Origin: a virus
Lineage: Duplodnaviria > Caudoviricetes
Virus record (IMG/VR): IMGVR_UViG_3300032318_001140
Coordinates: 1 to 45,138 of that record
DNA: 45,138 bases
Reading direction: 5' to 3' (one strand)
How positions within the stretch are numbered: the stretch's first letter is position 1; every line of letters begins with the position of its first letter. The translations under genes and the position numbers were made by a program. Under the pieces are notes generated by a model. It did not search any database, was not told the origin of the DNA, and worked only from the letters and a program-made list of their open reading frames with translations. This document shows positions 1 through 45,138 of this stretch, piece after piece.

Positions 1-1
1 C

Positions 2-211
2 AACGTAACCGATTTTAGAGTTATTGCAGATGGAGATCTAGAGTATGTTATATTGGGAGGCTCTGCTATGACTACGCAATCTACTACGTCATTCTTCGGA
101 AATGCTAACGTATTCCCTTTAAATATTGAATTTACAGACTCTATTAACTTAAGAGCTATATGTGGAGCAGCAAGCATCCCATTCACAGTATTCTACAGGG
201 AGGAAGTGTAA
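2..211 (+). CDS. Partial CDS (3' end of a hypothetical protein truncated by the window edge)
   Basis: Open frame from base 2 (NVTDFRVIADGDLEY...FYREEV) to TAA 209-211, overlapping the next ATG (TAATG). Confidence 0.65.
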   Translation, partial: NVTDFRVIADGDLEYVILGGSAMTTQSTTSFFGNANVFPLNIEFTDSINLRAICGAASIPFTVFYREEV

Positions 212-621
212 TGCCTAAAAAGATAGATGAGATTATCTACTACAAAGAAGTTCAGGGGCCTTTTAAAGAAGGATCTAAATGGGCGGTAAGAACATACTAT
301 TATAAGACTGAAGACTTTAGTGGATTGCCAGTCAAGCAAACCCTAGAATATGTAGAAGCTCCAGTAGAGAATAAAAGTTACAACATAAACTTAAAAGAGT
401 TTTTACTCTCTTTACCTAGAGAAGATAGAGATAACTTAGGCTTCTATGTAGCTAACGAAAACCCAGCACTTAAGTATATACTCGAAGATGGAAAGCTTAC
501 AATTAGTGAGATAGACTCTATAATCGAAGACTTTGAGAGTGACTCGGGAACTAAGATAAAACCTGAAACTGCTGAGTTAGTAATAAATAGATTAAATTAT
601 ATTAAGAGTCTAATTTCCTAA
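211..621 (+). CDS. Hypothetical protein (136 aa)
   Basis: ORF track gives 160..621. ATG 211 is preferred: GGAGG at 199-203 and TAATG coupling to the upstream stop. Confidence 0.75.
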   Translation: MPKKIDEIIYYKEVQGPFKEGSKWAVRTYYYKTEDFSGLPVKQTLEYVEAPVENKSYNINLKEFLLSLPREDRDNLGFYVANENPALKYILEDGKLTISEIDSIIEDFESDSGTKIKPETAELVINRLNYIKSLIS

Positions 622-623
622 TA

Positions 624-3023
624 ATGCACGGAAAAGTAATTAAATTTTCACACACGAAACTATCTGACATAGGAACAAACACACATGCCCAGATAGACAC
701 TCACGTAGCTAGCACATCTAACCCACACAGCACGACTAAAGCACAAGTAGGATTAGGGAACGTAGATAATACTTCAGATAGCTCAAAACCAGTGAGCACA
801 GCTCAACAGACAGCTTTAGATGCTAAAGAATCAACAGCTAATAAAAATCAAAATAACGGATATGCTGGTTTAGATAGTTCTGGGAAACTAAATCCTTCTC
901 AGCTACCTGCTATAGCTGTTACAGATACGAGCGTAGTAGCTTCGCAAACAGCTATGCTAGCTCTTACGGCAGAAGTAGGTGATCTAGCAGTAAGGACTGA
1001 TTTAAACAAAACCTTCATTTTAAGAGTTAGCCCAGCATCTACGTTAGGAAACTGGCAGGAACTATTAACCCCTACTGGTGCTGTAGCTAGCGTGTATGGA
1101 AGAACTGGGATAGTTACGGCTCAATCTGGAGACTACACCGCAGACCAAATAACTGAAACAGCCAGTAATAAAATTTTAACCTCTACAGAGAGAACTAAAT
1201 TAAGTGGAATAGCTACAGGGGCAACCGCTAACAGTACAGATGCACAGCTAAGAGATAGATCTACACACACTGGCGAACAAGCTATTAGTACTATAACTAA
1301 CCTACAGACTACCCTCAACTTAAAATTAGAGGCAGCTTCGATAGCTAACTTTGAAACTACTACTCAATTAAACTCCAGAGATACCGCTAATAGAAACAGA
1401 GCTAATCATTCAGGAAGTCAACTAGCAAGTACTATTAGTGACTTTGCTAGTACTGTATTGGCTACAGTTTTGACTGGTTTAAATTTAGCTACCAGCTCTG
1501 TGATATCAGCGACAGACACAGTTTTAACAGCTTTAGGTAAACTGCAAGCTCAGGTAACAAGTTTAGGTAGTTCAAAACAAGATAATCTAGTCTCTGGGAC
1601 TAATATAAAAACTGTCAATACTCAAAGTATACTAGGCAGTGGCAATATTACCATTGGGGGGTCTGCTGCATGGGGCGGAATTACAGGCACTCTATCAACT
1701 CAAACAGATTTACAGTCCGCTTTAAATGCAAAAGAAAACAGTATTACAGCAGGTACTACCTCCCAATATTACAGAGGCGATAAAACATTCCAAACACTTG
1801 ATAAGACAGCAGTAGGGCTAGGCAATGTCGCAAACACAGACACCACAACAACTGCTAACATTACCGACTCAAATAACAAGCGTTTTATCACAGATACACA
1901 ACAAACCGTTTTGAGTAACACAAGCGGAACAAACACTGGTGACAATGCTACGAACACAACATCAAACACTTATGCAGACGGCAAAGTGGCTGACTCTATA
2001 ACAGACGGTGTGACAACATCTGCCCCTTCCCAAAACGCTGTATTTGATGCTTTAGCAAATAAGCAAGCTACATTAGTAAGTGGGACGAGTATCAAAACAA
2101 TCAACAGCCAAAGTATACTAGGCAGTGGCAATATAACAATTTCGGGCGGTGGGGGAGCTACAGATTTAGCGTATGTAGCAAGTTCAACTGATGGAGTTGT
2201 CACAAGTTCTACTGGTAACTCTGCCACAATTCCTGCTGGTTCAGTAACAAATGCAAGTTTAATGTTACCAGCAGATAAAACAAAACTAGATAGCATAACC
2301 GTTGATACTGCAACAGTGGTGCGTAAATTGGTGAGAAACCAAACAGGGTCAACAATACCAAAGGGGACGGCAGTTTACCAGTTAGGTAGTTCAGGTATCG
2401 TAATTACAGTTGCCCCTGCGGATGCTTCATTAGAAGCAACTGCTTCTCAAACGCTAGGCATTACGCAAGAAGCCATTGCCAACAATGCGAACGGTTATGT
2501 GGTAGCCGTGGGACTTTTAGATGGCGTAAACACTTCAGCATTAACAGAGGGGCAGATTGTTTGGTTAAGTGAGACTGCTGGTCAATTAACCACGACTAGA
2601 CCTACACAACCTGCACATAGTGTTGTATGTGGGTATTGTGTGAAGCAAGGCAGTGGTGCTTCAGGCATACTTTATGTAAAAGTGGATAACGGCTTAGAAC
2701 TTGCAGAATTGCACGATGTACTTTTAACTGGGGCAGTAACAGGTAATGTTTTAGCTTTATTTGCAGATGGGTTATGGAAGCCATTGGCTTTAGATAAAAC
2801 TAGTGTAGGCTTAGGCAATGTTGACAATACTAGCGATGCAAACAAACCTATTTCAACTGCTACTCAAACAGCACTTAACGCAAAACAAAACACTCTAGTG
2901 TCAGCTACTAACATAAAGACTATAAATGGGGCTAGTGTTTTAGGCTCAGGAGATTTAACGGTTACTGGCAGTGGCGGTATAAGTAATAATCAAAGTATAG
3001 TAAATGCTTTGATTTTTGGATAG
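624..3023 (+). CDS. Repeat-rich fibre-like virion protein (799 aa)
   Basis: Ser/Thr/Gly-rich. Repeats include VGLGNV(D/A)NT x3, LVS(G/A)T(N/S)IKT(I/V)N..S(I/V)LGSG x3 and R..H(T/S)G.Q..STI x2, typical of phage fibre shafts. Confidence 0.7.
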   Translation: MHGKVIKFSHTKLSDIGTNTHAQIDTHVASTSNPHSTTKAQVGLGNVDNTSDSSKPVSTAQQTALDAKESTANKNQNNGYAGLDSSGKLNPSQLPAIAVTDTSVVASQTAMLALTAEVGDLAVRTDLNKTFILRVSPASTLGNWQELLTPTGAVASVYGRTGIVTAQSGDYTADQITETASNKILTSTERTKLSGIATGATANSTDAQLRDRSTHTGEQAISTITNLQTTLNLKLEAASIANFETTTQLNSRDTANRNRANHSGSQLASTISDFASTVLATVLTGLNLATSSVISATDTVLTALGKLQAQVTSLGSSKQDNLVSGTNIKTVNTQSILGSGNITIGGSAAWGGITGTLSTQTDLQSALNAKENSITAGTTSQYYRGDKTFQTLDKTAVGLGNVANTDTTTTANITDSNNKRFITDTQQTVLSNTSGTNTGDNATNTTSNTYADGKVADSITDGVTTSAPSQNAVFDALANKQATLVSGTSIKTINSQSILGSGNITISGGGGATDLAYVASSTDGVVTSSTGNSATIPAGSVTNASLMLPADKTKLDSITVDTATVVRKLVRNQTGSTIPKGTAVYQLGSSGIVITVAPADASLEATASQTLGITQEAIANNANGYVVAVGLLDGVNTSALTEGQIVWLSETAGQLTTTRPTQPAHSVVCGYCVKQGSGASGILYVKVDNGLELAELHDVLLTGAVTGNVLALFADGLWKPLALDKTSVGLGNVDNTSDANKPISTATQTALNAKQNTLVSATNIKTINGASVLGSGDLTVTGSGGISNNQSIVNALIFG
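1623..2134 (+). repeat. 26-bp exact direct repeat within the fibre gene
   Basis: CAAAGTATACTAGGCAGTGGCAATAT at 1623-1648 and 2109-2134. Confidence 0.9.
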
Positions 3024-3045
3024 TACACTAAGAGAGTAACATTTA

Positions 3046-3609
3046 ATGAAGGATTTTTTGCCTACTACCTATACTTTCACACCTGGAACTTCTGGGGTAG
3101 GTACTGTTACTTTAAATATACCTAATTTTGACCTTAAGAGATTAGTGGCGATTATTAATCAAACCAGAGGAATAGTAATTTATTCTACTGGAAGTGTAGA
3201 CTTAAGATACTCTAGTATCTCTGCAAACACCTTAACATTATTTTTTGATACTAGTGCACAGAACGCTAATGATATTTTACAAGTTATATACAATTCTGAT
3301 GCTCCATTAGAAGTCATCGCAAATAAAACAGATGAGACTATTGAACTATTAAAAATTTTAGTAGATTTATTATTCTCTAACGCTATAGTTGATGCAGGAC
3401 AAAGACAAAAAATAGTTATAGATGCAATTACAGCAGGTCTGACATTAGCTACCGTAACAACCGTAGGTACTGTAACTGGGGTTAACACTGTATCTACGGT
3501 ATCTAGTGTGTCTAATATAGCAGCTTTATTTGGAGTAAACAACCAAGCCTACAACGACATGCTTAACAGTGTTTACGATTCAGGAATTAGAAACAGGATA
3601 ATTTTATGA
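3046..3609 (+). CDS. Putative virion structural protein (187 aa)
   Basis: Beta-rich N-terminus (YTFTP...LVAIINQTRGIVIY) and (T/S)V triplet repeats near the C-terminus; lies in the fibre-like block. Confidence 0.6.
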   Translation: MKDFLPTTYTFTPGTSGVGTVTLNIPNFDLKRLVAIINQTRGIVIYSTGSVDLRYSSISANTLTLFFDTSAQNANDILQVIYNSDAPLEVIANKTDETIELLKILVDLLFSNAIVDAGQRQKIVIDAITAGLTLATVTTVGTVTGVNTVSTVSSVSNIAALFGVNNQAYNDMLNSVYDSGIRNRIIL

Positions 3610-6212
3610 CGACAGTAAATTTAGGAAAAGGGGATGATTTCCCAAGATGGAAAGCTACCAGATTTGCACCTGCGGTTAGCTCTACTTTATCCGCAGCTTG
3701 TGGGGCAGATAATACACACATAGATTCTAGACACGGCAGATACATTTACTACTTAATAGGAGCTGGTTCTTTTTGGAGATATGATACATGGTCAGATTCT
3801 TGGCAACAGTTAGCTTCCCCAATTACTGCTCCAGCAACTTTTTCTAGATTAAAATTCTCAGGGGCAGTTGGGTACTTTTCTAGAGTTTTATCAGCTACTA
3901 CAAATACTATTACTGCTGCTGCTATAACAGGCGAAGTGTTGCTAGGATATGACCTAGTAATCACAGCAGGCACAGGTAAAGGACAACAAAGAAAAATAAC
4001 TAACGTAAGTGAGCCTACCGTATTCGACTACGGAACTTTAACTACTGCTACAGTATCTCTTTTAACGGATACTAACAAAAACTGGGCCGTCAACTCATTA
4101 GTTGGCATGCAAGTTAAGTTACTGGCTGGTACAGGATTAAACCAAATCAGAAAGATTATAGCTAACACAGCTACTACTATAACTTTATCAGATGCCAACA
4201 AACATGCAGAAGATATTTTATGTAATCCTCCTTTAGCGGTAGCTCCAGCAGCAGGTACTATATATCAAATAGAAACTCACGTAATTACAGTAGACTCTAA
4301 CTGGCTAATTACCCCAGATACGACTAGTAGATTTAAAATTCAATCTGGATCTGTTTGGCTAGCTTCTGGTGCAGCAGCTACACCATTTTATACTTTGCAG
4401 ATGTACGATGTTGCTGCCGATCAGTGGTATATAAAAAACGCTTCTGGTGGTATTCTACCAGCAGCAGCTACCGATTTCGACATAGAGAGATGCGGAGAAA
4501 ATGCTTCTGTATGGCAAAGAGGAATAGCATTGGGAACCCACTCAACTACAACATTGCAAGACACTACCAAAGATTGGGCAGTTAATCAGTTCGCTGGTAA
4601 ATATATAAGAATATACTCTGGCACAGGGGAAGGACAGTTATCTTTAATTTCTTCTAACACCACAAACACTTTAACTTTTGCTGCTATGCTAGCTGCTCCT
4701 ACTAACACCAGTAGATACATGATTACTGGTTTTGATGCTGGTGCAGTAACTTCAGCAGCTACATCTTCTGGTGTCTCCACTTTAACAGACAGCTCTAAAT
4801 CTTGGGCTACTAATAGATGGAATAACCTTGCTGTAGAGATAGTGTCTGGGACAGGTGCAGGGCAAGAGAGGGTTATTACTAACACCACGGCTACCGTCCT
4901 TACTGTATCCCCAGAGTGGGGCGTTATACCAGATTCTACGTCACGTTATGTAATTCACGGAAATACAGATACTTTATTATTACAGGCTGGTGGACGTTCT
5001 GCTTTATTTCTGCACAGTGTAGAAGACGACATGACTGTTTTAGGTAGAAGATTTGAAGGTGGAGCTGCTAGGGGTGTAAGCGTTCAAGTTGGCGAGGATA
5101 AGCCTATAGCAGTAGCTTCTGCGACTTATTCTAATCCTACTTTAACAGTAACCACAGTAAACCCTCACGGCTATAAGACTGGTGAAATTGTCAAAATGCG
5201 AGGCGATACTGGTGCTGGTGCATCTATTAACAACTTGGCAGGTGGCTATGCCTGTACTGTAACTGGTGCTACTACTTTCACTTTAGCCGTAGGGGCAGGG
5301 TCAGCAGCAGTTACGGTAACAGCTCAATCTACAACTACCTTAGTAGACGGATCTAAAAATTGGACTACAAACCAATGGGCAGGACACATAGTTACTTTTA
5401 ACTCAGTGCAAGGGCCAGCAGCAGCCGTAAACTCGGCTAGAATAGTTAGTAATACAGCTACCACGTTGACCTTCTCAGCAGCAGCGGCCGCAGCACCAGT
5501 TCAAGGGATTTCTAGATATTCTATCTCAGCTCCAGCTACGCACTTATTTAAACATTCTGTAGGATCTATGGATTCTGGTGTAGCAACTGGTTCACAATCT
5601 ACGACTACATTGCAAGACACTTCTAAAACTTGGCCAGTGGGTGCTTTTGTGGGTAGAACCTTAATAATGCTCTCTGGAACTGGGCAATATCAGGAATTAG
5701 CTATTACAGCTAACACTGCAAACACTTTAACATTTGCCACTGCTACAGCACCAGTGGCAGGAGCTACAGCATACTCTATCTTACAAGCACAAGCTAAAGG
5801 AACTGGCATCTCTCTTAACTGGATATTTGAGAACTCAGATCCATTAACAAGGGGATCGCTATTGACTCTGCCTAGAGGTGGAGGTCTTGCAAGTTTCCAT
5901 AGATTGAATATGCAGTCGGACAGTTGGTTACTAGATTCCCCTATGCCTTACTTTGAAACCTTAACTACTGGGTCAATGTATGCTTATGATGGTGGAGATT
6001 ATATATACTTTACCAAAGAAGTTACTCAGAGGGTTTATAGATTAAACGTAAACACTTGGGAAGTCGAACCTGCTGGACTGTATCCATACATACCAGGTAC
6101 AGCAATTTTAGGAAATAGGTTTGAGATTTTTGAAACATCTCAAGGTCTAAGATATCTCTGGTTAAACCGCCACAGTGGGCAGGAGTGTTACGTTCAATTA
6201 TTATGGTATTAA
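3606..6212 (+). CDS. Large repeat protein: Kelch-like blades interrupted by six beta-rich repeats; putative adhesin or fibre (868 aa)
   Basis: Six copies of L.D..K.W..N...G....I..GTG.GQ...I..NT...LT. Blade-like segments GRYIYYLIGAGSFWRYDTWSDSWQQL, LQMYDVAADQWY and GDYIYFTKEVTQRVYRLNVNTWE. Confidence 0.65.
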   Translation: MTTVNLGKGDDFPRWKATRFAPAVSSTLSAACGADNTHIDSRHGRYIYYLIGAGSFWRYDTWSDSWQQLASPITAPATFSRLKFSGAVGYFSRVLSATTNTITAAAITGEVLLGYDLVITAGTGKGQQRKITNVSEPTVFDYGTLTTATVSLLTDTNKNWAVNSLVGMQVKLLAGTGLNQIRKIIANTATTITLSDANKHAEDILCNPPLAVAPAAGTIYQIETHVITVDSNWLITPDTTSRFKIQSGSVWLASGAAATPFYTLQMYDVAADQWYIKNASGGILPAAATDFDIERCGENASVWQRGIALGTHSTTTLQDTTKDWAVNQFAGKYIRIYSGTGEGQLSLISSNTTNTLTFAAMLAAPTNTSRYMITGFDAGAVTSAATSSGVSTLTDSSKSWATNRWNNLAVEIVSGTGAGQERVITNTTATVLTVSPEWGVIPDSTSRYVIHGNTDTLLLQAGGRSALFLHSVEDDMTVLGRRFEGGAARGVSVQVGEDKPIAVASATYSNPTLTVTTVNPHGYKTGEIVKMRGDTGAGASINNLAGGYACTVTGATTFTLAVGAGSAAVTVTAQSTTTLVDGSKNWTTNQWAGHIVTFNSVQGPAAAVNSARIVSNTATTLTFSAAAAAAPVQGISRYSISAPATHLFKHSVGSMDSGVATGSQSTTTLQDTSKTWPVGAFVGRTLIMLSGTGQYQELAITANTANTLTFATATAPVAGATAYSILQAQAKGTGISLNWIFENSDPLTRGSLLTLPRGGGLASFHRLNMQSDSWLLDSPMPYFETLTTGSMYAYDGGDYIYFTKEVTQRVYRLNVNTWEVEPAGLYPYIPGTAILGNRFEIFETSQGLRYLWLNRHSGQECYVQLLWY

Positions 6213-6520
6213 CTACAAACACAATTACACCTATAAATGAAACCTCCACTAAATTGGAAATAGTAATTAATGCAGCAGCTACAGACTTAGGATCTGCTAT
6301 AGGTCTACTGTTTAAATCTTTCGGTAATACAGTATTGGTAGACTCACAAGAGATGCTGGACTTCGCAGTACAGAAAACTAAGGAATGGTGGGTAACTAGA
6401 ATACATGAGCAAGAGCAGAGAGAACTATCCATAGTTGCCGAGATCATAGCGGAACAGGCTAGACGTAGCTTTATAGACTCTCACAACAGCGTAACACAAA
6501 AACTAACTATTGCACAATGA
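6203..6520 (+). CDS. Hypothetical protein
   Basis: ORF track 6185..6520; in-frame ATG 6203 overlaps the end of the upstream gene; helical C-terminus. Confidence 0.65.
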   Translation: MVLTTNTITPINETSTKLEIVINAAATDLGSAIGLLFKSFGNTVLVDSQEMLDFAVQKTKEWWVTRIHEQEQRELSIVAEIIAEQARRSFIDSHNSVTQKLTIAQ

Positions 6521-7026
6521 GTAACGAGCTAAACATAATTTACGACACTGGAAGAACAGTAACAGTTAGCCTGCTTTTAGGCTCTACTGTGTCTGCTTCT
6601 AATGTAGCTCTTACAGAAAGAGGCTCTACTGGCCATTACTACGGCAATGTGCCTGCTTTAGGTGCTGGTAACTACTATGTTTTATTTTATGAGGGAGCTA
6701 CGGCAATAGGCTATGGAGATTTATATTGGGACGGAACTAAAGAACTTTTAAATAAATTAGATGTAGATGTTTCTACAAGATCCACACAAACAAGCGTAAA
6801 TGCAATACCCACCAACCCTTTACTAACATCTGATTCTAGACTATCTAACTTAACTACTATAGAATTGATTAGAAAATTAATAACTAACACATCTAAAATA
6901 GATGAATTAACTAACAGATTAATAGTATACGATGATGATGGAACTACTCCAATACTACAATTTAATACTAAAGATTCTAATGGAGCTAACTCTACTACTG
7001 AGATCTTTGAAATAAGGAAAATATAA
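6517..7026 (+). CDS. Putative structural protein (169 aa)
   Basis: ATGA-coupled; beta-rich N-domain; C-terminal LIVYDDDGTTPIL motif. Confidence 0.65.
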   Translation: MSNELNIIYDTGRTVTVSLLLGSTVSASNVALTERGSTGHYYGNVPALGAGNYYVLFYEGATAIGYGDLYWDGTKELLNKLDVDVSTRSTQTSVNAIPTNPLLTSDSRLSNLTTIELIRKLITNTSKIDELTNRLIVYDDDGTTPILQFNTKDSNGANSTTEIFEIRKI

Positions 7027-7509
7027 ATGTGGTTTAAGTGGCTAGCCTTGAAAGAGTTCAAGCCTTCTGGAGGTATAATACTGCCTGACTATCTCCCAGA
7101 AAACGACCTACAATTAGAGATACAGAACTACGATAGTGAGTCGGATAACATGGAAAGACTAGAAGGCGACATAAGAATACAGAGAGTAAATCTTACTAAG
7201 TTGCTTAATAGTGGTAATTACTCTATTACCAGCATAAGCCAAATTACTGAAGCACTACTAGTAATTAAAGACAAGACATCTGTAATAATTCAAAAAACAC
7301 TAGCAAATTCTGAGCTAATTAAAGATACCCCAAATAATACAATAGTTATAATTTTCAAGTCTTCAGATTTTGCCCCTGGTAAACTAGAAAAGAATAAAAG
7401 TTACACTATAGGGCTTGGTATAAAATATGGTAGTTTGACAGAGTTTGTCCCTATGAACTTAAGTTTTGCTAGCTCAAACTTAAAAGTATTACCTAACCCT
7501 TTGATATGA
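7027..7509 (+). CDS. Hypothetical protein, possibly beta-sandwich (160 aa)
   Basis: Abuts the upstream stop; alternating hydrophobic pattern. Confidence 0.65.
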   Translation: MWFKWLALKEFKPSGGIILPDYLPENDLQLEIQNYDSESDNMERLEGDIRIQRVNLTKLLNSGNYSITSISQITEALLVIKDKTSVIIQKTLANSELIKDTPNNTIVIIFKSSDFAPGKLEKNKSYTIGLGIKYGSLTEFVPMNLSFASSNLKVLPNPLI

Positions 7510-7778
7510 TTCTTAAGAGAGATCTTCTTAGATTTTTATGCTCTAAGGGATATGTTATATATAAAGTCTATGCAAAAGGAGACTACCTCTGTAAACCAGA
7601 AGACTTATTACGTTTCGGAGAAAAAGAAGTTAAAGTGGGAGCTACTATTTTAAGAGTATCTACGCACAATATTCAACTTAAAATAGCCAGAGAAGGACAT
7701 AATAATTTTAAAGCTGTTAAGACTAAATGCTTGAGTACGCTACATATAATAGATGGGTCTTTGGAAGGATTTGTCTAA
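7506..7778 (+). CDS. Hypothetical basic protein (90 aa)
   Basis: ATGA overlap with the upstream gene; stop overlaps the stop of the convergent gene. Confidence 0.55.
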   Translation: MILKRDLLRFLCSKGYVIYKVYAKGDYLCKPEDLLRFGEKEVKVGATILRVSTHNIQLKIAREGHNNFKAVKTKCLSTLHIIDGSLEGFV

Positions 7779-8122
7779 ACTCTGAATATAGCGACCTTGA
7801 AATATGCCTCTATAGCATTTACTAATATATGGCAGTTACTATGCCCATTATCGTCATTATAAGTGTAGGCGAAATCTCCTAGAGGTACATATATTATTTC
7901 CAAAGACTGATCCTTATTCTTTACAGCTAACATAGGGCTTAAATCAACTTCATCTTCTACCTGTTCTAAAAAATAATCCTCTATTAGAGATACTGCTCTA
8001 GTTACATTAGTAGCCATTAAGTCAAGATCTAGCTGGTAAATAGTATCTTTTGAGACTAACTCCCTATATCTTATAGGGTTAAAGCTATCATTTTTTATAG
8101 TTATTAACTCAGTTATATTCAC
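7775..8122 (-). CDS. Hypothetical acidic protein (115 aa)
   Basis: Fills the gap; GTG start lies 8 nt after minus-strand TGTGCTATAAT. Confidence 0.7.
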   Translation of the reverse strand: MNITELITIKNDSFNPIRYRELVSKDTIYQLDLDLMATNVTRAVSLIEDYFLEQVEDEVDLSPMLAVKNKDQSLEIIYVPLGDFAYTYNDDNGHSNCHILVNAIEAYFKVAIFRV

Positions 8123-8130
8123 CTGCTTAG

Positions 8131-8157
8131 ATTATAGCACACACGCTGAGGTATAAT
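8131..8157. promoter_or_regulatory. Back-to-back divergent promoters
   Basis: Minus strand: extended -10 TGTGCTATAAT (8131-8141). Plus strand: GTATAAT (8151-8157). Confidence 0.7.
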
Positions 8158-8160
8158 TAC

Positions 8161-8571
8161 GTGCAGAAATACGTAATGTCAAATTATAAAAGTAAATTAT
8201 TCATACCTAACTGTACTTACTGTGGTGCAGAATGTACCCCACTAGGAGTAAAGAAGCTCCAACAATACCAAGAAGCTAAAAAACATATATTCTGTTCAGA
8301 TGCTTGTGATGAAAAACACTCCTATTACGAAGGAGTTAAAGCTAAGTGGAAACCTACCACCGATAAAGAATCTTTAGATTTCCTAGATGCTCAGACCAGA
8401 CTTTACGTAGATATAGTTCATACAGCAGACAAAGCCTTAACACAAAAGAAATTAGTTTTAATATTTGACGATCCGAGATTTAGCACTTTATGTAGTGCAG
8501 ATTTTAAGAGTTCTATTCATACTGCACTCCAAGCATATTCACAAGAAGTAATGGAACGAATAACAATTTAA
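8161..8571 (+). CDS. Zn-finger-containing hypothetical protein
   Basis: CTYC...FCSDAC motif. True start may be ATG 8176, because GTG 8161 is only 3 nt after the -10 box. Confidence 0.7.
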   Translation: MQKYVMSNYKSKLFIPNCTYCGAECTPLGVKKLQQYQEAKKHIFCSDACDEKHSYYEGVKAKWKPTTDKESLDFLDAQTRLYVDIVHTADKALTQKKLVLIFDDPRFSTLCSADFKSSIHTALQAYSQEVMERITI

Positions 8572-8578
8572 GGGTAGT

Positions 8579-10336
8579 ATGGCCAGACAAAGAAAAAATA
8601 TAAACAAGACAGTTCCTCTTAGTAATGAGGATAGAATAAGACAAGAAGTGGCTGCCTCTTATATTAAGAGCAAGTCTAGAAACTTTGTAAAGGGAGTTTC
8701 TACTCAGGTTAAAGATAGCTTAGTAGATTCAGTTAAGCAAGACATTCTAAAATACTCTAGACAAGATCCAGATCCGACAGAGCTTACTAGAGGTTCCACC
8801 TCTGCATTTAGCATAGTAGAACCAGAATTTCATCCTAGAAAATTAGTAGTCTTAGTGAATACTAATGATGTACTTAAACAAACTATCAAATGTATTCAAG
8901 TAAATGCAGTAGGCAATGGCTATTCGTTAAACTACATAGGCAAGGCTGAAGAGCAAGAAAATGATGATGTAAAACTTAAGAAAGAATTTTTCCAAGATTT
9001 ACTAGATAACCCAAACCCAGACAAGTACGGGCATGAGTTTTTTGATGCCTTAGTTACTGATTTTGCAATGCTCAATAGAGCATACATAGAAGTAGTTCGT
9101 GGGAATGTGGTAGATGAGATAGAAGCTAAAGCTAAATCAAAAGTACTAGCTCTATATCACGTGCCTGCGGTTACTATGAGGAAAACTGCAAAAGACGAGA
9201 AGCCAGTAGTAGTTAAAAGTAAACTTAAAAGATACGGAAAAGTAAGAGAGCTTCCTGTAGACAGATACTTCCGAAGGTTTGCTCAGGTTACTGCTGGTAA
9301 TCCTAAGACTTATACTTACTTTAAAGAGTTTGAAGATCCAAGAGATATAGATGCTGCTACTGGTCAAGTAGTAACAGATTTACCAAAGTTTCTAGCCAGA
9401 GGTGGGAAATTAGCTACAGAGATTTACGAAATCACTGATTACGAACCTGATAGTCTATACGCCCACCCTGTCTGGATTAACCAGTTAACAGCTATTCTAG
9501 GATCAAAGCTTTGTAACGAAGTAAACTTATCCTTCTTTCAAAACAATATGATTCCTGCCATGGTAGTTTTAACTGCTGGTGGAGGACTTACTGAAAATTC
9601 CTATAATCAAATCACTCAAGCTTTTGAGAACTTGAGAGGCGGAAAGTCCTTTAATAATATACTATTCCTAGAAGCAGTCGGAGATGAGGACGCAGCTTCG
9701 GACGATGGGGCAATACCAGTACCTAAACTAGACATTAAACCTTTAGGTGATGTTCGTCAAGACGATGCTATATTCCAAAAATATAAAGATGCAGCTAATA
9801 GAACTATTATGAGTTCTTTTAGAATAGATCCTATACTAATAGGCTTATCTGAAGCTAGAGATAGAGCTGCTGCTGAAGTAGCTATACTTGCTGCTGAGGC
9901 TGAGGTATTTGCACCTTTACGTAAAAAGCTAGAAGACTTTATGTCTAGAGTTATCTTAGTAGATGATGACGGATTTACAGATAAACACTGGACTCTTAAA
10001 TTTAGACCTACTAACGTAATGAAGCAAGATTCTATATTTACTGCTATCAGATATGGTATTGCTAGCGGTGCATTTACACCTAACATGATTATTAATATCT
10101 TAAATAATACACTAAACACTGATATTCCTAATATTACAAGTTTCTGGGGATCTATACCTGCAACCTCAGTTAGAGACAGTTTTAAATCTTACTTAGAAAG
10201 TTTAGCTAACGAAGGTAAGATAATTACTAATGAGGACTTTGAGAAATTTTTAGAGCAAGGAATTATTCCTACTTCTGATAACAGTATTCCCCAAGAGACA
10301 GAAACTATGGATGCTCAAGTCAGACAACAATCATAA
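8579..10336 (+). CDS. Phage portal protein (PBSX-like)
   Basis: 585 aa; motifs NRAYIEVVR, LYHVPAVTMR, N.SFFQNNMIP, DDAIFQKY, SFRIDPILIG; first gene of the head module. Confidence 0.9.
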   Translation: MARQRKNINKTVPLSNEDRIRQEVAASYIKSKSRNFVKGVSTQVKDSLVDSVKQDILKYSRQDPDPTELTRGSTSAFSIVEPEFHPRKLVVLVNTNDVLKQTIKCIQVNAVGNGYSLNYIGKAEEQENDDVKLKKEFFQDLLDNPNPDKYGHEFFDALVTDFAMLNRAYIEVVRGNVVDEIEAKAKSKVLALYHVPAVTMRKTAKDEKPVVVKSKLKRYGKVRELPVDRYFRRFAQVTAGNPKTYTYFKEFEDPRDIDAATGQVVTDLPKFLARGGKLATEIYEITDYEPDSLYAHPVWINQLTAILGSKLCNEVNLSFFQNNMIPAMVVLTAGGGLTENSYNQITQAFENLRGGKSFNNILFLEAVGDEDAASDDGAIPVPKLDIKPLGDVRQDDAIFQKYKDAANRTIMSSFRIDPILIGLSEARDRAAAEVAILAAEAEVFAPLRKKLEDFMSRVILVDDDGFTDKHWTLKFRPTNVMKQDSIFTAIRYGIASGAFTPNMIINILNNTLNTDIPNITSFWGSIPATSVRDSFKSYLESLANEGKIITNEDFEKFLEQGIIPTSDNSIPQETETMDAQVRQQS

Positions 10337-10337
10337 C

Positions 10338-11261
10338 ATGTACCTGTTCAGAAGCCAAGACTATAAAGACGGAATTGAGAAATCCAGCACATATAAATTT
10401 GAGAGAGATGTGTCTGTATTTAATATATTTAGAAAGCAAGAAGAAAGACAAGTAGAAAATATTACTGCCAGAGAAAAAGAATTAGCAGCTTTTTTAGCTG
10501 GTCTGTTTATTACTAGAACTGAAACTATAAAACTTGAAATTATCAGAGGTATTAAAACAAATCAAATATCTCCCCAGTCTAGAATATTCTTAACTAACAA
10601 CTTAGACAGGCTTAGAAACACTGCAATTATCACTAATAGTGACAGAGCAGAGTTATCTAGATTTTTTAGTGAGTTATTTAAAATAGCAGTAGATGATTCT
10701 ATAAGATTAGCTAGACTTCGTGGGGTTATTAGTAATTCAGTATATAACTCATTGCTCAATAATGAAACATCTATAAATGTAGATAGATATGTAAGCAACA
10801 TAGTTGAGAAGGCAGTATTCTATGCAGATAATTTTGCTAGGAGAATTTTAATACCTAGAATAGAAAATAACGAAAACTTAACAGAGCAGTATATAAATGA
10901 TTCCTTTAATGAGAACTCCTACTTTAATATGTTAGCAAACTCAGAAGTGAGTAAATTCTACCATTTAGCATATTTGGAAAAACTAAGTCAAGCTAACGTA
11001 ATCTTCTATAGATATGATGCAGTCCTAGATGACAAGACTACTGAAATATGCACTAGCTTAGATGGAAACATATACAGAGTAGATACTTCGTTAATAGGAA
11101 TGAGATCTTACTACTCCACAAGTCCAGAAATATCCACAAGAGTAAATCCTTATCTAGATAAAGATACTTTGCAGGATGCAGGGATTCCTGTACCTGGCAT
11201 GTACCACCCAAACTGTAGATCTACTTTAGTTGGCTCAGATGGCAGCACTATAACACGATAG
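10338..11261 (+). CDS. Minor head morphogenesis protein (SPP1 gp7 / Mu F-like)
   Basis: C-terminal AVLDDKTTEICTSLDG...HPNCRS signature; follows the portal. ATG 10338 preferred over 10311. Confidence 0.88.
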   Translation: MYLFRSQDYKDGIEKSSTYKFERDVSVFNIFRKQEERQVENITAREKELAAFLAGLFITRTETIKLEIIRGIKTNQISPQSRIFLTNNLDRLRNTAIITNSDRAELSRFFSELFKIAVDDSIRLARLRGVISNSVYNSLLNNETSINVDRYVSNIVEKAVFYADNFARRILIPRIENNENLTEQYINDSFNENSYFNMLANSEVSKFYHLAYLEKLSQANVIFYRYDAVLDDKTTEICTSLDGNIYRVDTSLIGMRSYYSTSPEISTRVNPYLDKDTLQDAGIPVPGMYHPNCRSTLVGSDGSTITR

Positions 11262-11267
11262 TACACT
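11259..11267 (+). promoter_or_regulatory. -10-like promoter TAGTACACT (leaderless geometry)
   Basis: TACACT 11262-11267, 7 nt before ATG 11275, no SD. GTACACT recurs with TACACT at 3024, 12293, 24331 and 24737. Confidence 0.6.
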
Positions 11268-11274
11268 TGGTAAT

Positions 11275-11853
11275 ATGCCTGAAGGTAATAAACTTGAACT
11301 TAAAAAGTTCTCAGATGAAAAAAAGATAGCTTACGGTTTGGTGTACGAGCCTAATGTAATAGATGCTCATGGGGACATGATGACTTCTATAGAAATAGAA
11401 AAGCTAGCATATAAATTTTTAAAACTTCCAGATCTATCTAAAGTAATAGATATTCAGCATGACGGAAAGGCTATAGAAGCTTATCCAGTAGAGAGCTTCA
11501 TAGCAAGAGAAGGGGATTCAGATTTTAAAAAAGGTTCTTGGATAGTAGCTATAAAAGTAGAAGATGATGCGGTCTGGGATCTCGCTAAACGTGGGATTCT
11601 TAATGGTTTCAGCTACGAAGTTAAAGCCTACACTACTCCTACTGTAGTTCCTTTCGAGTCTGTAGCTTATTCTACAGGAGTGACAGAAGAGACAGAAGGA
11701 CACTCACACGTATTCTATGCTGAGTATGACGGTACTGGACTAATAACTAAAGGCTACACGAGCGAGGATGCAGGACATTCTCACACCATGTCTGGAACTT
11801 CTGCTACAGATATTACAAATGGTCACGGACATAGATTCGAGGTTAAATTATGA
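11275..11853 (+). CDS. XkdF-like prohead serine protease with His-rich C-terminal tail
   Basis: YGLVYEP..DAHGD.M...EIEKLA..F, DIQHD, VESFIA, KGSW, W...K.G.LNGFS; tail with GHSH/GHSH/GHGH. Confidence 0.85.
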   Translation: MPEGNKLELKKFSDEKKIAYGLVYEPNVIDAHGDMMTSIEIEKLAYKFLKLPDLSKVIDIQHDGKAIEAYPVESFIAREGDSDFKKGSWIVAIKVEDDAVWDLAKRGILNGFSYEVKAYTTPTVVPFESVAYSTGVTEETEGHSHVFYAEYDGTGLITKGYTSEDAGHSHTMSGTSATDITNGHGHRFEVKL

Positions 11854-12806
11854 AGCCTAAGAAAATGGTTTACGCAAGAACAGTAAATATGATAGAGGAT
11901 GCTGACCCAGTTAAGATCAGCCTAGTTAATCGTGGAGCTAACCAAAAAAGATTTACTTTGAAATCAGAAAGAAAAACTGGCACAGAAATTAAAAAAATAG
12001 CTTTTCCTGATGTAGAAACTGGTATGGCTTTTGTAGAAAAGAACTTCGATGATGCAGATATATACGATGAGTCTGCTTGGTCTGTTGAAAATGAACAGTA
12101 CATTATATACTCTAAAGATTTTAATGTAGAAGAAAAGCTTGCCGAAATTAAAGGTGAGAATTTTACTATCTGGGTTAACGATCCTAGAGAGGATGAGTCA
12201 GACGATGCCTCAGACGAGGACGAAGATGAAGATGAAGATGAAGATGAAGAAACTGAAATGAGTAGCAAAAAAGTAGCTAAAAAAACTTGTAGTACACTTT
12301 TAGCAGATCAAATAATAGATCAAGACGAAATAAATATGAGCAAAACAATAGATAAATTAATCAAATCACTAGAATCTGCTCTAACTAATCTTAAGAAAGA
12401 TGAAGTAGAGGAAGTGAAGGAAGAGATTAAAGAAGAAGTTAAAGAAGAGATTAAAGTAGACGAGGTTGCTACTCCTTCTGCTGAAAGTAAATTAGAAGAA
12501 GCTGAAAAAGCTTTAGAGACTATCAAAACTGAAAACGCAGAATTAGCTAAAGAAATAGCTAAAGCTAAAGAAGCTTTAGAGGCTTACGAAGGTAAGTTTG
12601 CTGAATTACTAGCTAAAACTGAGAAGTTTGAAATCCAAGCTAAAGAGTCACAAGTTAAATACGAGACTCTTATTAAGAGCGTTGAGGAATCAAAACTAGG
12701 ATCAAATTCTTCTGAAATAGAAGCTATCAAAGCGGATACCAAAGAGGAAATTAAAGCGAACGTCAAAAAAAGTGCGTTCGTATCAATCTGCGAGCAATTA
12801 AAATAA
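11850..12806 (+). CDS. Capsid scaffold protein with N-terminal protease-like motif
   Basis: Between protease and major capsid; N-terminal ISLVNRGANQKRF, acidic linker (GAAGAT x4 at 12222-12245), E/K-rich coiled coil. Confidence 0.72.
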   Translation: MKPKKMVYARTVNMIEDADPVKISLVNRGANQKRFTLKSERKTGTEIKKIAFPDVETGMAFVEKNFDDADIYDESAWSVENEQYIIYSKDFNVEEKLAEIKGENFTIWVNDPREDESDDASDEDEDEDEDEDEETEMSSKKVAKKTCSTLLADQIIDQDEINMSKTIDKLIKSLESALTNLKKDEVEEVKEEIKEEVKEEIKVDEVATPSAESKLEEAEKALETIKTENAELAKEIAKAKEALEAYEGKFAELLAKTEKFEIQAKESQVKYETLIKSVEESKLGSNSSEIEAIKADTKEEIKANVKKSAFVSICEQLK

Positions 12807-12819
12807 CCAGGAGAAAATT

Positions 12820-13818
12820 ATGCCAAACGAAAACATACTAGACATTATAATCAAAGACAAGGATACCATTAAAAAGGACGGCTTGCTTAGTACCGTAGGT
12901 GCTGCTGCTGGCGTAAACATTCCTTTAGAAGTTAAACAAGACTTCATATCTCAGTTAGTTCTTAGCCCAACACTTTTAAGTGTAGTTAGAACTGAGATCC
13001 TAAACGGCCCTAACTTCAGAATCCCTAAGATCTTATTTGATGACTGGGTTCTTTATGCTAAGACTGAGAATACTGCTCCTACTACTGGTCAGTATAGCAC
13101 ATCTTCTTTCGGTTATGTAGATTTATCACCAAAAGATATTTCAGCAGCTACATTCATCACGCATGAGGCTATGAGAGATATTAACGGTGGATCTGCTTTA
13201 CTGATCCAAAAACATGAAGATCTATTCTACAAAAAACTATCTGCTAACATCCTATCTAACTTGTTATTAGCTGATACAGCTTTTGTTGATGGTAACGCTA
13301 ACAAACAAGCAGTAATGAGAAAATTCGATGGTTGGATTAAGCAAGCAGCTAACAACCCTGTAACTGCTCAAGTAAATCCAGCAGGATCAGTAACATTAAA
13401 TGCTGCGTTTGACATTTCAGATCCAGTAATTGAGAAAGTTCTAGAAGCTATGCTTACTAGTTTAGCATCTGAATACTTCTCAGCTTCAGAAGATATGGCT
13501 TTCATCATGTCTGCTAAAAACTTACTACGTCTAAGATCTGCTTTAGGTAAGAGATTAACTCCACTTGGAGACACTTACCATAACGGTAGAGCTCCAGTTG
13601 CTCTTAACGGTATCCCTGTTATCGGTGATGAGTTCATCCCTGAAGGAGTAATCATCTTAACTAACCCTAAAAATATGATATTCGCTCCTCACACTGAATC
13701 TATGAGATTCTTAACTGACTACGACAAGTACTTAGATAGACAAAACCTATTTGTTCACGCTAACTACGGTCTAGGTTGGGAAGAGCTTAAAGGTGTTGTT
13801 TACCAAACACTATCTTAA
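12820..13818 (+). CDS. Major capsid protein (HK97 fold)
   Basis: 332 aa; AGGAG SD; FDGWIK and LNGIPV...IPEG.IILTNPKN motifs; followed by a strong terminator. Confidence 0.9.
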   Translation: MPNENILDIIIKDKDTIKKDGLLSTVGAAAGVNIPLEVKQDFISQLVLSPTLLSVVRTEILNGPNFRIPKILFDDWVLYAKTENTAPTTGQYSTSSFGYVDLSPKDISAATFITHEAMRDINGGSALLIQKHEDLFYKKLSANILSNLLLADTAFVDGNANKQAVMRKFDGWIKQAANNPVTAQVNPAGSVTLNAAFDISDPVIEKVLEAMLTSLASEYFSASEDMAFIMSAKNLLRLRSALGKRLTPLGDTYHNGRAPVALNGIPVIGDEFIPEGVIILTNPKNMIFAPHTESMRFLTDYDKYLDRQNLFVHANYGLGWEELKGVVYQTLS

Positions 13819-13837
13819 TTCTCTTAACTCGCTGTTT

Positions 13838-13974
13838 ACTAAAAGGTGTGGAGTTCTCTCTGCACCTTTTTTATTTGATAGCCAAGTTGTTAGTTGAACT
13901 AAGAAACTCTAGCAACTTGACTATCTAAATATTAGCAATTTCACCGCCTGCGAAGGAGTAATTAATCACAGACA
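13838..13974 (-). ncRNA. Candidate ~135-nt structured small RNA
   Basis: Minus-strand TGTGCTATACT (13980-13990) points into a gap without a substantial ORF. The gap has hairpins 13937-13963 and 13877-13925 and ends at the terminator. Confidence 0.45.
13841..13872. terminator. Bidirectional intrinsic terminator
   Basis: AAAAGGTGTGGAG-TTCT-CTCTGCACCTTTTTT, with U-tracts on both strands. Confidence 0.85.
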
Positions 13975-13979
13975 CTCTT

Positions 13980-14002
13980 AGTATAGCACAGTGAAGTATA
14001 AT
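13980..14002. promoter_or_regulatory. Back-to-back divergent promoters (same design as 8131-8157)
   Basis: Minus strand TGTGCTATACT; plus strand GTATAAT 13996-14002, 6 nt before ATG 14009. Confidence 0.68.
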
Positions 14003-14008
14003 TAGTAC

Positions 14009-14455
14009 ATGATTGAAAAAAAAATTAAAACATATTATGCAGAGTTAAATTACTCTATTGACCAAAGTCAAACCGTAGAAGGAATTACTTTAACTAAAGG
14101 TACTCCTGTAGAAATCTCTAAAGACCTTTACGAGAAATTCAAAAACAGCCCTAATAAATATGTAACAGCTACAACCTTTATTGGCGGTATGGCTATCTCT
14201 CCTAAGATCGAGAGACTATTACTTACTACTAAAACTGTTACTGAGTTAGTTGAGGATGAGCAAGAAGAAGCAGAAAAAGAAGCTGTAAAAAGTAATTTTG
14301 CTGGAGATATGGGAGCTAAACCAAAGCCAAGGGGTGGGGGTAAACCAAAACAAGGGCAAGCTACAGAAGAAGCTAAGGAAGAGGCTAAAGCAGAGCAAGC
14401 TCCAGAAGAAAATAAAGAAGCTACTGTAGAAACTGAGGAAACAAAAGTAGACTAA
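14009..14455 (+). CDS. Hypothetical protein with charged low-complexity tail (148 aa)
   Basis: Between major capsid and head-tail adaptor; TAATG-coupled to the next gene. Confidence 0.75.
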   Translation: MIEKKIKTYYAELNYSIDQSQTVEGITLTKGTPVEISKDLYEKFKNSPNKYVTATTFIGGMAISPKIERLLLTTKTVTELVEDEQEEAEKEAVKSNFAGDMGAKPKPRGGGKPKQGQATEEAKEEAKAEQAPEENKEATVETEETKVD

Positions 14456-15024
14456 TGTTTAAAGTTCTATCTAGAGAAGTAACTAGCTTACTCGATTTAA
14501 GCGAGCTAAAATCTGTTTTGCGTATAGATTGGGGTGAGCACGATGAGATGTTAGCTGATCTAGAAGCTTCTTGCATTTCTGAGCTAGAAAAATATCTTAA
14601 GTTCCCTATAACTAAATGCACTGCCGTTAAAAGAGTTAGATTAGCTACTCAGGGATATATTAACGAAGACCCTGATAAGTTAGAGCTAAATAAAGGATTT
14701 AGCTTTCAAGCTATACCTGTAAACACTATTAGCGAAATTAGAGCTATTAAAGGCGATGGGACTTACGATACTTTACAGCTTACTGTGGATTATACTTTCG
14801 ATAATATTTCTAATACCGTTAAACTATGGAATAGTAATATGTATAAGTTTGACGGTAGAGAGTATCTAGAAATATACTGCGATATAGGCTGGTCTACAGA
14901 AAATATTCCTGCTATCGTTCAAGGTAACATAAAGTCTTTAGCCATACACATGTATGATAAAGCAGATACTCCTATACCTACTAAACTGTATAGACCATCT
15001 GCGAACTATAGGTATTACGGATGA
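14455..15024 (+). CDS. Head-tail connector / adaptor (HK97 gp6-like)
   Basis: L.L.ELK..LRID...D..L, E.YL, IP..V...IK.LA.HMYD pattern; position after the capsid gene. Confidence 0.8.
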   Translation: MFKVLSREVTSLLDLSELKSVLRIDWGEHDEMLADLEASCISELEKYLKFPITKCTAVKRVRLATQGYINEDPDKLELNKGFSFQAIPVNTISEIRAIKGDGTYDTLQLTVDYTFDNISNTVKLWNSNMYKFDGREYLEIYCDIGWSTENIPAIVQGNIKSLAIHMYDKADTPIPTKLYRPSANYRYYG

Positions 15025-15482
15025 CATCCTTTGGGGAGCGTTGGCTCTTTACTAAAGTTCCAAAAGTCTCTGAGCTTACTAACCCTATCACTGTAGTTAG
15101 GGCTAAGTTAGATCCGAAAACTACTGGCTCCAACACTGAATTTAATCGCACTTTTCAAGTAATACGTAAATGTTACGCAAAGACCGAGATAGCTGAGATA
15201 GCTACTACTGGAACTGCCGAACCCTACTTGAAAGAGTTGCAGATTAACTTTAGTATTCGTAAAGCTCCTGATGTAGAAATCATGGAGAAATCAGACTACG
15301 TTATATACAGAGATAAAATGTATATGGTTCATCAAGTAATGGATAACAGATCTGCTAAAGAACGTGGCTTCCAAGTCTTAGCTACTATAGAAGTAAACGA
15401 TACTACAGATATAGATATAGCAGCAGTACAAAAGATAGACTCTGTAAATATGCCAGACAATCCAGGATTCTTCTATGATTAA
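15021..15482 (+). CDS. Head closure / head-tail joining protein (SPP1 gp16-like)
   Basis: Position; L..PITV, F.IR and VIYRDKMYMV pattern. Confidence 0.65.
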   Translation: MTSFGERWLFTKVPKVSELTNPITVVRAKLDPKTTGSNTEFNRTFQVIRKCYAKTEIAEIATTGTAEPYLKELQINFSIRKAPDVEIMEKSDYVIYRDKMYMVHQVMDNRSAKERGFQVLATIEVNDTTDIDIAAVQKIDSVNMPDNPGFFYD

Positions 15483-15897
15483 TATAAAAGCACATATAGA
15501 TAATAGCGGATTCACGGAAGAGGCTGGCGAAAACCTCTACAGGGATATTATTAAGGCTGTAGCTATATCTACTGAGTACGCTCGTAAGATAGCTCGTGAA
15601 GATATGCGTAAACCAAAGACTGGTAATATCTATAAAATTCTAGGAGTAGATCATCAAGCCTCTGCACCTGGAGAAAGCCCTGCTGTTCTTACTGGAACTC
15701 TTATTAATGGATTATCTACCAGCATAACACCATCCCCTATGATGATAACAGGTCAAGTGGCTACTAGCCCAGATGCCTTCTATGCAGGATTTTTAGACGA
15801 TCAATTAAATAGGCCTATATATAGGAATATAGAAAGTGCTGCGGAACACTTCTTCATGAAACAGTTAGAATCTATATTTGCGAGGATACAGAATTGA
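15475..15897 (+). CDS. HK97 gp10-like neck / tail-completion protein
   Basis: TG.IY...HQASAPGESPAVLTGTL motif. Confidence 0.75.
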   Translation: MINIKAHIDNSGFTEEAGENLYRDIIKAVAISTEYARKIAREDMRKPKTGNIYKILGVDHQASAPGESPAVLTGTLINGLSTSITPSPMMITGQVATSPDAFYAGFLDDQLNRPIYRNIESAAEHFFMKQLESIFARIQN

Positions 15898-16718
15898 GTA
15901 TTTGGTCTGAATTAATAACTAGAATAAGAACTAACTGTCCTATCTTTAACAATAATGTCTTAGAAGTGGTAGAATTTGCTGCCTTAAGAGGAAATGATGG
16001 AGAGATGACAGCAGGTATTCCGTACCCTCTTTGCATTATAGCTGAAGCTCCTAGAGACTTTGTACCTTTACAAGGAAACTCTTCTGAGCAGATAGTTAAC
16101 TATAATTTTGCTACTATAGTAGCGGTAGAATTTATAGCTCGTAATAAAACTACAGAGACTCAAGTAACTAATAGAGCTATCACTCTAAGTAATTCTGCAT
16201 TTACTCTAAGTAATAACTATCAGGAATTTCTATCTAGCGTAGTAGTTAAAAATGCAAACAATACAGTTACTTACAAAAATAAAAAAGACTATTTCTTTAA
16301 CCCTATAAGTAATACTATTCAAGTATTTAGCGGTTCTGGCATAGCAGCTAACGCTGCGTTATCTGTTACCTACTTATCTAAAATAGGCGGTAGAAGCATT
16401 ATGGATCTTCGTGAGAGATGCTACCACCAATTATATAACTGTCTTATAGGTTATTTCGTTACCTCTATGCCTCGTGCAGCTAAAATATATTGTACTGGTA
16501 CTTTCCATTTAGACTTCACAGATAAAGTTTTATGGGGGCAGGTAAACTGGCAAATGCCTTCAGTTATTAAGTCAGATCTAAACATAGTTATACCTGAAAA
16601 TAACTACCCAATACAAAATATATTCACTCACACACAAACCACTTACCCTGATTTTGATGAGGATGGGCTGGATAAAACGGATTACACAAACGTCCAAGGA
16701 GACTGTTATGGTGCTTGA
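15894..16718 (+). CDS. Putative tail terminator with inserted beta module
   Basis: Position; N-terminal I.RIR..CP.F; internal DY-type insertion. Confidence 0.6.
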   Translation: MSIWSELITRIRTNCPIFNNNVLEVVEFAALRGNDGEMTAGIPYPLCIIAEAPRDFVPLQGNSSEQIVNYNFATIVAVEFIARNKTTETQVTNRAITLSNSAFTLSNNYQEFLSSVVVKNANNTVTYKNKKDYFFNPISNTIQVFSGSGIAANAALSVTYLSKIGGRSIMDLRERCYHQLYNCLIGYFVTSMPRAAKIYCTGTFHLDFTDKVLWGQVNWQMPSVIKSDLNIVIPENNYPIQNIFTHTQTTYPDFDEDGLDKTDYTNVQGDCYGA

Positions 16719-17289
16719 TAAGGATACCGCAGAGGATAGATTATTCAGTCAAGACATGGTGAACAGTGAACTTGCTAACATGCTTACTAATATCTTGCGT
16801 GTAGGTAAAGTAAGAGAGTTATCCACAAACGGAAAGAGAGTTAATCTAGAACTGGAAAATGGTTTAGCTGATGGGAATGTAACTGGAATGATCCCAGTAC
16901 TAATGACTGGATCTGCAAAAGTAACTGACTATAAAAAACCTAAAGTAGGAGATACTATGTTATTCCTATGTGTGGGATCTACTTTGAACACTGGTTTTGC
17001 CTTACCTTATATTATGAATGGGTCTGTAGATCCTACAGGGAAAAAAGACTGGCATGTATTTTCGGATAATGGATTTAATCTTTTCTACGATCTTCCTAAT
17101 AAAGAATTTAAAGCAAGTATAGCAGGAGGAGCTAGTTTATCCCTCAAAGAAAACTCAGGAAAGTTAGCTTTAGGTAATACATCCGTAGAGTTAAGTGCTT
17201 CCAGTGCAACAATTATTGCAGGTGGTACTACTGTTACTGTAGGCTCGGCTGGGCTACAAGTTAACGGTGTAACTCTAATGGTTCCTTAA
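16708..17289 (+). CDS. Baseplate spike protein (P2 gpV-like)
   Basis: L.NILRVGKV, P.VGD OB-fold motifs and beta-helix repeats. AAGGAG at 16696-16701 supports ATG 16708. Confidence 0.82.
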   Translation: MVLDKDTAEDRLFSQDMVNSELANMLTNILRVGKVRELSTNGKRVNLELENGLADGNVTGMIPVLMTGSAKVTDYKKPKVGDTMLFLCVGSTLNTGFALPYIMNGSVDPTGKKDWHVFSDNGFNLFYDLPNKEFKASIAGGASLSLKENSGKLALGNTSVELSASSATIIAGGTTVTVGSAGLQVNGVTLMVP

Positions 17290-17660
17290 TGACTGCTATT
17301 CATAGAAACACTGGCGAAATAATTCAAGAAGACGGAGCTATCAGTGCTGAGCTAGTTACTGGTTTACAGAACATATATACTTTATTATCTACCCCTCTAG
17401 GGAGCAGAGTCTATAACAGGTCTTGGGGAAGTAATCTTCCTAACCTTTTAGACCTCCCAATAAACGACACTACGCAGCTTTTAGTGTCTAGCCAAGTAGC
17501 TATAGATATAGAGAAAAACCTATACGACTTCCTAGTGGAGTCTGTCTCTGTAGATCTGTCTGAGGCTGTAAGTGGAACTATGAATATTACTATTAATCTA
17601 TTCTTCGTGCCTGAGAATAGATTTGTTACATTAGCAGGAGTTAAATTAAGAAATGGCTGA
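17289..17660 (+). CDS. Baseplate wedge protein (P2 gpW / T4 gp25-like)
   Basis: LLSTPLGSRVYNRSWGSNLPNLLDLPIN signature. Confidence 0.9.
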   Translation: MTAIHRNTGEIIQEDGAISAELVTGLQNIYTLLSTPLGSRVYNRSWGSNLPNLLDLPINDTTQLLVSSQVAIDIEKNLYDFLVESVSVDLSEAVSGTMNITINLFFVPENRFVTLAGVKLRNG

Positions 17661-18516
17661 TCCAGTACTAATTGAAAATATAGACTTTACGACTGAGTAT
17701 ACTCAGTTAGTAGAGAGCTTTAAAGAAAAGAGCAGTAACTACACTAACTTTACAGATGCAGATCCTTTGATGCACATGCTTGCGATTTGTGCTGGTCTAG
17801 GAACTGATTTAAAATCTTTAGTAAATTTAGGTATACTAGAAAACTTTGTAGATACTGCAAGTGGTCAATGGTTAGATTTAATAGGTGCTAATAAACAAGT
17901 TATCAGACTTTTGCTCCAAGAAGCAGATCCTAATAATAGCCCTCCTACTGCTGCTATTTATGAATCAGATGATGATTACCGCTTAAGAATAAAAAATGCT
18001 CCTCCTAATAATGCTGCTACAGCAGAAGAGTATGAATACTTTGCTACTCAGTTTGATGCAAATATAAGATCCGCTAGAATCGAAAAACTTAACGCTAATT
18101 CTAATTTACTCACTATGTCTATCGTAACTAGAGATAATAACGGAGTTGCTTCTACAGGATTAAAAAACTCTTTGAGTACATATCTTAACAGCAGAGCTAT
18201 AAGAGCTATAAACGATGTAGTAGAAGTCGTAGGAGCTACAGCTTCCACTGTTAACGTAACAGCTACTATAACTTTACTTAAAGGTGCTTCCGCTACTGCA
18301 TTTAATGATCTGCCAGGAATACTAACTACTGCATTTAACGCTATTAATGACATCGGCAGAGACATAACTTTATCTTGGCTAATAAAAACTTTAAGTACTT
18401 CTTCCGTATATAAAGTGCAGTTAGTATCGCCTGCAAGTGACGTAATCGTAGGAGAAACAGGATTTGCTAAGTTAGGAACTATTAACTTAACTTTAGCTCC
18501 GACAAGTGGGTATTAA
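17653..18516 (+). CDS. Baseplate protein J
   Basis: P.LIE.IDF, DP, ASG.WLD.IG, ESDDDYRLRI, YEYFA and RA.ND.V.V motifs. Confidence 0.9.
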   Translation: MADPVLIENIDFTTEYTQLVESFKEKSSNYTNFTDADPLMHMLAICAGLGTDLKSLVNLGILENFVDTASGQWLDLIGANKQVIRLLLQEADPNNSPPTAAIYESDDDYRLRIKNAPPNNAATAEEYEYFATQFDANIRSARIEKLNANSNLLTMSIVTRDNNGVASTGLKNSLSTYLNSRAIRAINDVVEVVGATASTVNVTATITLLKGASATAFNDLPGILTTAFNAINDIGRDITLSWLIKTLSTSSVYKVQLVSPASDVIVGETGFAKLGTINLTLAPTSGY

Positions 18517-18519
18517 TAG

Positions 18520-19365
18520 ATGAGTGAAAGAACTGTAATAGTACCTCCAAACTCTACACAGCTAGAAATTGATCTAGCTAATACTATATATGATTATCTA
18601 AGAGCTAATATAAGTTATATAAGAACCTTAAGAGGTTTTCGCTACGGCAGTATCCCGACTAATCTATTGACCGCAGTTATAGAAGATTTAGGTTTGGGTG
18701 ATTTGACTAAATATATCCAAGACCCTAGACAAGTAATAATAGACGGTCAAAAATGGAGTCTGCATAAAGGCACACCTTTAGCTTTCGACATAGCTATGAC
18801 TTGGCTATTCCGAAATGACTTATTAATAGAGAATAGTGAATCGTGGCACTGGACTAACGTGGAAGTTTATTTACAAACTCCAGTAGAAGACAGAGACGAA
18901 CTAAGAAACATAATTGAATTAACCAGAGCTAGCTTACCTGCCAGAGCTACGTTATCTAGAGTATGGGCAGGCAGTGACATTCCTGCTATGGGGTTAAACA
19001 TCAACTCCGAGCTTAACGGATCTATTTTAAATGTGCCAGGTGGTGTATGGGATGAAGAATTTAAACTATGGTTATTTCTTAACTATGGCAGCTCTACTTT
19101 ATTTATAAGCGACATATACTCTACAGTTGAATCATCCTCTGGTATAGGAGTATCTAAAGAAGTAGGCTTTGATGACGAACTTCTAATGTTCAATGGACTT
19201 AGAAGGCCTATAGGAGAGGTTTCTTCTGGTATAGGGGTAGGTGTTAATACTTATGTCCCTAGACCTGCTGTAACAGTAAGTGATATTCCTAATTTCTCTA
19301 AGGCAGTTAATGTGAGTGACCTTCAGGAGTCCTTCTTGTCGCAGGCTCAACTAGTAACGCCTTAG
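18520..19365 (+). CDS. Baseplate / tail protein I (P2 gpI-like)
   Basis: PPNST.LE.DL, W..HKGTP.A, PARA.L.R; follows J. Confidence 0.78.
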   Translation: MSERTVIVPPNSTQLEIDLANTIYDYLRANISYIRTLRGFRYGSIPTNLLTAVIEDLGLGDLTKYIQDPRQVIIDGQKWSLHKGTPLAFDIAMTWLFRNDLLIENSESWHWTNVEVYLQTPVEDRDELRNIIELTRASLPARATLSRVWAGSDIPAMGLNINSELNGSILNVPGGVWDEEFKLWLFLNYGSSTLFISDIYSTVESSSGIGVSKEVGFDDELLMFNGLRRPIGEVSSGIGVGVNTYVPRPAVTVSDIPNFSKAVNVSDLQESFLSQAQLVTP

Positions 19366-19417
19366 CATTAGATTCGTGTAGTATAATTACGATAGACATA
19401 TTGTCTGTAATAAATCC

Positions 19418-20350
19418 GTGCCTAATCAAAGAATAGTTAACTCAGCCAAAATAATCCAAGCTCAAGCCCTTAAAGAAAAAGGCTCAAGTGTTTATCTAGC
19501 GATCGGTAGTGGTTCTTCTTCTTGGGATACAGAGATTCAGGTTAACAAGACTTTTGTAGCAGACCAATTCACTTTACTTCCTACTAACGCATACGCAGAT
19601 CAAGTTAAACTTTATTTATTAAATACTCTAGCAACACAGTATGTTAGCGGTATAGATTTTTTATTCGACACTGAGACTGGTATCTGTACTAGAGTTGTGG
19701 GTGGAGCTATAGCAGCTAACGCCACTGTAACTGTAGTTTATAAAGCTATAGGCTTAGTTACAGCAGTACAAACTGCACTAGTAAATGAGGTAGGTAGACG
19801 TAGAGCTTCTTTATCCTACGCAGTGATAGATAATGTTAATGGGTCGTACCTAATTAACGGAACTAAATATTCTATATCTGGAACTCCTACTGAATTTTTA
19901 ATTGCGACTGTAACTTTCCCTGAAGGTGAGCTTACAGGAACTCCTATAAGAGAATCTGGATTATTCTTCTCTGTAGTACCTGATCTGACTTCTTACACAG
20001 TTACTAGGACATTTAGTACTAGCAAGATAGTCATTGATACGGATATTCAAAATGGTTATAAAACTGCGAATAATGTTGTGGTCAAATCACAGAATTTAGT
20101 TACTACTTATGTAGCAGGAACCGATTATATTTTAGATGCAGAAACTTCAGAAGTTTGGAGATTACCTACAGGAGCTATAACAGGCGGACAGATAGTTTCT
20201 GTTACCTATGAGAAAATAGCTTCTGAGCTTTTACTTCCTGCTGATATAACAAATATAGGTACACTGTATTTAGCTAAGACTGCTCCTACTATAAACAAGT
20301 TAGCAGAAGCATTTTACACAGACACATTCCTGATTCAGCTAACTAGATAA
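19418..20350 (+). CDS. Tail collar / baseplate-associated protein
   Basis: YLAIGSG...W, LVNEVGRR and IRESGLF motifs; two TDY-type inserts; GTATAAT at 19381-19387 upstream. Confidence 0.65.
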   Translation: MPNQRIVNSAKIIQAQALKEKGSSVYLAIGSGSSSWDTEIQVNKTFVADQFTLLPTNAYADQVKLYLLNTLATQYVSGIDFLFDTETGICTRVVGGAIAANATVTVVYKAIGLVTAVQTALVNEVGRRRASLSYAVIDNVNGSYLINGTKYSISGTPTEFLIATVTFPEGELTGTPIRESGLFFSVVPDLTSYTVTRTFSTSKIVIDTDIQNGYKTANNVVVKSQNLVTTYVAGTDYILDAETSEVWRLPTGAITGGQIVSVTYEKIASELLLPADITNIGTLYLAKTAPTINKLAEAFYTDTFLIQLTR

Positions 20351-20354
20351 CCAC

Positions 20355-22664
20355 ATGGTAAACTTCCCTCAAAATTATCAAAACTTATTCGATCCTGATA
20401 AGGATTATACTAAGCATTTACATTACCCTAAAAAGCTTTTAACTGCTGCTGAAGCTAATGAACTACAGGATACCATTGATTATAAACGTCAAAAACTAGC
20501 AGACATCCTCCTACATGAAGGAGATATAGTTTCTGGCGGATCTCCTGTTGTTAAAGCTGGGGGAGAGGTAATAATTCCTGCTGGAGCTGTTTATGTAAAT
20601 AAAGACATTAGAAAATATGCTCAACAAACCTTTACTATTCCTACAAACGTAAAACTTAAACTTGGAGTATTCTTAACTCAAGAAATTATAACATCTGTAG
20701 AAGACCCAGATTTACTAGATCCCTCTGGCAGTATCGCTCCTGGAGTAACTTACGCATCTTCTAATCTAGAAACTTCCCAAAGACTTAAAGAGTCTGTTAA
20801 CTGGGGTTACGTAACTGCTGCTGGTACACGTTCTCAAGCAGGTGGTATATTCTACCCTTCTGTAGATGTGGATAACGGTGTGTTAATTATAGTAGGTACT
20901 GTTCCAGTACTTGCTGAAGTAGAAAATTTAGTAGTTAATTATAACAACAATGTTAATGGTTCTTATGTCATTGATGGTGTAGGCATTAGCTTTGACTACG
21001 ATGATACCGAAGATGGCGAGTATGTGTACAGTGTCGAGCCAGGTTTAGTAGCAGTTCTAGGTCGTCAAATATCTAGATCTACCTCTCAGAGAATAGAGTT
21101 TGCCAAAGATCCTGACACACAAGCTGTTACCTCAGATCCAGATACTATTAGCACTGGAGCTAGGACTTTTACTGCAACTATCACTAAAGGTGCTGCTAAT
21201 GGGGTCGATGCTCTTCCTAGACCAAATGTTTTATCTATAGTTTCTGTTAAGCAAGGCGGTACTACTTATACCGTAACTACTGATTATACTTTATCAGGTA
21301 ATAATATTTCTTGGGCTGCTGGTGGAGCTGAGCCTACTACAGGATCTACATATACTGTAGAGTTTACTTTTACAGGAGCTATTATCACAGTAGATAGAGG
21401 GCCTATTAACGCTGTTTCTGGAGTTACTGCTCAGTTAAGAGTAACTAAAACTTTAACTAGAGGTATCACTGCAAACGGAGCAGATAACTTGCCTGCTGGA
21501 TTTATCCCTGCTGTTCAAATTATAAGTATCGCTGGATACACACAAGGTACTGATTACACACTCGTAGGAAGTACTGTAAGCTGGGCTCCTGGTGGATCTG
21601 AGCCTATCGCAGGTGCTACCTATGATGTAGTTTACACATACAATAAATCCATACTGCCTGATGCAGGATCTATAGGGTATGGCACCTTTACTATATCTAA
21701 CCAAGGAGCTGACGGAACTATCGAAAACGGTACTGTCTGTAACACTAACTATACCTATAATTTAAAAAGAGTAGATCTATTAGAGATCACTGAAAAAGGA
21801 GTTATTCGTAGAGTCAAAGGCAGAGCTGACTACGTTAGTCCTAACGAACCTACAGAATCTTCGGATGCTTTAGGTTTAGCTGCTGTATATCTAGACTTCT
21901 TTAATGCCCCAGTAGTTAGACGTGTAGGCAACATACGAGTTAACCAAAAAGAGCAAACTAAACTTAAAGGAAGCATAGCTTACCTAAATGAGGTTGTTGC
22001 GGATTTAGCTCTACAAGTGGATTCTATCAAAACTAGTGCTAGACTTTCCACTACTCCCCCTAAAGGAATATTCACAGATAAATTCTTTGACACAGATAAA
22101 CAAGATCCTGGTAAGAGTAATACTCTAAGCACGTTTAATGGCTTAGTATTTTTGCCTATGACTTTAACTAAAGATACTTTAGATAATGCAAATAACTTAA
22201 CTGCCCAGACCTTAAGCTTCACAGAGGAAGAGATAGTGGTTCAGAGTAAGTACTCTGCTGCTATGAAGATCAACCCTTTTGCTACATACACCCCTCCTCA
22301 ACCTGCGGTGTTAGATATTAAATTATCCCAAGAGATTAAGGATTACATTGACGCGCTCATGGTAGGCACTACTAACCCAGACCCAGGGGCTTGGATACCT
22401 TCACCAGACACCCCTGCTGTGGATCCTGATACTGGGACTCCTAAGCCTGCTGCTGCTGGACTAAATTATGCCCAAACCCTAGCTGCTCTATTGGCTGCAA
22501 AAGGTAAAACAGAACTTACACCTAAAGGGCAAGCAAACTTGTTGAGTGCCTTCGCTAAAGCAGAGTCTTCTGGAGTTACCTTAACTAGCGTTACTATAGG
22601 CAGACACACAGGAAGTATTCCTCCTAGCGGTACTGTAGTTCAGGTTACTAAGAAAAAAGGATAA
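20355..22664 (+). CDS. DUF4815-like baseplate / tail protein, N-terminal part (769 aa)
   Basis: Y.N.FDP.K.Y, L.AAE.NELQD, KGIF.D.F.D and INPF motifs. Confidence 0.7.
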   Translation: MVNFPQNYQNLFDPDKDYTKHLHYPKKLLTAAEANELQDTIDYKRQKLADILLHEGDIVSGGSPVVKAGGEVIIPAGAVYVNKDIRKYAQQTFTIPTNVKLKLGVFLTQEIITSVEDPDLLDPSGSIAPGVTYASSNLETSQRLKESVNWGYVTAAGTRSQAGGIFYPSVDVDNGVLIIVGTVPVLAEVENLVVNYNNNVNGSYVIDGVGISFDYDDTEDGEYVYSVEPGLVAVLGRQISRSTSQRIEFAKDPDTQAVTSDPDTISTGARTFTATITKGAANGVDALPRPNVLSIVSVKQGGTTYTVTTDYTLSGNNISWAAGGAEPTTGSTYTVEFTFTGAIITVDRGPINAVSGVTAQLRVTKTLTRGITANGADNLPAGFIPAVQIISIAGYTQGTDYTLVGSTVSWAPGGSEPIAGATYDVVYTYNKSILPDAGSIGYGTFTISNQGADGTIENGTVCNTNYTYNLKRVDLLEITEKGVIRRVKGRADYVSPNEPTESSDALGLAAVYLDFFNAPVVRRVGNIRVNQKEQTKLKGSIAYLNEVVADLALQVDSIKTSARLSTTPPKGIFTDKFFDTDKQDPGKSNTLSTFNGLVFLPMTLTKDTLDNANNLTAQTLSFTEEEIVVQSKYSAAMKINPFATYTPPQPAVLDIKLSQEIKDYIDALMVGTTNPDPGAWIPSPDTPAVDPDTGTPKPAAAGLNYAQTLAALLAAKGKTELTPKGQANLLSAFAKAESSGVTLTSVTIGRHTGSIPPSGTVVQVTKKKG

Positions 22665-22670
22665 TATATT

Positions 22671-23897
22671 ATGGCTATTACTTCAGATGTAAACGGAGAC
22701 TTAAATTTCACATTAGACATACCAGACGGTACTTTAGCTGCTGGTATCCATGACGTAGTTATAAATTTATCTAATGGTAAAACATACACTACAAAATATG
22801 TAAACAAACCTAACTTAACTCCTGCGGAGATAAGATCTATATACGCTACCGCTGGAACTGATTTATTTGCTCCTATAGCTCAGACTTTTACTCTCAGCGA
22901 AAATAGAGACTTAACTGCGATAAGCTTAAACATTAATAAATTCTCAGGAACAGATGACGTAATAGTCCAAGTCAGAGAAGTTAATGCTGGTAGCTTACCT
23001 AGCGACAAAGTACTTTCCGAGTCTAGGGTTTTAGCTGCTAGTATACAAGCTTTTGGAACCTTTACTAAGTTCACCTTATCCCCTGTTACTCCTTTACTGG
23101 CAGGTAGAGAGTACTGCTTTGTGGTACTAACTAAAGATATAAATTACGCTATTGGGGTAGCTGAATTAGGTAAGCCTGATTCTGTGTCTGGTGAGCTTAT
23201 AGCTAGTCAGCCTAATACTGGAGTTTTACTAACCTCTTCTAATGGCTCCGCTTGGACTGCTGAACAAAATAAAGATTTACAGTTTAAGCTACACGCTGCA
23301 AACTATACCTCTACTACTAGAACAGTGAGCTTAGGAACTGTTACAGGCACTAACATTTCAGACATACTAGTTATGGCTACTGAAGAGTTACCTGATCCTG
23401 ACACATCTATAAACTATACAGTTACTTTACCAGATGCTTCTACTGCTGTGCTAGATAATTTAACAGCAACAAATTTACAAGGGTATAAAACTGGTAATTT
23501 TTCTGTAGTTGCTAACTTAAAAGGAACCTCTAAAAGATCCCCTATATTATTCCCTAACACTAGATTAGAGATGGGAACTATTGCTTTAGCTGGTAACAGA
23601 TATAGTTTGAGATTCTTTGTACCTGACAGTTTTACTTACAGAGTTAAACTGGAAGCTAAAATAGTTGGTAGTGGGTCTTTCACTGTAGCTGTAGAGTCTG
23701 GCACTGCTAATACTTATTTGGCAATGACACAAATAAGCTCTACTCCTTTAGCTGACGGATTCCTTGAGTTAGTTTATGAAAAAACTTCCTGCACGGAGGT
23801 TGACTCATTAAACTTATCTTCTATAAGATTAGCTGGAACTTTACCTACTGCTGCGGATAGAATTTATCTGAGAAACTTAAGGGGGTGGTCTGTTTAA
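22671..23897 (+). CDS. DUF4815-associated tail protein, C-terminal part (408 aa)
   Basis: PIAQTF, P.D.VL.E and GVLLTSSNGSAWTAEQNKDLQF motifs. Confidence 0.65.
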   Translation: MAITSDVNGDLNFTLDIPDGTLAAGIHDVVINLSNGKTYTTKYVNKPNLTPAEIRSIYATAGTDLFAPIAQTFTLSENRDLTAISLNINKFSGTDDVIVQVREVNAGSLPSDKVLSESRVLAASIQAFGTFTKFTLSPVTPLLAGREYCFVVLTKDINYAIGVAELGKPDSVSGELIASQPNTGVLLTSSNGSAWTAEQNKDLQFKLHAANYTSTTRTVSLGTVTGTNISDILVMATEELPDPDTSINYTVTLPDASTAVLDNLTATNLQGYKTGNFSVVANLKGTSKRSPILFPNTRLEMGTIALAGNRYSLRFFVPDSFTYRVKLEAKIVGSGSFTVAVESGTANTYLAMTQISSTPLADGFLELVYEKTSCTEVDSLNLSSIRLAGTLPTAADRIYLRNLRGWSV

Positions 23898-23900
23898 CCT

Positions 23901-24329
23901 ATGGCTAGAACCATAATTGTCGGCAACACTAAGCATAGTCTTGACGAAACAACTAATTTCAGTTTTCCTGTCCCTAACGAAAATATACCAGGAAGTATAT
24001 TAATAGAAGGGTTAGATCAAGCTATCACCGAAATAGATACTGCTTTAGATACTGTTAGGGATAGTGCAGTTGCTTCAGCTAGTAGCATAACTACACTCAC
24101 CAACACCAAAAAGAATATTAGGCCTATGCCTACTACAGCTACGATCACTAGAGATGGGAACGGCAATATCACTTTATACCAAACCGCAGAGGAGACTTTA
24201 AATAATTTTGTCTACACATTAGATGTTTTAAATAGCTATAGATCTACTGTCAACGGAGTTACTTATCAAGTTACTTTAACTAGAGATGGTAATGATGATA
24301 TTACAGCTATCGGAGTAACTACATTGTAG
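23901..24329 (+). CDS. Putative tail-associated protein (142 aa)
   Basis: Helical segment, then two T.TRDGN..IT repeats. Confidence 0.6.
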   Translation: MARTIIVGNTKHSLDETTNFSFPVPNENIPGSILIEGLDQAITEIDTALDTVRDSAVASASSITTLTNTKKNIRPMPTTATITRDGNGNITLYQTAEETLNNFVYTLDVLNSYRSTVNGVTYQVTLTRDGNDDITAIGVTTL

Positions 24330-24343
24330 GTACACTTTGTATA

Positions 24344-24724
24344 GTGGGAATCATCAGTCTAAACATTACGGAAGATACTGCAAAGATATTATCTGACATA
24401 TTACTTATTTTTGTGGGTAACTGGATACCTGTAGTAATATTTACTCTTTGTTTATCCTTTATAGCAGTTTTAGTTTTTCTCTGCACAACTCAATTACCTA
24501 GACTTTTTTCATCTGTGGTAGCTTTCATAGATACTGCTACGGTAAGTTTTCCAGTAATAACTAAAAGCATTAACGATCTTACTCTCAATGTCGAGAAGAT
24601 GAATACTGCCCTCACCCCTCTACTAAACATACACTCCAGAATGGATACCCTGAGAACTTTCATAGGGGAGGAGTTTGATACTGTTAAGCACAATATTGAA
24701 AGATTAGGACGTAGACTTCCATAA
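24344..24724 (+). CDS. Membrane protein, possible holin
   Basis: Long N-terminal hydrophobic stretch and amphipathic C-terminus; GTG 7 nt after TACACT 24331-24336. Holin role is inference. Confidence 0.5.
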   Translation: MGIISLNITEDTAKILSDILLIFVGNWIPVVIFTLCLSFIAVLVFLCTTQLPRLFSSVVAFIDTATVSFPVITKSINDLTLNVEKMNTALTPLLNIHSRMDTLRTFIGEEFDTVKHNIERLGRRLP

Positions 24725-24782
24725 AGCGACTCGAAGTACACTCTTAATATATGACCTTGTGTCATTAGGAGTTTTTCACGAG

Positions 24783-26399
24783 ATGCCTTTTCACCACGGA
24801 AACAAATACACAACCGAAGTTCTGGCTAGACCAGCTACAAATGTTAGCAGCACTGCGATAGTTCTTTTAGGAACAGCAGGTAAAGGGCCGAACGTACCTA
24901 CTTTATGTAATTCTATAGACGAAGTTATCAGACAATTTGGAGCTGTGACTAACGATGAGTTCACCATTCCTAAAGATGCTGCTGATATATTTATCCAGTC
25001 GACAGTTCCTTTAATAGTAATAAATGTTTTGCCTAGTGCTACTGTTGCTTCTGTAACAAGTGAGAGTGTAGTTTTCGGAGCTAATGGAAAAGCTAAATTA
25101 GCTAACGGATATGTTTCTGCACTAACTACAACTACTGCAATCACAACTAAACTAAGATTTTCTTCAAACAACACTATAACTTTACCTGTAGGTATCACTG
25201 CGGTAACTTCAGTTAAGTCTGCTGACGGAGTAACTACTTACAGTAACTCTACAGACTATAACGTCTCCTCTAATGTCATAACTAACTTGCTAGCTACTAT
25301 CCCTGCTGGGGCAGAAGTTCTTATAGCTTATACAGCTACTTTAGCCGCTAATACAGACTATACATTAGTTGCTGAAACTGGAGTTCTAACTAGAACTGCT
25401 GCAAGTAAAATAGCTCCTAGAGCTACTATAGTTGCTTCTTACTCTAAAGTAAGCGGTGCTGCTATAACTGGCACTAATGTAATCGGGACAAACTCAGGCG
25501 GAACTAAGACTGGTGCTGAGCAAATAGCAGATATTACGTCTACTTTAAAAATAGATTTAGGTAACGCTATACTAATAGCCCCAGATTGGACTTACACTAT
25601 TCCAGCAGGAAATGGATTTAATGCAGTTGTTAATAAACTTTTAACATTAGCTAATACTTGCGGTACTACTGTAGTAACAGACACCCCTAACACTACTAAA
25701 GAAGATGCAGTATCTTATGCTTACAATAACCCTTCAGATAGAGTCCTAGCTGTAGGTTTAGGCTTCATTAAAAAAACTATAAATGGTCAATTATTAACTA
25801 GACCTTCAGCAGCTTCCGTTGCAGGGTTAATAGCTAGTACAGACAACTTAGTAGGCGGTGTAACTCTATCTCCTTCTAACAGACTTATCAAAGGTATTGA
25901 ATCTTTAGCTAAGCCAGCTAGCTTCAACCTAGCAATCTTCTCTGAAGAAGGTGTAGCCTCTGATACTAACTATCTAAACGAAAACGGTGTAGCGACTATT
26001 ATAAATAATAACGGCTTCAGACTTTTCGGTAACTATTCTACTTCCCAAACACAAGATCAATCAAGATTCTACTGTGTTAAGAGAGGTATAGACTATCTAG
26101 GAAGAATAATCTCTAAAGGATCTATTCAGTTTATAGACGCAAAAATAACTGCTGGTTATATTGATTTAGTTACAGAGTATCTAAACGATCAGTTACTAAC
26201 TTTAAAAGGACAAGAGGTTATTTTAAATGGTGAGGCGTGGCCTGCTAGTGCAGACATAAACACACCTGCTGAATTACTTGCTGGTAATGTTTACTTCAAC
26301 ATTGCGGTTAGCTTCCCAAGCCCAGCACAAACAATCAATATTTTAACTAAAGTAACAAACGGATACGTTACTGAATTTACGGAGGCTGCGGTAATATAA
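24783..26399 (+). CDS. Contractile tail sheath protein (P2 FI-like)
   Basis: Starts MPFHHG (AGGAG 24767-24771); ILIAP, SPSNR, NYLNENGVATII..GFRLFGN, N.P.EL..G motifs. Confidence 0.93.
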   Translation: MPFHHGNKYTTEVLARPATNVSSTAIVLLGTAGKGPNVPTLCNSIDEVIRQFGAVTNDEFTIPKDAADIFIQSTVPLIVINVLPSATVASVTSESVVFGANGKAKLANGYVSALTTTTAITTKLRFSSNNTITLPVGITAVTSVKSADGVTTYSNSTDYNVSSNVITNLLATIPAGAEVLIAYTATLAANTDYTLVAETGVLTRTAASKIAPRATIVASYSKVSGAAITGTNVIGTNSGGTKTGAEQIADITSTLKIDLGNAILIAPDWTYTIPAGNGFNAVVNKLLTLANTCGTTVVTDTPNTTKEDAVSYAYNNPSDRVLAVGLGFIKKTINGQLLTRPSAASVAGLIASTDNLVGGVTLSPSNRLIKGIESLAKPASFNLAIFSEEGVASDTNYLNENGVATIINNNGFRLFGNYSTSQTQDQSRFYCVKRGIDYLGRIISKGSIQFIDAKITAGYIDLVTEYLNDQLLTLKGQEVILNGEAWPASADINTPAELLAGNVYFNIAVSFPSPAQTINILTKVTNGYVTEFTEAAVI

Positions 26400-26400
26400 T

Positions 26401-26925
26401 ATGGTTCAAGGTTCAAGAATTTGCAGAAACTTCACTCTTAGCGTAAATCTCCAAGATTTAACAGGTAAAGCTAAGAGTGTTATGAGACCTAATGTCAGCA
26501 ACGAAGTCGAAAGCTATCGTCCTGCTGGTTTTAGTGCCCCAGTCCCAGTCAAGACTGGTTTAAAGGCTATAGAGATGGAGTTTACTCTATTCGACATTAA
26601 CCCAGATATTCTTTCACTTACTGGTTTAAACCAAGGTCAAAACGTAAGATTTATTCTAAGAGAAGTAGTCCAATCGGAAGATGGTTCAGAGCATACATGG
26701 TATCACACTGGTGCTGGCATGGTTACTGAAGAAGATAAAGGAACTGCTGAAAATGGTGCTGGTCTAGGCGAGTACAAGTTTAAATTACAGTTAAGACAGT
26801 ACAAAGAAATGTTTGATGGTAGAGTGCTTAAAGATATAGACATCCCTAACCTTAAAGAAGTTATTGGCGGATTAGATCAAGCAGTTAATTACAGACGTAT
26901 CCTTGGTATCGGAACCTCTCTCTAA
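26401..26925 (+). CDS. Major tail tube protein (P2 FII-like)
   Basis: 174 aa after the sheath; YR.AG...PV, IDI.N....GG.D...YRRILG. Confidence 0.9.
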   Translation: MVQGSRICRNFTLSVNLQDLTGKAKSVMRPNVSNEVESYRPAGFSAPVPVKTGLKAIEMEFTLFDINPDILSLTGLNQGQNVRFILREVVQSEDGSEHTWYHTGAGMVTEEDKGTAENGAGLGEYKFKLQLRQYKEMFDGRVLKDIDIPNLKEVIGGLDQAVNYRRILGIGTSL

Positions 26926-26950
26926 GGACGTAGTATAATTACGGTCAGAT

Positions 26951-27379
26951 ATGACCGATACTCCAAACAAACCACTTAATAAAGAAGAAGCTCAAAAATT
27001 AAAAGCAGATCTTGATGATAGTATAGCATTACTTCTAGGTAATACTGATATAGATGTTGAGAAAAAAGTTAAACTGGCTCAACCTATTTTAGTTCAGACT
27101 TTAGAGTGTAAAGAACTTATAGTTAGGCAATTAACACTTGCTCAGAAAGTTACTTTAGCTAAAGCTGGGGTTAAGTTAGATCCTGACAAAGATGGGGTAT
27201 CAGATAGCTATTTAAGCTGGCCTGATACTAAACCAGATAAATTTTTAGAGTTGATGGCAGCTTGTACTTACAGTGCTGATAATACTGACGTACAGTTAAG
27301 TAAAACTGAATTAGGTTTTCTCTGCTCCTATGATGCAGCGAAGTTAGCTACCGCTTTTTTTTCCTTGACTATCCAGTAA
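26951..27379 (+). CDS. Tail assembly chaperone (gpE-like)
   Basis: Between tube and tape measure; ends in a T8 slippery run. Confidence 0.8.
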   Translation: MTDTPNKPLNKEEAQKLKADLDDSIALLLGNTDIDVEKKVKLAQPILVQTLECKELIVRQLTLAQKVTLAKAGVKLDPDKDGVSDSYLSWPDTKPDKFLELMAACTYSADNTDVQLSKTELGFLCSYDAAKLATAFFSLTIQ

Positions 27380-27576
27380 AGGATAGTGAAACTTGGACTA
27401 ATATTTTTGATAACGTAGCATACCTTTCTAGGACTATGCACTGGGACTACAATACTTGTATGGGCTTTACTATTGGTGAGCTTAATTTTTGGTGTAATAC
27501 TGCAAGTAGAGCTATTACTAGAGAGAATGAAATAGTAGAGTACGAAATGAATAAATCTAGGAATAATAGTAATTGA
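27355..27576 (+). CDS. -1 frameshift extension of the tail chaperone (gpE+E'-like)
   Basis: T8 at 27355-27362. The -1 frame is open to TGA 27574-27576 and encodes ...NVAYLSRTMHWDYNTCMGFTIGELNFWCNTA..., matching the gpE' HW...EL..W pattern. Confidence 0.85.
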   Translation, partial: FFFLDYPVKDSETWTNIFDNVAYLSRTMHWDYNTCMGFTIGELNFWCNTASRAITRENEIVEYEMNKSRNNSN

Positions 27577-29819
27577 AATCTGACTCTAGAATAACCATGC
27601 AGCTTGTTGCTACTCTGACGAAGAGTTTTATGTCTTCGTTTAAGACGGCTGGCGACACAGTAAAAGATTTTGAGAAGAGAGTTAAAAAATTAGATGATGC
27701 CTTAGACATATCTAATAAAATGAAGAAGATGGAGAACGATTCCAAGGCACTTGGAAACTCCATAAAGAAAACTGAAGAGAAGTTAAACAAACTTCAGCAA
27801 GAAGCTGCTAGAACTGGAGATGCTTACGGTACTTTAACGCAAGCTATAAACAAACAGAAAGCTAAACTAGAAGAGTATAGAAATAAACAAAAAGCAGTTA
27901 ACGATCAAGTAGCTCAAGCTTCTAATAAGCTTCGCAGTTATGGTGTTGAGGCTAGAAGTGCTGCTGAGTCACAGCAAAAATTAAACGCTAAAATAGCTGA
28001 AGAGAAGAGATTATTAGATCAGCAAAAACAGCACGAGTCCAGAAAGAATATGGCTAATGGGCTTAAAGGAGTTGGTCGTGGCATGGTTGCTGGGGGCTTT
28101 ATGTCCTTTGGTGCTGGCTTAGGAACTCTATATACAGCTCATAACTTTATGAAGAAGTCTATGCACGTAGAAAGACAGCTTGCTTTAATGAGGGCTATAT
28201 CTTCTGATGATAAATCTTTTGATTTAAAAACTGCTGAAGCTAACATAAGAGAAGTAGCCTTAAAGAGCGGTATCACTATGGATACTCTAGCTAACCTCTC
28301 TGTGGACTTATCTAAAGCAGGTATAGATTTATCTAAGCAAGTAGGCCCTAGAGGCATGTTAAAGACTATGGCAGATATGTCTCTGGCTACTGGAGAATCT
28401 CCTGAGACTGCCATGAAGATGTTATCTCAAATACAAGCTACTTTTAGTAAATCTTTAAGTAAGGATAAAACTTTACGTTCTACTGGCTACGATACTAGAG
28501 ATGCTTTAAACATGATCGTACAGGCTGCTAACGATTCTATCATATCCGTAAGTGATATGAACGAGTCCTTTAAGTTCCTAGCTCCTACTATGGATATTTT
28601 AGGTGTTAGTCTTGCAGAAAGTGCAGCTATGGTTACTCAGATAGGTAAAGGTAACTTACGTGGCGGTCAAGCTACTAGATCTTTTAAATCTGCGATGTTA
28701 GGATTTGCCTCACCTACTAAAAAAGCCACAGACACTATAGCTACTTTCAGAGAAGAGACTGGATTTAACTTTGACGTGTGGACTGATACAGGTAACTTTA
28801 AAGGTCTAGACTATATGGTTGAGAGATTAACTACTCTAAGAGAGTTAGTTTCTAATAAGAGCTATTTAGATTTCGTTTCTAACGTATTTCAAAAAGAGGC
28901 TGCGGTAGCTATTTTGCAGCTTACCAAGAACGGTACTAAAGATTTAGTAGCCTATAGAACTGAGTTAGCTAAGATCCAAAACTCAGCCAAAGAAGATTTA
29001 ATTGGAAGCTCTGCTGTCAATCAACTCAAAACAGTAAGCGGTGCTGTGGACTTACTTAAAACTCAGTTTGATGAGTTGGCTGCTGTGATGTTCTTTGATC
29101 TAGGGGGTAAAGAGATTCTTAAGCAGACCCTCACGGATATGAGAGGTTTGGTTGGGGTCATAACCGACATAACTAAAGCTAATAAGGGGATGGTGCAAGG
29201 AATAATTGGAGCTGTACCTTGGCTAGGTACATTAGGGATTGCTTTTGGAGCTTTGAGTATGGTTACTGGAAGTGTTTTGTCTACCATAGGGGATGTAGGA
29301 CTAGGGGTATTAGCTTTTCAGAAAATATTCCCTAAGGCTTCCGCTGCTATAGCAACTTTTGCTTCTGGGGCTATAGGCTGGCTTAGTAAGGTGGCTGTGG
29401 CAGCTTGGGCTTCTCTTGGCCCTTACGGTCTGCTTGCACTTGGTACTGCTGCTATAGGGTATGGAGCGTACAAAGGGTATGAGGCTATAAGCGATAATAT
29501 ATCGGAAAGTAAAGCTAGAAGAGCTTTGGAAGAGAATGGTGGGTGGACTGCGGATTCTGTAATGAATCCTGAGTTCAAAGCCCAGAAGGAACGAACTTCA
29601 CAAGACAGGAATACCATGTTTGAAAGAAGCATTTCTAAAGCAGCTATTCAGAATGTTAATAACGGTAATAACCACGTGGTAATAAATATAGACGGCGATG
29701 TTACCCAAGCGGTATTTGACGACCTTAAAAACCTATTCAAGACTCCTGGAGTAACTCCTGTGATTCCTGCCTTTATAGGCACTGGGTCTGCTTTTAAATC
29801 AAAGGATGGGTTTAACTAA
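27573..29819 (+). CDS. Tail tape measure protein (748 aa)
   Basis: N-terminal coiled coil, TP901-type core (ESFKFLAP...GVSL.E.AA), hydrophobic Gly/Ala-rich C-terminal part; position. Confidence 0.92.
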   Translation: MKSDSRITMQLVATLTKSFMSSFKTAGDTVKDFEKRVKKLDDALDISNKMKKMENDSKALGNSIKKTEEKLNKLQQEAARTGDAYGTLTQAINKQKAKLEEYRNKQKAVNDQVAQASNKLRSYGVEARSAAESQQKLNAKIAEEKRLLDQQKQHESRKNMANGLKGVGRGMVAGGFMSFGAGLGTLYTAHNFMKKSMHVERQLALMRAISSDDKSFDLKTAEANIREVALKSGITMDTLANLSVDLSKAGIDLSKQVGPRGMLKTMADMSLATGESPETAMKMLSQIQATFSKSLSKDKTLRSTGYDTRDALNMIVQAANDSIISVSDMNESFKFLAPTMDILGVSLAESAAMVTQIGKGNLRGGQATRSFKSAMLGFASPTKKATDTIATFREETGFNFDVWTDTGNFKGLDYMVERLTTLRELVSNKSYLDFVSNVFQKEAAVAILQLTKNGTKDLVAYRTELAKIQNSAKEDLIGSSAVNQLKTVSGAVDLLKTQFDELAAVMFFDLGGKEILKQTLTDMRGLVGVITDITKANKGMVQGIIGAVPWLGTLGIAFGALSMVTGSVLSTIGDVGLGVLAFQKIFPKASAAIATFASGAIGWLSKVAVAAWASLGPYGLLALGTAAIGYGAYKGYEAISDNISESKARRALEENGGWTADSVMNPEFKAQKERTSQDRNTMFERSISKAAIQNVNNGNNHVVINIDGDVTQAVFDDLKNLFKTPGVTPVIPAFIGTGSAFKSKDGFN

Positions 29820-30385
29820 TGCCATTAATGCGACTAGGTGATTTTATATTTAACTCTTACACGACTAATTTTCAGGAGTCGGTAAAGCGATATTCTTGGG
29901 AATGGGCAGAAAGAGATAAGCTAGCTGGGGAAAACTCTCTTAATAATGGTGGAGTAAAAGCTCCTATCAGAATACTCACTGGTACTATATTTCACGACTT
30001 ACAGTTAAATGTAAACATACTAAATACTATCAACACCCTATTCGGAAACCAATCCCTAGAACAACTAAAGAGGATGGGAGATGCTAGTGCTAGAAGCGGT
30101 GAGTCCTACCCTCTCTTTGACGGTATAGGCAGGAATCTAGGCAGGTGGGTAATAGTAGACTTAAACGTACAAGAATCTAAATACAATGAGTATGGAGTAG
30201 CTATTAAACAAGAGTTTACTATGGAGTTAAAGCAGGATATAGAAGCTACTAGACTTAGTGTTAATACTCTACTGGATTATGATGTATTAAAAGTCAGTGC
30301 GGATAATATGTTTATAGTAAAAACTAAGGAAGGGCTTAGAGGCATCTCTGATGCCACAACAAAAGTGAGTGATTATCTATTTTGA
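29819..30385 (+). CDS. Tail protein U (P2 gpU-like)
   Basis: LMRLGDFIF, L.DG.GR.LG.WVI, EFTMELK. Confidence 0.88.
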   Translation: MPLMRLGDFIFNSYTTNFQESVKRYSWEWAERDKLAGENSLNNGGVKAPIRILTGTIFHDLQLNVNILNTINTLFGNQSLEQLKRMGDASARSGESYPLFDGIGRNLGRWVIVDLNVQESKYNEYGVAIKQEFTMELKQDIEATRLSVNTLLDYDVLKVSADNMFIVKTKEGLRGISDATTKVSDYLF

Positions 30386-30594
30386 GAATTTATAGCACTA
30401 TTCAAGGAGATACTTTAGATCTGATAGCCTTTAAATACTATGGCTACGAAAGAGGTACTGCCGAAAAACTTTATAGCTTTAATCCACATCTAGTAGATTA
30501 TGATTTTATCCTACCTCCTGGAATTAAAATAAACCTACCAGAGCTTAGCAGAGCTAAAGCTAATATTCAAGAGCTAGTAACATTATGGGATTAA
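30382..30594 (+). CDS. Tail protein X (P2 gpX, LysM-like)
   Basis: QGDTLDLIA.KYYG, NP.L, LP.G..I.LP, terminal LWD. Confidence 0.92.
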   Translation: MRIYSTIQGDTLDLIAFKYYGYERGTAEKLYSFNPHLVDYDFILPPGIKINLPELSRAKANIQELVTLWD

Positions 30595-31691
30595 CTCCAA
30601 GCTTTAAAATTTTAAACGAAGCAGGTAAAGAACTCCTTGAGCTTATGGGGAGAGTTTTATCTATTACTGCTACTGATGAGTCAGGACAGAAAAATGATAA
30701 GCTAGATCTAGTTTTGTATAACGATAGAAAATTCTTACATCCTAACGTAGGATTTAAAGTGCAATTATACTTAGGGTATTTAGAAGAGGGTTTATATAAA
30801 GTAGGTAACTATACCTTAGCTACCGTAGAGTATAGCGGGGATTCTACGGATGAGCGTGTAATACTAAACTTTAAAAGTGCATCCTCTAACCCTGCTTTAC
30901 TAGATAATAAAACTAGATCCTTTGTTAATAAATCTGTAGGCTATATAGTAAATAAGATCTGTTTAGAGTCTAGCTTGCAAGCTAGAATAGATCCATATTT
31001 CTTTACTGTTAATGTGAATAAAGATCAATCTGGCATTACTAATCAACGTCTGCTATTTGATCTAGGTCAAGAGCATGATGCTTTTACTAAGATTCAAGGT
31101 AATGTTTTAGTATTTGCTAGACGTGGCCCTGACACTCTTATTAACTCGTTAGTGCAGTTACCTAAATTAGATTTAGAATACAAAAGAGACATCATAACTT
31201 ACAGTGGACAGGAAGATAAGTCAGTAAACTTTTCTAGTGTTGGGGTTAAGTATAGAGCTGTAGCTTCCAACGGAGATATAACTACCGAGATGGCAAGTGT
31301 AGGTACTGGAGAACCACTTAAAATACTGAATGAAATAGCAGGTAATGAGGACGATGCTTTAAGAAGAGCTAACACTGCCTACAACCAAATTAGCAGAGGT
31401 AAGAGAAAGCTAAATATTTCTACGGAGGGTAAATTCAGAATCCCTGCCGAAACTAGAGTTAACGTAACTGGGTTGCCTGATATACTAAATGGAAATTATG
31501 CAGTTATTAAAGTTATGTATAACTATAACAAAAAAGGTGACTATACAGTTTCTTATGAGCTTAATACTCATATCCCTGCAACTGAGAGTAATCCTAGAAG
31601 AGTTATACTCAGAGCCCCTGAAGATGCGTTAGATAATGACGTAGATCCAGAAGGTGATGGAGATGATATTTTACCTGGGCTTATTCCTTAG
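30585..31691 (+). CDS. Baseplate hub / late control protein D (P2 gpD-like)
   Basis: LTPSF.I, TDESG...DKL.L, LYLGY, K.RSF, DQ......L..L motifs. Confidence 0.88.
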   Translation: MGLTPSFKILNEAGKELLELMGRVLSITATDESGQKNDKLDLVLYNDRKFLHPNVGFKVQLYLGYLEEGLYKVGNYTLATVEYSGDSTDERVILNFKSASSNPALLDNKTRSFVNKSVGYIVNKICLESSLQARIDPYFFTVNVNKDQSGITNQRLLFDLGQEHDAFTKIQGNVLVFARRGPDTLINSLVQLPKLDLEYKRDIITYSGQEDKSVNFSSVGVKYRAVASNGDITTEMASVGTGEPLKILNEIAGNEDDALRRANTAYNQISRGKRKLNISTEGKFRIPAETRVNVTGLPDILNGNYAVIKVMYNYNKKGDYTVSYELNTHIPATESNPRRVILRAPEDALDNDVDPEGDGDDILPGLIP

Positions 31692-32083
31692 CCTTTGTAC
31701 TCACCGATCTTCCACTCTTCTAGCATATATTTAGAAGTCTTATTACCTATTCTAAAGTTACCATAAAACCCAATACCGTCATCAACTTTATTTACTATTT
31801 CTACGAACGGGTTGGTAGGAGAATACTGCACATATATAGTCTGTAGAATATCCTTAAACTCCTTAGCAGATTGATTTTCAATATTAAATTTTAAGATACT
31901 TTTATCAGGCAAATCTTTAAATATGTGTAACCAAGACTTTCCTAAGAAATGTTTAGCATGAAAATATCCTTCTTTATCTACTGGCTCACCCCCATGAGTA
32001 ATAGTAGTAGATATTTTATACTTACCTACAGATCCTTCTGTAGCCTCGATTAAGTTAGTTGATATTTCTTGCATTATATTCAC
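31688..32083 (-). CDS. Hypothetical protein (131 aa)
   Basis: Overlaps the end of the AAA gene; stop overlaps the gpD stop. Confidence 0.7.
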   Translation of the reverse strand: MNIMQEISTNLIEATEGSVGKYKISTTITHGGEPVDKEGYFHAKHFLGKSWLHIFKDLPDKSILKFNIENQSAKEFKDILQTIYVQYSPTNPFVEIVNKVDDGIGFYGNFRIGNKTSKYMLEEWKIGEYKG

Positions 32084-33329
32084 TCCAAATTCTAGTAGCT
32101 AAGTAAGTTTCTTCATTCCTCTTGAATGAAGGGATTATGTTTTTCATGTGATCCTCTATTTTCACTTCTTCTCCGTTCAGGAAATCCAGCACACACTCTT
32201 CAAGTAAAAATTCTACATCTGTTAATCCGTAGTTTAAATTTTTAAGTTTAGCTGTTACTTCACTATTAAACACATTAGCATAAAACTCAGAAGGCACAGA
32301 AATATATTTCCCTGCCTTGCTTTTTATGAATAGTGCAATGCTGTCTTCCGTAGGTAAATCAGCATAAAAATATTCATTAAGTCTTCCTCTTCTTATTAAT
32401 TCAGGAGGTACAGAACTTACAGAGTTACCAGTTAAAACAAAAAATAAAGTCCCATTGCTTTGCATGAAATCTAATAATTTCTTAAGTATTCTTTGAGTAG
32501 TTCCCGAATGATCGCTAAGTGTATTAGAAAACATCTTATCCACTTCATCTATAAGAATTACCGCCCTACCTATGGTAGCTATGTAACGTAAAGCCTGATC
32601 TATAGCTTTCTCACTATTACCCTGAAAACTATCCAAAGCAGAATGAACATCAAATAGATATACTGGGCAGTTTAGTATCTCAGCACACTTAAAAGCAGAC
32701 ATGGTTTTACCTGTACCTGGAACTCCAAAAACAGAAATACCTTTAAGTTTAATTCCAGTGTTATTATCAAAGCATATAGCTCTTCTTTTAAGCCATGTGG
32801 TTAATCCATTCATTCCTACTATCTCAGTAGAATTAGTAATTAGTCTAACTAAAGGATTTCTTTTACATAGATCCTCTAAGTACCCTTCTAAATAGTCTGT
32901 GAGGTTTACTCTGTCAAACTTAAACTTAAAATCTAAAGCATCTTGCTCAGTGCAAATTACCAATACTACTTTATCTCTATAGTCTTTCTCCACAAAAGAT
33001 TCTAAAGCTTTATTAAGAGTAGAGATACTTTTAGTTATCTCAGGAACCATAATTATAAATGGAGTAATTTCTGCATTTCTTTGTTTAGGCTTTAAAAGAT
33101 ATGTCTCAAGTGCAGTTTCGTAAGTATTACTTATGTTACTGGCAGCTATAGTTTTTGTGCCTTTAGTTATCTCTAAGATAGATTTTTCAGGTGTTAAAGT
33201 TATACTTCTAGTTAAGAAGTTCTTAGCTTTAGATAAAAATTCTGATTGTGCTTGTTTTGCGTAAGGTGTAGCAAACACTAGAACTTTACCTCTTTTTACT
33301 TTAAACAGATTTTCTAGATCATTATCCAC
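32055..33329 (-). CDS. AAA+ ATPase, Ycf46-like
   Basis: Walker A GVPGTGKT, Walker B ILIDEVDK, PPELIRRGRLNEYFYADLP, terminal W...NAR. GTG 33329 preferred, 6 nt after TGTGCTATCAT (33336-33346). Confidence 0.85.
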   Translation of the reverse strand: MDNDLENLFKVKRGKVLVFATPYAKQAQSEFLSKAKNFLTRSITLTPEKSILEITKGTKTIAASNISNTYETALETYLLKPKQRNAEITPFIIMVPEITKSISTLNKALESFVEKDYRDKVVLVICTEQDALDFKFKFDRVNLTDYLEGYLEDLCKRNPLVRLITNSTEIVGMNGLTTWLKRRAICFDNNTGIKLKGISVFGVPGTGKTMSAFKCAEILNCPVYLFDVHSALDSFQGNSEKAIDQALRYIATIGRAVILIDEVDKMFSNTLSDHSGTTQRILKKLLDFMQSNGTLFFVLTGNSVSSVPPELIRRGRLNEYFYADLPTEDSIALFIKSKAGKYISVPSEFYANVFNSEVTAKLKNLNYGLTDVEFLLEECVLDFLNGEEVKIEDHMKNIIPSFKRNEETYLATRIWSEYNARNIN

Positions 33330-33372
33330 ATTCCAATGATAGCACATCAAATCTAAAAGGTCTAGGAAGCCC

Positions 33373-33567
33373 TAGAAACTATTAAAAATAATCAAAGATT
33401 AAAGTATTGGGGTAAGTGTATTTTTGTTTGTTATGGGCGAACCTAGATATGTCTGATTTACTTTTTGGTAATTTTTCCCAACGCCCCATCTTTCCCCCAC
33501 ACCCCCTATCTACTCGTTTCACTCGGTAAATACTAAGAAGAAACAACATAAACTTTAATAGTTTCTA
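33373..33567. repeat. 14-bp perfect inverted repeat
   Basis: TAGAAACTATTAAA 33373-33386 / TTTAATAGTTTCTA 33554-33567. Confidence 0.85.
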
Positions 33568-33734
33568 ATAATCTCAGACTCTTTGAATAGTTAGTCTGGG
33601 TAGGGAAATATACGAATTATATGTAACTATGGAGGAGACTAGTTAATTTTAACTTTACTTACTTTTGGGAGTTAGTAGAGATAGAAATAACTAGGATTTA
33701 GTTATCTTAGGGTGGGGGTGCGGGGGAGGGGAGG
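33477..33734. other. Paired G-quadruplex motifs on opposite strands; candidate origin region
   Basis: Minus strand GGGGGTGTGGGGGAAAGATGGGGCGTTGGG (33477-33506); plus strand GGGTGGGGGTGCGGGGGAGGGGAGG (33710-33734). Confidence 0.5.
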
Positions 33735-33763
33735 TACATAGTAAATTATGTTATAATTAAGCC

Positions 33764-34036
33764 ATGACAGAAAATACAAAGAGAATTATATTTACAGATT
33801 ATTTAGCTAACGCACAAAGAATATCTTATCTTCCTATACTAGAAGCTTCTGAGGCTATAATAAATAAAAGCCTTGACAATGACACCTTAAACATTGTTTA
33901 TGATACAGAGAAACTAAAAGCTCACGCTAAAAAAATGAAGAAGTTATCCAACGAGGGGAAAACATTTAACTATTTAGACATTTTAGCTACACAATACGCA
34001 AATAATATTATAGAAATGTCGGTAGACGTGGTATAA
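33764..34036 (+). CDS. Hypothetical protein (90 aa), likely leaderless
   Basis: ATG 6 nt after TGTTATAAT (33749-33757). Confidence 0.7.
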   Translation: MTENTKRIIFTDYLANAQRISYLPILEASEAIINKSLDNDTLNIVYDTEKLKAHAKKMKKLSNEGKTFNYLDILATQYANNIIEMSVDVV

Positions 34037-34043
34037 TTATAGA

Positions 34044-34130
34044 GTAAATGCCGTACGAGGTTTTTGTCAATTTCTAAATGCCTTAGAAAAAAAAATGTTG
34101 TAAAAGAAGAGGGGAAACCCTCTTTTTTTA
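34044..34130 (+). ncRNA. Candidate ~85-nt regulatory RNA complementary to the start region of the downstream polymerase-like gene
   Basis: Extended -10 TGGTATAAT 34029-34037; terminator 34100-34131; 34045-34083 can pair with 34182-34214. Confidence 0.45.
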
Positions 34131-34131
34131 C
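34100..34131 (+). terminator. Intrinsic terminator
   Basis: GTAAAAGAAGAGGG-GAAA-CCCTCTTTTTTTAC. Confidence 0.85.
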
Positions 34132-34155
34132 GTTTATGTTAAGATGTAGTATAAT
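34127..34155 (+). promoter_or_regulatory. Sigma70-type promoter
   Basis: TTTACG (34127-34132), 17 nt spacer, TATAAT (34150-34155). Confidence 0.7.
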
Positions 34156-34195
34156 ATTTAAGTAGGTTAACACCCTATAATAGGCATTTCAACCA

Positions 34196-35854
34196 TTGAC
34201 AAAGAAAGCATTTATAAACAAATATTCATACGTTCCTAAGCAGACTTACTTAGACATGGAAGAGTATTTAAAAGATTTTAGTATAGCCGTTAGGCATTTA
34301 ATTTATCATATAATAAATTGCACCTTAAGAGAGTATGACAAAGAACATACAACCTGGGTTCCGATACCATCTACAGCTATAAATAAAGAGCTAGGGCAAA
34401 ATGTAAGAGTTAAAAACTTAGAAGAGCTTGGAATTATAAGTATTAAACCCCTTAATGATTTTGGAAAAACCTATAGCAGATTCGGTCATTTGTGCAGGGA
34501 GTATGAGGTTTCAGATACTATTTGGGAGGTCTTCACAAACTCCTTAGATGCAAATAGACATGCAAAAGAGTTTGTTAATCTATTTAACGGCAAGCCTAGA
34601 AAAATAATAACTAACAGCAAAGCTACTCTGGGATCTAGAGGGGTTATGCCTAGTTCCTTAGTCTCTAAAGCAGTAAATTCTATGGAGCCTTTCAGGTTTA
34701 ATGCCAAAAGTACCACAGAGCATATAGAGTTTATGAGGGCAAAGGCAGACTATACAAAGACTGATAAGTTTCGTTACATAGCTGACCTACATGCTTACAA
34801 CTATATTATGTCTGGATCTGTCTGGGTTAATATGACTGAGGCTGAGTACCATTCAGATTATGCTACGCAGATGTCTGGAAGAGTGAGTGAACTAGGAGGT
34901 GGATTCCAATCCTGTTCTAGGCTTATGAAACACGCTGCCTTTTTTGGTATTGAGAACATAAATAATTATGACCTTAAGTCTTCTCAGATACTAGGGGTAA
35001 TGCAACTATTTGAGGAAGCAGGAATAAGCACTGAGGCCATAGGAAATATATTACAGATAGATAAAGCTAAGACAGCAGCTCAACTCTCACTTACTTTAGA
35101 CTCCTTCAAGAAAGTTTTGATAGAGATAATACTAGGGGCCGATTTACCAGTATTTGAGAAAGCAGGTAAATGCAAGCACAATAATTCTTTCTACGAAGAC
35201 ATAATGCTTGGAGCTATAGGGGATAGTACAGAGGTGTATAAAAAGGTTTATCAGTGGCTACAACCATTAAAAAAAGATATAGACAAATGGCATAACACCT
35301 TACTAGACAAGGCTCTAAGTGATAAAAATGGTAGAAATTATATTTTAAATAAATGCGGTATAAATTTTTATTTAGGTGAGTACATAGATAAAAAAGGCAA
35401 GATAGTTAGCAAATCAGAATTGAAAAGACAGTTAGCAGCATTTTACCTCCAAGGACAGGAAGCCTGTTTTATTCACCATTTAACTATCCTCAGTAAAAAA
35501 TATGGGTTTACAGTTATATCTAACCAGCACGATGGACTATTAACCATAGGGGAGATACCCTCAGAAGCAATCGAGGAGGCTTCTAAGTTATCTGGGCTTA
35601 AGTATGCTGAGTTAGAGAAGAAAAATTTTGTAGAAGGTAAGGAGTTTCACCCAGCACCAATAATTCAGGAAATAAAAACTCCTAATATAGCTGAGACTGC
35701 GATTAAGCCTACAGTTGAATCTAAGGCTAAGAAAAGAAGAAGACGAAAACCTCCTGACGTTATACCTTTTGAATGGACTTTTGAGGACATAGATTTAGTA
35801 GCTCTTATGGAACAGGCAGAACTAGAAGATCGAAGGAAAATGTTATCGGGTTAG
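34196..35854 (+). CDS. PolA-superfamily polymerase-like protein without exonuclease (TV-Pol-like)
   Basis: SGRV...FQSCSR, motif A YDLKSSQ, motif B-like FKKVLIEIILG, LQGQE, motif C QHDGLL; possible HTH-like N-terminus. Confidence 0.7.
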   Translation: MTKKAFINKYSYVPKQTYLDMEEYLKDFSIAVRHLIYHIINCTLREYDKEHTTWVPIPSTAINKELGQNVRVKNLEELGIISIKPLNDFGKTYSRFGHLCREYEVSDTIWEVFTNSLDANRHAKEFVNLFNGKPRKIITNSKATLGSRGVMPSSLVSKAVNSMEPFRFNAKSTTEHIEFMRAKADYTKTDKFRYIADLHAYNYIMSGSVWVNMTEAEYHSDYATQMSGRVSELGGGFQSCSRLMKHAAFFGIENINNYDLKSSQILGVMQLFEEAGISTEAIGNILQIDKAKTAAQLSLTLDSFKKVLIEIILGADLPVFEKAGKCKHNNSFYEDIMLGAIGDSTEVYKKVYQWLQPLKKDIDKWHNTLLDKALSDKNGRNYILNKCGINFYLGEYIDKKGKIVSKSELKRQLAAFYLQGQEACFIHHLTILSKKYGFTVISNQHDGLLTIGEIPSEAIEEASKLSGLKYAELEKKNFVEGKEFHPAPIIQEIKTPNIAETAIKPTVESKAKKRRRRKPPDVIPFEWTFEDIDLVALMEQAELEDRRKMLSG

Positions 35855-35891
35855 TTTTTTCGTGGTATATTGATTACAAAGGACAAAAAAC

Positions 35892-36182
35892 ATGAGCGAA
35901 GAATTTACAGTTGATAAAGAAAAGGAAAGTTTATTACAAAGGGTGAGGAAATGTCACTATTTCGATAATCTTGTAGACGTAGAATATATAATAGCCGAAG
36001 CAATAAGGAAATTTAAAGAAGATAAAGAATTTATCAACAAGCTAAACGAATACCGTGAGGATCTTAAAATAAAAAACTTTCATAATTCCCTCGGGGATAA
36101 TGCTGGGGGCTTTCATCTTTTTATGCTTAAGTTTAGAGAGAAACTTATAGAGGATATTACTGGAGTTAAGAAGGAGGTCTAG
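35892..36182 (+). CDS. Hypothetical protein (96 aa)
   Basis: TGGTATATT 35863-35871 and AAGGA upstream. Confidence 0.7.
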   Translation: MSEEFTVDKEKESLLQRVRKCHYFDNLVDVEYIIAEAIRKFKEDKEFINKLNEYREDLKIKNFHNSLGDNAGGFHLFMLKFREKLIEDITGVKKEV

Positions 36183-37127
36183 ATGGCAAGACGATCTAAA
36201 TACTTAACACTAAAAAACATAATAGATAAAACTTATTTAGAAGTTTACAAGATTCCTGTAGCCTTCCATGCAAGAAACTTTCAACAAGTTAAGGATGCTT
36301 ATAATTTTTTAAGTAAAGCTACTAACATAGACATGGAAGACTTCGTTAGGTTTTCTATGGAGAATTGGGTCGTAATCATGAGTAGAGTCGCATCTACTTC
36401 TACTAGAGAGCAAGAATGTATGAAGACTTTTCATATAGGCTATTTCACAGCGGCCTTGGAACAGTTCTTAGTTATTTACGCAGATAGAAAAGATTTAATA
36501 GGGTATATTGCAGGAGACTTTAGACATAACGAAGTAGTAGATTTAGTTCGCAAAGGATTAAGTAAAGAGGATGCTGAAAAGAAAGTAGAGGCTAAATACA
36601 ATACAGAAAAACCTAAAGCCAACCCCATTGAGGTAGAAAAATTAATTAAGGAAAATGCTAAACTAAAAGAGCAGATGAGTAACCTACTAGCATCTATGCA
36701 GAATCGCCAAACAAAAGATAAAGAAGAAATGGATAGATTAACTACAGAGATACGTGAGCTTAAGGATGTAGTGCAGAAATATAGAACTGGTCAATTACTG
36801 CCTACTCTTAACAGGTTAGATTATTCTTTACCTCAGATAGGGGATAGGCCGTCCCCGATAGGACTGAATATGTATCCTAACTTAGAACTAAATATGTACC
36901 CTGACTCAGGGGAGAATGTGTATCCTAAATTAGAGAACATTTCTAACAATCTTATTGCAGCTTGGAAAAAGTCCGAAGACTCAGCAGACATATTTAGTAA
37001 CTGGCACGAAGCAGATGAAGCTAGAAGAGAAGAGATCAGGAAGACTAGGCAGTACATTACACAGCATGAAATGTATGAAGGTTTCTGGGGATTGTTAGAC
37101 TCTAGTAAAAAGGAAGCTTCTAGCTAA
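36183..37127 (+). CDS. Hypothetical protein, possible replication initiator
   Basis: AAGGAGG SD; ORF track starts at 36183 but the ATG appears at 36183-36185 directly after the upstream stop. Sits upstream of loader and helicase; coiled coil; internal 24-bp repeats. Function inferred from position only. Confidence 0.55.
   Translation: MARRSKYLTLKNIIDKTYLEVYKIPVAFHARNFQQVKDAYNFLSKATNIDMEDFVRFSMENWVVIMSRVASTSTREQECMKTFHIGYFTAALEQFLVIYADRKDLIGYIAGDFRHNEVVDLVRKGLSKEDAEKKVEAKYNTEKPKANPIEVEKLIKENAKLKEQMSNLLASMQNRQTKDKEEMDRLTTEIRELKDVVQKYRTGQLLPTLNRLDYSLPQIGDRPSPIGLNMYPNLELNMYPDSGENVYPKLENISNNLIAAWKKSEDSADIFSNWHEADEARREEIRKTRQYITQHEMYEGFWGLLDSSKKEASS
36864..36935 (+). repeat. 3 x 24-bp imperfect tandem repeat
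   Basis: CTGAATATGTATCCTAACTTAGAA / CTAAATATGTACCCTGACTCAGGG / GAGAATGTGTATCCTAAATTAGAG. Confidence 0.85.
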
Positions 37128-37137
37128 AAGGGAAACG

Positions 37138-37683
37138 ATGACCTTGAATAAACAGCAACACCGACTCAAAAAGAGTATAGGTATAAATGTAAACACCTCT
37201 AGAAACTTTGCTGATTATGGAGCAGACGGTGAGAAGGTTCGTGTTTTCCTAAGACAGCTTATGGAGAATCCAGATATACTTTTTCCAGGTAAGATCTACG
37301 CAATACAGACTGACGAAGTAGAACTGTATCAGAAAGCTTTATTCCTAATAGCTCAAATACTCAATAAAGTAAATCGCATAGACTACTGTAAAATGATTTC
37401 TGTAAATGATATAGTCTCAGGCGAATATACTATCAACTCCATTACCGTAAGAGAGGAGTTAGGCAAGAACCATGTACTTGGAGTTATGGATATGTTTGAT
37501 GCAGCTAAAGAAAACATAGAGTATATCTCTAGGATACAAAACTTTTTTTCTAAATGGTTAACTGAAGGTAAGAGCTTAGTTTTACTAACTGATAAAAACC
37601 CAAGATTAGAGATAGAGGCAAGCCCATACTATAAATGGTTCCAGTCTGTGCTAAAATCTAATCTCATAGGAGGCTTAATTTGA
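37138..37683 (+). CDS. Degenerate DnaC/IstB-like helicase loader (no Walker A)
   Basis: Directly before DnaB; HVLGVMDM (Walker-B-like) and GKSLVLLT segments; no GxxxxGK. Confidence 0.5.
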   Translation: MTLNKQQHRLKKSIGINVNTSRNFADYGADGEKVRVFLRQLMENPDILFPGKIYAIQTDEVELYQKALFLIAQILNKVNRIDYCKMISVNDIVSGEYTINSITVREELGKNHVLGVMDMFDAAKENIEYISRIQNFFSKWLTEGKSLVLLTDKNPRLEIEASPYYKWFQSVLKSNLIGGLI

Positions 37684-38954
37684 GTTTAGGATTAATTCTA
37701 ATCAGCAAAGTAGTTAGAGAAAAAGATATTGCTATTTTAACTAGCATAAATACAAAGCTTCTATGGGAAGAAGAATTAAAGATATTCGAGCCTGTAAGAG
37801 ATTTCTTTAATCGTTATAGAATAATTCCAGACGAGGAGTTTTTAAGAACTGAATATAAAATAGTATTAGCTCAAGAAGCTATATGCACGCAACCTTGCGA
37901 TTACTACGTGGAGAAATTACGAGATAGATTTGCTAGAGATTCTATAGCGACTTTACTAGAGAGAAAAGATACTTTACTAACTAAGTCTTGCTCAGATATG
38001 GCAGATTTAATTTTTGGTGTTTACTCTGAATTAACTACACTAAGCGACAAGAACTATTACTCGGATATGGCTGATAACCTAGCTAAGGCTGAACGCAGAA
38101 TATATGAAAATAGAACAGGGGCATCTAGAGGTATTCCTATGGGGTTTGGGGAGGTAGACGAGATGCTACTAGGGCTCAGAAAGACTGACCTGATAACATT
38201 ATCTGCACCTTCAGGAGAAGGTAAATCTTGGATGATTCTACACTGCTTATTAACTGCACAAAATGCAGGGTATAAAACGATGTATATAAACATGGAGATG
38301 GATGATGATGAATCCTCTGATAGGATGTTAGCAATGCTCACTCAGATTAATGCAGATTATATAATGACAGGAGAACTTAACTACAAAGGTTTAGAGGCTG
38401 TAAAAGAAGCTGTAGCTAAAGCTAAAGAGAAACCACAAATGATATTTGTAGACGGTAATCTAAGCTACAGTATAAACGATCTACTAGCTGCTATTCACTT
38501 CTATAAACCAGATGTTATTTTTATAGACGGTGTGTACCTAATGAATGACGGTACTACTGGCTGGAATGGTTCTATGTATGAGAAGCAAAAAGCCGTTATA
38601 GAAAAACTTAAACAAGCAAATAAAAAATATAAGATTCCCATAATGATGTCTACACAGAACGTATCTGCTAAGGCTCAAAAGAAAGAAGCTAGTAAAGCTA
38701 ATATATCTGGGGGAGCTGACATTATAAATGCTTCTTCTGTAGTAATAGAGATAAGAGCTTACGAGAGCGATAATAATTTTTACGAAATGACTATAGTTAA
38801 AGTGCGAAGAAACGCACCAGAAGAGAAAAGAAAGTGGTTAATGCGAAGGGATATGAGCATACATAAATTTGAATTTGCAGGATTTATCACAGAAGGTGGT
38901 AATCTAAGTAATAGCTTCACTTATGAAGATATAGATTTAAAGGAGTTAATGTGA
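37680..38954 (+). CDS. dnaB: Replicative DNA helicase (DnaB family)
   Basis: GIPMGF..VD, APSGEGKS, NMEM, IFIDGVYLM, STQ, IVKVR. Confidence 0.92.
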   Translation: MSLGLILISKVVREKDIAILTSINTKLLWEEELKIFEPVRDFFNRYRIIPDEEFLRTEYKIVLAQEAICTQPCDYYVEKLRDRFARDSIATLLERKDTLLTKSCSDMADLIFGVYSELTTLSDKNYYSDMADNLAKAERRIYENRTGASRGIPMGFGEVDEMLLGLRKTDLITLSAPSGEGKSWMILHCLLTAQNAGYKTMYINMEMDDDESSDRMLAMLTQINADYIMTGELNYKGLEAVKEAVAKAKEKPQMIFVDGNLSYSINDLLAAIHFYKPDVIFIDGVYLMNDGTTGWNGSMYEKQKAVIEKLKQANKKYKIPIMMSTQNVSAKAQKKEASKANISGGADIINASSVVIEIRAYESDNNFYEMTIVKVRRNAPEEKRKWLMRRDMSIHKFEFAGFITEGGNLSNSFTYEDIDLKELM

Positions 38955-41900
38955 AAGTATCAGGAAATAGAGTATGTGATGTTTTAGTTATACTAGAGCC
39001 TTCTAATCAGTCAGTGTCAGAATTTGTGGTTAGCGAGTCTGGTAAGATACTTACTTCTACCTTAAAGGAGGCTGGTGTAAATCTATCTAGAGTTTCTTTT
39101 ATAATCCCAGCTCCCGAAATACCTAGAGATATTAAGAAGATAGAAAAAGCAGCTAAAGAATTTGTACTAGCTCGTAGAGTTGAATTTATAAAAATATTTA
39201 ACACATTCAAACCTAAAGCTTTATTGTATGTGGCTAAGTATGCTGCACTGCAAGTTTTTGGAAGATCTGTAAAGGCTGGTGATTTTGAGGGGATTATTCG
39301 TAAAGTCCATACTCACGATTATCCTATAGTAGGATGTACCAGTATAAGAAACGCAGCATTATACAAAGACTCTATCTCTTTAGTGAAAGCTCAAATAATG
39401 ATGCTTAAAAAGCTTGTAGAGAATAATTATGAGTACAACGAAGAATTATTTAAGTTTGAGAATACCTACGAGTGGAGAGTAGACATATCTGATGTACTAA
39501 AGAATAAACCAAAGACAATAGCTTTTGACACAGAGACTACTGGCCTTGACTGGAAAGTAGATAGGCCTATAGTTTACCAAATGACTTTTGCTGAAGGACA
39601 TTCTATACTCAGCCCTGTTTGTGAGAGCTACTTTCCAGAATACTTTAAGGAAACCTTTGGTGACTTTAGCTACGATGCTCTAAGGGATCAGTGGAAGCAG
39701 ATAATAGAAGATCCAGAAATTAGGAAAGTAGGACACAACATAAAATTTGATATGCACATGGCCTTAAACTTAGGACATAGATTAAAGGGGTTATATATAG
39801 ACACATTGCAAATGCTTTGGTCTATAGACGAGAATATGCCTTCTAAAGGTTTAGATAACGCAGTTAAAATATTCGTACCTGAGCTTGCTGGGTATGCAGA
39901 TAATTTTAATAGAGAGACGGATAAAGGGCAAATGATAACCGTGCACCCTAGAGATATGATAGACTATGCAGGAGGAGATACAGATGCTACTTTTAGATTA
40001 TGTAAGACCTTGATAAAGATCGCCAAAGAAGATCCAAGTAATTTAAAAGTATTCAGTAAAGTTAAGATGCGAGCTATAGAAACCTTTTTCGACATGGAAC
40101 GTACTGGAATTAGAGTAGATGTAAATTACTTTGATAGCATATCTAAGGAATACTTAAAACATTTAAAAGAGGAAAGTGTAGAAATAATTAAATTAGTTCC
40201 TCCGAAAATAAGACGTAAATATATGTTCGGTAAGAAGTCTGAGACTAAAGAGCCTTTAAGGTTAGGGAATAGAGAAATGATGAGAGATGCTATATTTTCA
40301 GAAGATGGGCTAGGGATAATTCCTATTCCAGATAAAGGCTATGAGCCTTCTAGTAAAACTAAAGAAGTAAAAATTCCTTCTATTGCAGTTAATACACATT
40401 TAAAGTTCTTTAAAGAGCAAGGCTATGAGCTAATAGATAGATACTGCGACTACGCTAAAATCTCCAAGATGAGTGATACCTATACTGGCGACAGAGAGAA
40501 GTTAACAGGGCTATGGCAGCACATTAAGTTTAATGAGGAGACAGGGGAATACAGAATCCATCCCACGTACGATATTCACACCAACACTGGCAGATGCCTA
40601 ACTGGAGATACTTTAGTAACTGTTAAACAGGGCAGAAAGACTACTACTAAAAGACTAGATCAAATAGTTGTAGGAGATTTGACCCTAACGCACAAGCAAC
40701 GATACATGCCTGTAACTAAGATTTTTAAGAACAGCAAGAAAGAAGTTTATGGAGTTTGTTTAGATAACGGATCTGTAATCAGAGGAACTCTGAAACATAA
40801 GCTCATGTTAGAGTCTGGAGAGTTTAAGCAAATTCAGCACCTAGACTACACAGATAGATTAATGACTTACACGGATGGGGAGTTTAAAGGATCTAAAATA
40901 AATTCATTCTTTTACAAAAAGAATGATCTAGTAGAAACCTTTGATATAGAAGTAGAGGAAGATCATAGTTATGTAGCTAACGGAATAGTGTCTCATAACT
41001 CCAACTGCAAAAGACCTAACATGCAGAACCCACCTTCCAAAGGAGATTTAGCAGTACAGTTTAAGAAGAGTATTATAACTTCTGATGGATTCGTTTTACT
41101 TGCAGCAGATTATTCTCAAATGGAGCTTCGCTGTATAGCTATAGCTGCTAAGGAGAAGATCATGCAGCAGATCTATAACGAAGGACTAGATATACATGCT
41201 AAAACCGCAGCAGAAGTTTTATTAAAAATAACATTAGAAGAGTTCAGGAACATAGACTCTAAATTAAGAAAGGTATTAAGAAATAAGGCTAAGGCTATTA
41301 TATTTGGATTCATGTATGGATTACTACCTAAAGGATTTGTAGTGTATGCTAAATTACTTTATGATGCAGACTTTACGCTAGAAGAAGCCGAGATAATTAG
41401 GGAGACTTTGCTAACTCAGACCTACCCAGGATTACAACAATGGCATACAGACACCAAAGAGTTTGCTAACGAGCATGGCTACGTTAAAGCTCTTCACGGA
41501 AGTACTAGACACTTACCAGCTATACACTCACACGATAAGTGGGTTAAGCTAGAGGCAGAGCGTTACTGTATCAATAGCCCGATACAAGAATTTGGCAGCG
41601 ACATGGGATTAATGGCATTTGATTACATCATGAAAGACATGAGCAGAGATAATATAAGACCTATAAACTTCATCCATGATGCGTTATATTTTGAGGTGAG
41701 AAAAGAGCTAGCTGTAGAATATGCAAGTTACGTCAAATGGTACATGGAGAATGTTCCTATTGCTAGAGACTTTGGCATAGTATCACCTATTCCTTTTGTG
41801 GCAGATCCAGACTTAGGAGTTAATTGGGCTGAGGTGTTTACCTTAGCAGAGTTAGAATTAGAAACTAAAGATAAAAATAAAGATTTTAAATTATTCTGCA

Positions 41901-42001
41901 AAGAGTTTAATGTAACCAAAGAGCAAGCAGCTAAGTATTTCTGCTATAATAAAAATGACATAAAAATGGTAGCAACAAGACCAGATTTCTGTACTATCTA
42001 G
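38951..42001 (+). CDS. polA: Family A DNA polymerase with N-terminal UDG-like domain, 3'-5' exonuclease and mini-intein
   Basis: Exonuclease motifs FDTETTGL, GHNIKFD, YAGGD; polymerase motifs ADYSQMELR, RNKAKAIIFGFMYG, NSPIQ, IHDAL. Confidence 0.95.
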   Translation: MKVSGNRVCDVLVILEPSNQSVSEFVVSESGKILTSTLKEAGVNLSRVSFIIPAPEIPRDIKKIEKAAKEFVLARRVEFIKIFNTFKPKALLYVAKYAALQVFGRSVKAGDFEGIIRKVHTHDYPIVGCTSIRNAALYKDSISLVKAQIMMLKKLVENNYEYNEELFKFENTYEWRVDISDVLKNKPKTIAFDTETTGLDWKVDRPIVYQMTFAEGHSILSPVCESYFPEYFKETFGDFSYDALRDQWKQIIEDPEIRKVGHNIKFDMHMALNLGHRLKGLYIDTLQMLWSIDENMPSKGLDNAVKIFVPELAGYADNFNRETDKGQMITVHPRDMIDYAGGDTDATFRLCKTLIKIAKEDPSNLKVFSKVKMRAIETFFDMERTGIRVDVNYFDSISKEYLKHLKEESVEIIKLVPPKIRRKYMFGKKSETKEPLRLGNREMMRDAIFSEDGLGIIPIPDKGYEPSSKTKEVKIPSIAVNTHLKFFKEQGYELIDRYCDYAKISKMSDTYTGDREKLTGLWQHIKFNEETGEYRIHPTYDIHTNTGRCLTGDTLVTVKQGRKTTTKRLDQIVVGDLTLTHKQRYMPVTKIFKNSKKEVYGVCLDNGSVIRGTLKHKLMLESGEFKQIQHLDYTDRLMTYTDGEFKGSKINSFFYKKNDLVETFDIEVEEDHSYVANGIVSHNSNCKRPNMQNPPSKGDLAVQFKKSIITSDGFVLLAADYSQMELRCIAIAAKEKIMQQIYNEGLDIHAKTAAEVLLKITLEEFRNIDSKLRKVLRNKAKAIIFGFMYGLLPKGFVVYAKLLYDADFTLEEAEIIRETLLTQTYPGLQQWHTDTKEFANEHGYVKALHGSTRHLPAIHSHDKWVKLEAERYCINSPIQEFGSDMGLMAFDYIMKDMSRDNIRPINFIHDALYFEVRKELAVEYASYVKWYMENVPIARDFGIVSPIPFVADPDLGVNWAEVFTLAELELETKDKNKDFKLFCKEFNVTKEQAAKYFCYNKNDIKMVATRPDFCTI
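40595..40999 (+). mobile_element. Mini-intein (135 aa, no homing endonuclease)
   Basis: TGR|CLTGDTLV ... TLKH ... FDIEVEEDHSYVANGIVSHN|S. Confidence 0.95.
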
Positions 42002-42010
42002 GAGACAAGC

Positions 42011-42478
42011 ATGGAAGAATTAGAGTTTGATGAATTTGACGAAGTAGAAGTTACTTCTAAAGTAGACTTAAAGGTTGAGGAAGAGCTTAAAGCTTTAGCT
42101 CTTACTTACAATAAAACAAGAGTAGAGCGTTTAGCATTAGACAAAGAGTCTACGAGACTGAAGAAAGTTGAGGAGAGTCTCAAGGATATGATCGCAGAGC
42201 TATTTCCTAAACTAGGTAAATCTAGATTTTCTCATGCAGGTGTTATGGTTTCTTCTGCGGATAAAGAAGAGCAAGTCATAGGACTTAAGCCATTACTACG
42301 AATGGTTTCTGGAATTAAGACAGGCAAAATTACTCTTACTGATGAAGATATAGCAACCTTAGAAGAGTATATTAAGGTAACTAAAGGTAACGTAGAGAAA
42401 GGTTTTACTAAACAAGAAGTAAACGAAATGACTGTAGTTAATAAACTAGGTAAAAAACTGGATATTAAGGCAAAATGA
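42011..42478 (+). CDS. Hypothetical protein (155 aa)
   Basis: AGGAG SD; N-terminal coiled coil. Confidence 0.75.
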   Translation: MEELEFDEFDEVEVTSKVDLKVEEELKALALTYNKTRVERLALDKESTRLKKVEESLKDMIAELFPKLGKSRFSHAGVMVSSADKEEQVIGLKPLLRMVSGIKTGKITLTDEDIATLEEYIKVTKGNVEKGFTKQEVNEMTVVNKLGKKLDIKAK

Positions 42479-43560
42479 GTTATTCGTCTATAGCTAAAGC
42501 ACTGGAACTATCTAACGCAGTAGCTACAGAAGTAGGTGTTAAAGCAAGCTGCCCACTAGCTCCTTGGACTCATGGCAGTGGCACTGATTCAAGACCCTCT
42601 TTTAGCGTCAATGCCTACAAAGGTAAGTACTGGTATGGGTGCAGAGCTTGTAATCACACTGGTACTATAGATGAACTGTTAGAGAGATTGCATGGGTATA
42701 CTAAAGATATTAAGTATGTAAAGCTAATGCCCAAAATGGCTAGATTAGAAGCCTCTGATGAGTTAGAGATTCTACCAGAAGCTAAGATAATAGAGTTGAC
42801 AGAAGAATTATATAATATAGTTCCTCCAGTAACAGACTATAAAGTAGCAACGGATTATTGCAAGGCTAGAGGAATAAGCCCAGAGACTTGTGATAGATTA
42901 AATTTAGGATATCATCCAGAGAAAAAGAGAATAGTATTTAATATTTATAATTACAGAGGTAAACTCTTGGGTCATACTGGAAGATTTATTTTTAAGATTA
43001 CGGAAGAGTACAGAGCCAAAGTTCCAAAAATACTAACTACTGCTTTATCTGGAGTTAAGAAGACTCTGTTAGGAATACATAAAGTAGATAACTCTAAACC
43101 AGTTATCATAGTGGAAGGCTTATTTATGTATGCAAGATTGCATGAGTTTGGACTCGATGAAAAATATAATATCCTAGCAACTATGGGGACAGGGGTAACT
43201 AAAATACAAAGAGAGCTTTTAATCTCCTTAAGCCTACCTACATATATGATGTTAGATAATGATGACTCAGGAAATAGAGCTATGTTCTTAGGAACTAATA
43301 AACTGCCCCCATTAAAAGATATGTGCGAACACATGGTAGTATATAAAGTAACATACCCAGAAGGCATAAAAGATCCAGATGACTTAACAAAAGATCAAAT
43401 ATATGCTATGATTGATAGTGCAAGTGTTATTACGAACAAACCAAAAAGGAGAAAAATAAATGACATTCAACTTACAAGAGTTCAAGGAGAAATCCAAACA
43501 GGATCACATCCGAAAAGAAAAGGCGAAAGCTCTAAGCGATCAAAAATTCAACATAATTAA
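42475..43560 (+). CDS. dnaG: DNA primase (Zn finger plus TOPRIM)
   Basis: CPL...H...D.RPSF...CRAC; RGI; IVEG; LDNDDSG; KDPDDL. Confidence 0.9.
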   Translation: MSYSSIAKALELSNAVATEVGVKASCPLAPWTHGSGTDSRPSFSVNAYKGKYWYGCRACNHTGTIDELLERLHGYTKDIKYVKLMPKMARLEASDELEILPEAKIIELTEELYNIVPPVTDYKVATDYCKARGISPETCDRLNLGYHPEKKRIVFNIYNYRGKLLGHTGRFIFKITEEYRAKVPKILTTALSGVKKTLLGIHKVDNSKPVIIVEGLFMYARLHEFGLDEKYNILATMGTGVTKIQRELLISLSLPTYMMLDNDDSGNRAMFLGTNKLPPLKDMCEHMVVYKVTYPEGIKDPDDLTKDQIYAMIDSASVITNKPKRRKINDIQLTRVQGEIQTGSHPKRKGESSKRSKIQHN

Positions 43561-44644
43561 AAAGTATGGCAAAGATACTATAATTTTTAACAAAAATAGA
43601 GTAAGTATACCAGTAGGTAAAGATTTAGGTGTTATCATTCTGGATAGGGCAGTAGAGGATGTTTTATGGTATGCTGAGCATCCAGTAGAGCCTAATGGAG
43701 ATTTTACTAAGACTTACTATACTTCTTGCTTTGCTCCAGATCCAGGCATCGGGCAAAACTGCCCATTGTGCAAATCTCACGCACAAGGGATGAATGGAGT
43801 TGACTATGCTAGATTCATCTGTGGATTAACTGTGTTGCTAGTAGATAGAGTTGAGGGCGAGTTTGTACCAGTTCCTAATTATATTACTAAAGAGAAGCAG
43901 CCAGTCTACGGAAAGCAGTTATGGTCTGTTTACAACAAAGTTACTCAACACGCATTAATAGAGCTTCTTGAAGATGCTCAAGAAGAGCACGGCACTATCA
44001 GAGGACTTTATATTCCTCTTACTAGAGCAGAGAAGAAACATGCAAAGCATGGGAATTTGAGTACTTTAAAAGGTAAGGGCGGTATAGCTAAGACATACCA
44101 TTTCTTAGGAGCTAATACTGAAGCTGTTATTCAAAAAATAGCTAAGAAAATTCAGCCGACCCCTGCACTAGATAAAGACAATAAGCCATTAACTAGCGAG
44201 CTAGTAGCCGTACATGACTACAAGTGGGTTATGGAGCCTCTAAACTGCTACAAAGCAATGGCTGATAGATTGTCTTTTGAGGATGCAGTGAAGGCGTTTG
44301 ATCCAAACTATGTAGAAAAGATAGAGGAGAACAGTAAAGTAGAGGCTGATGATTTCTTTTCAGACGAAGAGGAGGAAGTTAGCTTAGACCTAGACCTAGA
44401 CGTAGCAGAGGAAGAGGTAGTAGCAGAAGCTCCAAAAGCAACAACTACTAGAACAGCAGGTGGTAGAGGTAGAAAGCTCAATTTAACTAAACCTTTAGTA
44501 GTAGAGAAAGAAGAAGACGACTTTGGAGATCTAGAGGAAGATGTTGAAGAAGAGATTGAGGAAGAACAACTGCAAGCTCCAGTAACTAAGAAAAAGAAAG
44601 TAGTAATAGAGGATGATGGATTCGATGAATTCGACCTTGAGTAA
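43460..44644 (+). CDS. Putative single-stranded DNA-binding / annealing protein
   Basis: EH...C...CPLC Zn motif; very acidic C-terminal tail ending FDEFDLE; located in the replication module. Confidence 0.6.
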   Translation: MTFNLQEFKEKSKQDHIRKEKAKALSDQKFNIIKKYGKDTIIFNKNRVSIPVGKDLGVIILDRAVEDVLWYAEHPVEPNGDFTKTYYTSCFAPDPGIGQNCPLCKSHAQGMNGVDYARFICGLTVLLVDRVEGEFVPVPNYITKEKQPVYGKQLWSVYNKVTQHALIELLEDAQEEHGTIRGLYIPLTRAEKKHAKHGNLSTLKGKGGIAKTYHFLGANTEAVIQKIAKKIQPTPALDKDNKPLTSELVAVHDYKWVMEPLNCYKAMADRLSFEDAVKAFDPNYVEKIEENSKVEADDFFSDEEEEVSLDLDLDVAEEEVVAEAPKATTTRTAGGRGRKLNLTKPLVVEKEEDDFGDLEEDVEEEIEEEQLQAPVTKKKKVVIEDDGFDEFDLE

Positions 44645-44861
44645 AATATTACCGATGCTATTACTGGCAGTAGTTTACTCCAGTGACGGTACAAAATTAG
44701 GGAATACCTACTTTAGTTCAGACGGAAATGTCACGAAGAAAGTAGGTAACACCTACTTTAACTCAGACGGTAGTTATACTACTCAAAGAGGAAACTTCTA
44801 CTATCACTCTGACGGAACTTACACACAGGTAATTCCCAACAACCCACAAATCAAAAAATGA
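44613..44861 (+). CDS. Small exported-type repeat protein
   Basis: Hydrophobic ILPMLLLAVV then 15-aa repeats GN(T/F)Y..SDG; true start probably TTG 44637 or the next in-frame ATG. Confidence 0.6.
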   Translation: MMDSMNSTLSKILPMLLLAVVYSSDGTKLGNTYFSSDGNVTKKVGNTYFNSDGSYTTQRGNFYYHSDGTYTQVIPNNPQIKK

Positions 44862-45138
44862 CTCCATTCATAAGTAGTTATGCCTACATCCCCTACGACA
44901 TGCTAGGGGAGCATAAATCTAAATTTAGTAATGAGGCTAGTGTAAACATTAAAAATGCCCTTACACATATACCTACTAAGTTTATGGAGGATGGTAAAGA
45001 TACTAGAATAACTGCTTATGATGACACCAGCTACAAAACCCACTTAGGAGTTCCTCTTGAGTGGGCTTTGAAGCCTGGTAGATACGATCATTTACCGTGG
45101 GAGGATAGAACTTGTATGGGTACTATGCGGTTAAAAGC
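44858..45138 (+). CDS. Partial CDS running off the window (possibly N-terminus of an SF2 helicase)
   Basis: ATGA overlap; frame open to the edge (MTPFISSYAYIP...LGVPLEWA...). No catalytic motif visible, so the product is a guess. Confidence 0.6.
   Translation, partial: MTPFISSYAYIPYDMLGEHKSKFSNEASVNIKNALTHIPTKFMEDGKDTRITAYDDTSYKTHLGVPLEWALKPGRYDHLPWEDRTCMGTMRLK

Follow-up and report, generated by a model that had tools for sequence, protein, structure and literature searches.

The window analysed here, a 45,138-nt stretch of viral DNA, contains a real module with the anatomy which a sequence-only reading had noted; the kind of enzyme which it encodes was already known, while its regulatory and origin context is new. 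The best explanation of the module, to which we assign a probability of about 0.5, is that its 552-aa PolA-fold protein is a dosage-limited, site-specific primase/initiator acting at inverted G-rich sites, with DNA primers more likely than RNA primers. The protein would act at the G-rich sites located 0.5-0.7 kb upstream of its gene, and a predicted 90-nt RNA which pairs over the start codon would limit its amount. Its N-terminal domain would bind the origin, the AT-rich spacer between the sites would open and each strand would receive one primer from the purine-rich sites, with a purine start on a pyrimidine template, following which the phage DnaB, PolA and DnaG would extend both forks. The fold, the catalytic residues, the inverted core and the conserved complementarity argue for this explanation. 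Against it stand the DnaG which the phage already has, the broken copies which occur among the homologues, and a purine-tract trait which is clustered on the homologue tree, with the window and its complete relative below threshold. Of the self-contained initiation system proposed by the sequence-only reading, the PolA fold, the predicted RNA control and the origin-like setting stood, whereas the G-quadruplex (G4) pair was not supported as the working element and the RNA-polymerase character is doubtful.

Genomic context of the module

The window is a tailed-phage fragment (portal, capsid and tape measure genes) which is estimated to be 40% complete. A complete 114-kb relative, G001, which carries locus L001, was syntenic with the window and approximately 80-84% identical to it, and strains approximately 97% identical to the window were present in lake and freshwater sequencing runs from three studies. 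Since the nearest homologues of the 552-aa protein are cyanobacterial, the window phage is likely a cyanophage. In the window, in L001 and in a further locus, L002, the cassette heads the replication operon in a syntenic arrangement.

The module is divergent from an AAA ATPase gene (32055..33350, - strand; PF00004, E 8e-22) which likely has a leaderless start at GTG 33329, with an extended -10 box at 33344-33336, 6 nt ahead of this codon. An extended -10 box 5-8 nt 5' of the start codon was observed for 12 of 132 G001 ORFs, and leaderless genes may therefore be common in this phage. On the other side of the cassette, a 96-aa gene (35892-36182) was missing from L001 and apparently also from run X5. 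Genes of 314 and 181 aa for which no family was found (36183..37683, + strand) lie ahead of DnaB and may form a loader pair. Within the 314-aa gene, at about 36864-36935, there are three 24-bp repeats which were single-copy in L001. Family matches identified the replisome genes for DnaB helicase, PolA and DnaG primase (37680..43560, + strand), so that the full PolA and the DnaG which had been claimed were both found, together with DnaB. The PolA (38951-42001) has a 3'-5' exonuclease and, at residues 578-683, an intein-like insert (PF14890); approximately 180 aa of additional N-terminal sequence have no assigned family.

In G001 the detrended GC-skew minimum was located at 3224, between the two G-rich cores (3179 and 3401), with the maximum approximately half a genome away. 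Genes change strand at the same point as this minimum, and at four-fold sites the signal was weak (RSS gain 11 of 2674), being compatible with an origin at any point from 111 kb past the ends of the sequence to 13 kb. In the full-genome skew check which had been suggested, the position of the minimum counts for an origin at the cores, and the coincident strand switch and the faint four-fold signal count against it. At G001 reverse-complement coordinates 61057-65040 and 56998, long ORF-free stretches near the skew maximum and a third G4 regex match built of short repeats were observed.

Predicted fold and active site of the 552-aa protein

The gene at 34196..35854 (+ strand, TTG start) encodes a protein with an N-terminal domain of approximately 130 aa and a disordered tail from about residue 487. 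No Pfam family above cut-off and no exonuclease family was found for this ORF, and no fused nuclease family was found in 26 longer homologues. When the structure model (mean pLDDT 84) was compared with the PDB using Foldseek, PolA structures were on top (E 3e-8) and the PDB matches listed were DNA polymerases; in a structural atlas the model matched PF00476 with a TM of 0.51-0.54, and its best matches among viral models (BFVD) were uncharacterised jumbo-phage proteins. The motif residues are R229, D259, K305, Q419/E422 and H445/D446, of which R229, D259, Q419, E422 and D446 were invariant in 38/38 sequences and K305 was present in 37. The palm with two catalytic Asp, the hairpin Arg, the thumb and the fingers of the PolA superfamily were found, confirming the exonuclease-less PolA-fold gene that had been described from the sequence.

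T7 RNA polymerase has Gly at the sugar gate, the Tyr of the YG motif, a length of some 880 aa or more and promoter-binding domains. Here, the sugar-gate site Q264 was Gln in 35/38 sequences, and position 313, which corresponds to the YG-motif tyrosine site, was Met in 27, Phe in 5, Leu in 3 and Asn in 3 of the 38. With 552 aa, a gate Gln and mostly Met at position 313, the protein does not resemble a T7-like RNA polymerase, and the RNA-polymerase character which had been attributed to it is doubtful. The protein also departs from Pol I in that the Lys is not preceded by an Arg at four residues' distance, the site equivalent to E710 is Gln and that equivalent to F762 mostly Met/Leu/Cys. Since Gln is bulky like Glu, DNA or mixed primers are more likely than RNA primers.

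Probable kinship with TV-Pols and distribution of the family

The family comprised 1190 clusters at E <= 0.001 and 528 at 1e-30, distributed over cyanobacteria, Desulfobacterota, Rhodothermota and others. Its profile matched BAF36121.1 of cyanophage Ma-LMM01 (E 3e-22), which adjoins transposase genes. Iyer, Abhiman and Aravind (2008; PMC2579912) listed a TV-Pol element in Ma-LMM01, predicted TV-Pols to be primase-polymerases and interpreted such genes as mobile elements. BAF36121.1, whose transposase neighbours agree with the description in that paper, is probably the TV-Pol listed for this phage, and the 552-aa protein likely belongs to the same family. We refer to it as TV-Pol-like, since the arginine of the RxxxK motif was lacking in 38/38 sequences, position 301 being Lys in 17, Val in 16 and never Arg, as well as in the Ma-LMM01 homologue; D289, at the TV-Pol fingers aspartate position, was present in 15/38. 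The type of enzyme is thus no novelty, a probable TV-Pol having been reported from a tailed phage as early as 2008. The claim that the combination was undescribed in a tailed phage has to be narrowed to the origin and antisense context, which was not found in print within the literature searched, while the enzyme type had been proposed as a primase-polymerase and noted in Ma-LMM01.

Comparison of L002 with the window revealed that their DnaB proteins were 99% identical while the polymerases beside them were 51% identical over the C-terminal half (L002 1-808 against 34196-35854), which indicates that the polymerase gene was swapped between close phages. This could be accounted for if the gene and its upstream DNA were a TV-Pol-type cassette which is accessory or selfish and can be exchanged; so could the patchy spread over several phyla, the broken copies and the transposases beside the Ma-LMM01 homologue, in keeping with the reading of such genes as mobile in PMC2579912. 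Replication would then start otherwise, through the 314-aa/181-aa pair with DnaB or by recombination, and the RNA would quiet a costly gene. We consider this unlikely, as no recombinase or transposase ORF was found within the 33.35-35.9 kb cassette, which is syntenic in all three loci, and the rival repeats at 36.86 kb were single-copy in L001. Incompatibility types likewise swap initiator and origin together, which also counts against an accessory cassette. D5 helicase, resolvase, integrase or transposase neighbours were absent in the window cassette; a resolvase was present on a Calothrix plasmid and transposases in Ma-LMM01.

A distant member of the family was observed in Erwinia and Dickeya jumbo phages (phrog_30690; L087 4860-6476), with a 390-bp non-coding gap upstream and no clear tract. 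Among 18 small ORFs scanned upstream of homologues, 4 were KilAC antirepressors and 3 gave weak RHH-like matches.

Inverted G-rich sites and AT-rich spacer

A G3L1-7 regex search of the 45-kb window returned just two matches, at 33477-33506 (- strand) and 33710-33731 (+ strand), a number reached in 0/200 dinucleotide shuffles of the window. The G4Hunter scores were -2.32 (left) and +2.76 (right), against a shuffle maximum of 2.08. Two outward-facing G4 motifs on opposite strands, as had been described, are therefore present beyond shuffle expectation. The motifs have in common a 14-nt inverted core (33493-33506 / 33714-33727), and the AT-rich spacer between the cores (33507..33709) is a predicted unwinding region; in L001 the spacer holds a 24-nt purine tract.

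Conservation of the left G-tract (33477..33506, - strand) was restricted to the G5-N3-G5 core (33493-33506) and a flank up to 33525. In L001 both G5 runs were retained and the outer G3+ runs were gone, while the 14-bp inverted core became perfect and the adjoining 19 bp were unchanged. A C>T change at 33479 disrupts the left outer G run in strains X4, X5 and X8, and among the changes listed for these strains none was located at 33494-33525. The 19 bp adjoining the left core (33507-33525) contain a 5-bp direct repeat with 9-bp spacing, the same in L001, and are a possible binding site. The right G-tract (33710..33734, + strand; core 33714-33727) was G4-capable in every strain seen, with run lengths that differed, X4 and X8 having an additional G at 33713 and 33721. 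Retention of the core with loss or variation of the outer runs speaks more for a sequence-specific pair of sites than for two quadruplexes which are both required; G4 formation by the right tract may assist but is not the conserved feature.

The sequence-only reading had envisaged an RNA polymerase-like enzyme whose RNA primers are held by G-quadruplexes in the manner of mitochondrial CSB II. In favour of this model, the two motifs in the window exceed chance by far, the right tract retains the capacity to form a G4 both in L001 and in the strains examined, and purine-rich RNA on pyrimidine DNA forms stable hybrids. However, a four-run G4 kept at the priming sites, as for CSB II, was observed for the right tract while the left one was broken in L001 and in the three strains, and the pair as a working element was not upheld. 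Among 12 distant homologue loci none had paired G4 motifs and two had single matches nearby, so that the expected co-occurrence of upstream G-tract pairs with homologues was not seen, and in IMG/VR the exact paired pattern was found in one other contig only. Taken with the gate Gln, the YG site that is mostly Met and the DNA polymerases listed among the PDB matches, these results make RNA primers held by quadruplexes very unlikely.

The 90-aa gene and the predicted small RNA

A predicted leaderless 90-aa gene (33764..34036, + strand), whose L001 version has 85 aa, has an extended -10 box 6 nt 5' of its ATG which is retained in L001. The gene which had been reported is therefore present, its leaderless translation being predicted. 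Neither Pfam nor PHROG gave a family above cut-off for it, the search returning its own cluster only.

A small RNA of approximately 90 nt is predicted at 34032..34132 (+ strand; RNA about 34043-34132), with an extended -10 box at 34032-34037 and an intrinsic terminator of 15 pairs (34099-34132) which ends the unit. Segments 34044-51, 34061-71 and 34076-83 would pair with a target at 34182-34215 covering the ribosome-binding region and TTG start of the 552-aa gene, whose own promoter is predicted at 34127-34155 (promoter and target together 34127..34215, + strand). The predicted duplex (-26.2 kcal/mol) ranked first among 46 start regions and within the top 1.1% of 2244 windows. The promoter-to-terminator unit complementary to the 5' end of the next gene, as originally described, is thus backed by its -10 box, its terminator and a top-ranked duplex.

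The pairing register was set from the window alone. The two outer helices retained 16/16 pairs in L001, and all three target changes faced RNA changes (two A-U to G-C and one A-U to U-G; P 0.007), this covariation being drawn from one genome pair. Cognate duplexes had predicted energies of -26.2 (window) and -23.2 (L001), and crossed duplexes -18.4 and -14.2; the L001 duplex ranked 5/132, with a z of -0.5 in a crude test. Complementarity to the start site, as expected of an antisense-controlled initiator, was therefore kept through compensatory change in this pair of genomes, in support of the dosage control that had been proposed: the predicted RNA would block translation of the 552-aa gene and so limit its amount. 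A read-through transcript would fold alike, so that silencing could also occur in cis. The inverted complementarity expected across homologues gave no family-wide signal (4/23).

Purine tracts and plasmids among the homologues

Many homologues adjoin a purine tract of 40-120 nt, behind which a palindrome-like motif of 30 bp is frequent. At a threshold score of >= 28 a tract was found in 31/120 near flanks and 2/241 far windows, a contrast which is flattered because the far windows are mostly coding; of the loci with both flanks, 25/53 have a tract. The counts leave out fifteen duplicates of identical or nearly identical contigs and three further loci, and still include some near-copies. A quickly built tree of 59 proteins, with pieces under 330 aa left out, showed clustering of the tract trait (8 changes against 17.4 when shuffled). 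The window and L001 fell within a group of 20 rows (SH-aLRT 92), most of them cyanobacterial. Of these rows, 15 had a tract, 3 were unscorable and the two without were the window and L001, whose scores of 17 and 24 were under 28 and which both lacked the cyanobacterial 30-bp motif. Since the G-rich pair sits where relatives have the purine tract, we infer that it may be a clade-specific origin.

In cyanobacterial loci the 30-bp motif was located 20-70 nt 3' of the purine tract (flanks of L003-L010, L016-L021, L028, L042-L043, L046, L052, L057 and L059), and in some loci two or three copies of the element flank the gene, either on one side or on both. We take this motif to be reminiscent of those at CRISPR leaders and element ends. 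Low-complexity extensions resembling an in-frame purine tract were observed at the C-terminus of P0113, the N-terminus of P0074 and the gene end in L028, which suggests that the element can sit inside a gene, the DNA examined being that of L028.

On a Calothrix plasmid, complete at 13.7 kb, an open homologue spans the record start and a tract is located 440 bp downstream, and no known Rep family was found among the 14 ORFs scanned of its 25 annotated. A Synechocystis plasmid carries a split homologue copy with a tract upstream, and DnaB was found on 0/5 homologue-bearing elements, two of them complete. The family-wide tracts and the two plasmids support the origin-like setting that had been claimed. 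A polymerase role in transcription or in repair/gap-filling instead of initiation, the G-tracts being regulator sites of divergent promoters, is most unlikely. The position of the tracts between two divergent predicted leaderless promoters and the jumbo-phage homologues without obvious upstream tract would fit such a role, but the homologues on small plasmids, the adjacent purine tracts and the tight dosage control would be left unexplained. No publication was found, in a search mostly outside the subscription literature, on the link of the family to polypurine tracts, on the two cyanobacterial plasmids in this respect or on antisense control; the term TV-Pol was absent from the accessible portions of PMC7824862 and PMC4889955.

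Implications

Extended beyond this phage, the primase/initiator explanation would make the TV-Pol-like family a set of unrecognised single-protein primase-initiators with adjacent purine-tract origins, held in check by RHH repressors or small antisense RNAs, and joined here to a full replisome and an inverted G-rich origin of its own. We offer this only tentatively, and with equal reserve the range that it implies, namely cyanobacterial prophages, plasmids and phages, the window phage being of lytic type. As many relatives on cyanobacterial prophages and plasmids lie beside long purine tracts, the family may represent a type of replication initiator which has been overlooked. If so, an initiator class would be added for many phages and plasmids with unannotated replication genes, cyanobacteria would gain a new replicon, and a tailed phage would be shown to use antisense copy control in the style of plasmids. 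With a candidate origin beside the gene and small complete plasmids available, the question is testable with a two-part replicon.

Comparison with known systems

A dedicated enzyme primes at a defined origin in the case of POLRMT at CSB II, T7 RNA polymerase, ColE2 Rep and RSF1010 RepB', and the features for comparison are a G-rich tract with variable run length and two sites on opposite strands; the ColE2 and RSF1010 primases have another fold. The system here has no T7 RNA polymerase-type residues or size, and its G4 pair is not conserved.

A close likeness in architecture is that to the TV-Pols (PMC2579912), which also have a minimal, nuclease-free PolA core (400-600 aa), an extra N-terminal domain and a beta-hairpin Arg with two Asp, and which occur in mobile elements and viruses. 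The protein here differs in having no RxxxK arginine, no D5 helicase and no adjacent resolvase, and its gene heads a full DnaB/PolA/DnaG operon; the main text of PMC2579912 describes no origin element or antisense RNA for TV-Pols. CCPol, according to the accessible part of PMC7581432 the sole TV-Pol characterised as of 2020, requires a partner and a helicase, and CCPol-MP, of the characterised enzymes the nearest to the protein here, carries out de novo priming of DNA at its own origin. As far as the available text of PMC7581432 and PMC10061031 goes, CCPol-MP and PolA-SSB resemble the present system in the use of an A-family polymerase as a primase which starts preferentially at the origin of the element, and in a small neighbouring ORF. 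The same portions indicate that CCPol keeps the equivalents of E710 and F762, in contrast to the Gln and mostly Met/Leu/Cys found here, and that its partner is an OB-fold protein whose ORF is placed between those of the polymerase and the helicase; the 90-aa ORF here, in contrast, lies upstream and has no family.

For the control element a close parallel is provided by the antisense-limited cyanobacterial plasmid initiators CyRepX1/2, as described in the accessible part of PMC10899382. CyRepX is helicase-like and its overlapping RNAs are on the opposite strand, while the predicted RNA here is on the same strand, upstream and of partial complementarity; in both cases a replication gene is proposed to be limited by a complementary RNA which covers its start codon and ribosome-binding region.
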